Positions 1-64,000 are shown, numbered from the stretch's first letter. The stretch is DNA of 64,000 bases from Acidobacteriota bacterium (GCA_038748685.1 JBCDIS010000018.1:1-64000); one strand, 5' to 3'. Notes: generated by a model from the letters alone, not told the origin. Numbers and translations: made by a program.

Positions 1-1001
1 ACGAGATCGCCAAGATCGAGATCAAGAAGGGCGACGACACCACCGTTCTCGAGCGCACCGAGACTGGGGACCGCTTCGTCCTCGCCAGCGCCGACGGCTA
101 CTACGCCGCCAACGGTGAGGTGAACCGCTTCATCAAGGACGTCCTCGGCATCGGCCTCGAAAAGGAGGTCGGTGAGAACGAGGGCCTCCACGATGAGCTG
201 GGGCTCGTCTCCGGTGGAGAGGAGACCCTCGAAGTGGCGTTCACGGGCGCCGCCGGCAAGGAGATGGTCCGCTTCCTCGTGGGCAACGCCGACGAAGGGG
301 GCGTGGGCAGCTACGTTCGCCGCGCCGACGCCGGCGATTCCACCGTCTACCTCACCGAGCGTCGGGTGTACCTCGATACCGATGCCGAATCCTTCCTCGA
401 CAAGCAGATCCTTGACGTCCAGCGGGACGCCGTAGTGTCGATCCGCGGCGCCGGCTACAGCTTCGCGCGGGCCGGCGTGGCGCTACCCCAGGCCCGCGCC
501 GAAGGGGCGGCGGACTCCCCGGCGGACGACGGCGCCGTAGAGGGGGAGGCCGCCGAGGGGGAGGACCTCGAACCCGGGGAGCTCGAGTTGGCGGATCTGC
601 CGGAGGGTAAGAAGGAGAGCCCCAAGGCGGGCCAGCTGAAGGGGGCGCTGTCGAACCTGCGGTTCACCGAGCACCACCTGGCCAACGCCGCGGAAGTGGC
701 GGGGCTGGCCTTCGACACCTCGGTCGAGTTCCTCCTCGACGACGGCTCCGGCTACCTGGTCTCCCTGGCGCAGAGCGGCGACAAGCACTTCCTGAAGGTG
801 GAGGCGTTCCACACCGCCGGCCGCATCATGATCGCCCAGGACGCCGACGAGGACGAGGTCCGGGAGACCTCGGAGATCCTCGAACGGGCCGACGAGATCC
901 AGCTGTGGAACGCCTTCCACGGCTCGTGGGTGTACGGGGTCACCGACGTGGTGGCCAACCGGTTCCGGGGGACCGCCGCGGAGCTGGTGGAAGACGCCTG
1001 A
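1..1001 (+). CDS. hypothetical protein, 5' end outside the window (reading phase starts at nt 3); has an acidic Ala/Glu/Gly-rich internal linker
   Basis: The frame is open from the window edge (EIAKIEIKKGDDTTVLER...) to the TGA at 999-1001. The listed GTG ORF at 120 is only the internal part. Composition matches neighbouring genes, and no catalytic motif was recognised. Confidence 0.55.
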   Translation, partial: EIAKIEIKKGDDTTVLERTETGDRFVLASADGYYAANGEVNRFIKDVLGIGLEKEVGENEGLHDELGLVSGGEETLEVAFTGAAGKEMVRFLVGNADEGGVGSYVRRADAGDSTVYLTERRVYLDTDAESFLDKQILDVQRDAVVSIRGAGYSFARAGVALPQARAEGAADSPADDGAVEGEAAEGEDLEPGELELADLPEGKKESPKAGQLKGALSNLRFTEHHLANAAEVAGLAFDTSVEFLLDDGSGYLVSLAQSGDKHFLKVEAFHTAGRIMIAQDADEDEVRETSEILERADEIQLWNAFHGSWVYGVTDVVANRFRGTAAELVEDA

Positions 1002-1032
1002 TCCACGTGCTCCGCCCCCGCGCGGGCCGCAC

Positions 1033-1635
1033 TCAGCCTTCGAGGCGGATGCGGCCCGTGGTGGCGTCCACGAGGTCCCGCCGCACGGTCTCCAGATCCT
1101 CCACCGGCACCGCCAGCTCCATCCGCACGTCGGCTCCGTACTCCGCGCCGCCGGCCTCCAGGCCGTGGGCCGCCAACACCCCCTGGACGGGGCCGGTGAG
1201 GTCGTAGGAGAAGGCCAGGCGGAGGGGCGAGGTGACCCGGGTCTCTACCACTTCCGCCAGGTCCAACACTTCGGCGGCTGCGCCGCCGTAGGCTCGCTGG
1301 AGGCCGCCGGTGCCGAGCTTGGTCCCTCCGTAGTAGCGGGTGACCACGACCGCCACGCCGGAGAGGCGCCGGCCGTCGATCTCCTGCAGGATGGGCCGCC
1401 CGGCGGTGCCGGAGGGCTCCCCGTCGTCGCTGTAGCGGAAGTCCTCGGAACCTGTGGCGAGGCGCCAGGCGTAGCAGTTGTGGGTGGCGTCCCGGAACTC
1501 CTCCCGGATCTCGGCGAGTCGCGCCTCGGCGTCATCGCGGCCGCTGATGGGAAGAACGGTGGCGAGGAAGCGGGAGCCTTTGATCTTGTCGATCTCGTGC
1601 CGGAGGGGGCGGGCGACGCGCCGGACGGTGGCCAT
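1033..1635 (-). CDS. YigZ/IMPACT family protein (UPF0029)
   Basis: Motifs HNCYAWRL, SDDGEPSGTAGRPIL and YYGGTKLGTGGL fit the IMPACT/YigZ fold. Start moved to the ATG at 1635 (MATVRRV...); the longer ORF start at 1794 adds a P/R-rich extension. Confidence 0.8.
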   Translation of the reverse strand: MATVRRVARPLRHEIDKIKGSRFLATVLPISGRDDAEARLAEIREEFRDATHNCYAWRLATGSEDFRYSDDGEPSGTAGRPILQEIDGRRLSGVAVVVTRYYGGTKLGTGGLQRAYGGAAAEVLDLAEVVETRVTSPLRLAFSYDLTGPVQGVLAAHGLEAGGAEYGADVRMELAVPVEDLETVRRDLVDATTGRIRLEG

Positions 1636-1773
1636 GGCCGGAGGATACCGCTGAATCGGCGACGACTGCCGTAGGAGACGGCGGGGGAGGGGACCTTGGT
1701 AGGCTTGGGGACCGATCTCCGCAAGGAAACGCATCCCTAGAACCCAGGTCCAGGCACGGCGGACCGCGGCCCG

Positions 1774-2994
1774 GTGGAGGGGCAACCCATGCAACTCGAT
1801 TCGACACCCAAGCTCGGTGGATGGCTCCAGGAGGGGCCGCCGGCGGCCCCCGCCGTGGGCCTGAACTTGCCCCCTTGGACTCCGGAGCCGGTCGTCGAGG
1901 TGTGGCGTTCCCTGGAGGCCTACCCGCTGGCGGCGGCGGCGGTGATCCTGGTCCTGTCGTACGTCGCGGCCAAGCTCACCGAAGTGGTGATGCGCCGGGT
2001 GGCCCGCCGGCTGGCGGCCAAGACCGAGACCGACATCGACGATCAGCTGATCGACCTCTTCGAGCGGCCCATCTTCCTGACGGTTTTCCTCTTCGGCCTC
2101 GCCCTCGCCACCCGCAGCCTGGAGCTGCCGGAGCCGTTCACCCGCCGCACCATCGACGTGCTTCAGACGTTCGTCGTGCTGTCGTGGCTCGGCGCCGGCC
2201 TGCCGGCGAGCCGCCTCTTCCTCGATGCTCTAGGGTCCCTCAGGCATCGCTTCCCGCTGGTGGAGGAGCGGACCATACCGCTCTTCGACATCCTCTCGAA
2301 GCTGCTCCTCTTCGGCGGCGCCACCTACGTGCTGATCACCATCTGGGGAATCGACCCGGCCCCCTGGCTGGCCTCCGCCGGCGTCGTGGGCATCGCCGTC
2401 GGTTTCGCCGCCCGGGACACCCTGGCGAACCTCTTCGCCGGCATCTTCATCGTCGCCGACGCCCCCTACAAGCTTGGGGATTACATTATCCTCGACACCG
2501 GCGAGCGGGGTCGGGTGACGCAGGTAGGCATCCGCTCCACCCGGCTCCTCACCCGAGACGACATCGAGATCACGGTGCCGAATTCGGTGATCGGCAACGC
2601 CAAGATCATCAACGAGAGCGGCGGGCCCTGGGAGAAGGAGCGGATCCGCATCAAGGTGGGGGTGGCCTACGGGTCCGACGTCGACCGGGTGTGCGAGCTG
2701 CTGAAGGCCATCGCCGTCGAGCACGACCACATCTGCCCCAACCCGGTGCCCCGGGTGCGGATGCGGGGTTTCGGCGATTCCAGTCTCGATTTCGAGCTCC
2801 TGTGCTGGATCGACGAGCCCGAGCTGCGGGGCAAGCTCAGCCACGAGATGTACATGGACGTCTACAAGACCTTCGCCCGGGAGAACGTCGAGATTCCCTT
2901 CCCGCAGCGGGACCTGTGGGTCCGCGGCATGCCGAAGGGGGAGGCCGTCGTCGTCGGCGAGGAACCCGGGGAGCGGGGGGACGGGGTCAGTTGA
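1774..2994 (+). CDS. mechanosensitive ion channel, MscS family
   Basis: N-terminal transmembrane helices are followed by the conserved MscS core (ANLFAGIFIVADAPYKLGDYIILDTGERGRVTQVGIRSTRLLTRDDIEITVPNS). The start could instead be the second ATG at 1789. Confidence 0.85.
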   Translation: MEGQPMQLDSTPKLGGWLQEGPPAAPAVGLNLPPWTPEPVVEVWRSLEAYPLAAAAVILVLSYVAAKLTEVVMRRVARRLAAKTETDIDDQLIDLFERPIFLTVFLFGLALATRSLELPEPFTRRTIDVLQTFVVLSWLGAGLPASRLFLDALGSLRHRFPLVEERTIPLFDILSKLLLFGGATYVLITIWGIDPAPWLASAGVVGIAVGFAARDTLANLFAGIFIVADAPYKLGDYIILDTGERGRVTQVGIRSTRLLTRDDIEITVPNSVIGNAKIINESGGPWEKERIRIKVGVAYGSDVDRVCELLKAIAVEHDHICPNPVPRVRMRGFGDSSLDFELLCWIDEPELRGKLSHEMYMDVYKTFARENVEIPFPQRDLWVRGMPKGEAVVVGEEPGERGDGVS

Positions 2995-4681
2995 GGTAGC
3001 CGAGGGATTCGAGCTGCTTCAGGACCTCGGCGTCCACCCCCTCGGGGCGATGGATCTCGGGGATGTAGGGCTTACCGTCGCCGTAGCTGGCGACGGTCTC
3101 CACGTCGGTCAGGGCGGCGTCGCAGAACGCCTCCCGCATCACCGTTCCCTGCAGATCCTCCGCCACCGGCAGGCTGAGCCCCGCCATCAGGGTCGGCAGG
3201 ATGTCGTAGATGGAGTAGTCGCTCTCCAGCTTTTGGTCGGCGCGGATCCCCGGGCCGTTCATCACCACGATTCCCGGGGGGGCCGTTTTGTGCTCTCCGG
3301 GGAGGTCCGGGTCGTCGTTGGTCTCGAAGCCGTGGTCCGAGAGCAGCAGGATAGCGGTCTCGGGGTCGCGGCGGGCCATGAAGCGACCGAGCCACTCGTC
3401 CATGTAGACGTAAAACGCCGAGAGGGTATCGCCGTACTTATCCAGCTCGGCGTCCAGCGCGGCGCGCTGGGCGTCGGTCCAGGGCATGGACTCGAAGAGG
3501 GAGGGGTCGGGGTAGTAGTAGAAGCGGTGGGCCGCCCAGTCGATGCTCTGGAAGTGGATCATCGCCAGGTCGGGTTTGACCTCGTCGTAGAACGCGTCGG
3601 CCACCTCGGCGATGAGGGTGTCGAAGGTGAGTGCCTTGGCCAAGAAGTACGGTTTCTGATCGGCGTCGTCTACGAGCGTGCGGGACCGGCGCACGAAATC
3701 GGTGACTTCGTCGTCGTCGAGATCGGCGAAGCGCTGGACGTCGTCGAGGATCCTGCGGTCCACCTCCCGCTGGATCTCGAGCACCTCCTCGAGGGAGGCC
3801 TGGGGGTAGACCAAGCTGGTGGCGAGGGCCGCGCTGGTGCTCGCCGAGCCGAAGTTCATGGCCTGGGCGATGGAGTCCTGCACCAGGTAGTTGGACACCA
3901 TCATCCCTTCCACCGGCTCCACCGGGAAGGTGTTGTGGTAGCCCACCAGCATCACCGGTCGACCCCGGTCCGACAGCTCGTTCCACACCGCCCGGGACCT
4001 ACGGTCGGCGTTGGAATATAGCTGCCGGTCCAGCTTGCCCCAGTTCAGGGCCCGTTCGAGCCAGCGTTCGAGCCGCGGTTTCTGGTTGTAGAAGTGGAGA
4101 ATGCCGTGGCGTCCCGGGGTCCGCCCGGTGGCGATGGTGGTCCACACCGCCGGCGACAGGGTGGGGATCATGGACGCGAGGGTGCCGTAGCTGCCCCCCC
4201 GCATCAGCGCCTCGAGGTGGGGCAGACGTCCGGCGTCCAGAAGGGGTAGGACCTCGTCCCAGTCGGCGCCGTCCCAGCCGATGACGATCCATTTGCTCGG
4301 CAGCGTATTGCACGCCTGGACCGGGTCGACGGCCGCGTCGCCGTCGGTAGCGGCATCCGGTCCCGCATCGCCGTCCGTGCCCGTATCCGGTTCCGCTTCG
4401 CCGTCGGTACCGGTCTTCGGATCCGTGTCGTCGCCCGCAGCGGTATCCGGTTCCGCGTCGTCATCCGTGCCCGTATCCGGTTCCGCCGGGTCGGGGGTGG
4501 CGGCGGCCCACGGGGGGCTCCAATCGTCGAGAACCGACGGGCGCAGCACCGGACTGTAGTCGGGGGTCGGGGCGAGGATCGCGTCGTAAAGGGTCAGGGC
4601 GCCGAGCAGGCCCACGACGAGCACGGAGAGGACGGCGAGGATGCGGACGGGAAGCGGCAAGTCTTTCGACAGAAAGGGCAC
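2987..4681 (-). CDS. membrane-anchored alkaline-phosphatase-superfamily protein (type I phosphodiesterase / nucleotide pyrophosphatase-like) with an acidic tandem-repeat linker
   Basis: An N-terminal TM anchor is followed by a D/T/G/E-rich repeat region. The AlkP-like core is IGWDGADWDEVLPLL...TLSPAVWTTIATGRTPGRHGI, with a DHG motif later. Its 3' end overlaps the 3' end of MscS by 8 nt (convergent). Confidence 0.7.
   Translation of the reverse strand: MPFLSKDLPLPVRILAVLSVLVVGLLGALTLYDAILAPTPDYSPVLRPSVLDDWSPPWAAATPDPAEPDTGTDDDAEPDTAAGDDTDPKTGTDGEAEPDTGTDGDAGPDAATDGDAAVDPVQACNTLPSKWIVIGWDGADWDEVLPLLDAGRLPHLEALMRGGSYGTLASMIPTLSPAVWTTIATGRTPGRHGILHFYNQKPRLERWLERALNWGKLDRQLYSNADRRSRAVWNELSDRGRPVMLVGYHNTFPVEPVEGMMVSNYLVQDSIAQAMNFGSASTSAALATSLVYPQASLEEVLEIQREVDRRILDDVQRFADLDDDEVTDFVRRSRTLVDDADQKPYFLAKALTFDTLIAEVADAFYDEVKPDLAMIHFQSIDWAAHRFYYYPDPSLFESMPWTDAQRAALDAELDKYGDTLSAFYVYMDEWLGRFMARRDPETAILLLSDHGFETNDDPDLPGEHKTAPPGIVVMNGPGIRADQKLESDYSIYDILPTLMAGLSLPVAEDLQGTVMREAFCDAALTDVETVASYGDGKPYIPEIHRPEGVDAEVLKQLESLGYLN
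4316..4500 (-). repeat. degenerate in-frame tandem repeat (about 30-48 nt units) encoding (P/A)DTGTDGDAE-type acidic repeats inside the phosphatase-family gene
   Basis: Near-identical DNA strings (tcgccgtccgtgcccgtatccggttccgc twice, plus related copies) match the protein repeat EPDTGTDDDAEPDTAAGDDTDPKTGTDGEAEPDTGTDGDAGPDAATDGDA. Confidence 0.5.
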
Positions 4682-4963
4682 GATAGAAGTCGATTCTGGT
4701 GTGGGAAGTGACGAGGGGTCTTCGAGCGGCTCGGGACGGCGCGGGGGGAGGAGCGGATTCGTCCCGCGGTGGTTCCCGCGGCGGGGGGTGGGGCCGGCAC
4801 GGCGAGGGTCATCGCGGAGCGGCTGGATCTTACTACAGCGGGGGGTGGAGCCGGATCGGCGGGGGTCCGCGGCTCCGCCGGGTGGCCAAGCCTCCAGCGC
4901 CGCCTGCCAAGCGACCGTGTTCTATGCCCGCCAGTCACTCGCCGGCGCGTCTTGAATGCTGAG

Positions 4964-5866
4964 CTAAACCTCGACGACGCCTGGCAGTTCGCGGTAGAGA
5001 TGGTCCGCGAACGCCTCGACCGCCGGCAATCGACCCCGCCGCGTGGGCATGAGCATGCTCAGCTGCGCGTCGGCGGCGATCCAGCCGGGGAGCACGCGAA
5101 CGAGGTTCCCTGCCTCGACTTCACGGCGACAGACGTAGCCAGGCAGGGCGACGATACCCAGGCCAGCGGCCGCCGCTTGTTTGAGCGTCGACATGTCGTC
5201 GCTACACAAGCGGGGGCGGAAGGGGATTGCGGTCCGGATATCGTCGGGACCGCGCAGCGACCACTGGCCGAGCTCATTCTCGCAGCCGACCTTGAGGCCG
5301 GAGTGGCCCTCGAGCTCTTCCGGGGTCGCGGGTACGTCCGCGCGCTCGAAGTATGTCGGGCCAGCGAATAGATACCAGGGAGCCCGCACGACCCGTCGCT
5401 GGATCAAGCTCGAGTCTGGCAGCGGCCCTACATGGCCGCGCAGCACAATGTCGACACCCGCTTCGATCGGGTCGATCGTTTCGTTGGTGACGTTCTGGAT
5501 CACGTCGATCTTTGGGTGGTCAATGAGGAAGTCCCTAACGAGCTCGGCGAGGGCGAACCGGGCCATGCCTACGGAACACCACAGCCGAACCCGTCCCGAT
5601 AGCGTGTTGGTCCAGCGCTTGACCTCGGCTTCCGCAGCCTCGACGCCATCGATCGCTTCGCGGGCATAGCGATAGAAGACCTCGCCGGTTTCGGTGACGA
5701 CGAATTGCCGCGAAGTCCTCTGAATCAGGCGCACCCCGAGTCGCTTTTCGAGCTGCTGCACATGGCGACTGAGTCTCGACTTGGGTACGCCGAGGAAGCG
5801 GCCGGCGGCTGTGAATCCGCGCCGTTCCACGACGTGGACGAAGTACAGATAGTCGTTGAGATCCAT
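4964..5866 (-). CDS. LysR-family transcriptional regulator
   Basis: The N-terminal HTH (MDLNDYLYFVHVVERRGFTAAGRFLGVPKSRLSRHVQQLEKRLGVRLIQRTSRQ) is followed by a LysR substrate-binding domain. The start is set at the ATG at 5866; it is divergent from the pirin gene. Confidence 0.85.
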   Translation of the reverse strand: MDLNDYLYFVHVVERRGFTAAGRFLGVPKSRLSRHVQQLEKRLGVRLIQRTSRQFVVTETGEVFYRYAREAIDGVEAAEAEVKRWTNTLSGRVRLWCSVGMARFALAELVRDFLIDHPKIDVIQNVTNETIDPIEAGVDIVLRGHVGPLPDSSLIQRRVVRAPWYLFAGPTYFERADVPATPEELEGHSGLKVGCENELGQWSLRGPDDIRTAIPFRPRLCSDDMSTLKQAAAAGLGIVALPGYVCRREVEAGNLVRVLPGWIAADAQLSMLMPTRRGRLPAVEAFADHLYRELPGVVEV

Positions 5867-5896
5867 GGTGACGATGCAGCCTTGGTGCTTTGATAG

Positions 5897-5910
5897 TTCT
5901 AAAAATAGAA
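5897..5910. promoter_or_regulatory. candidate LysR box (T-N11-A palindrome TTCTAAAAATAGAA) in the LysR/pirin divergent intergenic region
   Basis: A perfect 14-bp inverted repeat, TTCTA-AAAA-TAGAA, sits in an AT-rich stretch between the divergently transcribed LysR and pirin/isochorismatase genes. Confidence 0.4.
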
Positions 5911-6020
5911 CAATACATTGCATTCATGACTGTTGTCGAGGGCTAATGTCCTACGTACGATGCCATTGAGCTCGTTGGAGCGCACCACTTCCGGTCTCTA
6001 TAAACCCACGGAGCCAGACC

Positions 6021-6890
6021 ATGAACACGGACCGTCCCACCAGAGTCGAGCACCCCGTTGTCACCGACCCCGTTCGCGGACGTCAGATCGATATCGGCGC
6101 GGGATTCTCCGCGATGAGCTTCGACCACAAGCAGTTCGACGGCCTGATGGATCCGCTCGTCATGGTGGACCACTTCACCATGAGCGAGCCGACCTTTGGG
6201 CCGCACCCCCACGCCGGGATGTCAGCGGTTTCGGTGCTGTTCGAGGACAGCCGGGGCCTGTTCCATAACCGTGACTCCCTCGGCCACGACATCGACCTCG
6301 AGCCCGGTGACCTGTACTGGCTCAAGGCCGGGCGTGGGGCGGTGCACGATGAAGGCCCGCGGCCTGGATCCCAGACCCACGCCCTCCAGGTCTTCGTCAA
6401 CCTTCCCGCGGCGGCCAAGCGCGACGCGCCGGACTCGTTGCTCGTCCGTGCTGACGATATGCCCGAGCTCCGCGGCGGAGGGTACCGCGTTCGGGTAGTT
6501 CTCGGCGGCAGCAACGGGGTGTCGGGTTTCGCTTCTCCGGCCTCGCCCCTGACCATCCTCGACGCTCATCTCGAGGCGGGCGGCGGCTTCACGCATCGTC
6601 TGCCCAGCGGCCATCACGCCTGGATTCATGCGGTCCGCGGCGGTGGGCAGGTCATCGTCGGCGACGCGGTCGTGTCACTGGCTCGCGGCGACGCCGTCGC
6701 CGTGGGCGGCCACGTCAAGGCCGCGGCGCTGGAGCTGCGCAGCAAGGCAGGCGCCGAGCTCGTGCTTCTCCAAGGCCAGCCACTCAGAGAGCCCATCGCC
6801 CAACGCGGGCCCTTCGTCATGAATACCACCGAGGAGCTCGCCGCCGTCGCCGCGGCCCACGCCGCTGGCGAGCTCGGCTCCATCGGCTGA
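6021..6890 (+). CDS. pirin-family protein (cupin)
   Basis: MSFDHKQFDGLMDPLVMVDHF...FGPHPHAGMSAVSVLFEDSRG matches the pirin N-terminal cupin with its His metal ligands. Confidence 0.85.
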   Translation: MNTDRPTRVEHPVVTDPVRGRQIDIGAGFSAMSFDHKQFDGLMDPLVMVDHFTMSEPTFGPHPHAGMSAVSVLFEDSRGLFHNRDSLGHDIDLEPGDLYWLKAGRGAVHDEGPRPGSQTHALQVFVNLPAAAKRDAPDSLLVRADDMPELRGGGYRVRVVLGGSNGVSGFASPASPLTILDAHLEAGGGFTHRLPSGHHAWIHAVRGGGQVIVGDAVVSLARGDAVAVGGHVKAAALELRSKAGAELVLLQGQPLREPIAQRGPFVMNTTEELAAVAAAHAAGELGSIG

Positions 6891-6943
6891 ATTCCGCCTC
6901 TTTGGCCTCACACAATCACCCAACCCCCAAAAGGAGACCCGTC

Positions 6944-7582
6944 ATGACCGCAAAGCCCTTCAACCCCGAGCCCCTGACCCGAGCCAACGCCGCCCTCGTT
7001 CTCGTCGACCATCAGGTCGGTTTGATGACCGGGATTCGCGACTACTCCGTCGCGGAGCTCAAGCACAATGTCGTTGGCCTGGCGCGCGCAGCCAAGGCCC
7101 TCGGCCTGCCGATCGTGACCACGACGACCTCCGCCGATACCCTTTGGGGTCCGGCCTTCCCCGAGCTCGTGGCAGCCCTCCCCGGGCAGACCTTCATCGA
7201 CCGGACCACGGTCAACGCCTGGGACGACCCCCGCGTCGCCGCGGCGATCAAGGCCACGGGTCGAAAGAAGCTGATCTTCGCCGGCGTGTCCCTCGAAGTT
7301 TGCGCCGCTTTCCCAGCCATGCGCGCGGTCCGAGAGGGCTACGGGGCCTACGTCGCCGTCGATGCGAGCGGCACCTTCAACGGGACCAAGCGCGAGACGG
7401 GCATGCTTCGCCTGGTCCAAAGCGGAGTCGTGGTGGCCGATGGATCGAGCCTGATGGTCGAGATCCTCGGCGACAACGCTCGCCCCGAGGCCGCTGAGGT
7501 CTATGGTGCCCTCGCCATGGACTGGGCGATGCTCGTGGGTCAGGTGCGCAGCACGGCTTCCGCCGTGGCGGCCTTGGCCTGA
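6944..7582 (+). CDS. isochorismatase-family hydrolase (YcaC-like)
   Basis: ALVLVDHQVGLMTGIRD...LGLPIVTTTTSADTLWGP fits the family. An RBS (AAAGGAG) lies 7 nt upstream of the ATG at 6944; the ORF-track start at 6902 is an extension. Confidence 0.8.
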   Translation: MTAKPFNPEPLTRANAALVLVDHQVGLMTGIRDYSVAELKHNVVGLARAAKALGLPIVTTTTSADTLWGPAFPELVAALPGQTFIDRTTVNAWDDPRVAAAIKATGRKKLIFAGVSLEVCAAFPAMRAVREGYGAYVAVDASGTFNGTKRETGMLRLVQSGVVVADGSSLMVEILGDNARPEAAEVYGALAMDWAMLVGQVRSTASAVAALA

Positions 7583-7607
7583 CCTGCACTACGGGCCGAG
7601 TAGAGCC

Positions 7608-7865
7608 ATGTCCAGGCAACCCGAGAACCGAGCGCGACCTTGCGACGCGCCGCCGCGTTACAAGCGAGCGCTCCTGACCTTCGTGGGTCTGCTCGGCCCG
7701 GTCTACCTCGTCCCTCCGGCTCTAGCGGCTTTGGTTCCCGGGCACCCCGTGGCTCTCGTCCCACTGACCGTCGCCTGCATCGTCGTGCTGATGACCTACG
7801 CGATCATGCCGACTTTGGAGCGACTGTTCGGATCCTGGCTGCGGTCGTCGTCGTCGGGCCGTTGA
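7608..7865 (+). CDS. small hypothetical membrane protein (two predicted TM helices)
   Basis: The only hydrophobic, non-P/R-rich part of ORF 7503..7865 (LLTFVGLLGPVYLVPPALAALVPGHPVALVPLTVACIVVLMTYAIM). It is weakly supported. Confidence 0.3.
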   Translation: MSRQPENRARPCDAPPRYKRALLTFVGLLGPVYLVPPALAALVPGHPVALVPLTVACIVVLMTYAIMPTLERLFGSWLRSSSSGR

Positions 7866-7948
7866 AAAGAAAGCCGTTGACAAGAAAGGGGTCCTGTCGG
7901 GCGATATCGGCCCTCAGTCCGGGTTTGAATCCTGCTGATCGCCGCCCT

Positions 7949-9190
7949 TCAGGATTCCCCCGGCCCGCTGGTAGGGGAACGGAGTCCGGTTTCGAGGGGC
8001 GTCGGCTCGGGCAGGGGATCCGGCGGTGCGGCGGCGTCCCCGAGGCGACGGGCCGCCGGCAGCACCCGCCGTTCGAGGGAGCCGAGTGCCTGGTTGTAGG
8101 ACGAGGCGGCGCCGTCCAGACCCTGCCCCAGCTTCGCCAGGTGGGCGAGGAAGCGACCGAGGCGGGCGTAGAGCTCGCGCCCGGCGTCGGCGATCTCGGC
8201 GGCCCCTTGGGCGACCCGCTGCTCACGCCATCCCCACGCCACCGACTTGAGGAGCGCCAGCAGGGTCACGGGGGTGGCCGGCAGCACCCGCTGAGCAACG
8301 CAGAACTCCAGGAGATCCGGATCCCGCTGGAACGCCGCGGAAAGGCCACCCTCGTGGGGCAGGAACATGGCGACGAAATCCGGCGCGTCGGGGAATTGGG
8401 CCCAGTAGCGCTTCGACCCCAGCTCCACCGCCCGCTGGCGGAGGGCCTTGGCGTGGGCGCCGAGGCGGCTGCGGCGATCGGCTCCGTCCGTCGCCTCGGT
8501 AGCTTCCAGGTAGGCCTTCATCGGCGCCTTGGCGTCCACCGGCAGCAGGCCCCGACCCGGCAGGTGGACCACGAGGTCCGGCCGCAGGCCGCCGTCGAGG
8601 GTGGGCTGCTCCGTGAAGTCGACGTGCTCGGTCATCCCCGCCATCTCCACCACCCGGCGCAGCTGGACCTCCCCCCATCGTCCCCGGGGGCCGGATTCGC
8701 GGAGGGCGCGGCTCAGGTCGTGGGCGGTACCGTGGAGCTCGCGGTGGGCGTCCCGGAGGAGCTCCACCTCCTTGCGCAGACCCTCGTAGGCCCCCCGCCG
8801 CTCTTTTTCCAGGGCCCGGACCTGGTCGTCGAGGCCGGCGAGGGATTTCTCCAGGGGCTCCACCACCCCCCGCAGGTGCGCCCGCTGGTCGGCGGCTCCA
8901 CCCTCCAGCACCTGGCGGGCCAGGTCGCGGAAGCTGAGGCGCAGCTGCTCGTGAGCGGTGTGGATCCAGGCCAGCCGCTCGGTGTCGGCCTCGCGGCGGG
9001 CCCGCTCCGCCGCGAGCTCCACCCGCAGGTCGTCCGCCTGCTGGGCGCCGGGCTCCGCCCGCCGTAGACGCTCGTCGAGGAACCGTAGCCGCTCTCGCAG
9101 GGGGTCGAGGCGGGCCCCCAGCCACCACCCCACCGCCGCGCCGCCGATGAGGAGGCCGAGGAGGAACGGGGCGAGGAGCTGGGTGTCCAC
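7949..9190 (-). CDS. rmuC: DNA recombination protein RmuC
   Basis: An N-terminal TM helix and long coiled coil are followed by the conserved RmuC C-terminal nuclease-like domain (VHLPGRGLLPVDAKAPMKAYLEA...FVAMFLPHEG). Confidence 0.85.
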   Translation of the reverse strand: MDTQLLAPFLLGLLIGGAAVGWWLGARLDPLRERLRFLDERLRRAEPGAQQADDLRVELAAERARREADTERLAWIHTAHEQLRLSFRDLARQVLEGGAADQRAHLRGVVEPLEKSLAGLDDQVRALEKERRGAYEGLRKEVELLRDAHRELHGTAHDLSRALRESGPRGRWGEVQLRRVVEMAGMTEHVDFTEQPTLDGGLRPDLVVHLPGRGLLPVDAKAPMKAYLEATEATDGADRRSRLGAHAKALRQRAVELGSKRYWAQFPDAPDFVAMFLPHEGGLSAAFQRDPDLLEFCVAQRVLPATPVTLLALLKSVAWGWREQRVAQGAAEIADAGRELYARLGRFLAHLAKLGQGLDGAASSYNQALGSLERRVLPAARRLGDAAAPPDPLPEPTPLETGLRSPTSGPGES

Positions 9191-9201
9191 GGCCTTCGCC
9201 C

Positions 9202-10245
9202 TCAGCTTCCGGCGGGGCCGAGCCAGGCGATCAGCAGCAGGCTGGCCCCCGAGGTGGCCAGGGCGGTGGCCAGGCCGAGGACGAACGGACGGGGCCCCGT
9301 CTTGCGCAACACGGCGGCCCGGGTCCCCAGCCCCACCCCCGCCAGGGCCATCAGGATCAAACCCTTGGCGACGGCCCCGAGGGTGGCGACGACGTCGATT
9401 CCGAGGGCGCCGGAGGCGGCGTCGAGGACGCCGAAGGTGCGCAGCAGGGCGAGGGCGAGGAAGCCGAGGACGAAGGGCGGCACCGATTGCCGCAGGCGGC
9501 GGGCGAAGGGGGTCGCTTCGGCGGTTTCGGACCGCGAGTAGAGCAGGCCCATGACGACGATCACGACCCCCATGAGGGCGTTGCGGGTCAGCTTGACGGT
9601 GGTGGCGATGTCCCCGGCGCCGTCGCTGAAGGCGTAGCCGGCGGCCACCACCTGGGAGGTGTCGTTAACCGCCGTCCCGGCCCAGGTTCCGTAGGCGGCG
9701 TCGCCGAAGCCCAGGGCGGCGCCGATGAGGGGATAGAGGAACACCGCCAGGGTGCCGAGCAGGGTGTTGGTGGCGACGGCGAAGCTCACCTCGTCGTCCC
9801 GGGCGCCGATGACCGGGGCCGTCGCCGAGATGGCGGAGTTCCCACACACCGACGTGCCGACGCCGATTAGGCTCGCCAGCCGCGGGGGCACGCCGAGGAC
9901 GCGGCCGAGGCCGTGGGCCACCAGCAGCGCCAGGGTCATCAAGATCACCACCATACCCAGGGCCTTCACGCCGATGGAGGCCACCTCCCCCAGGGATAGC
10001 CGCGCCCCCAGCAGAACGATGGCCCAGCGCAGCAGGGTGTGGAAGGCGAAGCGTATGCCCGACCGGCTCGACTCCGGCAGCGGGAAGACGTTCCCCAGGA
10101 CAAGGCCGAGGAGGACCGCGAAGATGACTTCGCCGAGGGTCTTCTGCGGTCCTTCGGGCAAGAGGCGGTGGACGCCGCGGGCGAGGGCCGCGGTGGCGAA
10201 GACCAGGGCGAGCCCCGGCAGGAGGTCGAGGTGCTTGCGGCTCAT
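9202..10245 (-). CDS. YeiH/UPF0324-family putative sulfate exporter (membrane transporter)
   Basis: Polytopic membrane protein with the characteristic N-terminus (LLPGLALVFATAALA) and glycine-rich helices. It is divergent from uvrA. Confidence 0.75.
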   Translation of the reverse strand: MSRKHLDLLPGLALVFATAALARGVHRLLPEGPQKTLGEVIFAVLLGLVLGNVFPLPESSRSGIRFAFHTLLRWAIVLLGARLSLGEVASIGVKALGMVVILMTLALLVAHGLGRVLGVPPRLASLIGVGTSVCGNSAISATAPVIGARDDEVSFAVATNTLLGTLAVFLYPLIGAALGFGDAAYGTWAGTAVNDTSQVVAAGYAFSDGAGDIATTVKLTRNALMGVVIVVMGLLYSRSETAEATPFARRLRQSVPPFVLGFLALALLRTFGVLDAASGALGIDVVATLGAVAKGLILMALAGVGLGTRAAVLRKTGPRPFVLGLATALATSGASLLLIAWLGPAGS

Positions 10246-10439
10246 GACAAAGTCGGGTGCGCTGCGGACGGCGCCGCCGTGTCACGGTTCTGTGGACCGG
10301 CTCGCGCGGGGACGTTAGCTCCTTTTGGCGGACCCTATCAGCGCTGCGGAACGTGGTAAAACCCTCGTCCGCCGCCGCCCTAGATCCACTCGGAGGGGGC
10401 GCCGCGGGAGGCTAGAATCACTGCCCTCGGAACCTGAGC

Positions 10440-13238
10440 ATGCACGACGACCTGGCGATCGACATCCGCGGCGCGCGGACCCACAACCTCAAGGGGGTGG
10501 ACTGCCGAATCCCCCACGGACAAGTGACCGTTGTCACCGGCGTTTCGGGGGCTGGAAAGTCGTCCCTGGCCTTCGACACGGTCTACGCCGAAGCCCAGCG
10601 ACGCTTCGTCGAGTCGATGTCGACCTACGCCCGGCAGTTCCTCGAGCAGATGGAGCGTCCGCCGGTGGACGCCATCGACCACGTGCTGCCGGCGGTGGCC
10701 CTCGAAGCGCACAATTCGGTGCGCAACGCCCGGGCGACGGTGGGCACCCTGACGGAGGTCCACGACGTTCTCCGGCTGCTCTTCGCACACCTCGGGGAGG
10801 TGTCGTGCCCCAACGGGCACGGCGCCGTGGTGGGCCACTCCGCCCAGGGTTTGGCGGACGCGCTGATCGAGCGCTTCGGGGGTCAACCGGTGACCCTCCT
10901 GGCGGCCCTGGAGCGGCCCCCCAAAGGGGCCGACGTCAAGCTCAAGGAGCTGATCCGCCAGGGCTACTTCCGGCGCTGGGAGAACGGCGAACGGGTCCGC
11001 ATGACGCCGTCCCAGCGGTGGCTGAAGAAGCTGGACCCGCTGGTCCTGGTGCTGGGCCGGTTCCGCACCGACGCCGAGACCCGGGTTCGCCTCCTGGAGG
11101 CCATCGACGAGGCCTATCTGCTGACTTCGGGCCGTCTCCAGATCCTCGGACCCGACGGCGAGATCCTTCACTTCGGCCGGGCCCTGACCTGCGAGACCTG
11201 CGGCGCCCGCATGGAGCGTCCGACCCCGGCGCTCTTTTCGTTCAACTCCCCCCTCGGCGCCTGCCCCACCTGCCAGGGGTTCGGCCGGGTCACCGGCATC
11301 GATCGCGCCCGCGTGATCCCCGACACCAGCCTGCCCCTGGCGGATCGCCCCATCGCCCCCTGGAACTCGCCGTCGAAGGAGCATCTCTACCCGAAGCTGC
11401 TGGCGGCGTGCCGCGGAGCGGGGGTGCGGGTCCACGTGCCGTGGCGGGACCTCAGCGACGATGAGCGGGACTTCGTTTGGCACGGCCAGGGAAGCTTCAC
11501 CAGCCTCGACAAATTCTTCGCCCGGCTCGAGCGCAAGAGCTACAAGATGCACGTGCGGATCCTGCTGGCCCGCTACCGCGCCTACGAGCCCTGCCCCGAC
11601 TGCCTCGGCCGCCGTCTCAAGCCCGAGGCCCTGGCGGTCCGGCTGGCGGGAAAGCACCTGGCGGAGCTGTCGGCGATGCCGGTGGAGAAGGTGCGTCGCT
11701 GGGCCGAGGGTGAGGATCTGCGGGCGATGCGGCGGGGGGCGGGTCACCTGGTGGACGAGCTCACCTCCCGCCTCGAGACCCTGGAACGGGTGGGCCTCGG
11801 CTACCTGGCCCTCGACCGCCAGGGGCGCACCCTCTCGGGGGGTGAGAGCCAGCGGATCCAGCTCGCGTCGTCCTTGGGATCTGGCCTCACAGGCACCCTC
11901 TACGTGCTCGACGAGCCCACCATCGGCCTCCACCCCCAGGACTCGGACCGTCTGCTGGCGCTGCTGCGAAACCTGGCCCAGAAGGGCAATACGGTCCTGG
12001 TGGTGGAGCACGACCGCACCCTCATCGAAGGGGCCGACCACGTCATCGACCTCGGCCCGCGGGCCGGAGAGCACGGCGGCGAGGTGATCGCCGAAGGGAG
12101 GCTCGACGCCATCCTCGAACACGGCACCAGCCGCACGGCGGCCTATCTGCGGGAGCCTCCGTCGTCGAGGAAGCGGAAGGAGCTGGAAGCCCGGGCCGCC
12201 GCCGTCGCTGAGCTGCCGACGGTGGAGATCCGCGGCGCCACCGCCCACAACCTGAGGGGCTTCGACGTCGCCTTCCCCCTCGGGTGCCTGGTGGCGGTCA
12301 CCGGCGTGTCGGGCTCCGGAAAGTCGACCCTGGTGGAGAACGTCCTCCACGGCAGCTACCAGCGAGCCCGCGGCGTGGTGGATGTGGAGCCGGGTGAGCA
12401 CGATGCCCTCGTCGGCCTCGACGACCTGGCGGACGTCGTCATGGTGGACCAGCGTCCCCTCGGCCGTTCGAGCCGGTCCAACCCGGTGACGTACACCAAG
12501 GCCTACGACGACATCCGCAAGCTCTTCGCCGCCACCCCCGACGCCACCCGGCGCGGCATCGAAGCCGGCCACTTCTCCTTCAACCTCGACCGCGGTCGCT
12601 GCGAGGCGTGCAAGGGCACCGGGACCCAGGAGGTGGACATGCAGTTCATGGCGCCGGTGACGGTCACCTGCGACAGCTGCCAGGGGCGACGTTTCAAAAG
12701 TGAGGTCCTGGCGGTCCGCCTCCGGGGCCGCGACATCTTCGAGACCCTGGACCTCACGGTCACCGAAGCCGTCGACCTTTTCGGTGACCAGAAGCGCCTG
12801 TGCCGCAAGCTCCAAAGCCTGGTGGACGTCGGCCTTGGGTACCTCCGCCTCGGCCAGTCGACGTCCACCCTGTCCGGCGGCGAGGCCCAGCGTCTGAAAC
12901 TGGCCAGCTTTCTCGACCGTCCAGCCAAAGACGGATGTCGCCTGTTCCTTTTCGACGAGCCCACCACGGGTCTGCACCTGGCGGACATCGATCTGCTGCA
13001 CCGAACCTTCGAGCGCCTGGTGGAACGTGGGCACGGCGTGGTGGTGGTGGAGCACAGCACCGATCTCGTGGCCAAGGCGGACTGGATCGTCGACCTCGGG
13101 CCCGGCGGCGGGGCCCACGGCGGAGAGCTGCTCTACTCGGGGCCCCTGGGTCCGTTCCTCGACGGCGTCGACAGCGCCACCGCCCGCGAGCTCCGTCGCC
13201 ACCTGCGTTGGCGCCGGCGCAGGGCCAAGGCATCGTAG
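10440..13238 (+). CDS. uvrA: excinuclease ABC subunit A (UvrA)
   Basis: Tandem ABC ATPase modules with Walker [15 protein letters not shown] and [11 protein letters not shown], signature motifs LSGGESQRI and LSGGEAQRL, and zinc-finger cysteines ([18 protein letters not shown]). Length is 932 aa. Confidence 0.9.
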
Positions 13239-13326
13239 ACACGGTTCGGGTCAGCGGCTCGGTGGAGAACGGAGCGGCGTTTTGCGTTGAGTTCATGTGT
13301 AGGCACATGAGCTCAAAGGAGGCGCC

Positions 13327-14268
13327 ATGCCGCGACACGACCCGATCTGGAAAAGCCTGATCCAAAACTTTCTGGGGGACTTCGTCCACCTGGTGGCCCC
13401 GGAGGTGGCCGCGGGCCTCGACTTCGAGAAGGCCCGCTTTCTCGACAAGGAAAGCTTCACCGATCCTCCGGACCGGGAGCGCTCGGAGCTGGATCTGGTG
13501 GCGGAGGTGCCGGAACGGAGCGGCGAAGCGAAGCTGCTATTGATCCACGTGGAGGTGGAGGGCCGGTACCAGCGGGCGATGGCCCGTCGGATGTGGCGGT
13601 ACTACCTACACCTGAAGCTGCGATACCCCGACGTCCCGGTGCTACCGGTGGTGCTGTACCTGCGGGGCGGACCCCGGGGTGTGGAGTTGGTCGAGGTGCG
13701 GGAGCGCGTGTGGAATGGCCCGGAGACCTCGGTGTTCCGTTTCGTGGCCTTCGGGGTGTCGCGCTGCGAGGCGGCGGAGTACCTGTCGCGGCCGGAGCCG
13801 ATGTCGTGGGCGCTGGCGTCGCTGATGCGGGCACCGGGCGGGGACCGTGTGGCGCTGAAGCTGGGTTGCCTGCGTCCGATCGCGGGTGCGGACCTGGACG
13901 AGGCGCGTCGGTTCCTGCTGTTGAACGCTGTGGAAACGTACGTAGAATTGAGCGAAGCGGAGTCGTCGCGATTTGCGGCGAGTCTGGCGAACGAGACGGA
14001 GGAGGTGAGGACGATGGAAACGACGTGGGCCGACAAGCTGATCGCAAAAGGAATCCAGCAGGGACTCGCGAGAGGTGTGGAGCAGGGCGTCGCCACCGGG
14101 CGCCGGGAGGGTATGGTGGACACGACGGTCCGGCTGCTGGAGAAGCGGTTCGGGCGTCTTCCGGGGTCGTCCCGCCGCCGGATTGACGGTCTGGACGAAC
14201 AGGGTCTGGAGGCCCTGGCGGACCGCCTTCTGGACGCCGCGTCCCTGCGGGACCTCGGGCTGGAGTGA
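13327..14268 (+). CDS. Rpn-family / DUF4351-type protein (PD-(D/E)XK nuclease-like N-terminus plus a DUF4351 C-terminal module)
   Basis: The N-terminus has D...EVE(G)R-type PD-(D/E)XK residues (DLVAEVPER...LLLIHVEVEGR). The C-terminus (LIAKGIQQGLARGVEQGVATGRREGMVDTTVRLLEKRFGRLP...LDEQGLEALADRLLDAASLRDL) is typical of DUF4351 in Rpn/YhgA-like recombination-promoting nucleases. Confidence 0.65.
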   Translation: MPRHDPIWKSLIQNFLGDFVHLVAPEVAAGLDFEKARFLDKESFTDPPDRERSELDLVAEVPERSGEAKLLLIHVEVEGRYQRAMARRMWRYYLHLKLRYPDVPVLPVVLYLRGGPRGVELVEVRERVWNGPETSVFRFVAFGVSRCEAAEYLSRPEPMSWALASLMRAPGGDRVALKLGCLRPIAGADLDEARRFLLLNAVETYVELSEAESSRFAASLANETEEVRTMETTWADKLIAKGIQQGLARGVEQGVATGRREGMVDTTVRLLEKRFGRLPGSSRRRIDGLDEQGLEALADRLLDAASLRDLGLE

Positions 14269-14273
14269 CTGAA

Positions 14274-17200
14274 TCAGCCGGCCGCGAGGCCCGAGGTGTC
14301 GATCTTGCGCAGGGAGGTCAGCAGGCCCTTCATGCGGTCGAGGTTGGCGAGGGCACGGTCGAGGCGGCCCGTCAGGCGGCGGTCGTTCATCCCGACATCT
14401 TTCATATGGGTTTCCAGGGCCTGCACCAGCGGTAGGAGGTTGCCGGCGACGGACTCGGCGAGGTCGTCGAGGACATCGTGGACCCCGGCTCCGAGGGTCT
14501 GGACGACCCGCGCGCCCTGGGCCTGGGCCATGGCGCCGAGGGTGGCGTCGAGCTTCTCCAGGTAGGGTCCAAAATCGACCCGGATCGGCGGTGCCTGGAC
14601 GGCGGGCTCTGCGGATGGGGGCTCCGGGGGTAGAGGTTCCGCGGGTAGGGGTGCCGGGGGCTTTGGCGGTAGGCTCGCCCGATGGGGGCTGGTCGGCCCC
14701 GCCGGCTCGGTGGGGTGGGCCTTGATGGCCGCGGCCCTGCCCACTTGGGCGACGAGGTCCCCCAGTCGCTCCAGGAACGGGTCCAGGCGATCCGCCAACA
14801 AGGCCACTAGGGCTTCGGCGGTCGCCGCCTCGCCCTCGTCACCGGCGGAGATTTCACCCGCCGTTCCCTGGAGTGCCGCGAGGGTCGTCAGGTTGGCCTT
14901 CAGATGCTCGACATAGGGTGCCAGGGCGTCCGCCAGCTCGGGGCCGAAGAGGGGTGGCGCGGGGGCCTCGGTTGGGCTGTCCCGGTCCCTTTGGGAGGCT
15001 TCGGCGGCGGTGGCGATGGCGCGGTCGATGTCGGAGAGACGGTCCGACATCAGGCCCAGCTGGCCGATCAGCTTCACCGCCGGGTCGTCCTCGGCGCCCC
15101 CCATGGCCTGGACCCGGGCGAAGCCCCGCTGAATCTCGCCCCAGCGCTGGCGCTGGGACTCCGACAGGCTTCCCCGTAGCTCGGCGAGCTTGAGCAGGTT
15201 GGCCTCGGCGCCGGAGGTGAGGGTTTGGGCCTCGCCGTTGTAGTGGTCGTCGATCAGGGCTTCGAGCTCCACCTCGTTCATCACTGCGACGACTTTCTCC
15301 GCCATCTTGTTCATGTTGCGGTAGCTGCCCTGGAGCTGGAACTTGGGCTCCGTTCGGAACGCGTCGTCCTGGGCGGCGGAGAGGATGTACTGCTGGTTCA
15401 CGGTGAGGACGACTTCCTGGATCCGATTCAGCTTGCCGAGAACCGTGAGGATCTGCTCCAGCTCCACCGGCGAGTAGGCGTGGCGGAGGCGGTCGGCCCG
15501 CATGTCCCCCTCCCGGGCCATGCGGACCAACTCGTAGACGTCCTCCTGCTCGCGGGTGGTGAGGGGGGCGAGGGTGGCGTTGGAGGTGAGGGCGTTCTCG
15601 ATGTAAGACAGGGCGAAGACGTCCCCCTTGCCTTCGAGAATGTCGCCGAGGTTGTAGGTGTCCGCGCGGTTGGCGAGCATGTCGGGAATCTGGAACTTTT
15701 CCCCGGACTCGGTGTAGGGGTTGCCCGCCATGCAGACGGCGAAGCGCTTGCCCTTGAGGTCGTAGGTGCGGGTGCGGCCCCGCCAGACCCCCTCGATCCG
15801 CCGCTGGGCGTCGCAGAGGGAGATGAACTTCTGCAGCAGCTCCGGATGGGTGTGCTGGATGTCGTCGAGGCAGAGGAGCACGTTGTTGCCCATCTCGAGG
15901 GCGCAGTCGATCTTCTCCACCTCCTGGCGGGCCGTGGCGTTCGGGGCTTCCGCCGGGTCGAGGGAGGTGACACCGTGGCCGAGGGCGGGGCCGTTGACCT
16001 TCACGAAGACGAGGCCGAGCCGATTGGCGACGTACTCCATCAGGGTCGTCTTGCCGTAGCCGGGGGGGGAGACGAGGAGCAGTAGGCCCATCTGATCGGT
16101 GCGCTTGCCTTCGCCGATGGTGCCCATCTGCTTGGCCAGGTTGTCGCCGATCAGCGGGAGATAGACGTCGTTGATGAGCTTGTTGCGGACGAAGGCGCTC
16201 ATCACCTTGGGGCGGTACTCGTCGAGCCGGAGGGTCTCCCGCTCGTGTTCCAGCAGGCGGTGGCGCAGCTGCTGGAAGCGGCGAAAGCCCGGCGCCCGCT
16301 CCCGCCGGTAGGCCGTGAGGCGGGCGAGGAATTCGTCGAGCCGCAGCTCCAGGGTGCGTCCCGCGACCCGGGGGTGCTGACCCAACAGGCCCTCGATGGT
16401 CCGCCCCGACAGGGCGCTGGAGACGGTCCGTTCAAGGCGCCGTTCAGTGAGTAGGAGGACCACCGCCTCCTCCAGGCTGGGGGCCAGCCCGCCGAGGGCC
16501 GGATCGTTGCTCTGGTCGAGAAATGCCCGTAGCCATGCAAGCGCCAGGTGGTAACGCTGGTCGAGGTGGTTCTCCAGCTCCCGGAGATCCTCGTCGAAGT
16601 CCCGGCGGTTCTGGTGCAGGTCGAGGTGGCGTAGGAAGGCGTCCCGCAGCTGCTGGGCTTCGGCACTGGTGGTGAACGAGGGCGGGTTGTGGCTGAGCTC
16701 TTCGAAGAGATAGGCCCCGGCCATCCGAGCCTCTTCGCCGGGCAGCTCGATGCCGAGACCTTCCAGGAAGTCGCCGAGGGCGACGGCGAGCTCGTCGACG
16801 AAGCCGTCGATGGCGGGGCTGTGGGCGAAGGCGTCCCGCAGGCGCGCCAGGCTACGGGCCCTCCGCTCCCAGGTGACCCGCCGCGGGGGATCGCCGAAGA
16901 AGCCCCAGAACAGGCAGGCGAGGGCCCGCGGTCTCGGCGCGAAGCGGAGCAGGCCTGCGGTGGCGTAGAGGGCCAGGAGCTGCTCCAGGATCAGCGCGGC
17001 GTCGTGGTCGTGGAGGCCCCGCTCGTAGCCCTCCTCGTAGCGCTCGGCGGCATAGCCGCGGACCCCGTCGAGGAGCGGGGGGGCTTTTCCGCCGTCCCCA
17101 TCCGTGGGGGCCAAGGCCGCCTCCCGAAGGGCTTCGAGGGACAGCCCGGAACGCCCCTGCTCGGCGTCGAACAGCATGGACGCCGCGAGGAACTCGGCCC

Positions 17201-20024
17201 GATACACCTCCGGCGTCTCGGAGACGAGGAGCTGATCCCAATAGGCTTGGGTGTCCGCGAAGTCGGCGTCGTCGACGGTTTCGTAGAAGTCGGTGCCGGT
17301 GAGATGGAAGGCCATCTCGGTGTCGCCGGCGCGGTCTTTCCGCGGCACCATGGTGAGGTCGAAGGTCTGGGTATTGACGCTGAAGCGCTGACGACCCAGG
17401 CGCAGGACCTCGGCGCCCCCTTCGAAGATGTCGCGGCGATCCCGCAGGGCGCGGGCGGCATCTTCGCGGCAGCTCTTGAGGCGGGACTCCAGCTCGTCCG
17501 CCCGCACGCTGTCCCCCATGCCCCGCAGGTCCGTCGACAGGTCCCGCACCTTGGCCACCATGGCGTCGCCGACGAAGTAGGTGTTGAGGGCGTCGACGTC
17601 TGCGAGGGCGGAGGCGCGGCGGTGGATGCCGTCCAGAATCCGCTCGGCGGCCTGCATCATGCGGCCGGCGCGGCGCTGGCGCTCGTCCAGCAGGGCCTGC
17701 TTGCGGGTGGAGAACGCCTCGTAGACGTCCTCCCGCTTGGTCGCCAGCTGGTCCAGATAAGGGTCGTCCAGCTCGCCGAAGCGGCTTTCGAGATCCTCCA
17801 GCTGGAGCATGAGCTTCGACAGCTGTTCGTCGCAGGCTTCTGGGCTGTCGGCCAGGGCCAGGGCCCCCGACACGCTCTGGGACAGGAGCTGGAACTGGGC
17901 GCCGAACTCCGCCGTGCCCTCCCGCTGGGCGAGCTCCTTGCGCCGGGCCTGGACCAGGGCGCGTCCGCGGTTCAGGGCCGAGAGCACCTCGGAGATGTTC
18001 TCCAAAATGCCGGTGCGCTGGGTCGGATCGTCGATCTTGAGGCCGCCGACCACTTCGGTGAGCAGCTCCAGGCCGTCGCCGATGTCGTCCATTCCCTCCG
18101 CCAGGGGCCTGGCGTCGGCGGTCTTGGTGATGCCGTCGACCTTGGCCTCGAGGGCTCCGATCTCGTCGTGGTAGGGCTGTAGGGCTTCGGGGGCCAGCAG
18201 GAAGTCGACGGTTTGGGCGGAGAGGTCGTCGAAGGTGTCGACGATCCGGGTTTCGAGGGCGGCGACTCGATCGAGGTCGACGTAGCGCATCTCCCGCAGG
18301 GACATCAGCTTGCCCCGCCGGGTCCGCAGATCCGCCAGGGCGTGGACGTAGTGGTCGATGCGGTTGCGGGGCTCGGCCCGCAGGCGGTGGAAGAGCTCCT
18401 CGGCGGCCTCCTCGTTGCCGGCGACGGCTTCCTCCGCCTGGGCCTTCATCGCCTGGACCTTCTCGAACTCGCCGACGATCAGGTCCGCCGTCTCCCGCAG
18501 CTTGCCGAGGGGGTCCGCCAGATCGCCGACCCCGTCGTCGCCGAGCCAGTAGTAGGCGTCGGCCATGCGAACCGTGGAGGCGATGAGGTCTTCGTAGCCG
18601 GCGACGGTGGGGGCCTGCTCCGACACCGAGCGGCTCACCGAAAGGGCGTCGGAAATGCCCCGGACGAGCTCGGCGTTGCCCACCTTTTCGAGGAAGCTTC
18701 CGGTGGTGGGGGCCTTTGCGGCGTGTTCGTCGGACACGAAGGGGGTCTGCCAGACCTGCATCGGGTGGACGCGGGTCGGCTCCTCGGAGGTCGACCGAAA
18801 GATCACCATCTTTCCGTCTTCGAAGAGGGCCCAGCCGTGGCAGTGGATCGGATTCTGGACCTGTTTCCGAATCAGGTTGTAGTTGAGCAGGATGGTGCGG
18901 CCGTCGGTGCGCTCGTGGAAGGCGTACAGCACGTCCTCGCCGTTGGGGGAGCGCACGATCCGCAGCAGCTCCATGTCGTCCACGTCGCCGTCGAAGGATT
19001 TGGTGGTGCCGTCCTGGAGGTAGAAGCCCCCGGGGAAGATCAGGCCGTGGTCCTCCGGCAGCAGGTGGCACGCCTGGCCGATGGCGTCGATGCGATCCAC
19101 CGTCTGGGTCCGGGTGTTGAACACCAGGTGGCGCCACTGGGTCTCGTTGTAGGGCCGCACCTTGATGAGGATCAGGGTCCCGACTTCGGCGAAGAGGATT
19201 TCGGCGTCCGCCAGGCTCTGGTGGGGCTCGTCGACGTCTTCGCGGTAGATACCCAGGCCGTCTTCGGTGTTGTCCTCCACCTTCACCGTCAGGTCGCCGC
19301 CGACGGTCTCGACGAAGACCTTGTCGCGGATCGACACGTGGGGATGGCGCCCGAGGACGTGGTCGTCGCGGGTGGTGGGGGTCCACTCGAAGCCGTGGGA
19401 CGGCGGCAGCACGTGGTCCCGCTCGCCGCGGTTGTCGATGTAGGTAGCTTTGCCCTGGGGGTCCACGGCCCAGCGGAAGACCTTGACGTCATCCGCCGAC
19501 GCGCCGACCCGGAAGATCGCCAGCAGCTTGCCGTCGTCCAGAAGGCGGAGCTGGAGGAGTCGGGTGTCCTTGTAGTACTTGTAGAGTTCCTTGAACTCCC
19601 GCACGAAGCCTTTGTCGTGGAGGAAGTTCCGCGGGTCGTCGGCGGGGACGGCGTCGAAGGCGAAGTGCCCCGGGTCGCTCTCCCGGAACGTGTGGAGGCT
19701 GAAGACGTCGTCGACGTCGGTCTCGGTACGCAGGCCGAGGTAGACGTTGTAGCCGAACAGGAGCATGCCGCCGACGGTGCGGATGTCCCGCGGCACGCAG
19801 TTGTTCTCGGTGCGGATCCGCTCGTTGCCCGCCACCGTCATCTCCGCCCCGCCGAAGAGGTCGAGGCGCTCGCGGTTCAAGGCCTCGGCCCGTTCCCGCA
19901 GCGTTCCGGCGTGGTCGTCGAGGCGGGCGCGGAGGACCTCGTAGGTCCCCTGCTCCAGCTCGCCGGCGTCCGAGTGCTGGGATCGAGGGTCCGAGCCGTC
20001 CGGGCTCGTGGCTTCAGTGCTCAT
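14274..20024 (-). CDS. giant (1916 aa) multidomain protein with a dynein/MoxR-like AAA_5 ATPase module
   Basis: Single uninterrupted ORF with an ATG at 20024. An N-terminal 420-aa beta-rich domain of unknown function is followed by about 800 aa of helical/coiled-coil sequence. Then come a P-loop (LLLVSPPGYGKTTLMEYVANRLG, about aa 1320), Walker B (VLLCLDDIQHTHPE) and sensor region (RFAVCMAGNPYTESGEKFQIPDMLANRADTYNLG). A Pro-rich linker (PPKPPAPLPAEPLPPEPP) precedes a C-terminal domain. The long alternate-frame ORFs across it are P/R/G-rich artefacts. Confidence 0.8.
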   Translation of the reverse strand: MSTEATSPDGSDPRSQHSDAGELEQGTYEVLRARLDDHAGTLRERAEALNRERLDLFGGAEMTVAGNERIRTENNCVPRDIRTVGGMLLFGYNVYLGLRTETDVDDVFSLHTFRESDPGHFAFDAVPADDPRNFLHDKGFVREFKELYKYYKDTRLLQLRLLDDGKLLAIFRVGASADDVKVFRWAVDPQGKATYIDNRGERDHVLPPSHGFEWTPTTRDDHVLGRHPHVSIRDKVFVETVGGDLTVKVEDNTEDGLGIYREDVDEPHQSLADAEILFAEVGTLILIKVRPYNETQWRHLVFNTRTQTVDRIDAIGQACHLLPEDHGLIFPGGFYLQDGTTKSFDGDVDDMELLRIVRSPNGEDVLYAFHERTDGRTILLNYNLIRKQVQNPIHCHGWALFEDGKMVIFRSTSEEPTRVHPMQVWQTPFVSDEHAAKAPTTGSFLEKVGNAELVRGISDALSVSRSVSEQAPTVAGYEDLIASTVRMADAYYWLGDDGVGDLADPLGKLRETADLIVGEFEKVQAMKAQAEEAVAGNEEAAEELFHRLRAEPRNRIDHYVHALADLRTRRGKLMSLREMRYVDLDRVAALETRIVDTFDDLSAQTVDFLLAPEALQPYHDEIGALEAKVDGITKTADARPLAEGMDDIGDGLELLTEVVGGLKIDDPTQRTGILENISEVLSALNRGRALVQARRKELAQREGTAEFGAQFQLLSQSVSGALALADSPEACDEQLSKLMLQLEDLESRFGELDDPYLDQLATKREDVYEAFSTRKQALLDERQRRAGRMMQAAERILDGIHRRASALADVDALNTYFVGDAMVAKVRDLSTDLRGMGDSVRADELESRLKSCREDAARALRDRRDIFEGGAEVLRLGRQRFSVNTQTFDLTMVPRKDRAGDTEMAFHLTGTDFYETVDDADFADTQAYWDQLLVSETPEVYRAEFLAASMLFDAEQGRSGLSLEALREAALAPTDGDGGKAPPLLDGVRGYAAERYEEGYERGLHDHDAALILEQLLALYATAGLLRFAPRPRALACLFWGFFGDPPRRVTWERRARSLARLRDAFAHSPAIDGFVDELAVALGDFLEGLGIELPGEEARMAGAYLFEELSHNPPSFTTSAEAQQLRDAFLRHLDLHQNRRDFDEDLRELENHLDQRYHLALAWLRAFLDQSNDPALGGLAPSLEEAVVLLLTERRLERTVSSALSGRTIEGLLGQHPRVAGRTLELRLDEFLARLTAYRRERAPGFRRFQQLRHRLLEHERETLRLDEYRPKVMSAFVRNKLINDVYLPLIGDNLAKQMGTIGEGKRTDQMGLLLLVSPPGYGKTTLMEYVANRLGLVFVKVNGPALGHGVTSLDPAEAPNATARQEVEKIDCALEMGNNVLLCLDDIQHTHPELLQKFISLCDAQRRIEGVWRGRTRTYDLKGKRFAVCMAGNPYTESGEKFQIPDMLANRADTYNLGDILEGKGDVFALSYIENALTSNATLAPLTTREQEDVYELVRMAREGDMRADRLRHAYSPVELEQILTVLGKLNRIQEVVLTVNQQYILSAAQDDAFRTEPKFQLQGSYRNMNKMAEKVVAVMNEVELEALIDDHYNGEAQTLTSGAEANLLKLAELRGSLSESQRQRWGEIQRGFARVQAMGGAEDDPAVKLIGQLGLMSDRLSDIDRAIATAAEASQRDRDSPTEAPAPPLFGPELADALAPYVEHLKANLTTLAALQGTAGEISAGDEGEAATAEALVALLADRLDPFLERLGDLVAQVGRAAAIKAHPTEPAGPTSPHRASLPPKPPAPLPAEPLPPEPPSAEPAVQAPPIRVDFGPYLEKLDATLGAMAQAQGARVVQTLGAGVHDVLDDLAESVAGNLLPLVQALETHMKDVGMNDRRLTGRLDRALANLDRMKGLLTSLRKIDTSGLAAG

Positions 20025-20068
20025 GGCTGTCCCGTCTCATCAAGGTCACGTCATGGAGATTCGGAGGC

Positions 20069-20101
20069 GGGCAAATCCAAAATCGAATTTTGAATTTGCC
20101 C
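20069..20101. promoter_or_regulatory. AT-rich imperfect palindrome (GGGCAAAT-CCAAAATCGAATTTTGA-ATTTGCCC), a candidate operator between the divergent giant-ATPase and DUF4143 genes
   Basis: A 33-bp inverted repeat with perfect 8-bp outer arms and a near-palindromic AT-rich core. It is the only AT-rich island in this GC-rich 97-bp divergent intergenic region. Confidence 0.4.
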
Positions 20102-20121
20102 ATGCGTGCTATCTTGGGTCG

Positions 20122-21315
20122 ATGATCGAGCGCACCCTCCAGGAGCGACTTCTGAAGCTGGCGGCGGCCTTTCCCGTCGTCACCTTGACCGGCCCGCGTC
20201 AGTCTGGGAAGACCACCCTCTGTCGCCTCGCGTTCCCGGACAAGCCCTACATCACCCTGGAATCTCCGGCGGAGCGGCAGCGGGCCGCCGACGACCCGCT
20301 CGGGTTTCTGGGGGCTTTCCCAGACGGGGCGATCATCGACGAAGTCCAGAGGGTGCCTGAGCTTCCGTCCTACCTCCAGGGGATGGTGGACGAGGATCCG
20401 CGGCCCGGTCGCTTCATTCTGACGGGGTCCCAGAACTTCGGAATCTGGGAGAGCGTCACCCAATCCCTCGCCGGGCGGACGGCGCTCCTCGAACTGCTGC
20501 CCCTGAGCTTGGAAGAGCTTCGGCGGTTCGAAGATCCCCCGCAAAGCCTCTTCGAGACCGTGTGGAGCGGTGGCTACCCTCGGATCTTCGAACGAAACCT
20601 GCCGCCCTCGGACTGGCTCGAGAGCTATGTCGCGACCTACGTGGAGAGGGACGTTCGGCAACTCGTGAACGTCGGAGACCTGATCCAGTTCCAGACTTTC
20701 CTGAGGCTGTGCGCCGGCCGCACGGGCCAACTGCTCAACTATTCGAGCCTCGCGGCGGACGTGGGGATCAGTCAGCCCACCGCGAAGGCGTGGTTGTCGG
20801 TGCTCGAAGCCAGCTACCTGGTCTTCCGGCTGCCTCCCTTCCATCGCAACTTGGGGAAGCGCCTGGTCAAGTCGCCGAAGCTCTACTTCTACGACACCGG
20901 CGTCGCGTGCAGCCTGCTGGGAATCGAAACGCCGGCCCAGCTCGAGACCCACCCGCTCCGGGGCTCGATCTTCGAGTCGTGGGTGGTGGCGGAGGTCGCT
21001 AAACAGATCTTGCATCGGGGGCGCCGTCCTCGGCTTTCGTTCTATCGGGATCGCGGGGGTCTGGAAGTGGATCTCTTGGTCGAGGGTGGAGGGGAGCTGA
21101 CCGCGGTGGAGATCAAGTCGGGCCAAACCCCGACCAGCGGCTTTTTCACCGGGCTCAACCGATTCGCCGACATCGTCGAGCCGAGGTCGCAGACGCGCCT
21201 CGGGCGTCGGATCGCGGTGTACGGCGGAGCGGAGCCCCAAACCCGCTCCGGCGGACTGCTGCTCCCCTGGTCCCAGCTCGACCTGGCACCCTGGGCGGGT
21301 CCGCCGGCGGCCTGA
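20122..21315 (+). CDS. AAA-family ATPase with a DUF4143 C-terminal domain (AAA_14/DUF4143 type)
   Basis: P-loop VVTLTGPRQSGKTTLCR, Walker B AIIDEVQRVPEL, and a conserved C-terminal module. Start set at the ATG at 20122 (MIERTLQ); the longer ORF start at 20008 would overlap the divergent giant gene. Confidence 0.8.
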   Translation: MIERTLQERLLKLAAAFPVVTLTGPRQSGKTTLCRLAFPDKPYITLESPAERQRAADDPLGFLGAFPDGAIIDEVQRVPELPSYLQGMVDEDPRPGRFILTGSQNFGIWESVTQSLAGRTALLELLPLSLEELRRFEDPPQSLFETVWSGGYPRIFERNLPPSDWLESYVATYVERDVRQLVNVGDLIQFQTFLRLCAGRTGQLLNYSSLAADVGISQPTAKAWLSVLEASYLVFRLPPFHRNLGKRLVKSPKLYFYDTGVACSLLGIETPAQLETHPLRGSIFESWVVAEVAKQILHRGRRPRLSFYRDRGGLEVDLLVEGGGELTAVEIKSGQTPTSGFFTGLNRFADIVEPRSQTRLGRRIAVYGGAEPQTRSGGLLLPWSQLDLAPWAGPPAA

Positions 21316-21341
21316 GCCGGCGGCGTTGCCTCGTCGCCGGT

Positions 21342-23369
21342 TCACTCCTCGGCGTCCGCGCCCGTCAGGTCGCCGAGCTGGAGCCCTTCGATGCCGAGCT
21401 GCCTGGCGGCGTCGAGGAGCTGCCCGAGGCGCTGCTGCTGCTGGCCTCCGGAGCGGGTCATCAGGCCGCCGAGGAAGGTGGCGAGGGTCAGGTTGGCGAT
21501 GTCCCCCGAGTCCACCGCGGGGCGCGACAGAACGTCCTTGAGGTCCCCCAGGACCTGGCGGGCGCCGGGCTGGTCGAGGAAGCGTCCGGCGGCCTTGCCG
21601 AAGCCGACGGACTTGACCAGGCGATCGACGAAGACGTCGTCGCCGCCGACGATGTCGATGTTGGCGCTGCGCAGACCCTCGGACATGACCCGGGCCTGGG
21701 CCTCGGCGATTTCCCGGCCCACGTCGATGGAGCGCAGCTCGACCTCCTTCTCGACGTCGAGGCGGAGGCGGAACTCCTCGTGGTCGCGACTCTGCTCGTC
21801 GAGAACCTTCATCGACTCGGCCTTGGCCGCCAGGCCCTCGGCTTCGCCCTTCAGCTGCTCGCGGATGGCGTCGGCCTCCGCCAGACCCTTCTGGCGCAGC
21901 ACCTCGGCCTCGGCGAGGCCCTGCTTCTGGCTCGCCTGGGCGTCGGCCTCTTTGACCTCGGCGTCGACGAGGCCGTGCTTGCGGCTGGCGTCGGCGTCGG
22001 CTTCCTTGACCCGGACCTCCGCCAGGCCCACCTTTTCGATGGCCGCGGCGTCGGCCTCCTTGACCTGGACGTTGGCCAGGCCCTGGGCGGCGTGCTCGGC
22101 CTTGGTGCCCTCGGCGAGTCGGATCTTCGCCTGGGCGTGCTTGTCGGCGGCCTGGAGGTCGGCGTCGGCGATGGTGAGCTTCTCCTTGGCCTTGAACTTC
22201 GACGCCTGCTCGGCGGCCTCGGCGGCCTTGATGTCCTTGACCAGGGCCTGCTCCGCCTCCCCCTCCGCGACGATGATGGTGGATTCCTTGCCGCGCTTCG
22301 CCTCCTCCACCACCCGCAGCCGCTTGATGGCTTCCTCCTCCTCGGCGACGGTACGGTCGACGGCCACCCGCTCGCGGATCACATTGGCGATGTCCCGCTT
22401 CTCGTGTTCGACCTCTTTATCTTTGGCGATGGTCTGGAGGGTGACCTCCCGCTCGCGGGCGACGACCTCGATCTGGCGCTCCTTCTCGACCCGCTCGGTT
22501 TCCACCGCCACCACCCGCTCCCGGTTTTTGGCGGCGACGTCCACCTCCCGCTTGAGGTTTTCCTCCTGGATGGCGATCTGCTCGTCGGTCTTGAGGCGGG
22601 CCTGTTCGGCCCGCAGCCGCTCCTCCGCCTGGACCTTCAGGGTCTCCGCCTGCTCGCGGGCCTGGACGGTCTCGATCTCCCGCTTCTGACGCGACTCGGC
22701 GTCGGCCTGCTGGCGCTCCATCTCGAGGATCGCCTCCCGGGCCTCCACGTCCTGCTTCTTGATCTGCTTCTCTTCGTTGCGCCGGAACTCGTTGGTGCTG
22801 ATGTGCTCCGTCGCCGTCAGATCGGTGATCTTGCGGATACCCTGGGCGTCGAGGATGTTGTTGGGGTCGAGCTGATCGAGGGGCGTCTGCTCGAGGTAGT
22901 CGATGGCGCAGTCTTCGAGGCTGTAGCCGTTGAGGTCGGTGCCGATGACCTCGATGATCATGTCCCGGAACTCGTTGCGCTTGGTGTAGAGGTCCTCGAA
23001 ATCGAGCCGCTTACCGGCGGTCTTGAGGGCCTCGGAGAACTTGGCGTTGAACAGGTCATCGAGGGTCTCCTTGTTCGACGCCCGCTGGCAGCCGATGGTC
23101 TGGGCCACCTTGATGACGTCCTCCTGGGTGTTGCTGACCCGGACGAAAAAGGTGACCTTGATGTCGGCGCGGATGTTGTCGCGGCATATCAGGCCGTCGG
23201 CGCCTCGGCGGTCGATCTCGATGGTCTTCACCGAGATGTCCATCTCTTCGATCTTGTGGAAGAACGGGTAGACCAGCGCGCCGGTGAAGCTGACCCGCAC
23301 CGTGCCCCGCATGAAATGGCTGATGATGAGGGCTTTGCCCTGTTCGACTTTCCTGGGGTAGGGAATCAT
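21342..23369 (-). CDS. flotillin-family protein (SPFH/Band-7 domain, YqiK-like), long 675-aa form
   Basis: The N-terminal SPFH domain (ALIISHFMRGTVRVSFTGALVYPFFHKIEEMDISVKTIEIDRRGADGLICRDNIRADIKVTFFVRV) is followed by a very long E/A/K-rich coiled coil with repeated KEADA/AEA units. Confidence 0.85.
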   Translation of the reverse strand: MIPYPRKVEQGKALIISHFMRGTVRVSFTGALVYPFFHKIEEMDISVKTIEIDRRGADGLICRDNIRADIKVTFFVRVSNTQEDVIKVAQTIGCQRASNKETLDDLFNAKFSEALKTAGKRLDFEDLYTKRNEFRDMIIEVIGTDLNGYSLEDCAIDYLEQTPLDQLDPNNILDAQGIRKITDLTATEHISTNEFRRNEEKQIKKQDVEAREAILEMERQQADAESRQKREIETVQAREQAETLKVQAEERLRAEQARLKTDEQIAIQEENLKREVDVAAKNRERVVAVETERVEKERQIEVVAREREVTLQTIAKDKEVEHEKRDIANVIRERVAVDRTVAEEEEAIKRLRVVEEAKRGKESTIIVAEGEAEQALVKDIKAAEAAEQASKFKAKEKLTIADADLQAADKHAQAKIRLAEGTKAEHAAQGLANVQVKEADAAAIEKVGLAEVRVKEADADASRKHGLVDAEVKEADAQASQKQGLAEAEVLRQKGLAEADAIREQLKGEAEGLAAKAESMKVLDEQSRDHEEFRLRLDVEKEVELRSIDVGREIAEAQARVMSEGLRSANIDIVGGDDVFVDRLVKSVGFGKAAGRFLDQPGARQVLGDLKDVLSRPAVDSGDIANLTLATFLGGLMTRSGGQQQQRLGQLLDAARQLGIEGLQLGDLTGADAEE

Positions 23370-23430
23370 GTGTGCTCCTCGAAAAGCGTGAGGTGAAGAA
23401 CAGAAACGTTGAGCTTGGGCCGGCGCGGGT

Positions 23431-24150
23431 TCAGATGTCGTCCAAGGGCTCCACCAGGAAGACCTCCCTCGCGTCGTCGTAGTCGTAGATCAGGGCGCGG
23501 GTGCCGGCGGCCGCGGAGAACCCCTCGGCGTGGCGGACCTGGATCACACCCCCCGCCACTTCGGCCTGGCCGAAGGCGTCGTCGACGCGGCCGGTCTTGA
23601 TCAGGCAGGTCTGACCGACGAGGTCGTGGCGGTGGGGGCCGAAGCCGGCCATCAGCATCCGCCGGAGGGGTTGGATCGCCAGGGCCGTGGCGGCGACGGC
23701 GAGGACGAAGGTGCCGGCGGCGGCGGCCAGGGACAGCCAGAGGGCGCCGGTGGCGACGGCTTCGAAACCGGGCACGTACAGGGTGCCGAGGAGGCTGAAG
23801 GTCCAGGCGAAGACGATCATCAGGCTCCAGCTGATGGAGCGGGGCACGTCCCCGAAGCCGGCGTCGGCGAAGAAGCTGGAGCCTCCGTCGCCTCCACCGT
23901 CGACCTCCACGGCTCCCTCGATGCCCCCCAGGCCCTCGGCGGCGCCTTCCGACAGCCCTTCCGACAGCCCTTCCGACAGCCCTTCCGCGAGTCCCTCGGC
24001 GGCACCCTCGGTGGTCGCTTCTACGCCGTCCAGGATGTCGAGGTCGATGCCGGACAACAGGGCGATCGCCCAGTTGAGGATCACCAGCAGCATGGGCACG
24101 GTGAACACCACCGTCGGGAGGCTTGTGGCTGTTTCGAAGAAAGTCTGCAT
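23431..24150 (-). CDS. NfeD-like (YqiJ-family) membrane protein with a C-terminal OB-fold, the upstream partner of flotillin
   Basis: TM helices are followed by a C-terminal OB-fold segment (GQTCLIKTGRVDDAFGQAEVAGGVIQVRHAEG). An (EGLS)n repeat is encoded by tandem DNA repeats near 23950-24000. This is the classic yqiJ-yqiK arrangement. Confidence 0.7.
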   Translation of the reverse strand: MQTFFETATSLPTVVFTVPMLLVILNWAIALLSGIDLDILDGVEATTEGAAEGLAEGLSEGLSEGLSEGAAEGLGGIEGAVEVDGGGDGGSSFFADAGFGDVPRSISWSLMIVFAWTFSLLGTLYVPGFEAVATGALWLSLAAAAGTFVLAVAATALAIQPLRRMLMAGFGPHRHDLVGQTCLIKTGRVDDAFGQAEVAGGVIQVRHAEGFSAAAGTRALIYDYDDAREVFLVEPLDDI

Positions 24151-24432
24151 CGGCGGTCTCGAGCTGTCGGGACGAGGTACGAGCCCCGGGTCTCGGGTAT
24201 TCGAGCTTGCAGAGAACCGGGGCGGGCTTGGCGGTCCTGGTTACTTGAGGGACCCGAGATTTTACGCCAAGGGGGAGGTTCGTTTCATCGACCCGGGGCC
24301 ACCGCGTCGCCGCTGGACCTGGCCGGGCCGGAGAATTTCGACGAACGCTTATCCTCCCCGTCGGTTTTTCCCGCTTCCATGTCAAGGGCGACGATGCCGT
24401 CGCCCGGCCCGACCCGAAGGAAGGAGAAGCCC

Positions 24433-26433
24433 ATGCCCCGAACCCCCCGCCGTATCCCCGAGTGGCCTCAGGGCCACATCACCTCCGCCGTCGCAACCTG
24501 GATCGTCGCCCCCTGGATCGTCGCCGCGCTCCTGCTGATCGCCGCCGGCCCCGCGTTCGCCCAGATCGGCATACCGCCGGCGTGCCTGTTCGTCGAGGAT
24601 CCGACCCCGGACGAGACCCTGTTCGGCAGACCGGTGGCCAATTTTCCCGGTCCAGACCATCTCTATCTGCATTCGTCGACCCATCTTCAGGGTCAGCCCG
24701 CGTACCAGAAGTGGACCGGCGGCCTGGTCTACCGGCCGCCGATTTCCACCGGCTTCGGCGGCTTCACCAGTGCGGTGATCGTCAACAATCCGGACCCCGA
24801 CGACGCGACCTGCGTCGACATCGAGTACTTCTCGGAGGTCGGCGTATCCCTCACAACGAACAGCGTGGCGATTCCCCCCGAAGGGTTCTACGTCGAAGCG
24901 GCCACGCCCCTGGCGGCTGCCAACGGCGTCGGCACCGCCAATGTGCGTGTGGTTCGTTGTTCCTTGAATGAACCCCTGGGGCCGCCGATCGTCGGCGCCA
25001 GCTTGTTGCATTCCCGGTACCTGTTCGACATCGTCGACCGGGATCGGCCCCTGTCCTTCTTCCTTCAGCTCCCGCCGGGCATGAGCTCGATGCAGCAGAT
25101 GCAGGAGGTCCAGGAGACCTCTGAGCTGTGGTGGGGGCCCCTGCCGGTCACCGGATCCAGCGCCACCGACTTCATGAACGGCGCGACGCCGTTTCCCACC
25201 GTGGTCAACCCCAGCGACGCTGCCATCGCCGTGGTGACCGAGCTTTGGCTCCACGATCAGACCACCGGCGTCGTCTCCGGGCCCCTTCCCTGGCGCACCG
25301 CGGTGGTCCCCGGCCGGGGATCGATCACCGAATTCACCGGGCCGCACCTCGCCAATCTCGGCACCACCGCGCCGGGTCTGTGGAACTACATCAACTCGTT
25401 CTACGGAGGAGGCGGTCCCGCTTTTGACGTGGACGTCTTGATCCGGATCTACACCCCAGGGGGTGAGCCGATCCTCGGCGACATCCCGGTCACCGACACC
25501 TGGGGCAACGGCATCGCGTCCACCAATTCCGATCCGGACGCCGAGCCGCCGCCGGACGTCGAGCCGGTCTCGAATCTGGTGCTCGGCAAGCGTTTTCGGA
25601 TGCTCTCCACCATGCTGTACAACGGTCCGACGTGGCGCATGGTGGCCCCGGACAACAGCACCCAGACCGGGCCGACGGCCCTGGTCCGCTTCATCGGAGG
25701 CGTGGCCAACGTCAGCCCCAGGACGGTGACAGCCCGCTTCGAGTACTTCAGCCGTGACGGAACGCCGATCTCGACGGGATCCGCGACCCTGACTCCCGGG
25801 CAGACGGTCCGCATCGAGCCCGGGGCCCCCGGCTATCCGGGCTATCGGGAGTTCGGCTGGCTTCGGGTGACGGGCTGCGCCGGCGGCGAGCTGATCGGCT
25901 GGACGGGCCACGAGATCCAAGAAGTCCAGCCCGAGCCGCACTACCACAAGGTCTTCGGCCAGACCTTCGCCGGCATCAATCGGGCGGAGCCCGGGGACGG
26001 CATTCCCCACGTCGACCCCGCTGGTTTCGGCGACCTGGTCCGCAAGGTATCGCCCCTAGTTCGGGTAGAGCCGACCTGGTATTGGCCCGGCTATACGACG
26101 TTCGTCAACGACACGGTGCCGAACCTCGGTCCATATCGCTACCAGTTCTACGACCCGACCGGCCTGAACTGCACCCAGGGCGGACGGACCCCCTTCTTCG
26201 CCGGCCTGCCTTGGTCGTGGACCTCTACGTCCTACGAGGATCCCGAGGTCTCCCTGAGCTGTGCCGGCAACCTGATGGGCACCGTCGACCACACCCTCGG
26301 GGTCATCGAGGGCATCGATGTCCTCGGCGATCCCTTCGACGAGTACGGCATCCCAGACTTCGCCGGCGAGTGGTTCCCCGGTGAACCCCTGCCGCCGTTC
26401 CCGAACGGCACGACAGGGGGTGGGGATCCCTGA
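24433..26433 (+). CDS. secreted hypothetical protein (667 aa, signal peptide, no recognised domain)
   Basis: An RBS (GGAAGGAG) lies 6 nt upstream of the ATG at 24433. Signal peptide: MPRTPRRIPEWPQGHITSAVATWIVAPWIVAALLLIAAGPAFAQ. The mature part is Pro/Gly/Thr-rich and beta-type. The upstream part of ORF 23530..26433 is antisense to nfeD and was rejected. Confidence 0.65.
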   Translation: MPRTPRRIPEWPQGHITSAVATWIVAPWIVAALLLIAAGPAFAQIGIPPACLFVEDPTPDETLFGRPVANFPGPDHLYLHSSTHLQGQPAYQKWTGGLVYRPPISTGFGGFTSAVIVNNPDPDDATCVDIEYFSEVGVSLTTNSVAIPPEGFYVEAATPLAAANGVGTANVRVVRCSLNEPLGPPIVGASLLHSRYLFDIVDRDRPLSFFLQLPPGMSSMQQMQEVQETSELWWGPLPVTGSSATDFMNGATPFPTVVNPSDAAIAVVTELWLHDQTTGVVSGPLPWRTAVVPGRGSITEFTGPHLANLGTTAPGLWNYINSFYGGGGPAFDVDVLIRIYTPGGEPILGDIPVTDTWGNGIASTNSDPDAEPPPDVEPVSNLVLGKRFRMLSTMLYNGPTWRMVAPDNSTQTGPTALVRFIGGVANVSPRTVTARFEYFSRDGTPISTGSATLTPGQTVRIEPGAPGYPGYREFGWLRVTGCAGGELIGWTGHEIQEVQPEPHYHKVFGQTFAGINRAEPGDGIPHVDPAGFGDLVRKVSPLVRVEPTWYWPGYTTFVNDTVPNLGPYRYQFYDPTGLNCTQGGRTPFFAGLPWSWTSTSYEDPEVSLSCAGNLMGTVDHTLGVIEGIDVLGDPFDEYGIPDFAGEWFPGEPLPPFPNGTTGGGDP

Positions 26434-26567
26434 AGGCGACCCGCGTTCTCGAGCAGAGGACCCAATCCCGCGCCCGGGGGGTTTCCCTCCCCCCCGGCGC
26501 GTCGCCCCGGGGGACGCCGCACCCATGCGTTCCCCGGGGCCCTTCTTTGTGTGGGGGGAGCGCCCGG

Positions 26568-29243
26568 CTAAGGGGCCTGGTGTGGGGAAACGGTGGCCAC
26601 CCAGCGGTCCAACCGCGTGAGTCGGCGATGCCCGGCGGGGAGCACGGCGGCGGCCGTACGGCGCTGCTCGACCAGAAGGTCCACCGCGGCGGTGCGGTCG
26701 ACGGACCGTGGGGGGGCGGTCAGGGCGTCGCAAAAGGAGCCGACGGCCCGGCTGAAGGCCAGGCGCCAGTTGTCGTCCTCGAAGGCCTCCTGCCGAACCG
26801 CGACGGCCCGCTCCACCAGGGGCCCCGCGAGGTTGCAGCGACCGGTTTCCGCCAGCAGGGCGGCCAGGAGGGTGCGGGCCCCCGAGGTCAGGGGATGCTT
26901 GTCGGGCAGGGACGCCTCGAAGGCTGCCACCGCCCTGCGGAGGAACTCCTCCGCCCGTTCCAAATTTCCCGCCACGCTGTGCATTTCCCCCAGATGTTCG
27001 ATGGTGAGGGCGGTTTCGGCGTGTTCTTCCCCCATGGAGCGACGGCGTAGCTCGAGGGCTCGAAGCAAGAGGGATTCGGCGTCGTCGCTACGGCCCTGCA
27101 GCAGCTCCAGGAAACCGAGGGCGTCGAGGGAACGGGCGAAGTCCCGATGCTCGTCACCGACCTTCGTCCGACGCAGATCCAGCGAGTCCATGCAGTGGGG
27201 ACGGGCTTCCTCGAAGCGGCCCAGCTCCGCCAGGCTGGTGCACAGCATCTGATGCGCCTCGGCCTGCCCTTCCACGTCGACATCGTCGTCATCGGCGGCG
27301 GCGTGGGCGTCGAGGGCCAGACGAAATTGCTCCACGGCCTCGGCGTAGGCACCTTCGTCGAAAAGCAGGAGCCCCAGATTCGAAAGGGTGAGGGCGGAGC
27401 CACCGCCGAGGGCGCGATCCGTGTCGAGGGACTCTTGGTAGTACTTCCGAGCCGTGCTGTAGTGCCCCAGGTCATGGTTCACCAGGGCCAGGTTGTTGAG
27501 GCTGTCGGCGACGAGGGCGTGGGCGTCGCCGTAGAGCTCCCGCCGCATGCGGTAGGCCCGCTCGAAGAACGTCTCCGCCCGCTGGAAACTCCCCTCGCCG
27601 GCAAGGGCGATGGCCAGGGCGGCGAGGTTGGCGGCGATTTCCGGATGGGGACTCTCCATCGACTCGGTGCGGATGTCCAGGGCCTTCTCCAGCAGGGGGA
27701 CGGCCTCGCCCGACAGACCGAGATCCCGGTAGAGCTGGGCCAGCTTGCTCATGAGCTGCGCGGTGTTGGGCTCCCGGGGGAGCTTCGAGACCTCCGCGTC
27801 CCCCCGCTCCAGCAGGTCCTTGGCGGTGATGGAGCTGCCACGTTCAGTATCGTGCTTCGCCAGCGAGAAGAGACTCTCGATGAGCTTGAGATTCCCCTGG
27901 GCCCTCTCCCGCTGCAGCTGGTTACGCTTCTTTTCCTCCTGTAGCCACTGATTCTGCAGGGTCACAGTGATCAGGCCGGTGACCAGGACCAGGGAGATCA
28001 CCGACGCGGTGGCCACCCCCAGACGGTGTCGGCGCACGAAGCTGGAGAAGCGGTAGCCGAGGGTGTCGGGGCGTGCCCTCACGGGACGGCTGCGGCGGTG
28101 CCGCTCCAGATCCTCCGCCAGCTGGGCCGCCGAGTCGTAGCGCCGCTCCGTCTCCTCCCGCAGCGCCATGCCGACGATGTTGTCGAGGTCGCCGACGAGC
28201 CGCCGGGACAGCTCGCCGGGGCGGCATCCGCGGGCGCCGGCGCGGTTCTCGGCGCTGGTGTCCCCCTGGCCGGGGTCGAGGGCGGCGTGGCTCGGCCGTT
28301 CCAAGCTGGCACCGTGCTGCCGCAGGTCGAGGAAGGACGCGCCGCTGGGGAGGGTGTCGAAGGGGCGCCGCCCCGTCAGCAGGGCGTGGAGCAGTAGCCC
28401 CAGGGAGTAGACGTCCGACGCCGTGGTGACGGCCTCCCCCCGCAGCTGCTCCGGGCTGGCCCACCGGGGGGTCATGGGGGCGCCGCCGGTGAACGTCTCC
28501 TGACCCGCTTCGGCCGGTGACGCGACGTTTCCCGGTTCGAGGATCTTGGCGATGCCGAAGTCGAGGAGCTTGGGAACCCCGTCCCGGGTGACGTAGACGT
28601 TCGAGGGCTTTAGGTCCCGGTGGACGACGAGGTTGCGGTGGGCGTAGTGGACCGCGTCGCAGACGGCGGTGAAGAGGTCCAGCCGCCGGTCGATGCTGAG
28701 CCGGTGGCGATCGCAGTAGAGGTCGATGGGCTCCCCCTCGACGAGCTCCATCACAAAGTACGGCGATCCTTCGGGGGTCGTGCCGCCGTCGATCAGCCGG
28801 GCGATGTTCGGATGATCAAGGCCGGCGAGGATTTGCCGTTCGGAACGAAAGCGCAGCGCCAGGCGTCGGTTCCAGGGGCCGTGGCGCAGCACCTTTATCG
28901 CGACCCGCAGCTCGTATTCATGATCGTCCCTCTCGGCCAGGAAGACGGAGCCGGATCCCCCCTCCCCGAGCTTCTCCAAGAGGCGGTAGGAGCCGAGCCG
29001 GTCCACCGGGACGTCCCGCTCCAGGAAATGGCCGAAGGAACGGGCGGCGCCCTCGGAGACCACGGCGTCGAGGGCGGCGCCAGCCTCCCCGTCTAGCTCC
29101 AGGAGCTCCTCCAGGGTGCGGCGCAGAGTCCCGTCACCGCCGCAGGCGCGGTCCAGGAACGCCGGCAGGGCGTCCCCGTCGACGTCCCCCGCCGCTAGGA
29201 GGATATCTTCGATGCGGCTCCAATCCCGTTCGTCGTCCCGCAC
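26568..29243 (-). CDS. serine/threonine protein kinase with a TM segment and C-terminal TPR repeats
   Basis: Hanks kinase motifs (GEGGSGSVFLA, AIKVL, HRDLKPSNV, DFGIAK) are followed by a TM helix (LGVATASVISLVLVTGLITV) and multiple TPR-like repeats. Confidence 0.85.
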   Translation of the reverse strand: MRDDERDWSRIEDILLAAGDVDGDALPAFLDRACGGDGTLRRTLEELLELDGEAGAALDAVVSEGAARSFGHFLERDVPVDRLGSYRLLEKLGEGGSGSVFLAERDDHEYELRVAIKVLRHGPWNRRLALRFRSERQILAGLDHPNIARLIDGGTTPEGSPYFVMELVEGEPIDLYCDRHRLSIDRRLDLFTAVCDAVHYAHRNLVVHRDLKPSNVYVTRDGVPKLLDFGIAKILEPGNVASPAEAGQETFTGGAPMTPRWASPEQLRGEAVTTASDVYSLGLLLHALLTGRRPFDTLPSGASFLDLRQHGASLERPSHAALDPGQGDTSAENRAGARGCRPGELSRRLVGDLDNIVGMALREETERRYDSAAQLAEDLERHRRSRPVRARPDTLGYRFSSFVRRHRLGVATASVISLVLVTGLITVTLQNQWLQEEKKRNQLQRERAQGNLKLIESLFSLAKHDTERGSSITAKDLLERGDAEVSKLPREPNTAQLMSKLAQLYRDLGLSGEAVPLLEKALDIRTESMESPHPEIAANLAALAIALAGEGSFQRAETFFERAYRMRRELYGDAHALVADSLNNLALVNHDLGHYSTARKYYQESLDTDRALGGGSALTLSNLGLLLFDEGAYAEAVEQFRLALDAHAAADDDDVDVEGQAEAHQMLCTSLAELGRFEEARPHCMDSLDLRRTKVGDEHRDFARSLDALGFLELLQGRSDDAESLLLRALELRRRSMGEEHAETALTIEHLGEMHSVAGNLERAEEFLRRAVAAFEASLPDKHPLTSGARTLLAALLAETGRCNLAGPLVERAVAVRQEAFEDDNWRLAFSRAVGSFCDALTAPPRSVDRTAAVDLLVEQRRTAAAVLPAGHRRLTRLDRWVATVSPHQAP

Positions 29244-29270
29244 GTCACGTCGTCGCCGGAGCTCCGGGGC

Positions 29271-29945
29271 TCAGGATTCGGTCTTCCCTTGGGCGGCGCT
29301 CCGCTGACGAAGCCGGGCCACGAGCCAGGCCCGTCCGAGGCGGGTGTCCAGGACCACCGTCGGCCTCGACACGCCCAGGGCCTCGGCGGTCTCCTCGAGG
29401 GAAAGACCGGCGAAGAAGCGCAGCTCCAGCACCTGGGCCTGCCGCGGCCGCAGGTCCGCCAGGACGCGGAGCGCTTCGTCGAGGGCGAGGAGCTCCTCCT
29501 CCGGCGCGCACGGGGTTCCGAGGGCCGCATCGAGGGGCTCCTTCGGCGCACCGCCGCCGCGCCGGTCCGCGGTGAGGGCTCGGGCATGGTCGACGAGGAT
29601 GCGGCGCATCATGCGGGCGGTGACGGCGAAGAAATGGGTCCGGTCCCGCCAGTTTGGGGGTTGGGAACCGAGGAAGCGGAGATACGCCTCGTTGACCAGG
29701 GCGGTGGCCTGGAGGGTGTGGTCAGGGCGCTCCCCCCGCATGGCACCGACGGCGAGGCGGTGCAGCTCGCGGTAGACCTTGGGCATTAGAGCGACGAGGG
29801 CGTTCCGCTCCCCCGACCTCCACCGCCGTAGGAGCTCGGTGACGTCGTCTTCCACCGCGTCCCCGGAATCCCGGAGCCACGGCGGTGCCATGATCACGCC
29901 CGATCCATCGGAGGTCGAAGTAGCGTCCAGACCTTGACCTTGCAT
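29271..29945 (-). CDS. ECF-type RNA polymerase sigma factor (sigma-70 family, kinase-associated ECF subgroup)
   Basis: TELLRRWRSGERNALVALMPKVYRELHRLA...ALVNEAYLRF (region 2) and LELRFFAGLSLEETAEALGVSRPTV (region 4). The RBS GGAGGA lies 10 nt upstream of the ATG at 29945, and the gene ends 27 bp upstream of the kinase gene. Confidence 0.85.
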   Translation of the reverse strand: MQGQGLDATSTSDGSGVIMAPPWLRDSGDAVEDDVTELLRRWRSGERNALVALMPKVYRELHRLAVGAMRGERPDHTLQATALVNEAYLRFLGSQPPNWRDRTHFFAVTARMMRRILVDHARALTADRRGGGAPKEPLDAALGTPCAPEEELLALDEALRVLADLRPRQAQVLELRFFAGLSLEETAEALGVSRPTVVLDTRLGRAWLVARLRQRSAAQGKTES

Positions 29946-30073
29946 GGGTGATGTCCTCCAGAGGACATGATTGTCGCAGGTCTATCGACAAACTTCAATA
30001 AACAGTGATGCTATTTTGTTCAATGGGCGAGATCTCCCCGGCCGTGCGACCGGGGCGTCGAATTCACGGGGGC

Positions 30074-31477
30074 CTACTCGGCGGCGAGGTATTCGAGCAA
30101 CTGACGCCGGGTTCCGGGATCGAGGATCAGCTCGAAGTGCTCCCCCCGCACCAGGAAGGGCTCCGCCGCCAGCGCATCCAGCTCCTGGGGTGAAAGGGCG
30201 AGCTGGCTCTCCAGGGTGGCGTGGCCGTCCCCGGGGGCGGTGGCCAGGGCTTCGAGGTACGGATCGTCGGCGAGGGCGTCGTCGCCGGTGAAGAGGAGCC
30301 CGCGTCCGCCGCCTTCGCCGCGGATCGCCCGGTGGGGGGTGTCGTCGTAGCCGTTCTGGAGGAGGTAGTAGCGGGGCGTCCCGAAGCCCGGCGCGTCCTG
30401 GAACAGCAAAGCGTGTAGCCGCCGGGAGCGGTCCAGGCTGCGGGCGAGGAACCCACGCCTGGCCGCGTCGTCGCCGAAGATCTCGGGGTGCTGATCCGCC
30501 CTCAGGCGGGCGTCGTCCTCGAAGATCGACCAGCCCTCGCGGACCCAGACGTCCGGGTCGAAGAGACTGAGATCTAGCGGCTGGCCGGAGGTGTCGAGGA
30601 ACGGCCGTGGCCGATAGGCCGGGAGATCCTGGTAGAGGGCTGGGAAGGTGAACATCACCTCCGGTTCGATACGGCGACCGAAGGGGGCCAAGTACTGACG
30701 ACCCCGGTGCAGCTCCCGCAAGATCCTCAGGCTGCCGCCGTTCGAGGTCCCGACGAGGAGAAGCTTGCGGATGGAAAACCGGCGCCGGGGCGGTGGGTCG
30801 CCCTCCGCCATCCGGCGTTCTGCCTCTTCGAGGGGGACGGCGCCGTACTTGAGCAGGTAGCGGCAGATGTGGGCGCCGTTGGACTGGCAGATCAGGTCGA
30901 CCTGCACGTCGTCGTCTCCGCCGCGGGTCTGGGCGAGGGCTTCGAGGGCCGCACCCAGACGGCGGGCGCTCATCACGTTGTCGTCGCGCCAATCGTAGGG
31001 GAAGAGATAGAGGTCCTGGCCGGCCCCGGGGGAATCGAAGTTGCCCCGCACGTAGCCGTGACGTTCGAGCATTTCGGGGATCGGGCCGTAGATTTCCTTC
31101 TCGACGACGCCGAGGACCTGCATGCGCTCGATGACGGATCGGGCTTCGAGGGCGGTGGGGCCCCCCAGGGGCTCGCTCAGGGGGCGGGCGAGTTCATAGC
31201 CCCCGTCCCGCGGGGAGAGGACCCGCGGTCCGGTGCCCCACACCACCTCCCCACCGTCCCGCTTCGCCAGCAGGCTTCCGGTGACGCCGGGCACGAGGAC
31301 CACCGGCACCTTGGGTCCGGCTGCGAGGCGATCTAACGTCGGCTCCTCGAGGTGCGTAGCGCAGCCCGCCGTGACCAGGGGTAGCAGCACCAAGAGGGCC
31401 AGGGCGACCTTCCGCGGGGCCGGTGTCGGCAGGGCCCGCGCGGGGGGGGTCCGGGGACGTTTGGGGAGGGAGGGCAT
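30074..31477 (-). CDS. lipoprotein, LCAT-like alpha/beta-hydrolase (lecithin:cholesterol acyltransferase / PGAP1-like lipase family)
   Basis: The lipoprotein signal has a lipobox (LLPLVTAGC). The diagnostic FPYDWRDDN motif of the LCAT family is present. The nucleophile region is LICQSNGAHICRY; a canonical GHSxG is not obvious. Confidence 0.65.
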   Translation of the reverse strand: MPSLPKRPRTPPARALPTPAPRKVALALLVLLPLVTAGCATHLEEPTLDRLAAGPKVPVVLVPGVTGSLLAKRDGGEVVWGTGPRVLSPRDGGYELARPLSEPLGGPTALEARSVIERMQVLGVVEKEIYGPIPEMLERHGYVRGNFDSPGAGQDLYLFPYDWRDDNVMSARRLGAALEALAQTRGGDDDVQVDLICQSNGAHICRYLLKYGAVPLEEAERRMAEGDPPPRRRFSIRKLLLVGTSNGGSLRILRELHRGRQYLAPFGRRIEPEVMFTFPALYQDLPAYRPRPFLDTSGQPLDLSLFDPDVWVREGWSIFEDDARLRADQHPEIFGDDAARRGFLARSLDRSRRLHALLFQDAPGFGTPRYYLLQNGYDDTPHRAIRGEGGGRGLLFTGDDALADDPYLEALATAPGDGHATLESQLALSPQELDALAAEPFLVRGEHFELILDPGTRRQLLEYLAAE

Positions 31478-31703
31478 TGTGGGATCTCAGGCGGCGACCG
31501 CCGCTTGGCGAGCCCATTGTCTCATGCCCGCTGGAGCGGCTCGGCGTTGCGGATGTGGTAAAAATCCCAGGCCCCGCCCCCGGCGAGGTCCCATGTCCGG
31601 GCGTCCGTCCGGCTCCGCTCGGGGCCCCGGAATCCGCCCCCAGTGAAATCCCAACAGGAAGGCCCCGACCGTGTCGAGCGAACCGAATAGCCCGTCCGTT
31701 TCC

Positions 31704-33257
31704 ATGCAAAAGATCGTCTCGCTGTGCAAGCGGCGCGGCTTCGTTTACCAGAGCTCCGAGATCTACGGTGGGCTGCGCTCCGCCTACGACTACGGCCCCA
31801 TGGGTGTCGAGCTGAAGCGCAACCTGATGAACGAGTGGTGGCGGGCGATGGTCCACAGCCGGGAGGACATCGTCGGCCTCGACGCGTCGATCGTCATGCA
31901 CCCCCAGGTGTGGAAGTCGAGTGGCCATCTGTCGAACTTCTCGGACCCGCTGGTGGACTGCAAAGTGTGCGGTGAGCGGTTCCGCGCCGACAAGGCACCG
32001 CGGGCGATCCCGGAGGCCGCCTTGGAGATGACCTTCGACGACAAAGGTCGGGCCAAGGCCGCCCTCGAGCGGGTGGCGAGACTGGCGGGGAACGAGGTGA
32101 GCCGGCGAGGCAAGTCGATCCTCGGCGTCACCGCCGGGAATCGCGGCTACATCTGCCCCAGCTGCGGTTCCCCTTTCCTCTCGGAGGAGCGTCAGTTCAA
32201 CCTGATGTTCAGGACGTTCCACGGTCCCGTGGACCCGGTGGGGGACGTGGTGCGGGCCGTCACCGAGGCGGTGGAGGCCGGCGGCGACGCCCGCGCCGCC
32301 GCCGAGCAGGCCCTTTCAGAGAGCTCGGTCTACCTGCGCCCCGAAACCGCCCAGGCCATGTTCGTCCAATTCGCCAACGTCCTCCAGTCCACGGCGATGA
32401 AGGTCCCCTTCGGCATCGCCCAGATGGGGAAGAGCTTCCGCAACGAAGTGACGGTGGAGCACTTCATCTTCCGTTCCCTCGAATTCGAGCAGATGGAGAT
32501 GGAGTACTTCGTACCGCCGGGCAAGGGCATGGAGTGGCTGGACTACTGGAAGGCGGAGCGGCTCGCCTGGTGGCAGGGCTACCTCCGGTCGGAGGATCTC
32601 CGCCTGCGGGCCCACGACGACGACGAGCTGGCCCACTACTCTGACGGCTGCTTCGACGTCGAATACCGGTTCCCCTGGGGGTGGGACGAGCTCGAGGGGA
32701 TCGCGTCCCGCACCGACTACGATTTGAGGGCCCACACCGAAGGGTCCGGCAAGAAGCTCCTCTACTTCGATCCCGAGGCCGAGAACCCCGAGACCGGCAA
32801 GAAGGGCTGGCGCTACATGCCCCACGTGGTGGAGCCGGCCGCGGGGGCCACCCGCGGCGTCCTGGCCATCCTCTGCGACGCCTACGACGAGGAACCGGCG
32901 GACGCCGACGGCAAGGGGGCCCGTACAGTGCTGCGGCTGCATCCCCGCCTGGCGCCGGTCAAGGCGGGCATCCTGCCTTTGGTGAAGAAGGACGGCATGC
33001 CGGAGAAGGCGCGGGAGATCGTGGATCGCTTCCTCGACGCCGGTATCAACGCCAAGTTCGACGGCCAGCACTCCATCGGCAAGCGCTATGCCCGCCACGA
33101 CGAGATCGGGACGCCCTACTGCCTGACCGTCGACGGACAGACCGCGTCGGACGACACGGTCACCATCCGCTACCGCGACGACCGCCGCCAGGAACGGATC
33201 CCGGTGGTGGAGGCGGTGGAAGTGGTTCGGCAGGCGCTGGCCGCCGGGGCCCGCTAG
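31704..33257 (+). CDS. glyQS: glycine--tRNA ligase (dimeric class II GlyRS)
   Basis: MQKIVSLCKRRGFVYQSSEIYGGLRSAYDYGPMGVELKRN and class II motifs are present, with a C-terminal anticodon-binding domain. Start set at the ATG at 31704. Confidence 0.9.
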   Translation: MQKIVSLCKRRGFVYQSSEIYGGLRSAYDYGPMGVELKRNLMNEWWRAMVHSREDIVGLDASIVMHPQVWKSSGHLSNFSDPLVDCKVCGERFRADKAPRAIPEAALEMTFDDKGRAKAALERVARLAGNEVSRRGKSILGVTAGNRGYICPSCGSPFLSEERQFNLMFRTFHGPVDPVGDVVRAVTEAVEAGGDARAAAEQALSESSVYLRPETAQAMFVQFANVLQSTAMKVPFGIAQMGKSFRNEVTVEHFIFRSLEFEQMEMEYFVPPGKGMEWLDYWKAERLAWWQGYLRSEDLRLRAHDDDELAHYSDGCFDVEYRFPWGWDELEGIASRTDYDLRAHTEGSGKKLLYFDPEAENPETGKKGWRYMPHVVEPAAGATRGVLAILCDAYDEEPADADGKGARTVLRLHPRLAPVKAGILPLVKKDGMPEKAREIVDRFLDAGINAKFDGQHSIGKRYARHDEIGTPYCLTVDGQTASDDTVTIRYRDDRRQERIPVVEAVEVVRQALAAGAR

Positions 33258-33272
33258 CCCGCTCGGGGGCTG

Positions 33273-33298
33273 GGGGCGGGCCTCCGCCCCTTTCTTGA
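33273..33298 (+). terminator. rho-independent terminator after glyQS (GGGGGCGG-gcct-CCGCCCC followed by TTTCTT)
   Basis: A perfect 7-bp GC stem is followed immediately by a T-rich tract, 16 nt past the stop codon. Confidence 0.5.
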
Positions 33299-33346
33299 CG
33301 GTCCGCGGGGAACGGAACGGGTCGGCAAGAACCGACCGAGATGCAG

Positions 33347-33376
33347 AAAGGCCGCCGGGCGTCGCCGGCGGCCTTT
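33347..33376. terminator. candidate bidirectional terminator hairpin (AAAGGCCGCCGG-gcgtc-GCCGGCGGCCTTT)
   Basis: A 10-bp GC stem is flanked by an A-run on one side and a T-run on the other. It lies between convergent glyQS and the IPTL-CTERM protein gene. Confidence 0.4.
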
Positions 33377-33492
33377 CGCATTTCCGCAGATTTGGCCTGG
33401 GCACAGAAAAGCCGCTGGGGGAGTGGACCCGGCCTAGGGGCGCGGGTCCTGTCCAGCGGCGATTCCGTCGCCGTTTGGTTCGGCAGCTGCGA

Positions 33493-34350
33493 TCAGGAGC
33501 GACGGCGGAGGAGGACGAAGCCCCCGAGGCCGAGCAGCACCACCAGGATGGAGGCGCCGAGGGTGCCGACGGTCGGGATGTCGGTCGGCGGCACGGAAGG
33601 ACCGGCGGCGGTGCCGAAGACGGTCATCACGATCTGCATCTCGGGGAAGCCGATGTCGCCGGTGGACGTCGGGTCGGTGATGCCGCAGTCGGCGGCGGCG
33701 AGGTAGGACGGGTCGTTCTCACCGAGGCTGTTGGAGCCGATGAAGAACGTGTTGCCATCGGTATCGCCGTCCGGGGTGAAGATCTCGACGATGAGCTCCT
33801 CGCCGGCGGGGACAGTGCCGGTGACGCTCTCGAAGTAGAGAGCCGCGGCCTGATCCGGGACGGAGACGGCGGAGGTGCCGATGGAGGTCAAGTTGGTGAA
33901 CGCCGTGGGGAAGACGCCGGGGGCCGCCGAGAAGAGGTTGAAGTCGGCGGGCTGGACGCCGCCGGCGCCGGCGGTGGCATCCTCGACACCGATCTGCACG
34001 CCGCAAACCTCGAAGTCCTCGGAGATGCCGAAGTCACCGGCGAGGTCGAAGGCGCGGGAGTAGGAGTTGTCGGTGTGGAAGCCGGTCGCCATGCTGTTGC
34101 AGGACACCGAGTTCATGGCCGTGATGGTGGCCGCGTCCACGGACTGGGTGAAGCTGGTGTCACCGCACCCACCGCCCTCGGTCCCGCCGAAGGGGGCCTT
34201 GACATTGGGGTTGGTTCCGAACTGCTCTGCAACGGCCATACCCGAAACGAGCAAGCATGCCGCCGCGGCGACGAAGAAAGTCTTTCTGATCACTGGGGGT
34301 CTCCTCGACTGGTCAGGATTCGTTCCAAACGTCCCGGAAAGATACCGCAT
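33493..34350 (-). CDS. secreted protein with an IPTL-CTERM-type C-terminal sorting signal (exosortase/PEP-CTERM-like)
   Basis: The N-terminal signal peptide is FFVAAAACLLVSGMAVA. The C-terminus DIPTVGTLGASILVVLLGLGGFVLLRRRS has an IPT(L/V) motif, a TM helix and a basic tail, matching the IPTL-CTERM variant of PEP-CTERM signals. The true start may be an internal GTG. Confidence 0.6.
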   Translation of the reverse strand: MRYLSGTFGTNPDQSRRPPVIRKTFFVAAAACLLVSGMAVAEQFGTNPNVKAPFGGTEGGGCGDTSFTQSVDAATITAMNSVSCNSMATGFHTDNSYSRAFDLAGDFGISEDFEVCGVQIGVEDATAGAGGVQPADFNLFSAAPGVFPTAFTNLTSIGTSAVSVPDQAAALYFESVTGTVPAGEELIVEIFTPDGDTDGNTFFIGSNSLGENDPSYLAAADCGITDPTSTGDIGFPEMQIVMTVFGTAAGPSVPPTDIPTVGTLGASILVVLLGLGGFVLLRRRS

Positions 34351-34406
34351 TGGCCGCAGAAGTCAAGATTTCGGCAGTGCCCCGAGGGTCCCGAGAAGGT
34401 CCCGGT

Positions 34407-35228
34407 TCAGGGGAGTGAAGGGCTGACCCGCAGGCCGTTGACTCGGACGGTCGAGATCGACCGCAAATCCTTCACCGTCTCCTCGGACAGGGAGTCCACG
34501 GACAGGCCGTGCCCCTCCGTGCCGAGGTTCTCCTGATCAAAGAAGAGGATCCCACCGACCCGGCGGTAGTTGATCAGTCGCCGGAACCGGAGGCCGCCGG
34601 GGTTGCCGGCGTAGCTGTAGGCGAATTGTTCGAGCCTGGCGGTTTCGGGGTCGAACCAATAGAGGAACTCATCGTCGGCGTCGGTGCTGGATCCCGGCTC
34701 GAAGGTGACCTTGATCCTGTGGAGCTCCCTGCCGCCCCAGCGCTCTTCGCCCAGGTCCTGGATCCGCGCCGAGGGATCCCCCAGTCGGTAGGGGAGAAAG
34801 ACGAAGTAGACCCTGGCCATGGCCCAGTCGGCGAGGGCTTGGCGGCGCTCCGGGGGGATCGCCGTCGGCGTGCCCTGGCTCCACAGCTCGACGGTGTCGT
34901 TGGTCACCCGAACCCGGCGCTGGCCATCGCGGACCTTACCCGCGACGTCGTAGAGGAAGCTCCCGCCGTCCATCTTGGCCAGGACCTCGAAACACCCGGA
35001 CTTGGAACACAGGTTGAAGCGGGTCTCGCTCGCCGTATAGCGCTCACCGCCGTGGAATTGGATGGCGCGGTCGACGATCTCGGGTCGCCCGGAGGCTTCC
35101 GAGGGGGGGGCGGGCAGCGCGAGGAGCGCCAAGATCAGCCAGGGCACGGCCCTCGGGAGTAGGGGGTGGAGGACGGCTTCAACTGGAGCCGAGGGAGAGG
35201 GCACAGGGATCTTGGGGGGAGTGCTCAT
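34407..35228 (-). CDS. secreted hypothetical protein
   Basis: A signal-peptide-like N-terminus (RAVPWLILALLALPAPPSEASG) is followed by a non-repetitive, non-P/R-rich sequence. The start is uncertain because the 5' 50 nt overlap the upstream gene. Confidence 0.5.
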   Translation of the reverse strand: MSTPPKIPVPSPSAPVEAVLHPLLPRAVPWLILALLALPAPPSEASGRPEIVDRAIQFHGGERYTASETRFNLCSKSGCFEVLAKMDGGSFLYDVAGKVRDGQRRVRVTNDTVELWSQGTPTAIPPERRQALADWAMARVYFVFLPYRLGDPSARIQDLGEERWGGRELHRIKVTFEPGSSTDADDEFLYWFDPETARLEQFAYSYAGNPGGLRFRRLINYRRVGGILFFDQENLGTEGHGLSVDSLSEETVKDLRSISTVRVNGLRVSPSLP

Positions 35229-36057
35229 GCCCCGAGCTTACGGGCGTCGGCCCGGCGCGGTTCGCCGGCCCTAGGGACGCGAGTCGATCTTCCGACTGGA
35301 GCAGCTTCCGACGCGCTCCAGCGAACCGTTCGCCGGTGAGGCGTCGCCGTACCGCCACGAGATGCCGACGGGCCCGCTGCAGGAGTCGCGGTTCCGGCGC
35401 CAAGGCGGCGGCCCGCTCGAGGCGGCGGAGGGCGGTCTCGAAGCGTGGGGCCTGGCTTCTCGGGTCCAGAAGCGCGAGGGCGAAGCCGAAGTCGTCGATC
35501 CCGTCGGCGTGGCGGAGCTGATAGACGCGGACCGCGCCCCGCTGGAGCATCGCCGCCCCCAATTGGATCTCGCCCCCGTCGTCCACCTCCCCCTTCAAGA
35601 GGTCCACCGCCGACTGGGCGGCCTTCGCCGCATCCCGGATCCGGCCCAGGTCGAGGAGAAAGGCCGAAAATCTGCGGTGAAGCTCCGCCTCCACCCTGCT
35701 GCGGACCCCGGCCCGCAGCGCGAGCTGGAAAGCGGTTCGAAACAGCGGCTCGGCTTCCGTCTTGAAGCCCGCCAGGCGGTTGGCTTCGGCAAGGAGACCC
35801 AAAGAGCGGGCGAGGAGAGTCCGCCTTTGGCCCGAGTCCGTCAGCTGCTGGGCGAGCGGGGGGGCCACCCGGACCATCGCCAGGGCCGAAGTCGGCTCGG
35901 CGACGATCCGTTCGTCGCAGGCGTCGCAGAAGAGGCTGCACACCTCGGGGGTCCAATAGCGGGGATGTCCGAGCAACGCGCCGGCCTCGGTGGGTAGATC
36001 GAGTCGGCCGAGGAGTCGGCGGGCATAGCGTACGGCGAAGGGATCCCGGTGGCTCAT
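35179..36057 (-). CDS. hypothetical helical protein (TPR-like?)
   Basis: Only the part of ORF 35179..36576 from the ATG at 36057 (MSHRDPFAVRYARRLLGRL...) reads like protein; the upstream 173 codons are P/R-rich. The antisense ORF 35362..35997 was rejected. Confidence 0.45.
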   Translation of the reverse strand: MSHRDPFAVRYARRLLGRLDLPTEAGALLGHPRYWTPEVCSLFCDACDERIVAEPTSALAMVRVAPPLAQQLTDSGQRRTLLARSLGLLAEANRLAGFKTEAEPLFRTAFQLALRAGVRSRVEAELHRRFSAFLLDLGRIRDAAKAAQSAVDLLKGEVDDGGEIQLGAAMLQRGAVRVYQLRHADGIDDFGFALALLDPRSQAPRFETALRRLERAAALAPEPRLLQRARRHLVAVRRRLTGERFAGARRKLLQSEDRLASLGPANRAGPTPVSSGHEHSPQDPCALSLGSS

Positions 36058-36364
36058 TCGATGTCCTTCCTGGGCTGGGGGGCCGGTGCTTCGCCTTCCC
36101 AGGATAGACCCGAGGCTGCCCTGCGGGGGAGCGCGCCGCGGCCCCGCAGGAGGGCAGCGGAGCCGAGGATTCCGCGATCTGAATCGCCCAATGCGCCGTA
36201 GCGGGGACGTTTCGACGGGCCGGGACCCCAAAGGTGGACGTCGACGGCGCGTCGAGGGCTGCGGTGCTCCCGATCCCTGGGCGATGTCACCGCTGGGCGG
36301 TTCGCCGCGGATCGGGGGCCTGGGCCCCGGTTTGGGCCGGGGCGGGAAGGTGGCGGTCGGCGGC

Positions 36365-37651
36365 TCAGGGGAATTCGCTAGACCAGGCGTCCTTGTCCCC
36401 GGATTCGAAGCCGTCGTAGAACACCGTCTCCAGCAGCCGGAAGCCGACGATGGAGTCGCCGTCCCGGGCGGCGGCGTAGACGTGCAGCGCGTCCGGCGCG
36501 ACCGCCAGCGCCACCGGGCCGTCGAGGCCGGAGGCGGGGCCTGGGGCAATGGCCTCGACGAAGTCGAGGCGGCCATCGCCCTGCCTCCGGAAGACGGCGA
36601 TGCCGTCGTCGATGTCGCCGGCGACGAACACCAGGCTTCCGGAGGGGCTGAGGGCGACCGCTTCGGCGCCGTTCAGGCCGTCGACCCCGTCCACACCGTC
36701 GGTGTAGGCGTCGACGAAGGTCAGGCCGAAGCCCTCCTCGAAGCTGCGCTCGAAGACTGCGACGGAGTCGTCCACCCGGCCGGTGACGTAGACGTGTCGG
36801 CCATCGGGGGACACCGCCACCGACGACGCGCGGGCAAGGCCGTCGACGCCGTCGAAGCCGTCGAAGAACGAGCCGAGGAAGGTCAGGTCGTCGGCGGTGC
36901 CGTCGCGCTCGAAGACCGCGAGGGCGTTGTCCGAGCGGGACGCGACGTAGACCCGGTCCCCCAGCGGCGACACCGCCACCGAGGCGGCTCCGTCGAGGCC
37001 GTTGACCCCCGCCACCATGTTCTGCTCCAAGTCGACGAACTGAAGATCGTCCGTGGTGGCGGTGCGGGAGAAGACGGCGAGGGAGTCGTCCATCTGGCCC
37101 GCCACGAAAACGTGGTACCCGTCGGGGGAGACCGCCACCGAGGCGGCTCCGTCGAGCCCGAAAACGCCGCCGATGTTGTTGCTCAGGATGTTGGTGTAGC
37201 GCAAGACGTCGCCGCTGGCGTCGCGGGTGAAGACGGTGAGGGAGTCGTCGATCTCCGCCGTCACATAGACGTGCTTGCCGTCGGGGCTGGCGGCGACGCC
37301 GCGGGCGCCGTCGAGTCCGAACACCCCGTTCACGGAGTCGACGAGGATCTGCCTCGGGTCGAGGCTGGCGTCGTCCGCGCTGGCGTCCCGAAGGAAGACC
37401 ACCAGCGCATCGTCGAGGTTGCCGGTGGCGTAGACCTGATCGCCGCTGGGGGACACGGCGACGCCGCGGGCGCCGTCGAGTCCTTCGGTCACGACGCCGT
37501 CCATGGCGACTTCGAAAAGGCTCAGGAGACCTCCGGCGGCGGGAACCGCGAAGAATGCCACGAGGAGCAGGGTTCGTGCTGTGCTCAGGCCTGACCCGGC
37601 CGGACGGCGGGCGGCTTCGGAGGCTGGGCTCAGGCGTTGGGAATCGGGCAT
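36365..37651 (-). CDS. secreted 7-bladed beta-propeller repeat protein (lactonase-type repeat family)
   Basis: Seven approximately 50-aa repeats of the form GLDGAxxVAVSPDGxHVYVxxxxDDSLAVFxRD. The start is the ATG at 37651 (MPDSQRLSPASEAARRPAGSGLSTARTLLLVAFFAVPAAG, a signal peptide). Confidence 0.7.
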   Translation of the reverse strand: MPDSQRLSPASEAARRPAGSGLSTARTLLLVAFFAVPAAGGLLSLFEVAMDGVVTEGLDGARGVAVSPSGDQVYATGNLDDALVVFLRDASADDASLDPRQILVDSVNGVFGLDGARGVAASPDGKHVYVTAEIDDSLTVFTRDASGDVLRYTNILSNNIGGVFGLDGAASVAVSPDGYHVFVAGQMDDSLAVFSRTATTDDLQFVDLEQNMVAGVNGLDGAASVAVSPLGDRVYVASRSDNALAVFERDGTADDLTFLGSFFDGFDGVDGLARASSVAVSPDGRHVYVTGRVDDSVAVFERSFEEGFGLTFVDAYTDGVDGVDGLNGAEAVALSPSGSLVFVAGDIDDGIAVFRRQGDGRLDFVEAIAPGPASGLDGPVALAVAPDALHVYAAARDGDSIVGFRLLETVFYDGFESGDKDAWSSEFP

Positions 37652-37778
37652 CGTAGGCTCTCCGTCGTGACGCAGGGGATGGAAGCTTCGGGCCGTCGAT
37701 TCGATGGGGGGCCCGGCAGAGATTAAGTCAGCACGTCGAGTGTAGGTGACGCCCGTCTCCGACTCAAGGCGATTCGTG

Positions 37779-39647
37779 TCACCAATGGGGCCGTTCGTCA
37801 TCAGCGCCGACCGTGGCTCCGCCCGGAGCGAGACCGACGACGCCTCCGGCCATGATCCGATCGTGGATCGCCCGCAAACGTCGGGCTTCCTCGGGCTCCC
37901 GGGCGAGCTCCGCCGCCAGCAGGAACGCCTTGGGGTTGAAGGGGTGGAGCGACAAGGCCCGGCGGAGCCAGCGTCGGGCCGTGTCGGGGTCCCCGAGCAG
38001 CCGCGCAGCGGAGGCCATCAGCAAGTAGTCCCGGTGCAGGGTCTTGGTGACCGCCGGCGTCCGCTCGAAGCGGCGCCCCAGGTCCACCACCCGCCGCAGC
38101 GGCCGTACGTCCAGGAGGTGTCCGGTGGACTCGGAGACGGCCCCGGGGACCGAGGGGTCGGAAACGGCGATCGCCCCCGAGGTCGCCGAAAGGTAGGCGC
38201 GCCCGATCCTGGCCGACAGGATCGCCTTCTCCGTGAGGACGTAGGCGTAGAGGATGTGGAGGGCGGCAACGAGGGTGACGCTGAGGGCGACGGCCGTCGA
38301 GGGTCGGCGGCGCCCTGCCGGAGCCTCGGCGTCTTCGGGACGGGCGAAGGCGAGCACCAGGAGGAGAAAGAGCTGGAGCTTGTGGAACGGCATCTCGCTC
38401 ACATAGTCGGTGGCCATGGCGGCGGCCAGGGCAACGACCTGGGCCCACAGCCATGCGTCCCCCGGGGAGCCCCGGGTCCAGTAGCGGCGTGCCGGTGACA
38501 GCGCCGCCAGAGCGAGAACGGCGCTCCAGAGAACGAGACCCGGCCATCCGCCCTCCCCCAGCATCTGGACGTGATCGCTGTGGGCCCGGCGAACCTGAAA
38601 GCCCTGGGAGAACGACCGGGCCGGGTCGAATCGGCGAAACAGTGGGTAGTGGGTCTGCCAGTCGCCGAGGCCGACCCCCAGCGGATGGGCGCGGACCATC
38701 TCCAAGGTGTTGCGCAGGTAGGTGCCCCGGTCGCTGGTCCAATACGCGGTGGGGGACGCCGCCACCTCCAGGGCTGAGGTCGCCCGGAGCCGGGCCCTGG
38801 GGTCCGCCGCGAGGACGACGGCGAAAAGAACCAGCGCCGCGATGGGGAGCCAGCGGCGGGCGGCGTGCCCGGAGGATCCGTCGGCGCCGACCCGCAGCCC
38901 CCGCCACAGGGTCAGGGCGACCCAGGCGCCGGCGCCGATCACCAGGCCGAGGTAGGCGCTGCGGCTCCCCAGCAGCGCCAGGTACACCAGCTCCGCCGCC
39001 AGCAGACCGCCCCAGCGGAGGGCGGCGAAGCCGCGGGAGCCGGCGGCCCGCTCCGCCACCAGGAACAGCTGCCCGAGGAGCGCCAGGGCCATGGGGTTCT
39101 TGTATCCGAACAGAGAAGGGAAAGACCCGCCGAGGTGCGGGTCGATGGGGGCCAGCCAGGGGAGCGCCACAGCCCGCTGGAGAAAGCCCACCGCCGTCGC
39201 CAGGGCGAGTCCGGCGATCAGCCCGTCGCCGATCCAGCGGGGGACCTCGGGCCGCCGAACGCACCACCCCAACAGCACCACGAGGAGGGGAAAAAGGAGG
39301 GCGAGCTGGAGACCTTCGTAGGCCAGATTCTCGGGGACCCGGGTCCAAAGGTGGCCGGTGGCGAGCCAGGCCAGCCAGGCGGAGAGCACCAGCAGCGGCG
39401 TGCGGTGCAGCACCGCCCATAGGTCCCGTCGCCGGGGGCCGCCGAGGCGCGGGGCGAGCCACGCGGAGGCCGCCAGAAAGCCCCATCCCACCGCCAGGGC
39501 CGCCGCGTGCTTCGGCTCCCGGTAGAGCACCGACGTGACGACGCCGTTCTCGTGGATCGGCAGGAACGAAACGGCGGGCAGCGCACCCAGGGCGCGTAGG
39601 TGCCAGCGCAGCCAGCGGTCCCCCGCGGGGCCCCGGGGTGCGCTCAC
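37779..39647 (-). CDS. O-antigen ligase / Wzy_C-family polytopic membrane protein with a C-terminal TPR-like soluble domain
   Basis: Only the 3' 622 codons of ORF 37779..42251 read as protein. Multiple TM helices carry the Wzy_C-like motif RAHSDHVQMLGEGGWPGLVLW, and the C-terminus is TPR-like. There is no ATG before TM1, so the proposed start is the GTG at 39647, which overlaps the TGA of the upstream gene (GTGA). Confidence 0.6.
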   Translation of the reverse strand: MSAPRGPAGDRWLRWHLRALGALPAVSFLPIHENGVVTSVLYREPKHAAALAVGWGFLAASAWLAPRLGGPRRRDLWAVLHRTPLLVLSAWLAWLATGHLWTRVPENLAYEGLQLALLFPLLVVLLGWCVRRPEVPRWIGDGLIAGLALATAVGFLQRAVALPWLAPIDPHLGGSFPSLFGYKNPMALALLGQLFLVAERAAGSRGFAALRWGGLLAAELVYLALLGSRSAYLGLVIGAGAWVALTLWRGLRVGADGSSGHAARRWLPIAALVLFAVVLAADPRARLRATSALEVAASPTAYWTSDRGTYLRNTLEMVRAHPLGVGLGDWQTHYPLFRRFDPARSFSQGFQVRRAHSDHVQMLGEGGWPGLVLWSAVLALAALSPARRYWTRGSPGDAWLWAQVVALAAAMATDYVSEMPFHKLQLFLLLVLAFARPEDAEAPAGRRRPSTAVALSVTLVAALHILYAYVLTEKAILSARIGRAYLSATSGAIAVSDPSVPGAVSESTGHLLDVRPLRRVVDLGRRFERTPAVTKTLHRDYLLMASAARLLGDPDTARRWLRRALSLHPFNPKAFLLAAELAREPEEARRLRAIHDRIMAGGVVGLAPGGATVGADDERPHW

Positions 39648-42487
39648 CTCGGTTCCGATCCGTCGGCCGACGGGGGATCGATCTCGAGGGCCTCGAGGGG
39701 GCGCGGCGCGGTCGGACCCTGCCCCACTGAACTCTGCCCCACTGAACCCTGCTCCACTGAATCCTGCGCTCCGTGGCCGCTGGTCGATTCCGAAGCCGCC
39801 GGTAGGGTCCAGATCAGGGTGACAGCCATCAGGATCCACCAGGGCCACCCTCGGCGGGGCCACGGGGCCACCAGCAGCCAGAACAGGGGAAAGAGTACGG
39901 CCATGGCGGACGCTGCTGCGGTCCCCGGACCGAGGGGCAGGGCCCCCGCGCCTAGGGTTGGGGCGGCGACCAGCCAGCCGCAGGCGCCGCACAGGGTGAC
40001 GAACAGGGCGAACCTCCGGGGCTCGTCGCGTCCGACGGCGAAGAGGGCGACCGCCACCAGGGCTCCGGGGAACAGGCCGAGCCAGCCGGTTCGGGGGTCG
40101 AGGATCGAGGCCCAGGCCCGCTGCCAGATGCCGAGTTCCAGATCCACCGTCCCCCGGGCCCAGGGCGTTGCCCAAGGGGCGAGCCCCCGTGCCGCCGCCG
40201 CCGCCGCGAGGGCGCCTGCGGCGATGGCGACGAGGGGGACGGCGCGGCGATCCTTCGCCACGGCCCCCGCGATCAGCACCAGCGGCGCCGCCAGGGCCGG
40301 GGTGGCGACGGCGGAGTCGGTGGACCAGGCCAACGCCGGAGGGAGGGCCAGGAGGGCCCCCCACAGTCCACCGGTCCAAGCGCCGGAAGTCCCCGAGGGC
40401 AGGGCCCCGGAGCCCCGATGGATCCAAGCTGTGACCGGCCAGAACAGGGCGGCGGCGCCTAGGACCTCCCAGCCTCCGGAGAGCGCCAGGGCCGGGAGGA
40501 TCGAGGCCAGGAGGAAGACCGTCGGTACCCAAGGGGGACTCTCCGCGGCCCCCGACGCGCGACCCGCGCGGTGGATCATTGCGGCGAGGAGCGCCAGGGC
40601 CACCAGACCCAAACCGCCGAGGGCTCTTCCGCCGTTCACCGCCCTGAAGGCAAAGGCCGCCGGGGTCGTCCCCTGCGGCAGCAGAGGCTCCAGCGCCCCT
40701 TCGACCCGCGGGCCGACGTAGAGATCCTGGATCAGCACCCGGGCCGGGGTCGCGACCTCGGAACGGATGGCGAAGGCGACCCGCCGTGCCCGTTCGAGGG
40801 GCACGCCGTCGAGGCGTCGGTCGCCCCGCTCCAAGACCCACCGGCGGGTCCGCTCCGCGGCGAAGGCCCCAGGACCCAGGAGGGCGAGGGTCGCGCCCTC
40901 GTCGTCCAGAAGCCGAAGGCGGAACTGGCAGTCTTCGGAGCCGCGGGACGGAAGAAAGCGCATCACCATCTTGAAGTCGCCGTCGAGGCCGGGGATGGAG
41001 TACGAGCGCTCGACCCATTCCCCCGAAGACACCAGCCGCAGGGGTTCCCGCGCCGCGGTGACCTGCGGGCGGGGGGTACCGGCGGGGGGCAGGTGGACCC
41101 GCCATCCCTGGTTCCCTGCTCCGTAGGGCCAGATCGCGAGGGGCCGGTCCGGGTCCGTTCGCCATCGGGCCACCTCGTGGCGCCAGCTCGGTCTCTCGAC
41201 GAGGCTGCCCTCGGTACGACCCAAGGAGCTGGAGGGAACTTCTTCGAAGTACGAGCCGGTCCCCACCATGAGGGCGATGCCCAAGAGGAGACGGCAGGCC
41301 CAGCGGGGGACGGGGCGGTGGGACCAGGCCCCCGCGACGAGGGAGAGGAGCAGCGCCAGGCCGGGCACGACGGCGTACCGCCGGGCCGGCAGGGCCGGTC
41401 CGGCGGCGAGGGCGACGGTCCCCGCCAGCCATACGAAGGCGAAGGGTAGCCAGCGGGTCCTGGCGGGCAGAGACCGCCAAAGCCAAAGGACGAGGCCGAC
41501 GAGGGCGACCGCGGACACCCAGCCCGCCAGCCTCAGGTAGGGCTGGCCGAGGGCGTCGGCCCTCGGCCCCACCGCCGGCAGAAGGCCGAGGACCCTGGCG
41601 AGGCCCACAGCCAGATCCTCCCCGAGGAGGGCTTGGACGACGTCGAGGTGGACGATTCTGGCGAGCCGGGGCCCCATCCCGCCGCCGGTGAAGCGGTCGA
41701 GGGAAAGCCCCAGCACCAGATCGGTCCAGAAAAACACCGCTGCCTGGAGACCGGCGGTGGCGGTGGCGAGGAGGGCCAGCAGGCGGGTCCTCGGGCCGGG
41801 CTCGGCGACGAAGGCCCGCCAGAGGAAGAAGGGAGCCAGGAAACAGGTGTACGGCCCCGACAGGGCCCCGAGGGTGACGATGGCGACATAGCTGGCGCAA
41901 CGGCGGCGGGATACGGATCCCACGTCCTCCGCCAGGATCAGCAGGGCGGCGACGGCCAGGAACACCTGGGAGTTGATGGTATTGAGCCAGACCTCGCTCA
42001 CCAGGGGCGGCGCCAAGACCATCACCAGGCAGGCGACGACCCTCTGATCGCGGGCGACCCCGAGCCGCGAGCGCCCGCCGAGGAGGATCCAGAGGGGGGT
42101 CAGCTGGACCGCGAAGGCGGCGGCGGTGGTGATCCAGGGCGCCGCCCACAGGGGCACCAGGCGGGTCGCCAGCACCGCCGGCAGATTCGCCGCGAGGTTG
42201 AGGTAGCCGGCGGGGCCGGAGGTGGTGGGGACCAGGAACAGGCTCCGCCACACGCCGTGGTCACGGGCGTAGGCGAGGTAGACGGTGGCCTCCTCGGCCC
42301 ACAGGCGTGGGTCCCAGAGGAGCACCGGCGCCCGGGCCGCGATCAGAGCGGCCCCCGCCAGCAGTCCGAGCCATAGCCAGGCTCGGGTCTCCGGCTGCCC
42401 CCGAAGCTCGCCTGGGGGAGACCCTGAGGCCGGATGCTCCCCGGCCGTCGAGGCTAGGGCGTCTCGGTCGCGGGGGGTCGACGTCAT
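39644..42487 (-). CDS. large (947 aa) polytopic membrane protein: N-terminal GT-C-like (PMT/ArnT-type) glycosyltransferase-like domain, central soluble region, second C-terminal membrane domain
   Basis: Start at the ATG at 42487 (MTSTPRDRD...). About 12 N-terminal TM helices (WLWLGLLAGAALIAARAPVLLWDPRLWAEEATVYLAYARDHGVW...) are followed by a soluble region of about 200 aa. Then come 8 more TM helices and a C-terminal repeat (EQGSVGQSSVGQG). Confidence 0.6.
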   Translation of the reverse strand: MTSTPRDRDALASTAGEHPASGSPPGELRGQPETRAWLWLGLLAGAALIAARAPVLLWDPRLWAEEATVYLAYARDHGVWRSLFLVPTTSGPAGYLNLAANLPAVLATRLVPLWAAPWITTAAAFAVQLTPLWILLGGRSRLGVARDQRVVACLVMVLAPPLVSEVWLNTINSQVFLAVAALLILAEDVGSVSRRRCASYVAIVTLGALSGPYTCFLAPFFLWRAFVAEPGPRTRLLALLATATAGLQAAVFFWTDLVLGLSLDRFTGGGMGPRLARIVHLDVVQALLGEDLAVGLARVLGLLPAVGPRADALGQPYLRLAGWVSAVALVGLVLWLWRSLPARTRWLPFAFVWLAGTVALAAGPALPARRYAVVPGLALLLSLVAGAWSHRPVPRWACRLLLGIALMVGTGSYFEEVPSSSLGRTEGSLVERPSWRHEVARWRTDPDRPLAIWPYGAGNQGWRVHLPPAGTPRPQVTAAREPLRLVSSGEWVERSYSIPGLDGDFKMVMRFLPSRGSEDCQFRLRLLDDEGATLALLGPGAFAAERTRRWVLERGDRRLDGVPLERARRVAFAIRSEVATPARVLIQDLYVGPRVEGALEPLLPQGTTPAAFAFRAVNGGRALGGLGLVALALLAAMIHRAGRASGAAESPPWVPTVFLLASILPALALSGGWEVLGAAALFWPVTAWIHRGSGALPSGTSGAWTGGLWGALLALPPALAWSTDSAVATPALAAPLVLIAGAVAKDRRAVPLVAIAAGALAAAAAARGLAPWATPWARGTVDLELGIWQRAWASILDPRTGWLGLFPGALVAVALFAVGRDEPRRFALFVTLCGACGWLVAAPTLGAGALPLGPGTAAASAMAVLFPLFWLLVAPWPRRGWPWWILMAVTLIWTLPAASESTSGHGAQDSVEQGSVGQSSVGQGPTAPRPLEALEIDPPSADGSEPR

Positions 42488-42527
42488 GGAACCTGGAAAC
42501 CGCCGCCGTCGACGGCGCCCGGGCGTT

Positions 42528-43001
42528 TCAGATCGAGCCGGGCTCGGAGCCGTCCTTGGGGAGCTCCCGCTCGGCGAGCTCGAAGCGGCGCTCCACCCTC
42601 TTGACGTGGCGGGCCTCACCTTCGGTCAGGCGACCGTCGGAGGCGATCAGCTCGTGGCAGGCGACCAGGGCCCGCCTGCGGGCTTCGGCGGTGCCGAGCC
42701 GGTGCGAGATCCCGTCGAGATACTCGCCGGCGAGGTTGTCGTCCTCCAGCACGTCGCGGGCGCGGGTGACCGCCGCTTCGAGGAAGGTGGGAAGGGGGGT
42801 GACGGCGTCCCACGGGAGATCCCGGGTATGGCCCTCGATGGTGTCCCGCTCGGCGAGGGCAAGGTGTCGATCGACGTACATGGTCCAGACCAGCAGGTCG
42901 ACGAGGGCCTCCCGCTGGGCCTGGGCGAGGGTTGGGGAAGCGTCGGGCTCCGCGGCGCTGCCGGATCGAAGGAGCGCCAACAGGCGATCGAAGACGGTCA
43001 T
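42528..43001 (-). CDS. TerB-like / tellurite-resistance-TerB-family small protein
   Basis: Two helical repeats with conserved acidic residues of the form DxxxDGxLxxxExxxL (VDLLVWTMYVDRHLALAERDTI and LIASDGRLTEGEARHV). Confidence 0.45.
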   Translation of the reverse strand: MTVFDRLLALLRSGSAAEPDASPTLAQAQREALVDLLVWTMYVDRHLALAERDTIEGHTRDLPWDAVTPLPTFLEAAVTRARDVLEDDNLAGEYLDGISHRLGTAEARRRALVACHELIASDGRLTEGEARHVKRVERRFELAERELPKDGSEPGSI

Positions 43002-43093
43002 GGGATCCTCCGGTATTTGAGGGGGGAGGATAGCAGCGTTCCACCGCCGCGGACCGGCGGGGCCCGTTTAGGGGCCTGCTGTAGAGTGTGAGA

Positions 43094-43555
43094 ATGGAGG
43101 AAACGGCCTTCTGGCGTCGCAAAACGCTGGAACAGATGACCACCGGAGAGTGGGAATCCCTATGCGATGGCTGCGGTCGCTGCTGTCTCGTCAAGCTCGA
43201 AGACGCCGACACCGGCGAGGTCGAGACCACCAACGTCGCCTGCCGGTGGCTCGATCTGCGAACCTGCCGGTGCACGGATTACCCGAATCGAACGCGCAAC
43301 GTTGCGGGCTGTGTTCAGCTGACACCGCAGATGACCCGGGACACCACGTGGCTGCCGTCGACCTGCGCCTACCGCCTGATCGCCGAAGGGCGGGAGCTCT
43401 ACCCCTGGCATCCGCTGCTGTCGGGGGACCCGGAGTCCGTCCACCGGGCGGGGATCTCGGTGCGGGCCAAGGTGGTCTCGGAATCGGAGGTCGGCGAGCT
43501 GGAGACCCTGATCGAGGAGGGATTCGCCTTGGAGGACGAGCTCACCCCCCGCTGA
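43094..43555 (+). CDS. UPF0260 / YcgN-family cysteine-cluster protein
   Basis: [27 protein letters not shown]...[17 protein letters not shown]...[10 protein letters not shown] is co-linear with E. coli YcgN ([27 protein letters not shown]...). Confidence 0.75.
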
Positions 43556-43580
43556 GGGACGGGGGAGCCGTAGCCGAGCC

Positions 43581-45356
43581 ATGGGGGCCTACGACGCCAC
43601 CCTCGAGCAGGCCCTTGACCTCTTCGAGGGTCCTTGGTCGTGGCTCGCCGACGGCCTCGCCCGGGGTCGTTACGCCCTGTGGCTCGGTTCCGCCATCTCC
43701 CGCCGGAGGCTTCCGGACCTCGGGGAGCTCCTCCGGCGCCTGCTCGGCGAGCTCGGCCGACGCCGGGCTTCGGGGGATCCGCGCTGCCCCTACGACCGCG
43801 CCCTCGGGGAGCTACTCGACCTGGCGGGGGAGCGGGGCGTCGACCGGGCCGCGGATCCTCGGTCGTGGCCCCAGCTCGACGCCGTCGTCGACCGCCTGTG
43901 GACGCGATACGACGAGGTCCTAGGCACCCGGCTGAGGACCGACGACGGCACGACGGTGGCGGATTTCCTCGAGCTTCCGAATCTTTACGGCGATCCCGGC
44001 ATGGAGCCGGACGCCGACCATCGACTGATCGCCCTGTGGCTTGAGGAAGGGGTCGTTTCGGAGCTCTACTCCGGCAACTGGGACGGCCTGGTGGAGGAAG
44101 CCCACCGCCGGATCCGCGGTCCCCGCTCGGTGGAGCTCCAGGTGGTCGCCCGGCCCGAAGACCTGCCCGATGCGAGAACCGGGCAGCCGGTGCTCTACAA
44201 ATTCCACGGCTGCGCCGTGCAGGCCCTCGCCGAGGGGGACCCCGGCCAGCTCGTGGCCACCCAGCGGGGTCTCTTGGGTTGGCTTCTGCTGCCGGAGGCG
44301 GAGCCCCTCCGCGAGGCCATGGGGCACGCCATGCGCCGAAGCCCGGCCATGTTCGTCGGTCTGTCGGCCCAAGACGTGAATCTCCAGGGACTGTTCCGGA
44401 GGGTCGCTTCGGCCGGGTCCGTGGACCGCGGGGACGATCTCCCCCGGGCGGTCTTCGCCAAACCCAGCCTCGAGCGCCCTCAGATGGATGTCCTCGAGAC
44501 CCTCCATCCCGATGCCTACCGCGTCGGCCTCGACCCCGCTGCCCTGGAGGCGCGGGCGGCCCTGCCCCTATTCTCCCAGCCGTTCTTCGGCGGCTTCTAC
44601 CTCTGGCTGCTCCTGGCGAAGGCCCGCGCCCTCCTCGATTTGGCGCGGGAGGCGGGAGAGCCCACCGGTGAGGGGGAGCTGCGGAGGCGGATCGAAGGGG
44701 AGCTCTTCCACCTGCGGCGGGCCCTTTGCCTTCGCTATGACCCGGTGGAACCCGAGAACCGCTGGGAACGGCTGGCGCAGGAGCTGCCGGAGGGCCTCGG
44801 CAGGATGTTGGGGATCTTCCAGGACGGCGAGCCCCCGGGTTCCTGCGCGCCGTACCGCTTTCTGACCCCGTGCCATCTCGACCGGATCCCCCGGGAGTGG
44901 GCGCTGCGGAGGGAGTACTTCGATCGGCTCATGCTGGTGCTCGCCCTGCTCGCTCTTCTGGCCCGGGAGCGGGGCTGGCGCCTGGACCTGGCGCCGGCGG
45001 CCGGGGGTTGCCACGCCACCCTCGACGACGGCCACCGGCGGTCCCAGGTGTTTGTGCTGCAGAGCATGGGGCGCGCGGCGGAACGGCTGCGGTTTCACCA
45101 CCTCGGAGGGGCCGCCGACCCCTGGACGGTCATCGTTTATGTGGAGGGGAGCGAGCCGCGGATTCGCCGTACCGCCCCCAGCCGGGGTGGCCTGCCGGGG
45201 CGGAGGGGGACCGGCATCTCCTCGTCTTCGCCGACGGAGATCTGGCTCACCGACGCCCTCGCAGACCCGCCCTTCGCTGTTTCGACTTCCAGCGCCGCCG
45301 CCGCCGAAGCCCTACGCCGCCGACTGCCGCCGATGGGGGGAGCCGCGCCGTGGTGA
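43581..45356 (+). CDS. SIR2-like (SIR2_2 family) domain protein with a C-terminal domain of unknown function, a candidate LmuA-type effector
   Basis: SIR2_2 signature blocks: YALWLGSAISRRRLPDLGELL (GAGxS-like NAD pocket), ELYSGNWDGLVEEA (TTNYD-like) and VLYKFHGC (KLHGS-like). Its stop overlaps the next gene's start. Confidence 0.75.
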   Translation: MGAYDATLEQALDLFEGPWSWLADGLARGRYALWLGSAISRRRLPDLGELLRRLLGELGRRRASGDPRCPYDRALGELLDLAGERGVDRAADPRSWPQLDAVVDRLWTRYDEVLGTRLRTDDGTTVADFLELPNLYGDPGMEPDADHRLIALWLEEGVVSELYSGNWDGLVEEAHRRIRGPRSVELQVVARPEDLPDARTGQPVLYKFHGCAVQALAEGDPGQLVATQRGLLGWLLLPEAEPLREAMGHAMRRSPAMFVGLSAQDVNLQGLFRRVASAGSVDRGDDLPRAVFAKPSLERPQMDVLETLHPDAYRVGLDPAALEARAALPLFSQPFFGGFYLWLLLAKARALLDLAREAGEPTGEGELRRRIEGELFHLRRALCLRYDPVEPENRWERLAQELPEGLGRMLGIFQDGEPPGSCAPYRFLTPCHLDRIPREWALRREYFDRLMLVLALLALLARERGWRLDLAPAAGGCHATLDDGHRRSQVFVLQSMGRAAERLRFHHLGGAADPWTVIVYVEGSEPRIRRTAPSRGGLPGRRGTGISSSSPTEIWLTDALADPPFAVSTSSAAAAEALRRRLPPMGGAAPW

Positions 45357-45940
45357 GATTGGACGATGGGACGAAGGGGACCGGTGTGGAGCGGGTGGTG
45401 GAGGTCCTGGTGCGCCGGGGTCGATACCGCTTGATGGCATCCCCCCTGCGGATCGACGGCGTGCGCTTCGAGCTCGACGCCGTTCTGGAGGGGCCCGGTC
45501 GACAGCGGCACACCGTGCTCGTGGCGGACGGCGCCGCGCCGGAGGCCGCCGGCGTCCCCCATCGAATCCGGGCCCTGGTCCTGCTGCTGGAGCGGGCCGA
45601 ATCGGCCCGGCCCCTGACGCTGGTATGGCTCGACGGAGACGGCAAGGGGCGGCCGCCCCTCGAAGACCTCTGCCGGGTGGTGGCGGTGGACCCCCACCGG
45701 GACGACGACGACCTGGCGGAGCGGCTGGCGTCGCTCCTGCCCCTGGAGCTGCCGGAGCCCCCGGAACCCGTCGGATCGGTCGAGGGATTCTTGAATCGAC
45801 GGCTGGAAGACGCCGACGACTCCGTCACCGCGGCCCTGAGGGCGGCGGCGGCCTCGGGCACGGAAGCGGTCCGTTCGGCCCTGATCCAAATCCTGGAGGA
45901 CGCCCACCCGCTGGCGGAGCCCTCGGGGGAGGAGGAATGA
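45353..45940 (+). CDS. small (about 195 aa) hypothetical protein, middle gene of the SIR2/SMC operon (LmuC-like position)
   Basis: The reading frame of ORF 44870..45940 becomes non-P/R-rich from here. The start codon GTG at 45353 (or 45350) overlaps the SIR2 TGA (GTGA), with a GGGGGGAG SD 10-13 nt upstream. Its stop overlaps the ATG of the ATPase (ATGA). An alternative ATG start is at 45434. Confidence 0.5.
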   Translation: MRLDDGTKGTGVERVVEVLVRRGRYRLMASPLRIDGVRFELDAVLEGPGRQRHTVLVADGAAPEAAGVPHRIRALVLLLERAESARPLTLVWLDGDGKGRPPLEDLCRVVAVDPHRDDDDLAERLASLLPLELPEPPEPVGSVEGFLNRRLEDADDSVTAALRAAAASGTEAVRSALIQILEDAHPLAEPSGEEE

Positions 45941-47691
45941 TCGAGCGCTTGACAGCCTTGGAGCTGACCGACTTTCGCGGCTGGCGGGGCGCCCACGGGG
46001 TACCCCTCGACGCCGACGTGGTGCTCCTCCACGGCGCGAACGGCGCCGGGAAATCTAGCCTCCTGGCGGCTCTGGAGCTGGGATTGACCGGCGCGGTGGG
46101 GGACCTCGCCGGCTTTGTGGACGACTACCCCAGGTGCCTACGCCACGTGGGCGCCGCAGAGGCCCGGGTCACCCTCCGCTGGCGGTCGGGGGAGGGCGAG
46201 AGTTCCGTCGAACGGACCGTGGGCGGGGCCGTGGAGACGGCGGGGGGCGCGGAGCTGGATCCGGCCCTCGGCCGTCGCTTCGTCGAGAGGTGCTATCTCT
46301 CCCAGGCCCGCCTCTCCCGTCTTCTGGAGGTGTACCAGACCCCCGACGCGGGCCGGGAGCAGCCGATCCTCCGCATGCTCGGCGCCATGCTGGGCTTCGG
46401 GCCGGTGGACGCCCTCATGGAGGGCCTGCACCCCGCCGGGGACCTGAGGGTTCTACGAAAAGCGTCCCCCGCCGTCGCCCGTCTCGACGCGGAGGAGCGC
46501 CGCCTCGACGCGGATCGGCGGGGTTGGGAGCAGCGCTGCGCCCGCCTCGAAGAGGACTGGCGGCGGGCCCGCCGGGAGGTCGAGGCCGTAGACCGTCAGC
46601 TCGACGGGTCTCGGAACGCGTTCGGCGAGCCGGACTGGGGGGAGGACGAAGATCCCCTGGTGGACGCCGTCCGCACCAGGATCGCGGCGCTACGGCCGGA
46701 GGAGGAACTGGAGGAGACGGAGACGGGGCTCCAGGGGGTTCACCGGATCCGCGGGATCCTGGAGACGCTGGAGGCGTTAGGGGTGGATCGCCTCGCCGAG
46801 GATTCCGAGCTAGGCCGTGCGGCGACCGCCCTGCTACGTCGGGAGGCCCAGCGGCTCGGGGTCGAGGGTAGGTCCTTGGCCGAAACCCACGGCGTGCTTT
46901 CCGAGGCCGTCGTCGACGAGGCGCGCCGCTGGAGCGACGCGCGGGGGGACGCGGTCCGCCGGCTGCGGTGGGTGCAGCGGGCCGAGGGGGCCCTGGTCCG
47001 CCTGACGGAGACCCGCCTTCGCCTCGCCGAGTCCCAGCGCCGGCGGGCGGATTTCGCCGCCAAATCCCGGGAGCTTGAGTCGGCGCGGGTACGGGTCGAC
47101 GGCGTGGTGTCGGCGGCTAGACGGCTGCGGGGCGCCGCGGCCGAAGCCCAGGCGGAGATGGTGTCCCGCCTGCTCGACGAGCGGCTCAACGAGCGCTGGG
47201 GGGACCTCTTCGGCCGGCTGGCGCCGGCGGAGCGTTTCCGGCCGAAGCTGGGGGCGCCGCGGGTGCGGCGGGGCCGCCTACGGGCCTCGGCCCGGGCGAC
47301 CTCCGACGGCGCCGAGGGGTTCGACCGGCTGGGGGCGGTCCTGAGCTCCGGAAATCTCAACACCGCCGCCCTGACCCTTTTCGTGGCCCTCCATTTCATG
47401 GAGAGATCCCAACCGCCGGTCCTGGTGATCGATGACCCGGTCCAGGCGATGGACGACGTCCACACGGTGCAGCTGGCGGCGCTGCTCCGCTCCATCGTCT
47501 ACGACGGCGGCCGTCAGCTCATCCTCGCCGTCCACGACCGCGCCCTCTTCGACTACCTCACCCTGGAGCTCGGTCCCACCACGTCCGGCCATAGTCTCCT
47601 GGCCTTGGGCGTCCGACGGGGAGAGGACGGCCCCAGCCTCGACGTCCGCCAAAGGGTCTGGCGGGACGACGGTGTCCGGTTCGGAGACTGA
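45937..47691 (+). CDS. SMC/Rad50/RecN-like ABC ATPase (584 aa) with a coiled-coil insert, a candidate LmuB-type partner
   Basis: N-terminal Walker A LLHGANGAGKSSLLAALE; a long Arg/Glu/Leu coiled coil; C-terminal signature-like LSSGNLNTAALTLFVAL and Walker B/D-loop PVLVIDDPVQAMDD. The RBS GGAGGAGGAA precedes the ATG at 45937. The upstream part of ORF 45052..47691 is a P/R-rich artefact. Confidence 0.75.
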   Translation: MIERLTALELTDFRGWRGAHGVPLDADVVLLHGANGAGKSSLLAALELGLTGAVGDLAGFVDDYPRCLRHVGAAEARVTLRWRSGEGESSVERTVGGAVETAGGAELDPALGRRFVERCYLSQARLSRLLEVYQTPDAGREQPILRMLGAMLGFGPVDALMEGLHPAGDLRVLRKASPAVARLDAEERRLDADRRGWEQRCARLEEDWRRARREVEAVDRQLDGSRNAFGEPDWGEDEDPLVDAVRTRIAALRPEEELEETETGLQGVHRIRGILETLEALGVDRLAEDSELGRAATALLRREAQRLGVEGRSLAETHGVLSEAVVDEARRWSDARGDAVRRLRWVQRAEGALVRLTETRLRLAESQRRRADFAAKSRELESARVRVDGVVSAARRLRGAAAEAQAEMVSRLLDERLNERWGDLFGRLAPAERFRPKLGAPRVRRGRLRASARATSDGAEGFDRLGAVLSSGNLNTAALTLFVALHFMERSQPPVLVIDDPVQAMDDVHTVQLAALLRSIVYDGGRQLILAVHDRALFDYLTLELGPTTSGHSLLALGVRRGEDGPSLDVRQRVWRDDGVRFGD

Positions 47692-47735
47692 GAGCGGTTT
47701 GGGGGAGCGGTCTTCACTGCGTCTTGACAGGCAAA

Positions 47736-47744
47736 TGATATAAT
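47736..47744 (+). promoter_or_regulatory. extended -10 promoter element TGATATAAT (a TTGACA lies 9 nt upstream, not at canonical spacing)
   Basis: A perfect TGnTATAAT in an AT-rich island in otherwise 70% GC DNA, about 195 nt upstream of a small secreted-protein ORF. The leader contains several short hairpins (CCATCC-tcgtg-GGATGG and GTGCGA-N13-TCGCAC). Confidence 0.3.
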
Positions 47745-47938
47745 CGACAAATCGTCGACTCGGCGTCATTGCGCCCGAGTGGGTCTGAAGCAGGCCGGTT
47801 GGGCGGTGCGCCATCCAATATCAGGGACCCGGAAATCCGGATCGGCGATCGACTCTTGTTCAAGCCATCCTCGTGGGATGGCGTTTCTAGACCTCCGGCG
47901 GTGCGAGAGCGCATCCGGATCGCACAAGGAGTGGAATC

Positions 47939-48199
47939 ATGCGTCGACAGTCGTTGGCCGTAGGGCTGGCCTTGGCCCTTTTCTTTTGGATCGCCCTTCC
48001 AACCTTCGCAGCTCCGAGCATTGAAGCGTCCCCAGGTTGGGTGACGTCCGTGCTGGACTGGTCCCACGGGTGGGTGGAAAGCCTGCTCATCTGGATCGAT
48101 CAGAGCACCAGCGCTCCGGATCCAGATCCCGATCCGGACTCGGAAATCGGGCCGGGGATCGAGCCCGGGGGGACCGCAGCGCCGGACCCCAAAGCCTGA
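47939..48199 (+). CDS. small secreted protein (86 aa) with a DPDPDPD acidic tail
   Basis: The RBS AAGGAG lies 8 nt upstream of the ATG. A clear signal peptide is MRRQSLAVGLALALFFWIALPTFAAPS. Confidence 0.45.
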   Translation: MRRQSLAVGLALALFFWIALPTFAAPSIEASPGWVTSVLDWSHGWVESLLIWIDQSTSAPDPDPDPDSEIGPGIEPGGTAAPDPKA

Positions 48200-48281
48200 C
48201 CGCGGAGGTTCCGGGCCCGCGGAGGGAAGCTTTTCCCGCCGCGGCCCGGAGCGTGCCCGGGCCGGATGCCGGAGCCGCCGA

Positions 48282-49742
48282 TCAAAGGACGACGCCGGGG
48301 CGCCTCGCGCCGTGGCGCTGCATTTCCTGCTCGAATCCGTCGGCGAGGTCGAGGGTCAGCTGGCCGGCGAGGGCGGCGCGGACGAAAGCCAGGGTGGCGG
48401 CTTCCAGCACGGGGCTCTTGGCGAAGCTCTGGAGCAGGGACGCCATGCCCGACGCCATCTCCACCGCCTCCTGGGTCTTCCCCTGCTCCAGCAGCAGTCG
48501 GACGAGGTCGAGGGTCACCAGAGCCGAGTCGAGGCCTCCGCAGTCGAGCATCTGCCGCTGGGCCTGCCTCAGGCGCTCCTCGGCGAGGTCGTGGTCACCC
48601 TTCAGCCGCGCCAGGCGACCGTACTCCCAGACCATCTTCGCCTGGTTGATCCCTCCTTCGTCGTGGAAAGCCTCGACGGCCTTCCCGAGCCAGCGCTCGC
48701 TGGCTTCGAGATCCCGGGCGTTCTCATGGGCGAGGGCGAGATTCTGGTAAGCCGCGACGCGGTACCGCCGTAGGGCAGGGCTGCCCTGGGGCATCCGTCG
48801 GAGCGCCTTGCGCAGGGCACGGGACGCCGCCAGGGAGTCCTGTAGAAGGTTGAAGACGACCCCCCGATCCACCTGTACCTTCGCCACCTCGACTTCGAGA
48901 TCCAGGTCGTAGAACACCACCAGGGCCTCCCTCAAGACCTCGATGGCTTCGCGGTGCTGGCCGTGATCGCAAAGCACGTAGGCCGCCCGCCGCAGCAGGT
49001 CTCCGGTCACCGCGTCCAGGCCGCGGGTACGGCTGACCTCGAGGGCGAAGCCGACCGCGGCGGCCGCCAGGGAGAGGTTGCCGAGCAGGCGCTGTGCGGA
49101 ACCGTAAATGCCGATGGCCCGCAGCGCCAGGGCCAGTCGCTCGGGATCCTGCCCTTCGAGGATCGCCGGAACCAGCTCGGCGCCCACCACCTCCACGAGC
49201 TTGGCGGCTTCCCGGGGCTCGTCGTAGCGCAGGGCGTCGAGGTGGTCGAGATAGGCGGTGGCGAATTCTAGAGTGCGGTAGCGGTGGGCGTGGCGCAGCC
49301 TACGCCGCTGCTCGATGCGACCGCAGCGGGCCACGTCGTTTACCAGATCCTGAACCGGCGTCGGATCTGGATCGAGTATCCCCGACGGGTAGATCTCGGA
49401 GTGGTCTCCGTCTTCGAGATGACCGGCCAGAAGGACCGCGGCCTCCTGCATGTTGGCGAGGGGCCGATCGTCCACCGCGCTGCGCAGGCTGTCGAGGTAC
49501 TCGAGGGAGCTTCTGGGGGCGTCGAGGGCTCGGCCGAAGAACTGGCCGGGATCGGTCTTCAGCAGCTCGAGGGATTTGAGCAGCACTTCGAGGGGGATGG
49601 AGATGTCCCCGCGACAGAACTTGCTCAGATAGCCTTCGCTGCGGGAGAGCCCGGTTTCGACCTCTCGAATGCGGCCGAAATTCTTCTGCAACTCCGTCCG
49701 CAGCGCGGCTTGCAGTCGTCGATAGGCGTCCCCTGAGTCCAT
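48282..49742 (-). CDS. XRE-type HTH plus TPR-like regulator
   Basis: The N-terminal HTH (LRTELQKNFGRIREVETGLSRSEGYLSKFCRGDISIPLEVLLKSLELL) is followed by about 400 aa of TPR-like helical repeats. Confidence 0.65.
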   Translation of the reverse strand: MDSGDAYRRLQAALRTELQKNFGRIREVETGLSRSEGYLSKFCRGDISIPLEVLLKSLELLKTDPGQFFGRALDAPRSSLEYLDSLRSAVDDRPLANMQEAAVLLAGHLEDGDHSEIYPSGILDPDPTPVQDLVNDVARCGRIEQRRRLRHAHRYRTLEFATAYLDHLDALRYDEPREAAKLVEVVGAELVPAILEGQDPERLALALRAIGIYGSAQRLLGNLSLAAAAVGFALEVSRTRGLDAVTGDLLRRAAYVLCDHGQHREAIEVLREALVVFYDLDLEVEVAKVQVDRGVVFNLLQDSLAASRALRKALRRMPQGSPALRRYRVAAYQNLALAHENARDLEASERWLGKAVEAFHDEGGINQAKMVWEYGRLARLKGDHDLAEERLRQAQRQMLDCGGLDSALVTLDLVRLLLEQGKTQEAVEMASGMASLLQSFAKSPVLEAATLAFVRAALAGQLTLDLADGFEQEMQRHGARRPGVVL

Positions 49743-49807
49743 GACGGTCTAGTTTAGCATAGTGCTTAGACTTTCTCGTGCGATCGTCCGCATTCTTGCG
49801 AGCAACG

Positions 49808-50659
49808 TCAAATTTTGTAGGACTTCTGGTCTAAAGCTTTGGTCTGAAGTAAGGATTCGAGGGCGGGACCCCAGGGAACCGGCCGTCGGCCTTCTGCGAG
49901 GAAGAGGGGATTGTCGAGGGATTCCTTGTTGTAGCGCAGGGGCGTCCCTTCAGCATCGATCATCCTGCCCCCGGCGGCCCGCAGCACGGCGTCCCCCGCG
50001 GCGGTGTCCCATTCCATGGTCCGGCTGAGCCGAGGGTAGGCGTCGGCCCGGCCCTCCGCCAGTAGACAGAGCTTGAGGGAGCTCCCCATACCCACGATCC
50101 TGTGGTCCGGGAGCTCCCGAAGAAACGCCTCCATCCGGCGGTCGCGGTGGCTGCGGCTGGCCATCACAACCAGTGGACCGTCGTCGGTGCCGGCGGCGCG
50201 GATCGGCGCGGTCGCCCCGGCGGCGGTGTCGCGGCGCCAGGCCCCTCGGCCATCGGCGCCGAGCCAGGTTCTCCCTTGGATCGGCGCGTGGACCACGCCG
50301 GCGACGGGCCGTCCGCGGTCGACGAGGCCGACGTTGATCGTGAATTCGTCGCGTCCGGCGACGAACTCGCGGGTGCCGTCGAGGGGGTCGATGAGCCAGG
50401 CCCGTTGCCAGGATCTCCGCTCCCCCCACGGCGCGGCGTCGGATTCTTCGGCGATGTAAGGCACGTCGGGATGGGAACGCCGCAGGCCCGCGATCAGGAT
50501 CCGCTGGCTTTCCACGTCGGCCTCGGTCACCGGCGACGCGTCCCCCTTGTAGCGTACCGCTGTGTCATCCCGATGGAAGATCTCGGCGGCGGCGCCGCCG
50601 GCGGTCTCGGCCAGGTCCGCGAGGTCGAGGAGCCATTGGGGAGGTTCGATCGGGGGCAT
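49808..50659 (-). CDS. cysQ: 3'(2'),5'-bisphosphate nucleotidase CysQ / inositol-monophosphatase-family protein
   Basis: IMPase-family motifs are present: EESDAAPWGERRSWQRAWLIDPLDGTREFV and WDTAAGDAVLRAAGG. Start set at the ATG at 50659; the upstream extension is S/T/P-rich. Confidence 0.8.
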   Translation of the reverse strand: MPPIEPPQWLLDLADLAETAGGAAAEIFHRDDTAVRYKGDASPVTEADVESQRILIAGLRRSHPDVPYIAEESDAAPWGERRSWQRAWLIDPLDGTREFVAGRDEFTINVGLVDRGRPVAGVVHAPIQGRTWLGADGRGAWRRDTAAGATAPIRAAGTDDGPLVVMASRSHRDRRMEAFLRELPDHRIVGMGSSLKLCLLAEGRADAYPRLSRTMEWDTAAGDAVLRAAGGRMIDAEGTPLRYNKESLDNPLFLAEGRRPVPWGPALESLLQTKALDQKSYKI

Positions 50660-50738
50660 GGAGCACTCTACCAACCGGCCGGAAGGTATCTTCGAGATGG
50701 GAATGGTCGGGCCGAGGCCCGGGTCCCGACGCCGGCCG

Positions 50739-51209
50739 TCAGCCCGGGACGATCTCGATATCGGTGGTGATGTCGATGGCGGCTTCGATGGATCGGTAGA
50801 TCGGGCAGAACCGAGCGTGGAACCCGTGGACCCGCTCGATGGTCTGTCGCTGATCCTCCGAAGCTTCGAGGCGATAGGCGACGTGGATCCTTCGGAGGAC
50901 GAGGACCTTGTCCTCCACCTCCACCTCCCCACGGGCCTGTCCCGTCAACTTGCCTTCACTCGCTGCAACGTCACGCGCCTCCAGCGCGCCCCCGAGGGTG
51001 CCGGTCAGTCACCCACCGGCGGCGGCCACGAGGTAGTCGATCGTGGTCGCGTGGGGATCGGCGATGTCGGGGGAAACGCCGTAGTGGGTGGCGATGGCGC
51101 CGTGGACGCCGAAGGCCACGGGCTCCGTTTCCGCCGGCAGATAGGCTAGGCGGAAGGGACCGCGCTGGCGCTCGATGCGAACGTTCGAGACGTAGACGAC
51201 GTCGGACAT
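50739..51209 (-). CDS. OsmC/Ohr-family peroxidase-like protein whose reading frame contains one internal TGA at the catalytic Cys position, a candidate selenoprotein (Sec at 51009-51011) or a nonsense pseudogene
   Basis: ORFs 51009..51209 and 50739..50948 are in the same frame and are separated only by the TGA at 51009-51011. The read-through product is ...DYLVAAAGG-U-LTGTLGGALEAR...ERVHGFHARFCPIYRSIEAA. It aligns with OsmC's AAAHAS-C-FSMAL (peroxidatic Cys) and AKAG-CP-VS (resolving Cys). The RBS GGGAGG precedes the ATG at 51209. A GC hairpin with a GG-containing loop lies 20-45 nt downstream of the TGA. Confidence 0.55.
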
Positions 51210-51281
51210 GGGGGACCTCCCTTTCGGTGGTGATCCACGGGGACGGGCTGTCGAACCGGTGGGCTCAGTGTAGCAGGGGTC

Positions 51282-52016
51282 TCAGGGTGCTGACGGTCCG
51301 CCCAGGGCCCATTCCTGGGTCGGCAGCAGCCAGTCGTCCAGGGCGCGATAGAAGACCCCGTGGGACCGGCCCAGGGCGAGGCGGATCTCCCGAAAGCGCA
51401 GGCCGGGTCCGCCCCGTGCGAAGACCCCGCGGCACGAGCGCCCGTAGTCGTCGCTGAGCTCGTAGATCGAGAGGAACTGGCCCGTGACCTCCATGGGCAC
51501 CCGCTCGAGCCAGTCGCCGCAGGCGCCGAGGATGACGAAGCGGACGTCTTTCTCTTGCAGCAGGTTGGCCGCCAGCAGGGCGATGCCGCCCCCTTTGGAG
51601 AAGCCGACCACGGTGATCTGGTCCGCGGGCACCCCCGCGGCGAGAAGGGCGCGGACCTCTTCCGCCACCTGGCCGGCGTAGGCCGCCACGTCGGTCTTCG
51701 GCGGCCGCGATTCGCTGATCACCCAAAGGCCCGCGTCGGCGAAGCGGAGCAGCATCTTCTGGTACTCGTAGAGGCCGAATTGGGCGTGGGAGGGCCGCAC
51801 CCGCTGTTCCTCCACGATGCCGCCGTGGAGGTAGAACAGGTACCGCTGGGCGGTGTCCACGGGTTCCGGCGGACCGGCGAGGATCCTCCCCCCGGGGACG
51901 GAGACCCCCTGTTCCGAGGCCTCGGTGCCGCCGCAGCCGCCGAGGACGGTGCACAGCAGGAACAGGCCGAGGGCCAGGAGCGCAGGGGGTGAGGGTCGAA
52001 GGTATCGAGACGTCAT
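51282..52016 (-). CDS. lipoprotein alpha/beta-hydrolase (dienelactone-hydrolase-like)
   Basis: Start at the ATG at 52016 overlaps the thiolase TGA (ATGA). The lipobox is LLCTVLGGCGG. A nucleophile-elbow-like VVGFSKGGGIAL is present, with downstream acid and His candidates. Confidence 0.65.
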   Translation of the reverse strand: MTSRYLRPSPPALLALGLFLLCTVLGGCGGTEASEQGVSVPGGRILAGPPEPVDTAQRYLFYLHGGIVEEQRVRPSHAQFGLYEYQKMLLRFADAGLWVISESRPPKTDVAAYAGQVAEEVRALLAAGVPADQITVVGFSKGGGIALLAANLLQEKDVRFVILGACGDWLERVPMEVTGQFLSIYELSDDYGRSCRGVFARGGPGLRFREIRLALGRSHGVFYRALDDWLLPTQEWALGGPSAP

Positions 52017-53317
52017 GGGGCGATCTCCGCGCGTTCGAGAACCATGGCCTGCCCGAGGGCGCCGCCGGCGCAGGTGGCGACCATCGCCAGGTCGGCGTCC
52101 TCCTCCCAAAGCCGGTGGGCCGCGGTGGTCAGTAGGCGAGCGCCGTTGGGGGCGAATGGGTTGCCTAGGGCGAGGGAGCCGCCCCAGGCGTTGAGACGGT
52201 CGGGGGGTATGGTGCCGACGGCGGACCCGCGGCCCAGCTGCCGGGCGGCGAAGTCGTCGGACGCCAGCAGTCGCAGCACCGCCAGGATCTGGGCGGCGAA
52301 GGCTTCGTGGATCTCGAAGACGTCGATATCCCCAAGGCTGAGACCGAGTGCGTTCAGCACCTTGGGGATGGCGAAGGCGGGGCCCAATAGCAGCTCGGTC
52401 TTCGGGTCGTGGGCCGTCAGGGTCGACGCCAGGAGACGCGCCCGCGGCGTCAGGCCGAGGGCGCGGGCACGCTCTTCGGCCATGAGCAGCACCACCGCGG
52501 CGCCGTCGGTGAGGAACGACGAGTTGCCGGCGGTGAGGGAGCCCCCCCGGGCGAAGGAAGGTTCGAGGGTCCCCAGGGCCGCCGCATCGGTCCCTGGGCG
52601 GATGCCGTTGTCTTCGCCCACGCGGGTGCCGTCGGCTGTTTCCACCGGCACGATCTCCGGCGCCAGGAGCCCGCGGGATCGCGCCTCGGCGGCCCGGCGG
52701 TGGGACTCGGCGGCGTAGGCGTCCTGGTCGGCGCGGGTGATGCCGAGCCTGCGGGCGAGCCCCTCGGCGTACTGGCCCATGGTCTCACCGGTGGAGAACT
52801 CGGTGATGTCGGGGATCTCCGGCAGGAAATCCCCCGGCCTCAGGGTGGAGAGGAAGGCCATCCACTGGCGGGCGCCCCGGAGCCTGCGGGCCCGCAGCAG
52901 CTTTCGCCGCATGGACCTGCGGAAGCCGATGGGGGGGTCGGAGATGCAGTCGGAGCCGCCGGCGATGACGGCGTCGACCTGGCCGGTGGCCACCAGATCG
53001 GCGCCGATGGAGACGGCGGCGGTGGCGGAGGCGCCGGCGGCGGTGACGGTGAGGGCCGGCACCGAGGCCGGCAAACCGGCGTCGAGGGCGGCCTCCCGGG
53101 CGACGTTGTTGGTCCTGGGGTTGTGGACCGTCCCGCCGATGAGGATCCGTTCGACGTCGCCGGGGCTCAAACCCGTCCGTTCCAACAAACCACGGATCGC
53201 CGCCGACGCCAGCTGGTAGGACATGAGGTCTCCGAATCCCGTCGAGACCTTCTGGAACGGGGTTCGGCAGCCGTCCACGAGGACGACCCGGCGCAGGCTT
53301 GGGGTCGGGCGGGGCAT
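52013..53317 (-). CDS. acetyl-CoA C-acyltransferase (thiolase family)
   Basis: Thiolase N- and C-terminal domains are present, with the active-site Cys region VTAAGASATAAV and the C-terminal GNPFAPNGARLL...ATCAGGALGQAMVLE. Confidence 0.85.
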   Translation of the reverse strand: MPRPTPSLRRVVLVDGCRTPFQKVSTGFGDLMSYQLASAAIRGLLERTGLSPGDVERILIGGTVHNPRTNNVAREAALDAGLPASVPALTVTAAGASATAAVSIGADLVATGQVDAVIAGGSDCISDPPIGFRRSMRRKLLRARRLRGARQWMAFLSTLRPGDFLPEIPDITEFSTGETMGQYAEGLARRLGITRADQDAYAAESHRRAAEARSRGLLAPEIVPVETADGTRVGEDNGIRPGTDAAALGTLEPSFARGGSLTAGNSSFLTDGAAVVLLMAEERARALGLTPRARLLASTLTAHDPKTELLLGPAFAIPKVLNALGLSLGDIDVFEIHEAFAAQILAVLRLLASDDFAARQLGRGSAVGTIPPDRLNAWGGSLALGNPFAPNGARLLTTAAHRLWEEDADLAMVATCAGGALGQAMVLERAEIAP

Positions 53318-53439
53318 GGTGCTTTCTGGTCTTTTGGGGGCTTGTGTTTGGGGCCACTGGGAGGTGGACGGGGAGAATTATGCCAATGCCCGCGGCTCCC
53401 GTCACCCGCCTTGGGGGGCGAGGCGGTTCGATCGTGCCC

Positions 53440-54744
53440 TCAGCGTCGGCCGGCGAAGAGGGCGAGGTACGCCCCCAGGGTCTCCAGGGCCAGGCGGTCG
53501 GCGGGGGTGTCAACGACCCGGATACCGGCGTGGCGCAGCCGCGCGGCGAGGCGTCGATTGGCGAGGAGGATCTCGAGGGCGGCGACCTTGGCGAAGGCCC
53601 CCTGGTGGGTGTCGGGGGGGCCGTGGGCGAGGGCGACGAGCTCGGGATCCTGGAGATTCACCAGGATCGGCCGATGACGCCGTTCGAGGGCGAGGATCGC
53701 ACGCCGCAACAGCTCCGCCGCCGCCAGGTCCACCACGGAGGTGAAGAGCACCACGGTGGAACGGCGGGATTCGAAGCCGCGGGCCGCTTCCGCCGCGATG
53801 TCGAAGGCCGGCTCGGCGAGGCGGGCTTCGAGATCGTAGAGGGCCCCGAAGGCTGTGTGGGCCGCCCGGTGCCCGCCCCGCAGGCGCACCGTCCGTTCGA
53901 GGCGATCCGAGAAGGCGGCGAGGGTCACCCGATCCCCCCTGGCGGCGGCCACCCGGGTCAGCGCCTGGGCCGCCGCCAGGGCGTGGTCGAGCTTGGAGCG
54001 TCCGCCGTCGTCCCCGCCGGCCATGCCGCGGGCGCAGTCCAGCAGCACGACCAGGCGGGCCCCCCGTTCCCAGGTGTCCTCGCGGGTCACCAGGTGACCG
54101 TGGCGGGCCGACGCCTTCCAGTGGATCTTGCTCGGCGGGTCCCCGGGGAGGTAGCCCCGCAGCGCGTAGGGCTCGGTGCCCACCCCCCGCAGCTGCCGCG
54201 GATGCTGGCCGAGGCTGCGGCGATGGGCCAGCAGCAGGAGCCTGCCCACCTCGCCGTCCCACCGCACCTGGGGGTAGACCCTTCGGGGCTCCGGGGCCAG
54301 CAGCTGTCGCTGATGCCAGCCTAAGCCCCACGGGCCGAGGATCCGGACCATCAGGGGGCCCGCCCCGTGCTCCCCCCGCCGCCGCGGGACGATCCCGTAG
54401 CTCCATCCCTCGCCGCCCCCCGCCGGCAGGGTGAAGGCGGCCCGCTGCGGCGCCGCGGCCAGGGCCGGGTGGAGGGTGTCCCGCAGGCGGAGGTCGAGAT
54501 CCCGTCCCTCCGGAGTCGAGAGGTCGACCTCCACCGTCGCCGGAGCCCCCTGCACCAGCAGTTGGGGCCAGCGCCGGCGCGCGTCCAAGGGGGTGGCGCG
54601 GGCCCGGGCCACGTCGATCACCAGGGCCCCCAGCAGCAGAGCGTCGAGGGCGAGGGCGACCCAGGCCAGGGGGGGCACGAGGATCCCCCCCACACCGAGG
54701 ACGGTGGTCAGCGCCAGCAGGTAGAAGAGGCGAGCGGCCGGCAT
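53440..54744 (-). CDS. DUF58-domain protein (MoxR-associated, vWA-like)
   Basis: N-terminal TM helices are followed by the DUF58 core (GYLPGDPPSKIHWKASARHGHLVTRE...LVVLLDCARGMAGGDDGGRSKLDHAL). Confidence 0.8.
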   Translation of the reverse strand: MPAARLFYLLALTTVLGVGGILVPPLAWVALALDALLLGALVIDVARARATPLDARRRWPQLLVQGAPATVEVDLSTPEGRDLDLRLRDTLHPALAAAPQRAAFTLPAGGGEGWSYGIVPRRRGEHGAGPLMVRILGPWGLGWHQRQLLAPEPRRVYPQVRWDGEVGRLLLLAHRRSLGQHPRQLRGVGTEPYALRGYLPGDPPSKIHWKASARHGHLVTREDTWERGARLVVLLDCARGMAGGDDGGRSKLDHALAAAQALTRVAAARGDRVTLAAFSDRLERTVRLRGGHRAAHTAFGALYDLEARLAEPAFDIAAEAARGFESRRSTVVLFTSVVDLAAAELLRRAILALERRHRPILVNLQDPELVALAHGPPDTHQGAFAKVAALEILLANRRLAARLRHAGIRVVDTPADRLALETLGAYLALFAGRR

Positions 54745-54753
54745 CGTCGCGGC

Positions 54754-55761
54754 TCAGCGGTCCCCGGGGGATTTCGGGACGTCCACCGATGCCGCCAGAT
54801 CTTCCAAGATGCGCCGGGCGCTGTGCCCTTCGAGCTCCGCCTCGGCGCCGAGGATCAGCCGATGGCGCCAGCAGGGGACGAGGAAGCGCTTGAGGTCGTC
54901 CGGCACGACGAAGTCCCGGCCCTCCAGGAGAGCGCCGGCGCGGGCGGTTTCGAGCAGAGCCAGGGCCCCCCGCGGACTGATAGCCAGCTCCAGATGGGGG
55001 GAGCTGCGGGCGGCCTGGGCGAGGCGGGCCAGGTAGCCCAAGAGCTCGTCTGAAACGTGGACCCGGCGGGAGGCGAAGCGCAGGGCGACGGCCTCCGCCC
55101 CCGTCATCACCGGTTCCGGCAGGAGCTCGTGGCCGAAGGGGCGGTCCCCCACCGCTCGGCGGTAGAGCTCCATCTCCATCTCCGGTTCCGGCAGGCCCAT
55201 GTCGACCCGGGCGAGGAAGCGATCCAGCTGGGCCTCCGGCAGTGGGTAGGTCCCCTCCAGCTCGATGGGGTTTTGGGTCGCGACGACGAAGAAGCCGTCG
55301 CCCAAGGGGTGGCGCTCGCCGTCGATGGTGACCTGCTGCTCCTGCATGGCTTCGAGGAGGGCGGACTGGGTCTTGGGGGGTGTACGGTTGATCTCGTCCG
55401 CCATCAAGATCTGGGTGAAGACGGGTCCCCGGACGAGGCGAAAGCCGCCGGTGTCCTGATCGAAGACGTTGGTGCCGAGCACGTCGCCGGGCATCAGGTC
55501 GGGGGTCAGCTGGAGGCGCTGGAAGTCGAGGCCCAGGGCGGCGGCGAAGCAGCGCGCGAGGAGGGTCTTGCCGATGCCGGGCATCCCCTCGAGCAGACCG
55601 TGCCCACCCGCGAGGTACACCGCCACCAGCGCCTCGGCGGCGGGGCGCTGTCCGAGCACGTGACGGTCGAGGGTGTCGACGAGGCGGGTGGCGAGGGACG
55701 TCGCCACCTCCGGGGTGAGGCCCTGGGGGCCCTCCGGGGCGATTCCGGTCGGTTCGGTCAT
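54754..55761 (-). CDS. MoxR-family AAA+ ATPase
   Basis: GHGLLEGMPGIGKTLLAR (Walker A), ILMADEINRTPPKTQSALLEAMQE (Walker B/sensor) and VVATQNPIE. The ATG at 55761 overlaps the TGA of the upstream gene (ATGA). The 5' 357 codons of ORF 54754..56835 are a P/R artefact. Confidence 0.9.
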   Translation of the reverse strand: MTEPTGIAPEGPQGLTPEVATSLATRLVDTLDRHVLGQRPAAEALVAVYLAGGHGLLEGMPGIGKTLLARCFAAALGLDFQRLQLTPDLMPGDVLGTNVFDQDTGGFRLVRGPVFTQILMADEINRTPPKTQSALLEAMQEQQVTIDGERHPLGDGFFVVATQNPIELEGTYPLPEAQLDRFLARVDMGLPEPEMEMELYRRAVGDRPFGHELLPEPVMTGAEAVALRFASRRVHVSDELLGYLARLAQAARSSPHLELAISPRGALALLETARAGALLEGRDFVVPDDLKRFLVPCWRHRLILGAEAELEGHSARRILEDLAASVDVPKSPGDR

Positions 55762-56852
55762 GTCGAGGCTCTCCTGTCGGTATGGCTCGGGGAAGCGAGG
55801 GCTCGGGCGAAGCGCACGAGGTCGTCGCCGCTTTGGACCCCCTCGGGGTCTTGGTCCTCGGGGGGGGTGAGCTGCGGGTCGAGGGCCCGGGCCCGTTCCA
55901 GCATTCTGCGGGCGGCGTCGGGGTGGTGTCCCATTCGGTGGTGGAGGTGGCCGAGGCTGGCGAGGAAGGCCCCGGTAGTGCCCTGGCGGCGGCGGGGCGG
56001 TCCCCAGGCGGGTCCGAAGCGGCGGGCCAGGGCCACCAGGGCGAGCACGTAGATAACGCCGACGTGCCAGGCGAAGAGGTCGAAGGCGTGGCTGCCCGCC
56101 CGCTCGATCAGCTCCGGTCTGACCAGGCCGTGGTGGTACTCGTCGAAGGCCCAGGGGCCCTCGAGGTCCGCCGCCAGGGTTTCGAGCAGCGCCCCGTTGT
56201 CCGCCGAGCCGAGGTGAGCGTTGGCGAAAAGGGGTGCCGGCAGGGCCACCACTCGGCCGCGCTGGTGTCCATAGCTGAAAACCAGGGGGGCGCCGTCCCC
56301 TTCGGCCCGCGGCGCGCGGTAGAGCACGTCCGCACCGGCCGGGGCCGGGGGCGCCCGTCGGGGGGCCCGCAGCTCGAGGTCCGGACCATCCCAAGGGGAT
56401 TCCGGGGTCAGAGTCCAGGTCGCCTTGCGGTGGGTCCACCAGGTCCAGGGGGTGAGGGGGGGAGGCCCACGGAGGTCCCGGGGACGATCGAGCCCGAGGG
56501 CTTCGAGGATCTCGATCTCGGAGGAGCTCGCGGGTCCGCCGCTGTAGCCCAGCAGCACCGTCCCCCCCCGCCGCAGGTGGCCCGCCACGGCCCGGGCTTC
56601 GCCGCTGTGGGGCGGACGCTGCCAGGGGAAGGTCAAGACCAGGACGGTACCGTGGTTCGGCGCCTCCGTCAGGGGGCCGTCCCGCATCTCGGTCTCGAGG
56701 CCCCGGGCTTCGCGGTAAGCGCCGGCGGCGAACCATCCGCCGGGCCCGCGTCCGAGGACGCTGCCGGCGGTACCGCGCTCCGTAGGACCGATGATCCAGA
56801 CGATGGCCACCAGCCCCAGGGCCGCCAAGAGCCATGGAGCCGCCTGCTTCAC
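55758..56852 (-). CDS. DUF4350-like protein (MoxR cluster)
   Basis: The non-P/R part of ORF 55758..57299 begins at the GTG at 56852, which overlaps the upstream TGA (GTGA). It has an N-terminal TM helix (WLLAALGLVAIVWIIG), then a soluble domain and C-terminal TM. Confidence 0.65.
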   Translation of the reverse strand: MKQAAPWLLAALGLVAIVWIIGPTERGTAGSVLGRGPGGWFAAGAYREARGLETEMRDGPLTEAPNHGTVLVLTFPWQRPPHSGEARAVAGHLRRGGTVLLGYSGGPASSSEIEILEALGLDRPRDLRGPPPLTPWTWWTHRKATWTLTPESPWDGPDLELRAPRRAPPAPAGADVLYRAPRAEGDGAPLVFSYGHQRGRVVALPAPLFANAHLGSADNGALLETLAADLEGPWAFDEYHHGLVRPELIERAGSHAFDLFAWHVGVIYVLALVALARRFGPAWGPPRRRQGTTGAFLASLGHLHHRMGHHPDAARRMLERARALDPQLTPPEDQDPEGVQSGDDLVRFARALASPSHTDRRAST

Positions 56853-57568
56853 GTCCGGCCCTCCAAATCGCGCCGCAGCCGGCTCCACAGGGTCTCGACG
56901 TCCCCCACGGTGGGGTCCTCCGTGGCGTAGAGCAGCCGGTCGAAGTTGCGGACCGCCGGCATCAGCTCCCGGCGCCCGGCCCGGGTCACCAGCTCCCGCG
57001 TGGTCCAGGAGGGTTCGGCCTCCGCGGCCCCGAGCGCCTTGGCGAGCCACCACCAGAGGGCTTCGAGGGCGGCGGACGCCTCCCCGGCAGCCAACAGGTC
57101 GCGGACCCTTGCCCCGCGATCGCCGTCGGCCCCGTCGATCCCGTCGTCGGAGTCCGCGGGGCGGCCGAGGGGGCGGGTGGGGGTCGGGGCGGGGCGCTTC
57201 CTGGTCAGCCAGCGGCGGGCCGCCAGGAGTCCGATGGCGAGGGCCATGGAGATCAGCAGGATCCGGAGACCCCAGAGCACCACCTCCGCCCGCAGCCACT
57301 CCGGGTCGAAGCCTGGAAGGGCGTCCGCCAGCCAGTGGAGGAACGCCATCAGGAGATCCTGGAGGTAGTCCGAGGTGCTCGGGGAGGGGGCGCGGGTCTC
57401 GACCTCGACGAGGGCCCCGGCGAGGGCCTCGGCGTCCGCCGGTCGGGGGGGCGGAAGGGTTTCGATGTCGGTGCCTCGGGCCGCGGAGGCGACGGCGGGG
57501 GCCACGTGGAGCGCCGTGAGCAGCCCCCAGACCGCGGGACGGAGGACCGGCCGAAGCACGGAGGGCAT
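56849..57568 (-). CDS. DUF4129-like membrane protein (MoxR cluster)
   Basis: Signal/TM region, a central TM (ILLISMALAIGLLAARRW) and a C-terminal helical domain with a conserved WWWLAKAL. Confidence 0.65.
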   Translation of the reverse strand: MPSVLRPVLRPAVWGLLTALHVAPAVASAARGTDIETLPPPRPADAEALAGALVEVETRAPSPSTSDYLQDLLMAFLHWLADALPGFDPEWLRAEVVLWGLRILLISMALAIGLLAARRWLTRKRPAPTPTRPLGRPADSDDGIDGADGDRGARVRDLLAAGEASAALEALWWWLAKALGAAEAEPSWTTRELVTRAGRRELMPAVRNFDRLLYATEDPTVGDVETLWSRLRRDLEGRT

Positions 57569-57572
57569 GGGT

Positions 57573-58526
57573 TCAGCGGATCCCTTCCGGCCCGTCGAGG
57601 TCGCCGCGCCCAGTTTCGTCGCGCCCCGTTTCGTCGATCTGGGGCCCGTCGCCGGTCATCGCGTCGATCGCGAGCCGGAGATCGTCCCCCTCCCGCCGTC
57701 GGCGTAGCTCTACATAAAAAAAGGAGAGGCCGAAGGCCCAGTACAGCCACGCCGCCAGGGTGGCGAGGGTACCCAAAGCCTGGGTCGGGATCTGGAGCCA
57801 AAGGCTGGAGGACAGAATCGCCTGGGGGTCACCGATCTGTCCGGAGGCGGCGTCCCGGGCGATGAGGTACTGCTGGGTGATGAGGAACGGCGCCTGGACG
57901 ACGAAGGAGAGGGAATAGCCGATCAGCCCGCCGACGAAGAGCAGCGTCAACGTCTGTACAAAGGCGCTGTCCGCCAGCCGGCCGGTGGGGTTCCACCACA
58001 CCAGCTCGGCGCTGCGCCGGATCGCATCCATGCCGTAGCGCCCCTCCACCGCCATCACCGGAATCACCAGGCTCAAGAGGGGCATCACGAAGACCGCCGG
58101 GACCAGGCACAGCATCAGGCTCAGGCCCGCCGCCAGCACCGTGACCACCAGGGTCCCGAGGGCCGCCGGGCGGGTGATGCTGCGCCACGCCCGTCCCATG
58201 TGGGGCTCCCCTCCGGTCATCGCCGAGGCGGTCGCCATCCCCAGGGCGCCGTAGGTCAGGGTCAGGACGGCGTAGTAGACCACCGAGGCCGCCAGCAAGC
58301 CCCCGAAGACGCCGAAGACGGCGGTGAGGTCTCCCTGGGTCATGGCCCCCAGCCAGCGCATCTGGAGGGTACCGAGGATCACCGTCATCGCCATCATCGG
58401 CAGGGCGGTGGCCAGGAACACCCGCCTTAGGGATCCCAGGGCGGGGGGGACGATGCGGTCCAGGAGGAGCCGGAAGGGGATGATCTCGAGCGTCCTCGGG
58501 TCCGGCGGGGACTGGGCCTCCCTCAT
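57573..58526 (-). CDS. polytopic membrane protein of unknown function (MoxR cluster)
   Basis: Start at the ATG at 58526 overlaps the upstream TGA (ATGA). There are 6-7 predicted TM helices; the 5' part of ORF 57573..59630 is a P/R-rich artefact. Confidence 0.6.
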   Translation of the reverse strand: MREAQSPPDPRTLEIIPFRLLLDRIVPPALGSLRRVFLATALPMMAMTVILGTLQMRWLGAMTQGDLTAVFGVFGGLLAASVVYYAVLTLTYGALGMATASAMTGGEPHMGRAWRSITRPAALGTLVVTVLAAGLSLMLCLVPAVFVMPLLSLVIPVMAVEGRYGMDAIRRSAELVWWNPTGRLADSAFVQTLTLLFVGGLIGYSLSFVVQAPFLITQQYLIARDAASGQIGDPQAILSSSLWLQIPTQALGTLATLAAWLYWAFGLSFFYVELRRRREGDDLRLAIDAMTGDGPQIDETGRDETGRGDLDGPEGIR

Positions 58527-59509
58527 GCCGCGACCTCCGGGGATGAGGGCGCGGCGGCGGGCGCCTGTGCCGGAAGGAAGGCCCAGCCGAGGAAGACCGC
58601 TTCGAGGAGCAGGCCCACCGCCGCCTTGGTGGCGAAGGGGAGATCGGAGGGGGAAAGGAATCCCTCGACGAAACCGAGGACGAGGATCCACGGCAGGGCG
58701 CCGAGGAGCACCACCAGGGCGTCTTTCCCCGCCGCCCGCAAGCGGCGGGATCGGGGCTGGTCGTCCGCCACCACCAGGGCCCGGCCCATGTGTAGACCGG
58801 CGCCGGCGCTGACCACGATCAGCGACAGCTCCAGGGGGCCGTGGGCGGCGATGAAGTCCAGCAGGGCTCCGGCCATCGAGTACTGGGCCACCAGGGCGAG
58901 GACGGCGCCGAGCATCAGGCCGTTCATCACCAGGACCCAGAGGGCGCCGAATCCGGCGATGGCGCCGCCCGCCCAGGCCACGATCGCCACCTTCATGTTG
59001 TTGGTGGCGATCTGACCCGAGGCGACGGCGTGGGGGGTCACGGAGAAGATCGAATCGGTCCACAGCTCCCCCCGCGCCAGCCCGGCCGAGGCCTCGGGGG
59101 GCAGGAAGAGGGACGCCAGGCCCGGCTGGGCGACGGTGAGGGTGAAGCCGAAGAGGGTGGCCGTGACGAAAAGGGCCGCGGCGACGGCCATGGGGCCCAG
59201 GAGGCTCTGAAACGCCCGCGGAAAGGTCTGGACGAGGAAGCGTCTGGGGCTCGGCAGGGTGGCGCCGTCGTCCCGCTGCAGCCAGTGGGTGGCGTCGAGG
59301 ACCAACCTCTGCAGCCGCCGGGCCATGGCGGTTCCCGGAAAGCGGGCCTGGGCTAGGGAATGGTCGTGGAGGACCTGCCGATAGTGGAAAGCCATGGCCT
59401 CCAGGTCGTCGTAGCCGAGGCCCTTGGGATCCCGCCGCGCCGTGGCCAGGGCCTTCTCTAGCTCGGCGCACGCGGGCTCCCGCAGCTCGACAAAGCGTCG
59501 ATAGTCCAC
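58523..59509 (-). CDS. SpoIIM-like (DUF95) membrane protein
   Basis: N-terminal cytoplasmic helical domain plus 5-6 TM helices, with the conserved region ATNNMKVAIVAWAGGAIAGFGALWVLVMNGLMLG typical of the stage II sporulation protein M family. Confidence 0.7.
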   Translation of the reverse strand: MDYRRFVELREPACAELEKALATARRDPKGLGYDDLEAMAFHYRQVLHDHSLAQARFPGTAMARRLQRLVLDATHWLQRDDGATLPSPRRFLVQTFPRAFQSLLGPMAVAAALFVTATLFGFTLTVAQPGLASLFLPPEASAGLARGELWTDSIFSVTPHAVASGQIATNNMKVAIVAWAGGAIAGFGALWVLVMNGLMLGAVLALVAQYSMAGALLDFIAAHGPLELSLIVVSAGAGLHMGRALVVADDQPRSRRLRAAGKDALVVLLGALPWILVLGFVEGFLSPSDLPFATKAAVGLLLEAVFLGWAFLPAQAPAAAPSSPEVAA

Positions 59510-60298
59510 TCAGACCTCCGCCGCCAGGATTCGGCTCAGGTAGACAAGGGGGTCGTCGGGGGCCGGGGCGTCGTCGGCCCATTCCGCCTCCCCGCCGGCG
59601 ATGAAGTCCGGCTCCCGGCGCCGCAGCCATCCGTTCACTTGTTCCGCCATCCGCCGGGCCCGCTCCGGTTCCATGGCGTGGGCCCGGCCCAGGAGGCTCT
59701 CCACCACGGCCACGTCCCGGCCCGTCCAGGAGTCGGGGACACGGCCGAGGCTCGGCGCCCCGTCGCGCTCCCCCCGGTGGTGGACGACGAGGGTCGACGC
59801 CACGAGGTCCCCCAGCCGGCGGCTGCGTGTGTCGAGGGCCATGATCGGAACGCCGACGGCGAGGTCCAGGCTCCGTAGGAGGTTGCGCAGCAGGATCGCG
59901 GCGGACGACGCCCTACCCCCCACCGAGGAGACGGTGCGTAGCCCGAGGGCGCGTTTGCCGGGGGTCTGCCCGTCCATCGTCAGCTCGCAGGCCGCGAAAT
60001 AGCCCCACTGGATCAGAAACGCGCCGATGAGGAACAGGGCGACGGCCCACGGCCCCGAAAGGCCCGCCAGGTTGAACAGCGAAAGGACGCCGAGGCCCCA
60101 GATGGCGATCCCCAAAAGGGCGAGGAGGTGGTCGACGAAGGTCGCCAAGCCGCGGCTGCCCAGCCCCGCGAGGGGCAAGCCGAGGCGGACGTTGTCGAGC
60201 CCCAGGACGGCGTCGTGGGCTGTTTCGATCTGGGGGGTGGTGAGGGGCGTTGGGCTGGGTCGTTCCAAGGAGAGCTCCCGTGCCCCCGAGGATACCAA
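59510..60298 (-). CDS. RDD-family membrane protein
   Basis: RDD-like N-terminal module (GLATFVDHLLALLGIAIWGLGVL...QWGYFAACELTMDGQTPGKRALGLRTV) with a C-terminal soluble domain. It is the first gene of the cluster and directly abuts the next gene. Confidence 0.7.
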   Translation of the reverse strand: MVSSGARELSLERPSPTPLTTPQIETAHDAVLGLDNVRLGLPLAGLGSRGLATFVDHLLALLGIAIWGLGVLSLFNLAGLSGPWAVALFLIGAFLIQWGYFAACELTMDGQTPGKRALGLRTVSSVGGRASSAAILLRNLLRSLDLAVGVPIMALDTRSRRLGDLVASTLVVHHRGERDGAPSLGRVPDSWTGRDVAVVESLLGRAHAMEPERARRMAEQVNGWLRRREPDFIAGGEAEWADDAPAPDDPLVYLSRILAAEV

Positions 60299-60307
60299 CC
60301 CTGCGGG

Positions 60308-61255
60308 TCAGTCGCGACGGTCCAGGCGGCGGCTGGGTTCTTCGTCGCCGCCGGTCATCGGCGTCAGGTTGACCATGCTGATGCGCCGCTCCCGTCGGTC
60401 CCTGGGGCCCGGGCCGGTACGGGTGATGACCTTGAGATCCTGGTGCAGGGAGTAGCCGACGGCCACCACCATCTTGCCCCCCACCGCCAGCTGGCGGAAC
60501 AGGGGCTCGGGGATCTCCGTCGGCGCCGCGGTGACCAGGATGGCGTCGAAGGGTGCCTTCTCGGGCCAGCCGTGGTAGCCGTTGTCGATGCGCACCTGGA
60601 CGTTGTCGTAGCCGAGGCGCTCGAGGCGTTCGATGGCGCCGGAGCCGAGGTCGGGGTCGATCTCGATGGTCCACACCTCGCGGGCGAGCTTGGAGAGGAT
60701 CGCGGCGTCGTAGCCGGAGCCGGTTCCGATCTCGAGCACCCGCTCGTCACCGTCGAGCTGGAGAAGGGAGATCATGCGGGCGGAGACGTAGGCCTGCGAC
60801 AGGGTCTGGCCCGGTGCGATCTGCACGGGGACATCGTCGTACGCCCGGGGCTTCATGACCTCAGGGACGAAGAGATGGCGTGGGATCTGCTCCATGGCCG
60901 AAAGCACGCTGGGCTCGCGGATGCCCCGCCGGCGGACCTGCTGGTCCACCATGCGCTGGCGTGCGTTGCCGAAAGGGTCGCCCAGCTCCGTCCCCCCGGC
61001 GCCCTGGGCCGCGGCGGGCACGATGGGGACCGCGGTGAGCATGCCGAGGGCGAGGGCCACCGCCGAGACCGTCGCCCTTCTGAAGGGGCGAACCCGCGGC
61101 CGGAAGCGGGCGCCCCTGTCCCCAGAATGCGACACCGCCGCTGGCCAGGCCCCTACCCGGCCGTTTTGGCCCGCGCCGTTTTGGCCGGTACGGGGCTGCG
61201 CCGGACACGCCGAAGGCGTAGGGGCGGGGCCAGATTCGCGATTTTGGAGTGCCAT
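60308..61255 (-). CDS. pcm: protein-L-isoaspartate O-methyltransferase (Pcm) with an N-terminal signal-peptide-like extension
   Basis: The PIMT core is LEIGTGSGYDAAILSKLAREVWTIEI...AILVTAAPTEIPEPLFRQLAVGGKMVVAVG. It is preceded by VSAVALALGMLTAVPIVPAAAQGAG. Start is uncertain (ATG at 61255 or 61297). Confidence 0.7.
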   Translation of the reverse strand: MALQNRESGPAPTPSACPAQPRTGQNGAGQNGRVGAWPAAVSHSGDRGARFRPRVRPFRRATVSAVALALGMLTAVPIVPAAAQGAGGTELGDPFGNARQRMVDQQVRRRGIREPSVLSAMEQIPRHLFVPEVMKPRAYDDVPVQIAPGQTLSQAYVSARMISLLQLDGDERVLEIGTGSGYDAAILSKLAREVWTIEIDPDLGSGAIERLERLGYDNVQVRIDNGYHGWPEKAPFDAILVTAAPTEIPEPLFRQLAVGGKMVVAVGYSLHQDLKVITRTGPGPRDRRERRISMVNLTPMTGGDEEPSRRLDRRD

Positions 61256-61404
61256 GGTCGAAGATCCTGGGGATGTTCCTCGGTAGGATTCTCTCATACC
61301 TCCACAAGGTTTCTGCAAGACGCGGGCCAGAAGACGCGGCCGGTTCGGGACCTTGGTGGATAGGTCCCGGACCCGGGGTCCGCTGGTAAACTGCCGGTCG
61401 TCCG

Positions 61405-62787
61405 ATGGATTCCGAGACCGGAGGCGAGACGCAGATGGGGGCATCGAAAGCGGCGGAGTTCATGCCGGCGGAACGGGTCGAGGAGGTCCTCGAGCAGGTG
61501 CTGGCGTCGTCCCCGGCGGACGAGACCGAGCTGGTCTGGTTCGAACGCCGCGTCGGCCGGGTCACCCAGGGTAGCAGGGGCGGAGGGGACCAGGATCGGC
61601 TGGAGGTTCCCAGGCTGACCGTGTTGGTGCGGGCGGTGGAGGGGCAGCGGCAGGGCTGGTATCGCACCGAGGTCCCCCTGGGCAACGAGTTGGAGAGCGG
61701 CCTTCGGCAGGCCCTGGCGCTGGCCAAGGTTCAGCCGAAGGCCCGCAAACGGCCCCTGCTGCCGGCGAAGGCGGAGGAAATCGCGCCGAGCCCGAACCTG
61801 GTGGATCCGGCGATCGACGGGCTGACCCTAGGGGACGCCCGAAGGCACCTGGGGTCCTGGTGTGGCGAGGACGTCCGCGGCGAGCTTCAGTGGTCGAGCA
61901 CCCGCCTGGCGGTCTTCAACAGCCACGGTCTGCGTCGGCGGGCGCGAACCACCGAAGTGAGCCTGCGGGTGACCGCCGGGGAGGGCCCTGGGGAAGGTCT
62001 GGGGGGGGCTTCGGCGCGATCCCTCGAGGCGCTCCGGGCGCCGGCCGTGGTGGAGCGGGCGCTGCGCTGGCGGGGGAGCGGCACGCCCGCTCCGATTCCG
62101 GAGCGTCCGGTTCCGCTGCTCCTGGCGCCGGAGGCGGTGGCGGAGCTGCTCAACCTCCTGAACATGTTCGCCTTCGCCGGGCGCGCCTACCTCGACGGCA
62201 CCTCCTTCCTGACGCGCCACCGCGGCATCCAGGTTTTCGATCGCGGGTTCGGCCTTCGGGACGACGGCACGCGGACCCCGGGGATGCCCTTCCCCTTCGA
62301 CCTCGAAGGGTCCGCCAAGCGTCCCCTGGACCTGATCGTCGAGGGGCAGCCTTCGACCCCCGCCCTCAACCTCTTCCAGGGCGGGGAGGCGGGGCTCGAG
62401 CCCACCGCCCAGTCCGTCGGCGGTCAGGACGCCTTCTTTGGCAATCTCTTCCTGCTGCCGGGGGGGGCGGGGGAGGAGGACCTGCTGGCGGCGGCCGACG
62501 GCGGACTGCGGATCGGCTGGCTGGAGACGCCGGAGTGCTACGACCCGACTCAGCTCGAGGTCCGGGTCAAGGCCCGGGGGGTGCGACGCATCGAAGGTGG
62601 GCGCCCCGGCCCGCCGGTGGCGGACCTGGTTTGGGAGGACAGCCTCCTGCGGTCCCTGGCCCGCCTCAAGGCAGTCGGGGACGATCCGGTGGTCCGCGCC
62701 ATGCCGTCGACCCCCCTGGGGGGCATCACGACTCCGTCCTTGGTGCTCGCCGAGGCGGGAGACCTCGGCCCCGCCCCTTCGAGCTGA
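61405..62787 (+). CDS. TldD/PmbA-family metalloprotease
   Basis: Modulator-of-DNA-gyrase fold with the conserved C-terminal G-rich region (FQGGEAGLEPTAQSVGGQDAFFGNLFLLPGGAGEEDLLAAADGGLRIGWL). The start could be 61435 or 61462. Confidence 0.7.
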   Translation: MDSETGGETQMGASKAAEFMPAERVEEVLEQVLASSPADETELVWFERRVGRVTQGSRGGGDQDRLEVPRLTVLVRAVEGQRQGWYRTEVPLGNELESGLRQALALAKVQPKARKRPLLPAKAEEIAPSPNLVDPAIDGLTLGDARRHLGSWCGEDVRGELQWSSTRLAVFNSHGLRRRARTTEVSLRVTAGEGPGEGLGGASARSLEALRAPAVVERALRWRGSGTPAPIPERPVPLLLAPEAVAELLNLLNMFAFAGRAYLDGTSFLTRHRGIQVFDRGFGLRDDGTRTPGMPFPFDLEGSAKRPLDLIVEGQPSTPALNLFQGGEAGLEPTAQSVGGQDAFFGNLFLLPGGAGEEDLLAAADGGLRIGWLETPECYDPTQLEVRVKARGVRRIEGGRPGPPVADLVWEDSLLRSLARLKAVGDDPVVRAMPSTPLGGITTPSLVLAEAGDLGPAPSS

Positions 62788-62790
62788 CGG

Positions 62791-64000
62791 TCAGCCGTCC
62801 CCGTCTTCGACGCGGCGGAGGAGCACGACGGTCTGGTCGTCCCCCTGGGGTTCCCCTTTGGCGAAGTGGATCATCGCGCAGTCGATCTCGGTGATGATGT
62901 CTTGCAGGGGGCGGTCCTGGTTACGACGGAGCAGCTCCACCAGACGCTCCAGTCCGTACTGCTCCTCGTCCGGCGCTTCGCATTCGGTGATGCCGTCGCT
63001 GTAGAGACACACCAGGTCCCCTGGCTCGAGGTCCAGGGCCGAGGAGCCGTAGTCCCCAAGCGGCAGAAGGCCGAGGGGTAGTCCCGCCGAGGACAGCTCC
63101 AGGACTTCGCCGTCCCTGCGGAGGAGGAGGCCCGGATTGTGGCCGGCGTTGAGGTAGGTGAAGCGGTGCCGGGTGGTGTCTAGGGACGCCATCAGCATGG
63201 TGATGAACTTGTTGGCCGCCGACGATTCGAAGATGTGGCGGTTGAGGCGCTGGATCAGGGACGGATCGACGTCCATGCGATCCAGCAGCACGTGCAGGGC
63301 GGAGTGCAGGGTCGAGACCAAAAGGGCCGCTGGCATTCCCTTGCCGGTCACGTCCCCCACCACCAGCACCCACTGGCCCTCCCCGAGGCCCTGGAAGTCG
63401 AAGTAGTCTCCGCCGATCTGGCGGGCGGGGCGGTTCCAGCCCAGAACTTCGAACCCAGGGATCTCGGGCATCTGCTCCGGGAGCAGCTGTTTCTGGATCT
63501 CGGCGGCGAGCTCCATTTCCCGCTCCAGGCGCTCTTTCTCCAGGGCGAGGCGGTGGAGCTTGGCGTTTTCCAGCGCGATGGCCGCCTGGGTGGCGAAAAG
63601 GTCGAGGGTGCGTCGGTCCGAGGGCGGGAAGGGGCCGACGCCGGTGCGGCTTTCCTTGTCCCCCACCACCAGCAGGCCCCGGGGGTCGCCGTGGATCTCC
63701 ACCGCCGCCGCCATCATGTGACTGGCGGCCGGCAACAGCTCCTCCGCCTCCCCGTCGCCGCCGACGATGGCGGCGACGTCGAGATCCTCGTCACGGAAGG
63801 TTTCCCGGGCGCTGCCGCCGAAACGGCTCACCAGGCGGTACCGACCGTCGTCGATGAGGTAGAGAGCCCCGCGACGGGCGTCGAGCAGGGAGACCGCCCG
63901 GAGCAGGACCTCTTCCCCGAGCTCTTCGAGATCGAGGGTGGCGGCGATCGCCAGGCCCACGTCGTAGAGGGCTTCGAGCTCCACCCCCCGGAACATCGCT
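62791..64000 (-). CDS. GAF-domain plus PP2C/SpoIIE-type serine phosphatase, 5' end beyond the window
   Basis: N-terminal GAF-like region, then PP2C motifs IGGDYFDF, LVVGDVTGKGMPAALLVS, YLNAGHNPGLLL and LVCLYSDGITE. The ORF is open to the window edge. Confidence 0.8.
   Translation of the reverse strand, partial: AMFRGVELEALYDVGLAIAATLDLEELGEEVLLRAVSLLDARRGALYLIDDGRYRLVSRFGGSARETFRDEDLDVAAIVGGDGEAEELLPAASHMMAAAVEIHGDPRGLLVVGDKESRTGVGPFPPSDRRTLDLFATQAAIALENAKLHRLALEKERLEREMELAAEIQKQLLPEQMPEIPGFEVLGWNRPARQIGGDYFDFQGLGEGQWVLVVGDVTGKGMPAALLVSTLHSALHVLLDRMDVDPSLIQRLNRHIFESSAANKFITMLMASLDTTRHRFTYLNAGHNPGLLLRRDGEVLELSSAGLPLGLLPLGDYGSSALDLEPGDLVCLYSDGITECEAPDEEQYGLERLVELLRRNQDRPLQDIITEIDCAMIHFAKGEPQGDDQTVVLLRRVEDGDG

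What the first reader, a model, noticed from the sequence alone, without database searches (positions are those of the whole stretch)
43581..47691. Translationally coupled SIR2-like / small protein / SMC-like ATPase operon: candidate Lamassu-type (Sir2-effector) anti-phage system
Three same-strand genes are fused by start/stop overlaps. The SIR2 TGA overlaps the GTG of a 195-aa protein (GTGGTGA at 45350-45356). That protein's TGA overlaps the ATG of a 584-aa ABC ATPase (ATGA at 45937-45940). Gene 1 has the three SIR2_2 signature blocks (LWLGSAIS, SGNWDGL, KFHGC) plus an uncharacterised C-terminal domain. Gene 3 has Walker A GANGAGKSS, a long coiled coil, and a C-terminal signature/Walker B (LSSGNLN, VLVIDDP), which is an SMC/Rad50-like layout. 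The order effector / small protein / SMC ATPase is that of Lamassu (LmuA-LmuC-LmuB; the DdmABC order), with an NAD+-depleting Sir2 as the predicted effector. The operon sits between a housekeeping-looking YcgN gene and an AT-rich promoter island, and an XRE-HTH/TPR regulator is encoded just downstream.
Basis: partly seen in the sequence, partly recalled or inferred. Interest (0 to 1): 0.8.

Follow-up and report, generated by a model that had tools for sequence, protein, structure and literature searches.

The report
Compact hookless Sir2-type Lamassu defence operon
Three overlapping genes in an Acidobacteriota genome encode a Lamassu-type anti-phage system with a predicted NAD+-destroying Sir2 effector, a known kind of system, here with an unusually shortened sensor ATPase that has lost its zinc hook.

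Summary
Three same-strand genes, 43581-45356, 45350-45940 and 45937-47691, are joined by the GTGGTGA and ATGA overlaps. They encode a 591-aa SIR2_2 protein, a 196-aa protein and a 584-aa Rad50/SMC-like ABC ATPase.

The ATPase matches PADLOC LmuB models (2.6e-21; relatives reach 1e-36). The same overlapping trio recurs in Bradyrhizobium, Ensifer, a conjugative Agrobacterium plasmid and next to an integrase and relaxase. The Sir2 domain keeps its catalytic Asn, Asp and His. Its predicted fold matches defence NADases (KomC, ThsA, SPARSA, DSR2), not CobB-type sirtuins.

This is a Lamassu-family system with a Sir2 effector, a subtype already catalogued (Millman 2022; Haudiquet 2025).

One feature is unusual. 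All 54 other retrieved LmuB homologs carry a central CP[VIL]C zinc hook, and 50 of them are 797-823 aa. The window's LmuB and one 42%-identical relative are about 590 aa and have no hook. About 110 residues are missing from each coiled-coil arm, yet the long-type Walker B (VLVIDD) is kept.

The middle protein has a nuclease-like fold without catalytic residues, then a linker and a helical tail. It is not kleisin-like. LmuA and LmuC membership was not confirmed by any profile. Function is inferred, not tested.

The parts
43581..45356 (+). lmuA-like effector gene (591 aa): N-terminal SIR2_2 NADase domain plus an uncharacterised C-terminal domain
   Evidence: ORF. Pfam SIR2_2 3.5e-11. 218 homologs, almost all 560-590 aa. 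AF2 model pLDDT 85, pTM 0.89.
43581..44570 (+). SIR2 domain, about residues 1-330. NAD-binding GS motif LWLGSAIS at 43677-43700; catalytic N166/D168 in SGNWDGL at 44070-44090; catalytic H209 in KFHGC at 44199-44213
   Evidence: G36, S37, N166, W167, D168, K207, H209, G210 and C211 are invariant in 69 family members. Foldseek top hits are KomC, ThsA, SPARSA SIR2, DSR2 and AVAST5 at prob 1.00.
44571..45353 (+). LmuA C-terminal domain, about residues 331-591: long helices 332-464, then a beta-sheet 466-555 with a disordered loop 521-551
   Evidence: AF2 secondary structure. No Pfam family (protein 2). The layout of helices plus a beta-sheet fits the published description of long-Lamassu LmuA CTDs. 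It was not compared directly.
45350..45940 (+). Middle gene, lmuC-like (196 aa), translationally coupled at both ends
   Evidence: Overlaps. 195 cluster representatives at E<=1e-3, almost all 160-208 aa. Homologs sit between SIR2 and LmuB in L001, L002, L004 and L005. AF2 pLDDT 90.4.
45383..45724 (+). Middle protein N-terminal alpha/beta domain (residues 12-125) with a restriction-endonuclease-like (PD-(D/E)xK-like) fold lacking a conserved catalytic (D/E)xK
45725..45904 (+). Middle protein conserved Pro-rich linker (L-x-x-LLPL-x-LP, residues 126-143) and C-terminal three-helix domain (144-185)
   Evidence: L126, L129, L130, P131, L132 and P135 are each kept in 84-92 of 96 members. Helices 144-151, 157-167 and 171-185.
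45937..47691 (+). lmuB-like Rad50/SbcC-type ABC ATPase (584 aa), hookless, with a short coiled coil
   Evidence: PADLOC LmuB PDLC03859 2.6e-21. Pfam AAA_23 above its cut-off. Homologs. The family profile hits Rad50 heads and the Rad50 zinc hook in the PDB.
46033..46056 (+). Walker A GANGAGKS (residues 33-40)
   Evidence: G33, N35, G38 and K39 are invariant.
46459..47256 (+). Shortened coiled-coil region, about residues 175-440, with no CxxC zinc hook. Relative to 812-aa homologs it lacks about 115 residues on the N-terminal arm and about 105 residues covering the hook and the C-terminal arm
   Evidence: CxxC scan of 56 homologs. Deletion map against P0127. Alignment with the Bradyrhizobium and Ensifer LmuB.
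47341..47436 (+). ABC signature LSSGNLN (47341-47361) and Walker B VLVIDD (47419-47436). H-loop H533 lies at 47533-47535
   Evidence: S470, G472, N473, D499, D500 and H533 are invariant in 27 homologs. hhhhDD is the long-Lamassu Walker B consensus.
43088..43555 (+). YcgN-like CxxCxxCC gene 25 nt upstream on the same strand. It may be co-transcribed. Whether it belongs to the system is unresolved
   Evidence: Pfam PF03692 4.5e-10. The same adjacency occurs in L005. It is absent from the other family loci and from 80 YcgN loci.

Best explanation
This is a Lamassu-family abortive-infection system with a Sir2 effector, derived from the 'long' Lamassu lineage.

Proposed mechanism, by analogy with the solved Vibrio LmuABC complex and the published long-Lamassu models:
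1. A dimer of the Rad50/SbcC-like ATPase LmuB (gene 3), together with the middle protein (gene 2, in the LmuC position), holds one copy of LmuA-Sir2 (gene 1) inactive through its C-terminal domain.
2. The complex meets phage or plasmid DNA ends or replication intermediates.
3. ATP hydrolysis by LmuB then releases LmuA.
4. LmuA oligomerises and its SIR2 domain hydrolyses NAD+, which stops growth of the infected cell.

Shown here: domain identities, intact catalytic motifs, conserved overlapping gene order, and sporadic, partly plasmid- or ICE-borne distribution of the family.

Inferred: complex formation, the DNA trigger, NAD+ depletion and protection from phage.

Specific to this locus: LmuB lost the zinc hook and about 220 residues of coiled coil, roughly equally from both arms. 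Dimerisation must therefore rely on the ATP-engaged heads or on partner proteins.
For: - LmuB profile hits: 2.6e-21 for the window protein. The 807- and 813-aa orthologs of the same trio reach 1e-33 to 1e-36, and the Ensifer protein covers the whole model.
- The trio is conserved with 4-bp overlaps in Bradyrhizobium (L002), Ensifer (L004), an Agrobacterium conjugative plasmid (L088), a metagenomic contig next to an integrase, an excisionase-type HTH gene and a TrwC relaxase (L089), and L005, L006 and L090.
- Sir2: N166, D168 and H209 are invariant. The fold matches defence NADases at prob 1.00.
- ATPase: Walker A, Q-loop, signature, Walker B DD and H-loop are invariant.
- The Walker B hhhhDD, and the layout of the middle protein as globular domain, linker and small domain, match the published long-Lamassu description.
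- The long-clade relatives all carry a single CP[VIL]C hook, and their profile hits the Rad50 zinc hook 1l8d.
- Selection: dN/dS against the 98%-identical MAG is 0.21-0.61, with no frameshifts. The hookless form is kept in a 42%-identical ortholog with all motifs intact.
- The family occurs on 20 Rhizobiales plasmids, 12 of them conjugative.
Against: - No PADLOC LmuA or LmuC model matches gene 1 or gene 2, nor any of 69 and 96 family members.
- The middle protein's fold does not match solved short LmuC or SbcD. Its best matches are PD-(D/E)xK nucleases.
- Two defining long-Lamassu features are missing in LmuB: a length of about 800 aa and a single CxxC.
- The window shows no other defence genes or mobile elements nearby, and the operon's GC equals the background.
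- No Sir2-type Lamassu was found to have been tested experimentally in the papers read.
Confidence: 0.72

Rival explanations
1. It is a separate three-component SIR2 / middle-protein / ABC-ATPase defence system that shares only the Rad50-like ATPase with Lamassu. The SIR2 protein and the nuclease-fold middle protein were recruited independently. It works like Lamassu but is not a member in its A and C components.
For: - No LmuA or LmuC profile hits in the whole family.
- The middle protein has a PD-(D/E)xK-like fold, which is not reported for LmuC.
- The literature itself says Sir2 effectors entered long and short Lamassu independently.
Against: - LmuB hits are strong and cover the full profile in relatives.
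- The gene order, the size of the middle gene, its layout of linker plus small C-terminal domain, and the helix plus beta-sheet CTD all fit the published long-Lamassu description.
- PADLOC v2.0.0 dates from 2023 and predates the 2025 re-survey, which added 12% more systems.
Confidence: 0.13
2. It is a decaying, non-functional remnant. The LmuB deletion removing the hook and much of the coiled coil inactivated the sensor, and the operon is drifting.
For: - 54 of 56 homologs keep the hook.
- The operon shows more amino-acid change against the sister MAG than its neighbours do: dN is 0.007-0.009 against 0.
- There is no defence-island context.
Against: - The hookless form is shared by a 42%-identical ortholog with all ATPase motifs intact.
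- The deletions are balanced between the two arms, about 115 against about 105 residues, as an antiparallel coiled coil requires.
- There are no stops or frameshifts, both overlaps are kept, and dN/dS is below 1.
- Short Lamassu without a hook, such as Vc-Cap4, is functional.
Confidence: 0.1
3. It is a housekeeping DNA-repair or chromosome-maintenance module of SbcC/Rad50/RecN type, with a sirtuin that regulates it by deacylation or ADP-ribosylation, co-expressed with ycgN.
For: - The family profile's closest solved relatives are Rad50 ATPases.
- Some sources name homologs 'exonuclease SbcC'.
- The operon sits among housekeeping-type genes and 25 nt after ycgN.
Against: - There is no SbcD/Mre11 phosphoesterase partner.
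- The RecF, Rad50 and SMC equivalog models score 16-34 bits against cut-offs of 172-1087.
- The Sir2 is SIR2_2 with a defence-NADase fold, not PF02146.
- Distribution is patchy and partly plasmid- or ICE-borne.
- The operon is absent from 80 ycgN loci.
Confidence: 0.04

Closest known systems
Long Lamassu with Sir2 effector (Lamassu family, Millman et al. 2022; long/short classification of Haudiquet et al. 2025, PMC12663957)
   Same: - Order LmuA(Sir2)-LmuC-LmuB with overlapping genes.
- LmuB Walker A Gx4GKS and Walker B hhhhDD.
- Middle protein with a globular domain, an unstructured linker and a short C-terminal domain.
- LmuA CTD of helices plus a beta-sheet.
- The nearest LmuB homologs are about 810 aa with a single CPVC hook.
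   Different: - LmuB here is 584 aa, with no CxxC and about 220 fewer coiled-coil residues.
- Genes 1 and 2 match no PADLOC LmuA or LmuC model.
- The middle protein's N-domain looks like an inactive PD-(D/E)xK fold, not the reported SbcD-CTD similarity.
Short Lamassu / DdmABC of Vibrio cholerae (PDB 9NY5, 9NYG)
   Same: - Three genes in the order effector, small protein, SMC-like ATPase.
- LmuB of about 600 aa without a zinc hook.
- The presumed logic: a monomeric effector is sequestered and then released on DNA-end sensing.
   Different: - The effector is Cap4 nuclease, not Sir2.
- Walker B is hhhhD[Q/S/T/E], not DD.
- Short LmuC is HTH-like.
- No sequence-level match of the window family profile to solved short LmuB or LmuC.
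SbcCD / Rad50-Mre11 DNA-repair complex
   Same: - Rad50-type ABC head.
- Coiled coil, with a zinc hook in the long relatives.
- A small partner gene directly upstream of the ATPase gene.
   Different: - No Mre11/SbcD nuclease.
- A Sir2 effector instead.
- Scores far below the equivalog cut-offs.
- Mobile, patchy distribution.
Defence SIR2 NADases (ThsA of Thoeris, DSR2, SPARSA SIR2-APAZ, KomC, AVAST5)
   Same: SIR2 fold with catalytic Asn and His. The expected output is NAD+ depletion.
   Different: - Different sensor partners and domains: no SLOG, TIR, pAgo or Avs-type STAND.
- Here the SIR2 is fused to a Lamassu-style CTD and coupled to an SMC-like ATPase.

Membership tests
Lamassu family (any type) | LmuB: SMC/Rad50-like ABC ATPase with Walker A Gx4GK[S/T] and a coiled-coil insertion | tested here: met
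   PADLOC LmuB 2.6e-21. GANGAGKS, signature, Walker B and H-loop are present and invariant. The coiled-coil region lies between the head halves.
Lamassu family (any type) | LmuA: N-terminal effector domain of a catalogued type (Cap4, Mrr, protease, Sir2, ...) plus a C-terminal docking domain | tested here: inconclusive
   The Sir2 effector is confirmed. The CTD has helices plus a beta-sheet, as described for long LmuA. No LmuA profile hit in 69 family members, and no reference CTD structure was available to superpose.
Lamassu family (any type) | LmuC: short gene between lmuA and lmuB, homologous to known LmuC | tested here: inconclusive
   Position, size (196 aa) and coupling are met. There is no LmuC profile hit in 96 members, no PDB sequence hit, and no fold match to solved LmuC or SbcD.
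Lamassu family (any type) | Protection against phage or plasmid by abortive infection, dependent on the ATPase and the effector | not testable with these tools
   Needs cloning and phage challenge.
Long Lamassu | LmuB of about 800 aa | tested here: not met
   584 aa. Of the 54 other retrieved homologs, 50 are 797-823 aa and four are 678-786 aa.
Long Lamassu | Walker B hhhhDD | tested here: met
   VLVIDD; D499 and D500 are invariant.
Long Lamassu | Exactly one CxxC zinc hook in LmuB | tested here: not met
   No CxxC in the window protein or in P0122. The other 54 homologs all have a central CP[VIL]C.
Long Lamassu | LmuC with an additional short domain after an unstructured linker | tested here: met
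   AF2 model: domain 12-125, Pro-rich linker 126-143, three-helix domain 144-185. Definition taken.
Short Lamassu | LmuB of about 600 aa with Walker B hhhhD[Q/S/T/E], grouping with short LmuB | tested here: not met
   The length fits, but Walker B is DD. All near homologs are long-type. The family profile does not hit solved short LmuB at E<=1e-3.
SbcCD / Rad50-Mre11 | Mre11/SbcD phosphoesterase partner and equivalog-level score for SbcC/Rad50 | tested here: not met
   Neither partner gene has a metallophosphatase domain. Rad50 models score 20-29 bits against cut-offs of 700-1087.
Housekeeping sirtuin (CobB, Pfam PF02146 SIR2) | Match to PF02146 and a deacylase-type sirtuin fold | tested here: not met
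   Only PF13289 SIR2_2 matches. The top 50 fold hits are all defence NADases.
Thoeris ThsA | SIR2 fused to SLOG/STALD, with a TIR-domain ThsB partner | tested here: not met
   Relatives give only weak partial ThsA hits over the SIR2 region. The operon has no SLOG domain or TIR gene.

The most novel reading that the evidence does not exclude
The window and L005 may represent a second, independent compaction of a long Lamassu into a hookless sensor of about 590 aa. This form keeps the long-type Walker B (DD), the long-type middle protein and the long-type LmuA CTD. It would be a natural intermediate between long and short Lamassu, and would show that neither the zinc hook nor about 220 coiled-coil residues are needed for sensing. 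In both known cases the operon is fused behind a YcgN-type Cys-rich metal-binding gene, which could be a functional partner.
Probability: 0.3. Interest if true: 0.5.

Novelty: new variant of a known kind. Interest (0 to 1): 0.35.

Why it matters
Sir2-type Lamassu systems are catalogued, but none has been tested in the papers read here, and all solved Lamassu structures are of the short type.

A long-lineage system that has naturally lost its zinc hook and half its coiled coil, while keeping every catalytic motif, is a compact candidate for experiments. At 4.1 kb for three genes, it could be used to test three things:
- whether long-type Lamassu senses DNA the way the short type does;
- whether the hook matters;
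- whether LmuA-Sir2 really depletes NAD+.

It also shows that the 2023 PADLOC profiles used here miss the LmuA and LmuC components of this whole family, which spans hundreds of clusters. Such operons would therefore not be called as complete systems by those profiles.

Tried and rejected
- **Active nuclease in the middle protein.** Rejected: no conserved (D/E)xK.
- **Island test through relatives.** A scan of GTDB genome contigs with YcgN gave 80 loci, none with the operon. None is a close relative either, and one Acidobacteriota MAG (L013) shares no synteny. The only close relative (L006, 98% identical) has the identical context. Island status in this lineage is therefore undetermined.
- **YcgN co-transfer.** The YcgN genes of the window and L005 are not each other's nearest relatives. 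This neither supports nor excludes a functional link.
- **More hookless members.** Two metagenome scans found nothing.
- **Direct link to Millman's Table S7.** The stored copy is cut before the Sir2 rows. The PNAS paper's supplements are not held.
- **Structure prediction with locus-derived sequences.** Solved by using representatives.
- **Sequence searches of the PDB.** They gave nothing for gene 1, gene 2 or their family profiles.
- **Other scans.** The SIR2 protein has no phage-genome homologs. The window has no tRNA or Rfam hit.

Full report
**Observation**

The window is a 72% GC contig identical to a MAG assigned to Acidobacteriota (P0001 and P0121 are 100% identical). Three + strand ORFs lie at the stated coordinates: 43581-45356 (591 aa), 45350-45940 (196 aa from the GTG) and 45937-47691 (584 aa).

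The GTGGTGA overlap at 45350-45356 and the ATGA overlap at 45937-45940, with a GGAGGAGGA Shine-Dalgarno-like run just before it, read exactly as reported. All quoted motifs are present.

A genome this GC-rich has long chance ORFs in every frame. The reality of these genes therefore rests on homologs and conserved synteny, described below.

**What the three proteins are**

*Gene 1.* It matches Pfam SIR2_2 (43.8 bits against a cut-off of 24.5) and nothing else. Residues 330-591 match no Pfam family.
- In an alignment of 69 family members, the NAD-pocket Gly-Ser (G36, S37), the catalytic Asn and Asp (N166, D168) and the catalytic His (H209) are invariant.
- An AlphaFold2 model (pLDDT 85, pTM 0.89) was searched against the PDB. 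All top 50 hits are defence NADases: KomC, ThsA, SPARSA SIR2, DSR2 and AVAST5, each at probability 1.00. No CobB-type sirtuin appears.

*Gene 3.* It has Walker A GANGAGKS, Q-loop Q123, signature LSSGNLN, Walker B VLVIDD and H-loop H533, all invariant among homologs.
- Its best profile hits in PADLOC are LmuB models, at 2.6e-21.
- NCBIfam RecF, Rad50 and SMC equivalogs score 16-34 bits against cut-offs of 172-1087.

*Gene 2.* It matches nothing in Pfam, NCBIfam, PADLOC or PDB sequences. It nevertheless belongs to a large family: 195 cluster representatives at E<=1e-3, almost all 160-208 aa.

**Conservation of the trio**

The same three genes occur in the same order with 4-bp overlaps in:
- Bradyrhizobium sp. 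170 (L002);
- an Ensifer contig (L004);
- a conjugative Agrobacterium fabrum plasmid, next to KAP NTPase and DUF4145 genes (L088);
- a metagenomic contig directly beside a phage-type integrase, an excisionase-like HTH gene and a TrwC relaxase (L089);
- L090 (LmuB cut by the contig end), L005 and the 98%-identical sister MAG L006. In L001 the contig ends within the middle gene, so only the first two genes are seen.

The middle proteins of five loci align at 29-38% identity, with a shared CRV motif and an LLPLxLP motif. SIR2 homologs occur on 20 Rhizobiales plasmids, 12 of them conjugative, and on no phage record.

The LmuB proteins of the Bradyrhizobium and Ensifer trios hit LmuB models at 7e-36 and 5e-33. 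The Ensifer protein covers the whole profile. This is a mobile, sporadically distributed three-gene module built around a LmuB-type ATPase.

**Comparison with the literature**

Millman et al. (bioRxiv 10.1101/2022.05.11.491447) extended Lamassu to a family in which the LmuA effector domain can be SIR2.

Haudiquet et al. (PMC12663957 and its preprint) split Lamassu into two types:
- long: LmuB about 800 aa, Walker B hhhhDD, always one CxxC hook, longer LmuC with an extra small domain after a linker, LmuA CTD with helices and a beta-sheet;
- short: LmuB about 600 aa, Walker B hhhhD[Q/S/T/E], zero to two hooks.

They state that Sir2 effectors occur in both types and were acquired independently.

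The relatives found here fit the long type. Of the 54 other LmuB homologs, 50 are 797-823 aa and four are 678-786 aa. All 54 have a central CP[VIL]C, and all but two have an hhhhDDP match. The family profile hits Rad50 heads (9e-9) and the Pyrococcus Rad50 zinc hook (1l8d, 2e-5) in the PDB.

**What is unusual here**

The window's LmuB (584 aa) and one other protein (P0122, 592 aa, 42% identical, locus L005) are the only two of 56 homologs with no CxxC at all.

Mapped on an 812-aa relative, the window protein lacks about 115 residues on the ascending arm and about 105 residues covering the hook and the descending arm. A balanced loss like this is what an antiparallel coiled coil needs to stay in register.

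The Walker B stays DD (long type). The middle protein and the LmuA CTD also look long type. A 687-aa homolog (P0124) that still has its hook shows an intermediate length.

Against the 98%-identical MAG, the three genes show no frameshifts and dN/dS of 0.37, 0.61 and 0.21. These rest on few substitutions.

I read this as a functional, secondarily compacted, hookless derivative of a long Sir2 Lamassu. [quoted passage not shown] A decaying remnant is the main alternative, and I rate it about 0.1.

**The middle protein**

With 96 representatives as the alignment, AlphaFold2 gives a confident model (pLDDT 90.4). It has three parts:
- an alpha/beta domain (residues 12-125);
- a Pro-rich linker (126-143) carrying the most conserved residues of the family (L126, L129, L130, P131, L132, P135);
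- a three-helix C-terminal domain (144-185).

The layout of domain, linker and small helical domain does match the published description of long LmuC. It recalls the Rad50-binding tail of Mre11/SbcD; that last point is my inference.

**Mechanism**

Shown here: an intact ABC ATPase of LmuB type, an intact SIR2 active site with a defence-NADase fold, a conserved coupled operon, and mobile, patchy distribution of the family.

Inferred by analogy with the Vibrio LmuABC structures and the AF3-based long-Lamassu models and with defence SIR2 enzymes:
1. LmuB2-LmuC holds one LmuA-Sir2 inactive.
2. DNA ends or replication intermediates of an invader are detected.
3. ATP hydrolysis releases LmuA.
4. LmuA oligomerises and depletes NAD+, giving abortive infection.

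Without a hook, the LmuB dimer must rely on head engagement or on the partner proteins.

**Context**

The operon's GC equals the background. Its neighbours are housekeeping-type or unknown genes:
- a TerB-like gene;
- a large membrane protein;
- a YcgN-like CxxCxxCC gene;
- an 86-aa secreted-looking ORF;
- a TPR protein with a sub-threshold HTH;
- an inositol monophosphatase-family gene.

No close relative lacking the operon was available, so 'island' status in this lineage is untested.

One coincidence is unexplained. In both hookless loci a YcgN-like gene sits 17-25 nt upstream on the same strand, although every other flank differs. The two YcgN proteins are only 56% identical. None of 80 other YcgN loci carries the operon.

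**Verdict**

The locus is a Sir2-effector Lamassu of long-lineage origin with a compact, hookless LmuB. That makes it a new variant of a known kind.

Interest is moderate (0.35). The class is known and the function is untested. The natural hook and coiled-coil deletion, and the failure of the 2023 PADLOC profiles to recognise the A and C components of this family, are useful leads.

Noticed in passing
window 43088-43555; L005 5256-5714: A YcgN-like CxxCxxCC gene sits 25 nt (window) or 17 nt (L005) upstream of the Sir2 gene on the same strand. This holds in both hookless Lamassu loci, although all other flanks differ. The two YcgN proteins are only 56% identical. None of 80 other YcgN loci has the operon.
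   Followed up: partly
window 47939-48199 (+): An 86-aa ORF just downstream of lmuB has a signal-peptide-like N-terminus and a PDPDPDPD run. It is conserved at 98% in the sister MAG (L006 12305-12565). It matches no Pfam or PADLOC family and is not present in L005.
   Followed up: partly
window 47725-47750: TTGACA and TATAAT hexamers lie in the 63% GC intergenic stretch after lmuB, but only 9 nt apart, so they do not form a canonical sigma-70 promoter. The consensus scan found no promoter-like site in 42800-48400.
   Followed up: partly
window 48282-49742 (-): A 486-aa TPR protein (TPR_12, MalT-like TPR) has only a sub-threshold XRE-type HTH (HTH_31, 17 bits against a cut-off of 27). It is 100% identical in the sister MAG while the Lamassu genes differ by 1.5-2%. 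It has no PADLOC hit and there is no evidence that it belongs to the system.
   Followed up: partly
L005 9804-10312: In the second hookless locus, the operon is followed directly by an 85-aa antitoxin-like gene and a ParE-family toxin gene (Pfam ParE_toxin 3.5e-7). This is a mobile or defence-type neighbour that the window lacks.
   Followed up: partly
L091 576-3524: The 687-aa intermediate-length LmuB homolog P0124, which keeps its hook, is followed on the opposite strand by a classical PF02146 SIR2 gene and a PIN/PhdYeFM toxin-antitoxin pair.
   Followed up: no
window 39716-39767 and the ORFs 37779-42619 (-): Very long overlapping ORFs (1490 and 991 aa) cover a 15-bp tandem repeat (3.5 copies). 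The sister MAG is annotated here with a Wzy_C O-antigen-ligase-like gene (622 aa) and a 947-aa membrane protein. This suggests a cell-envelope polysaccharide locus upstream of the finding.
   Followed up: no
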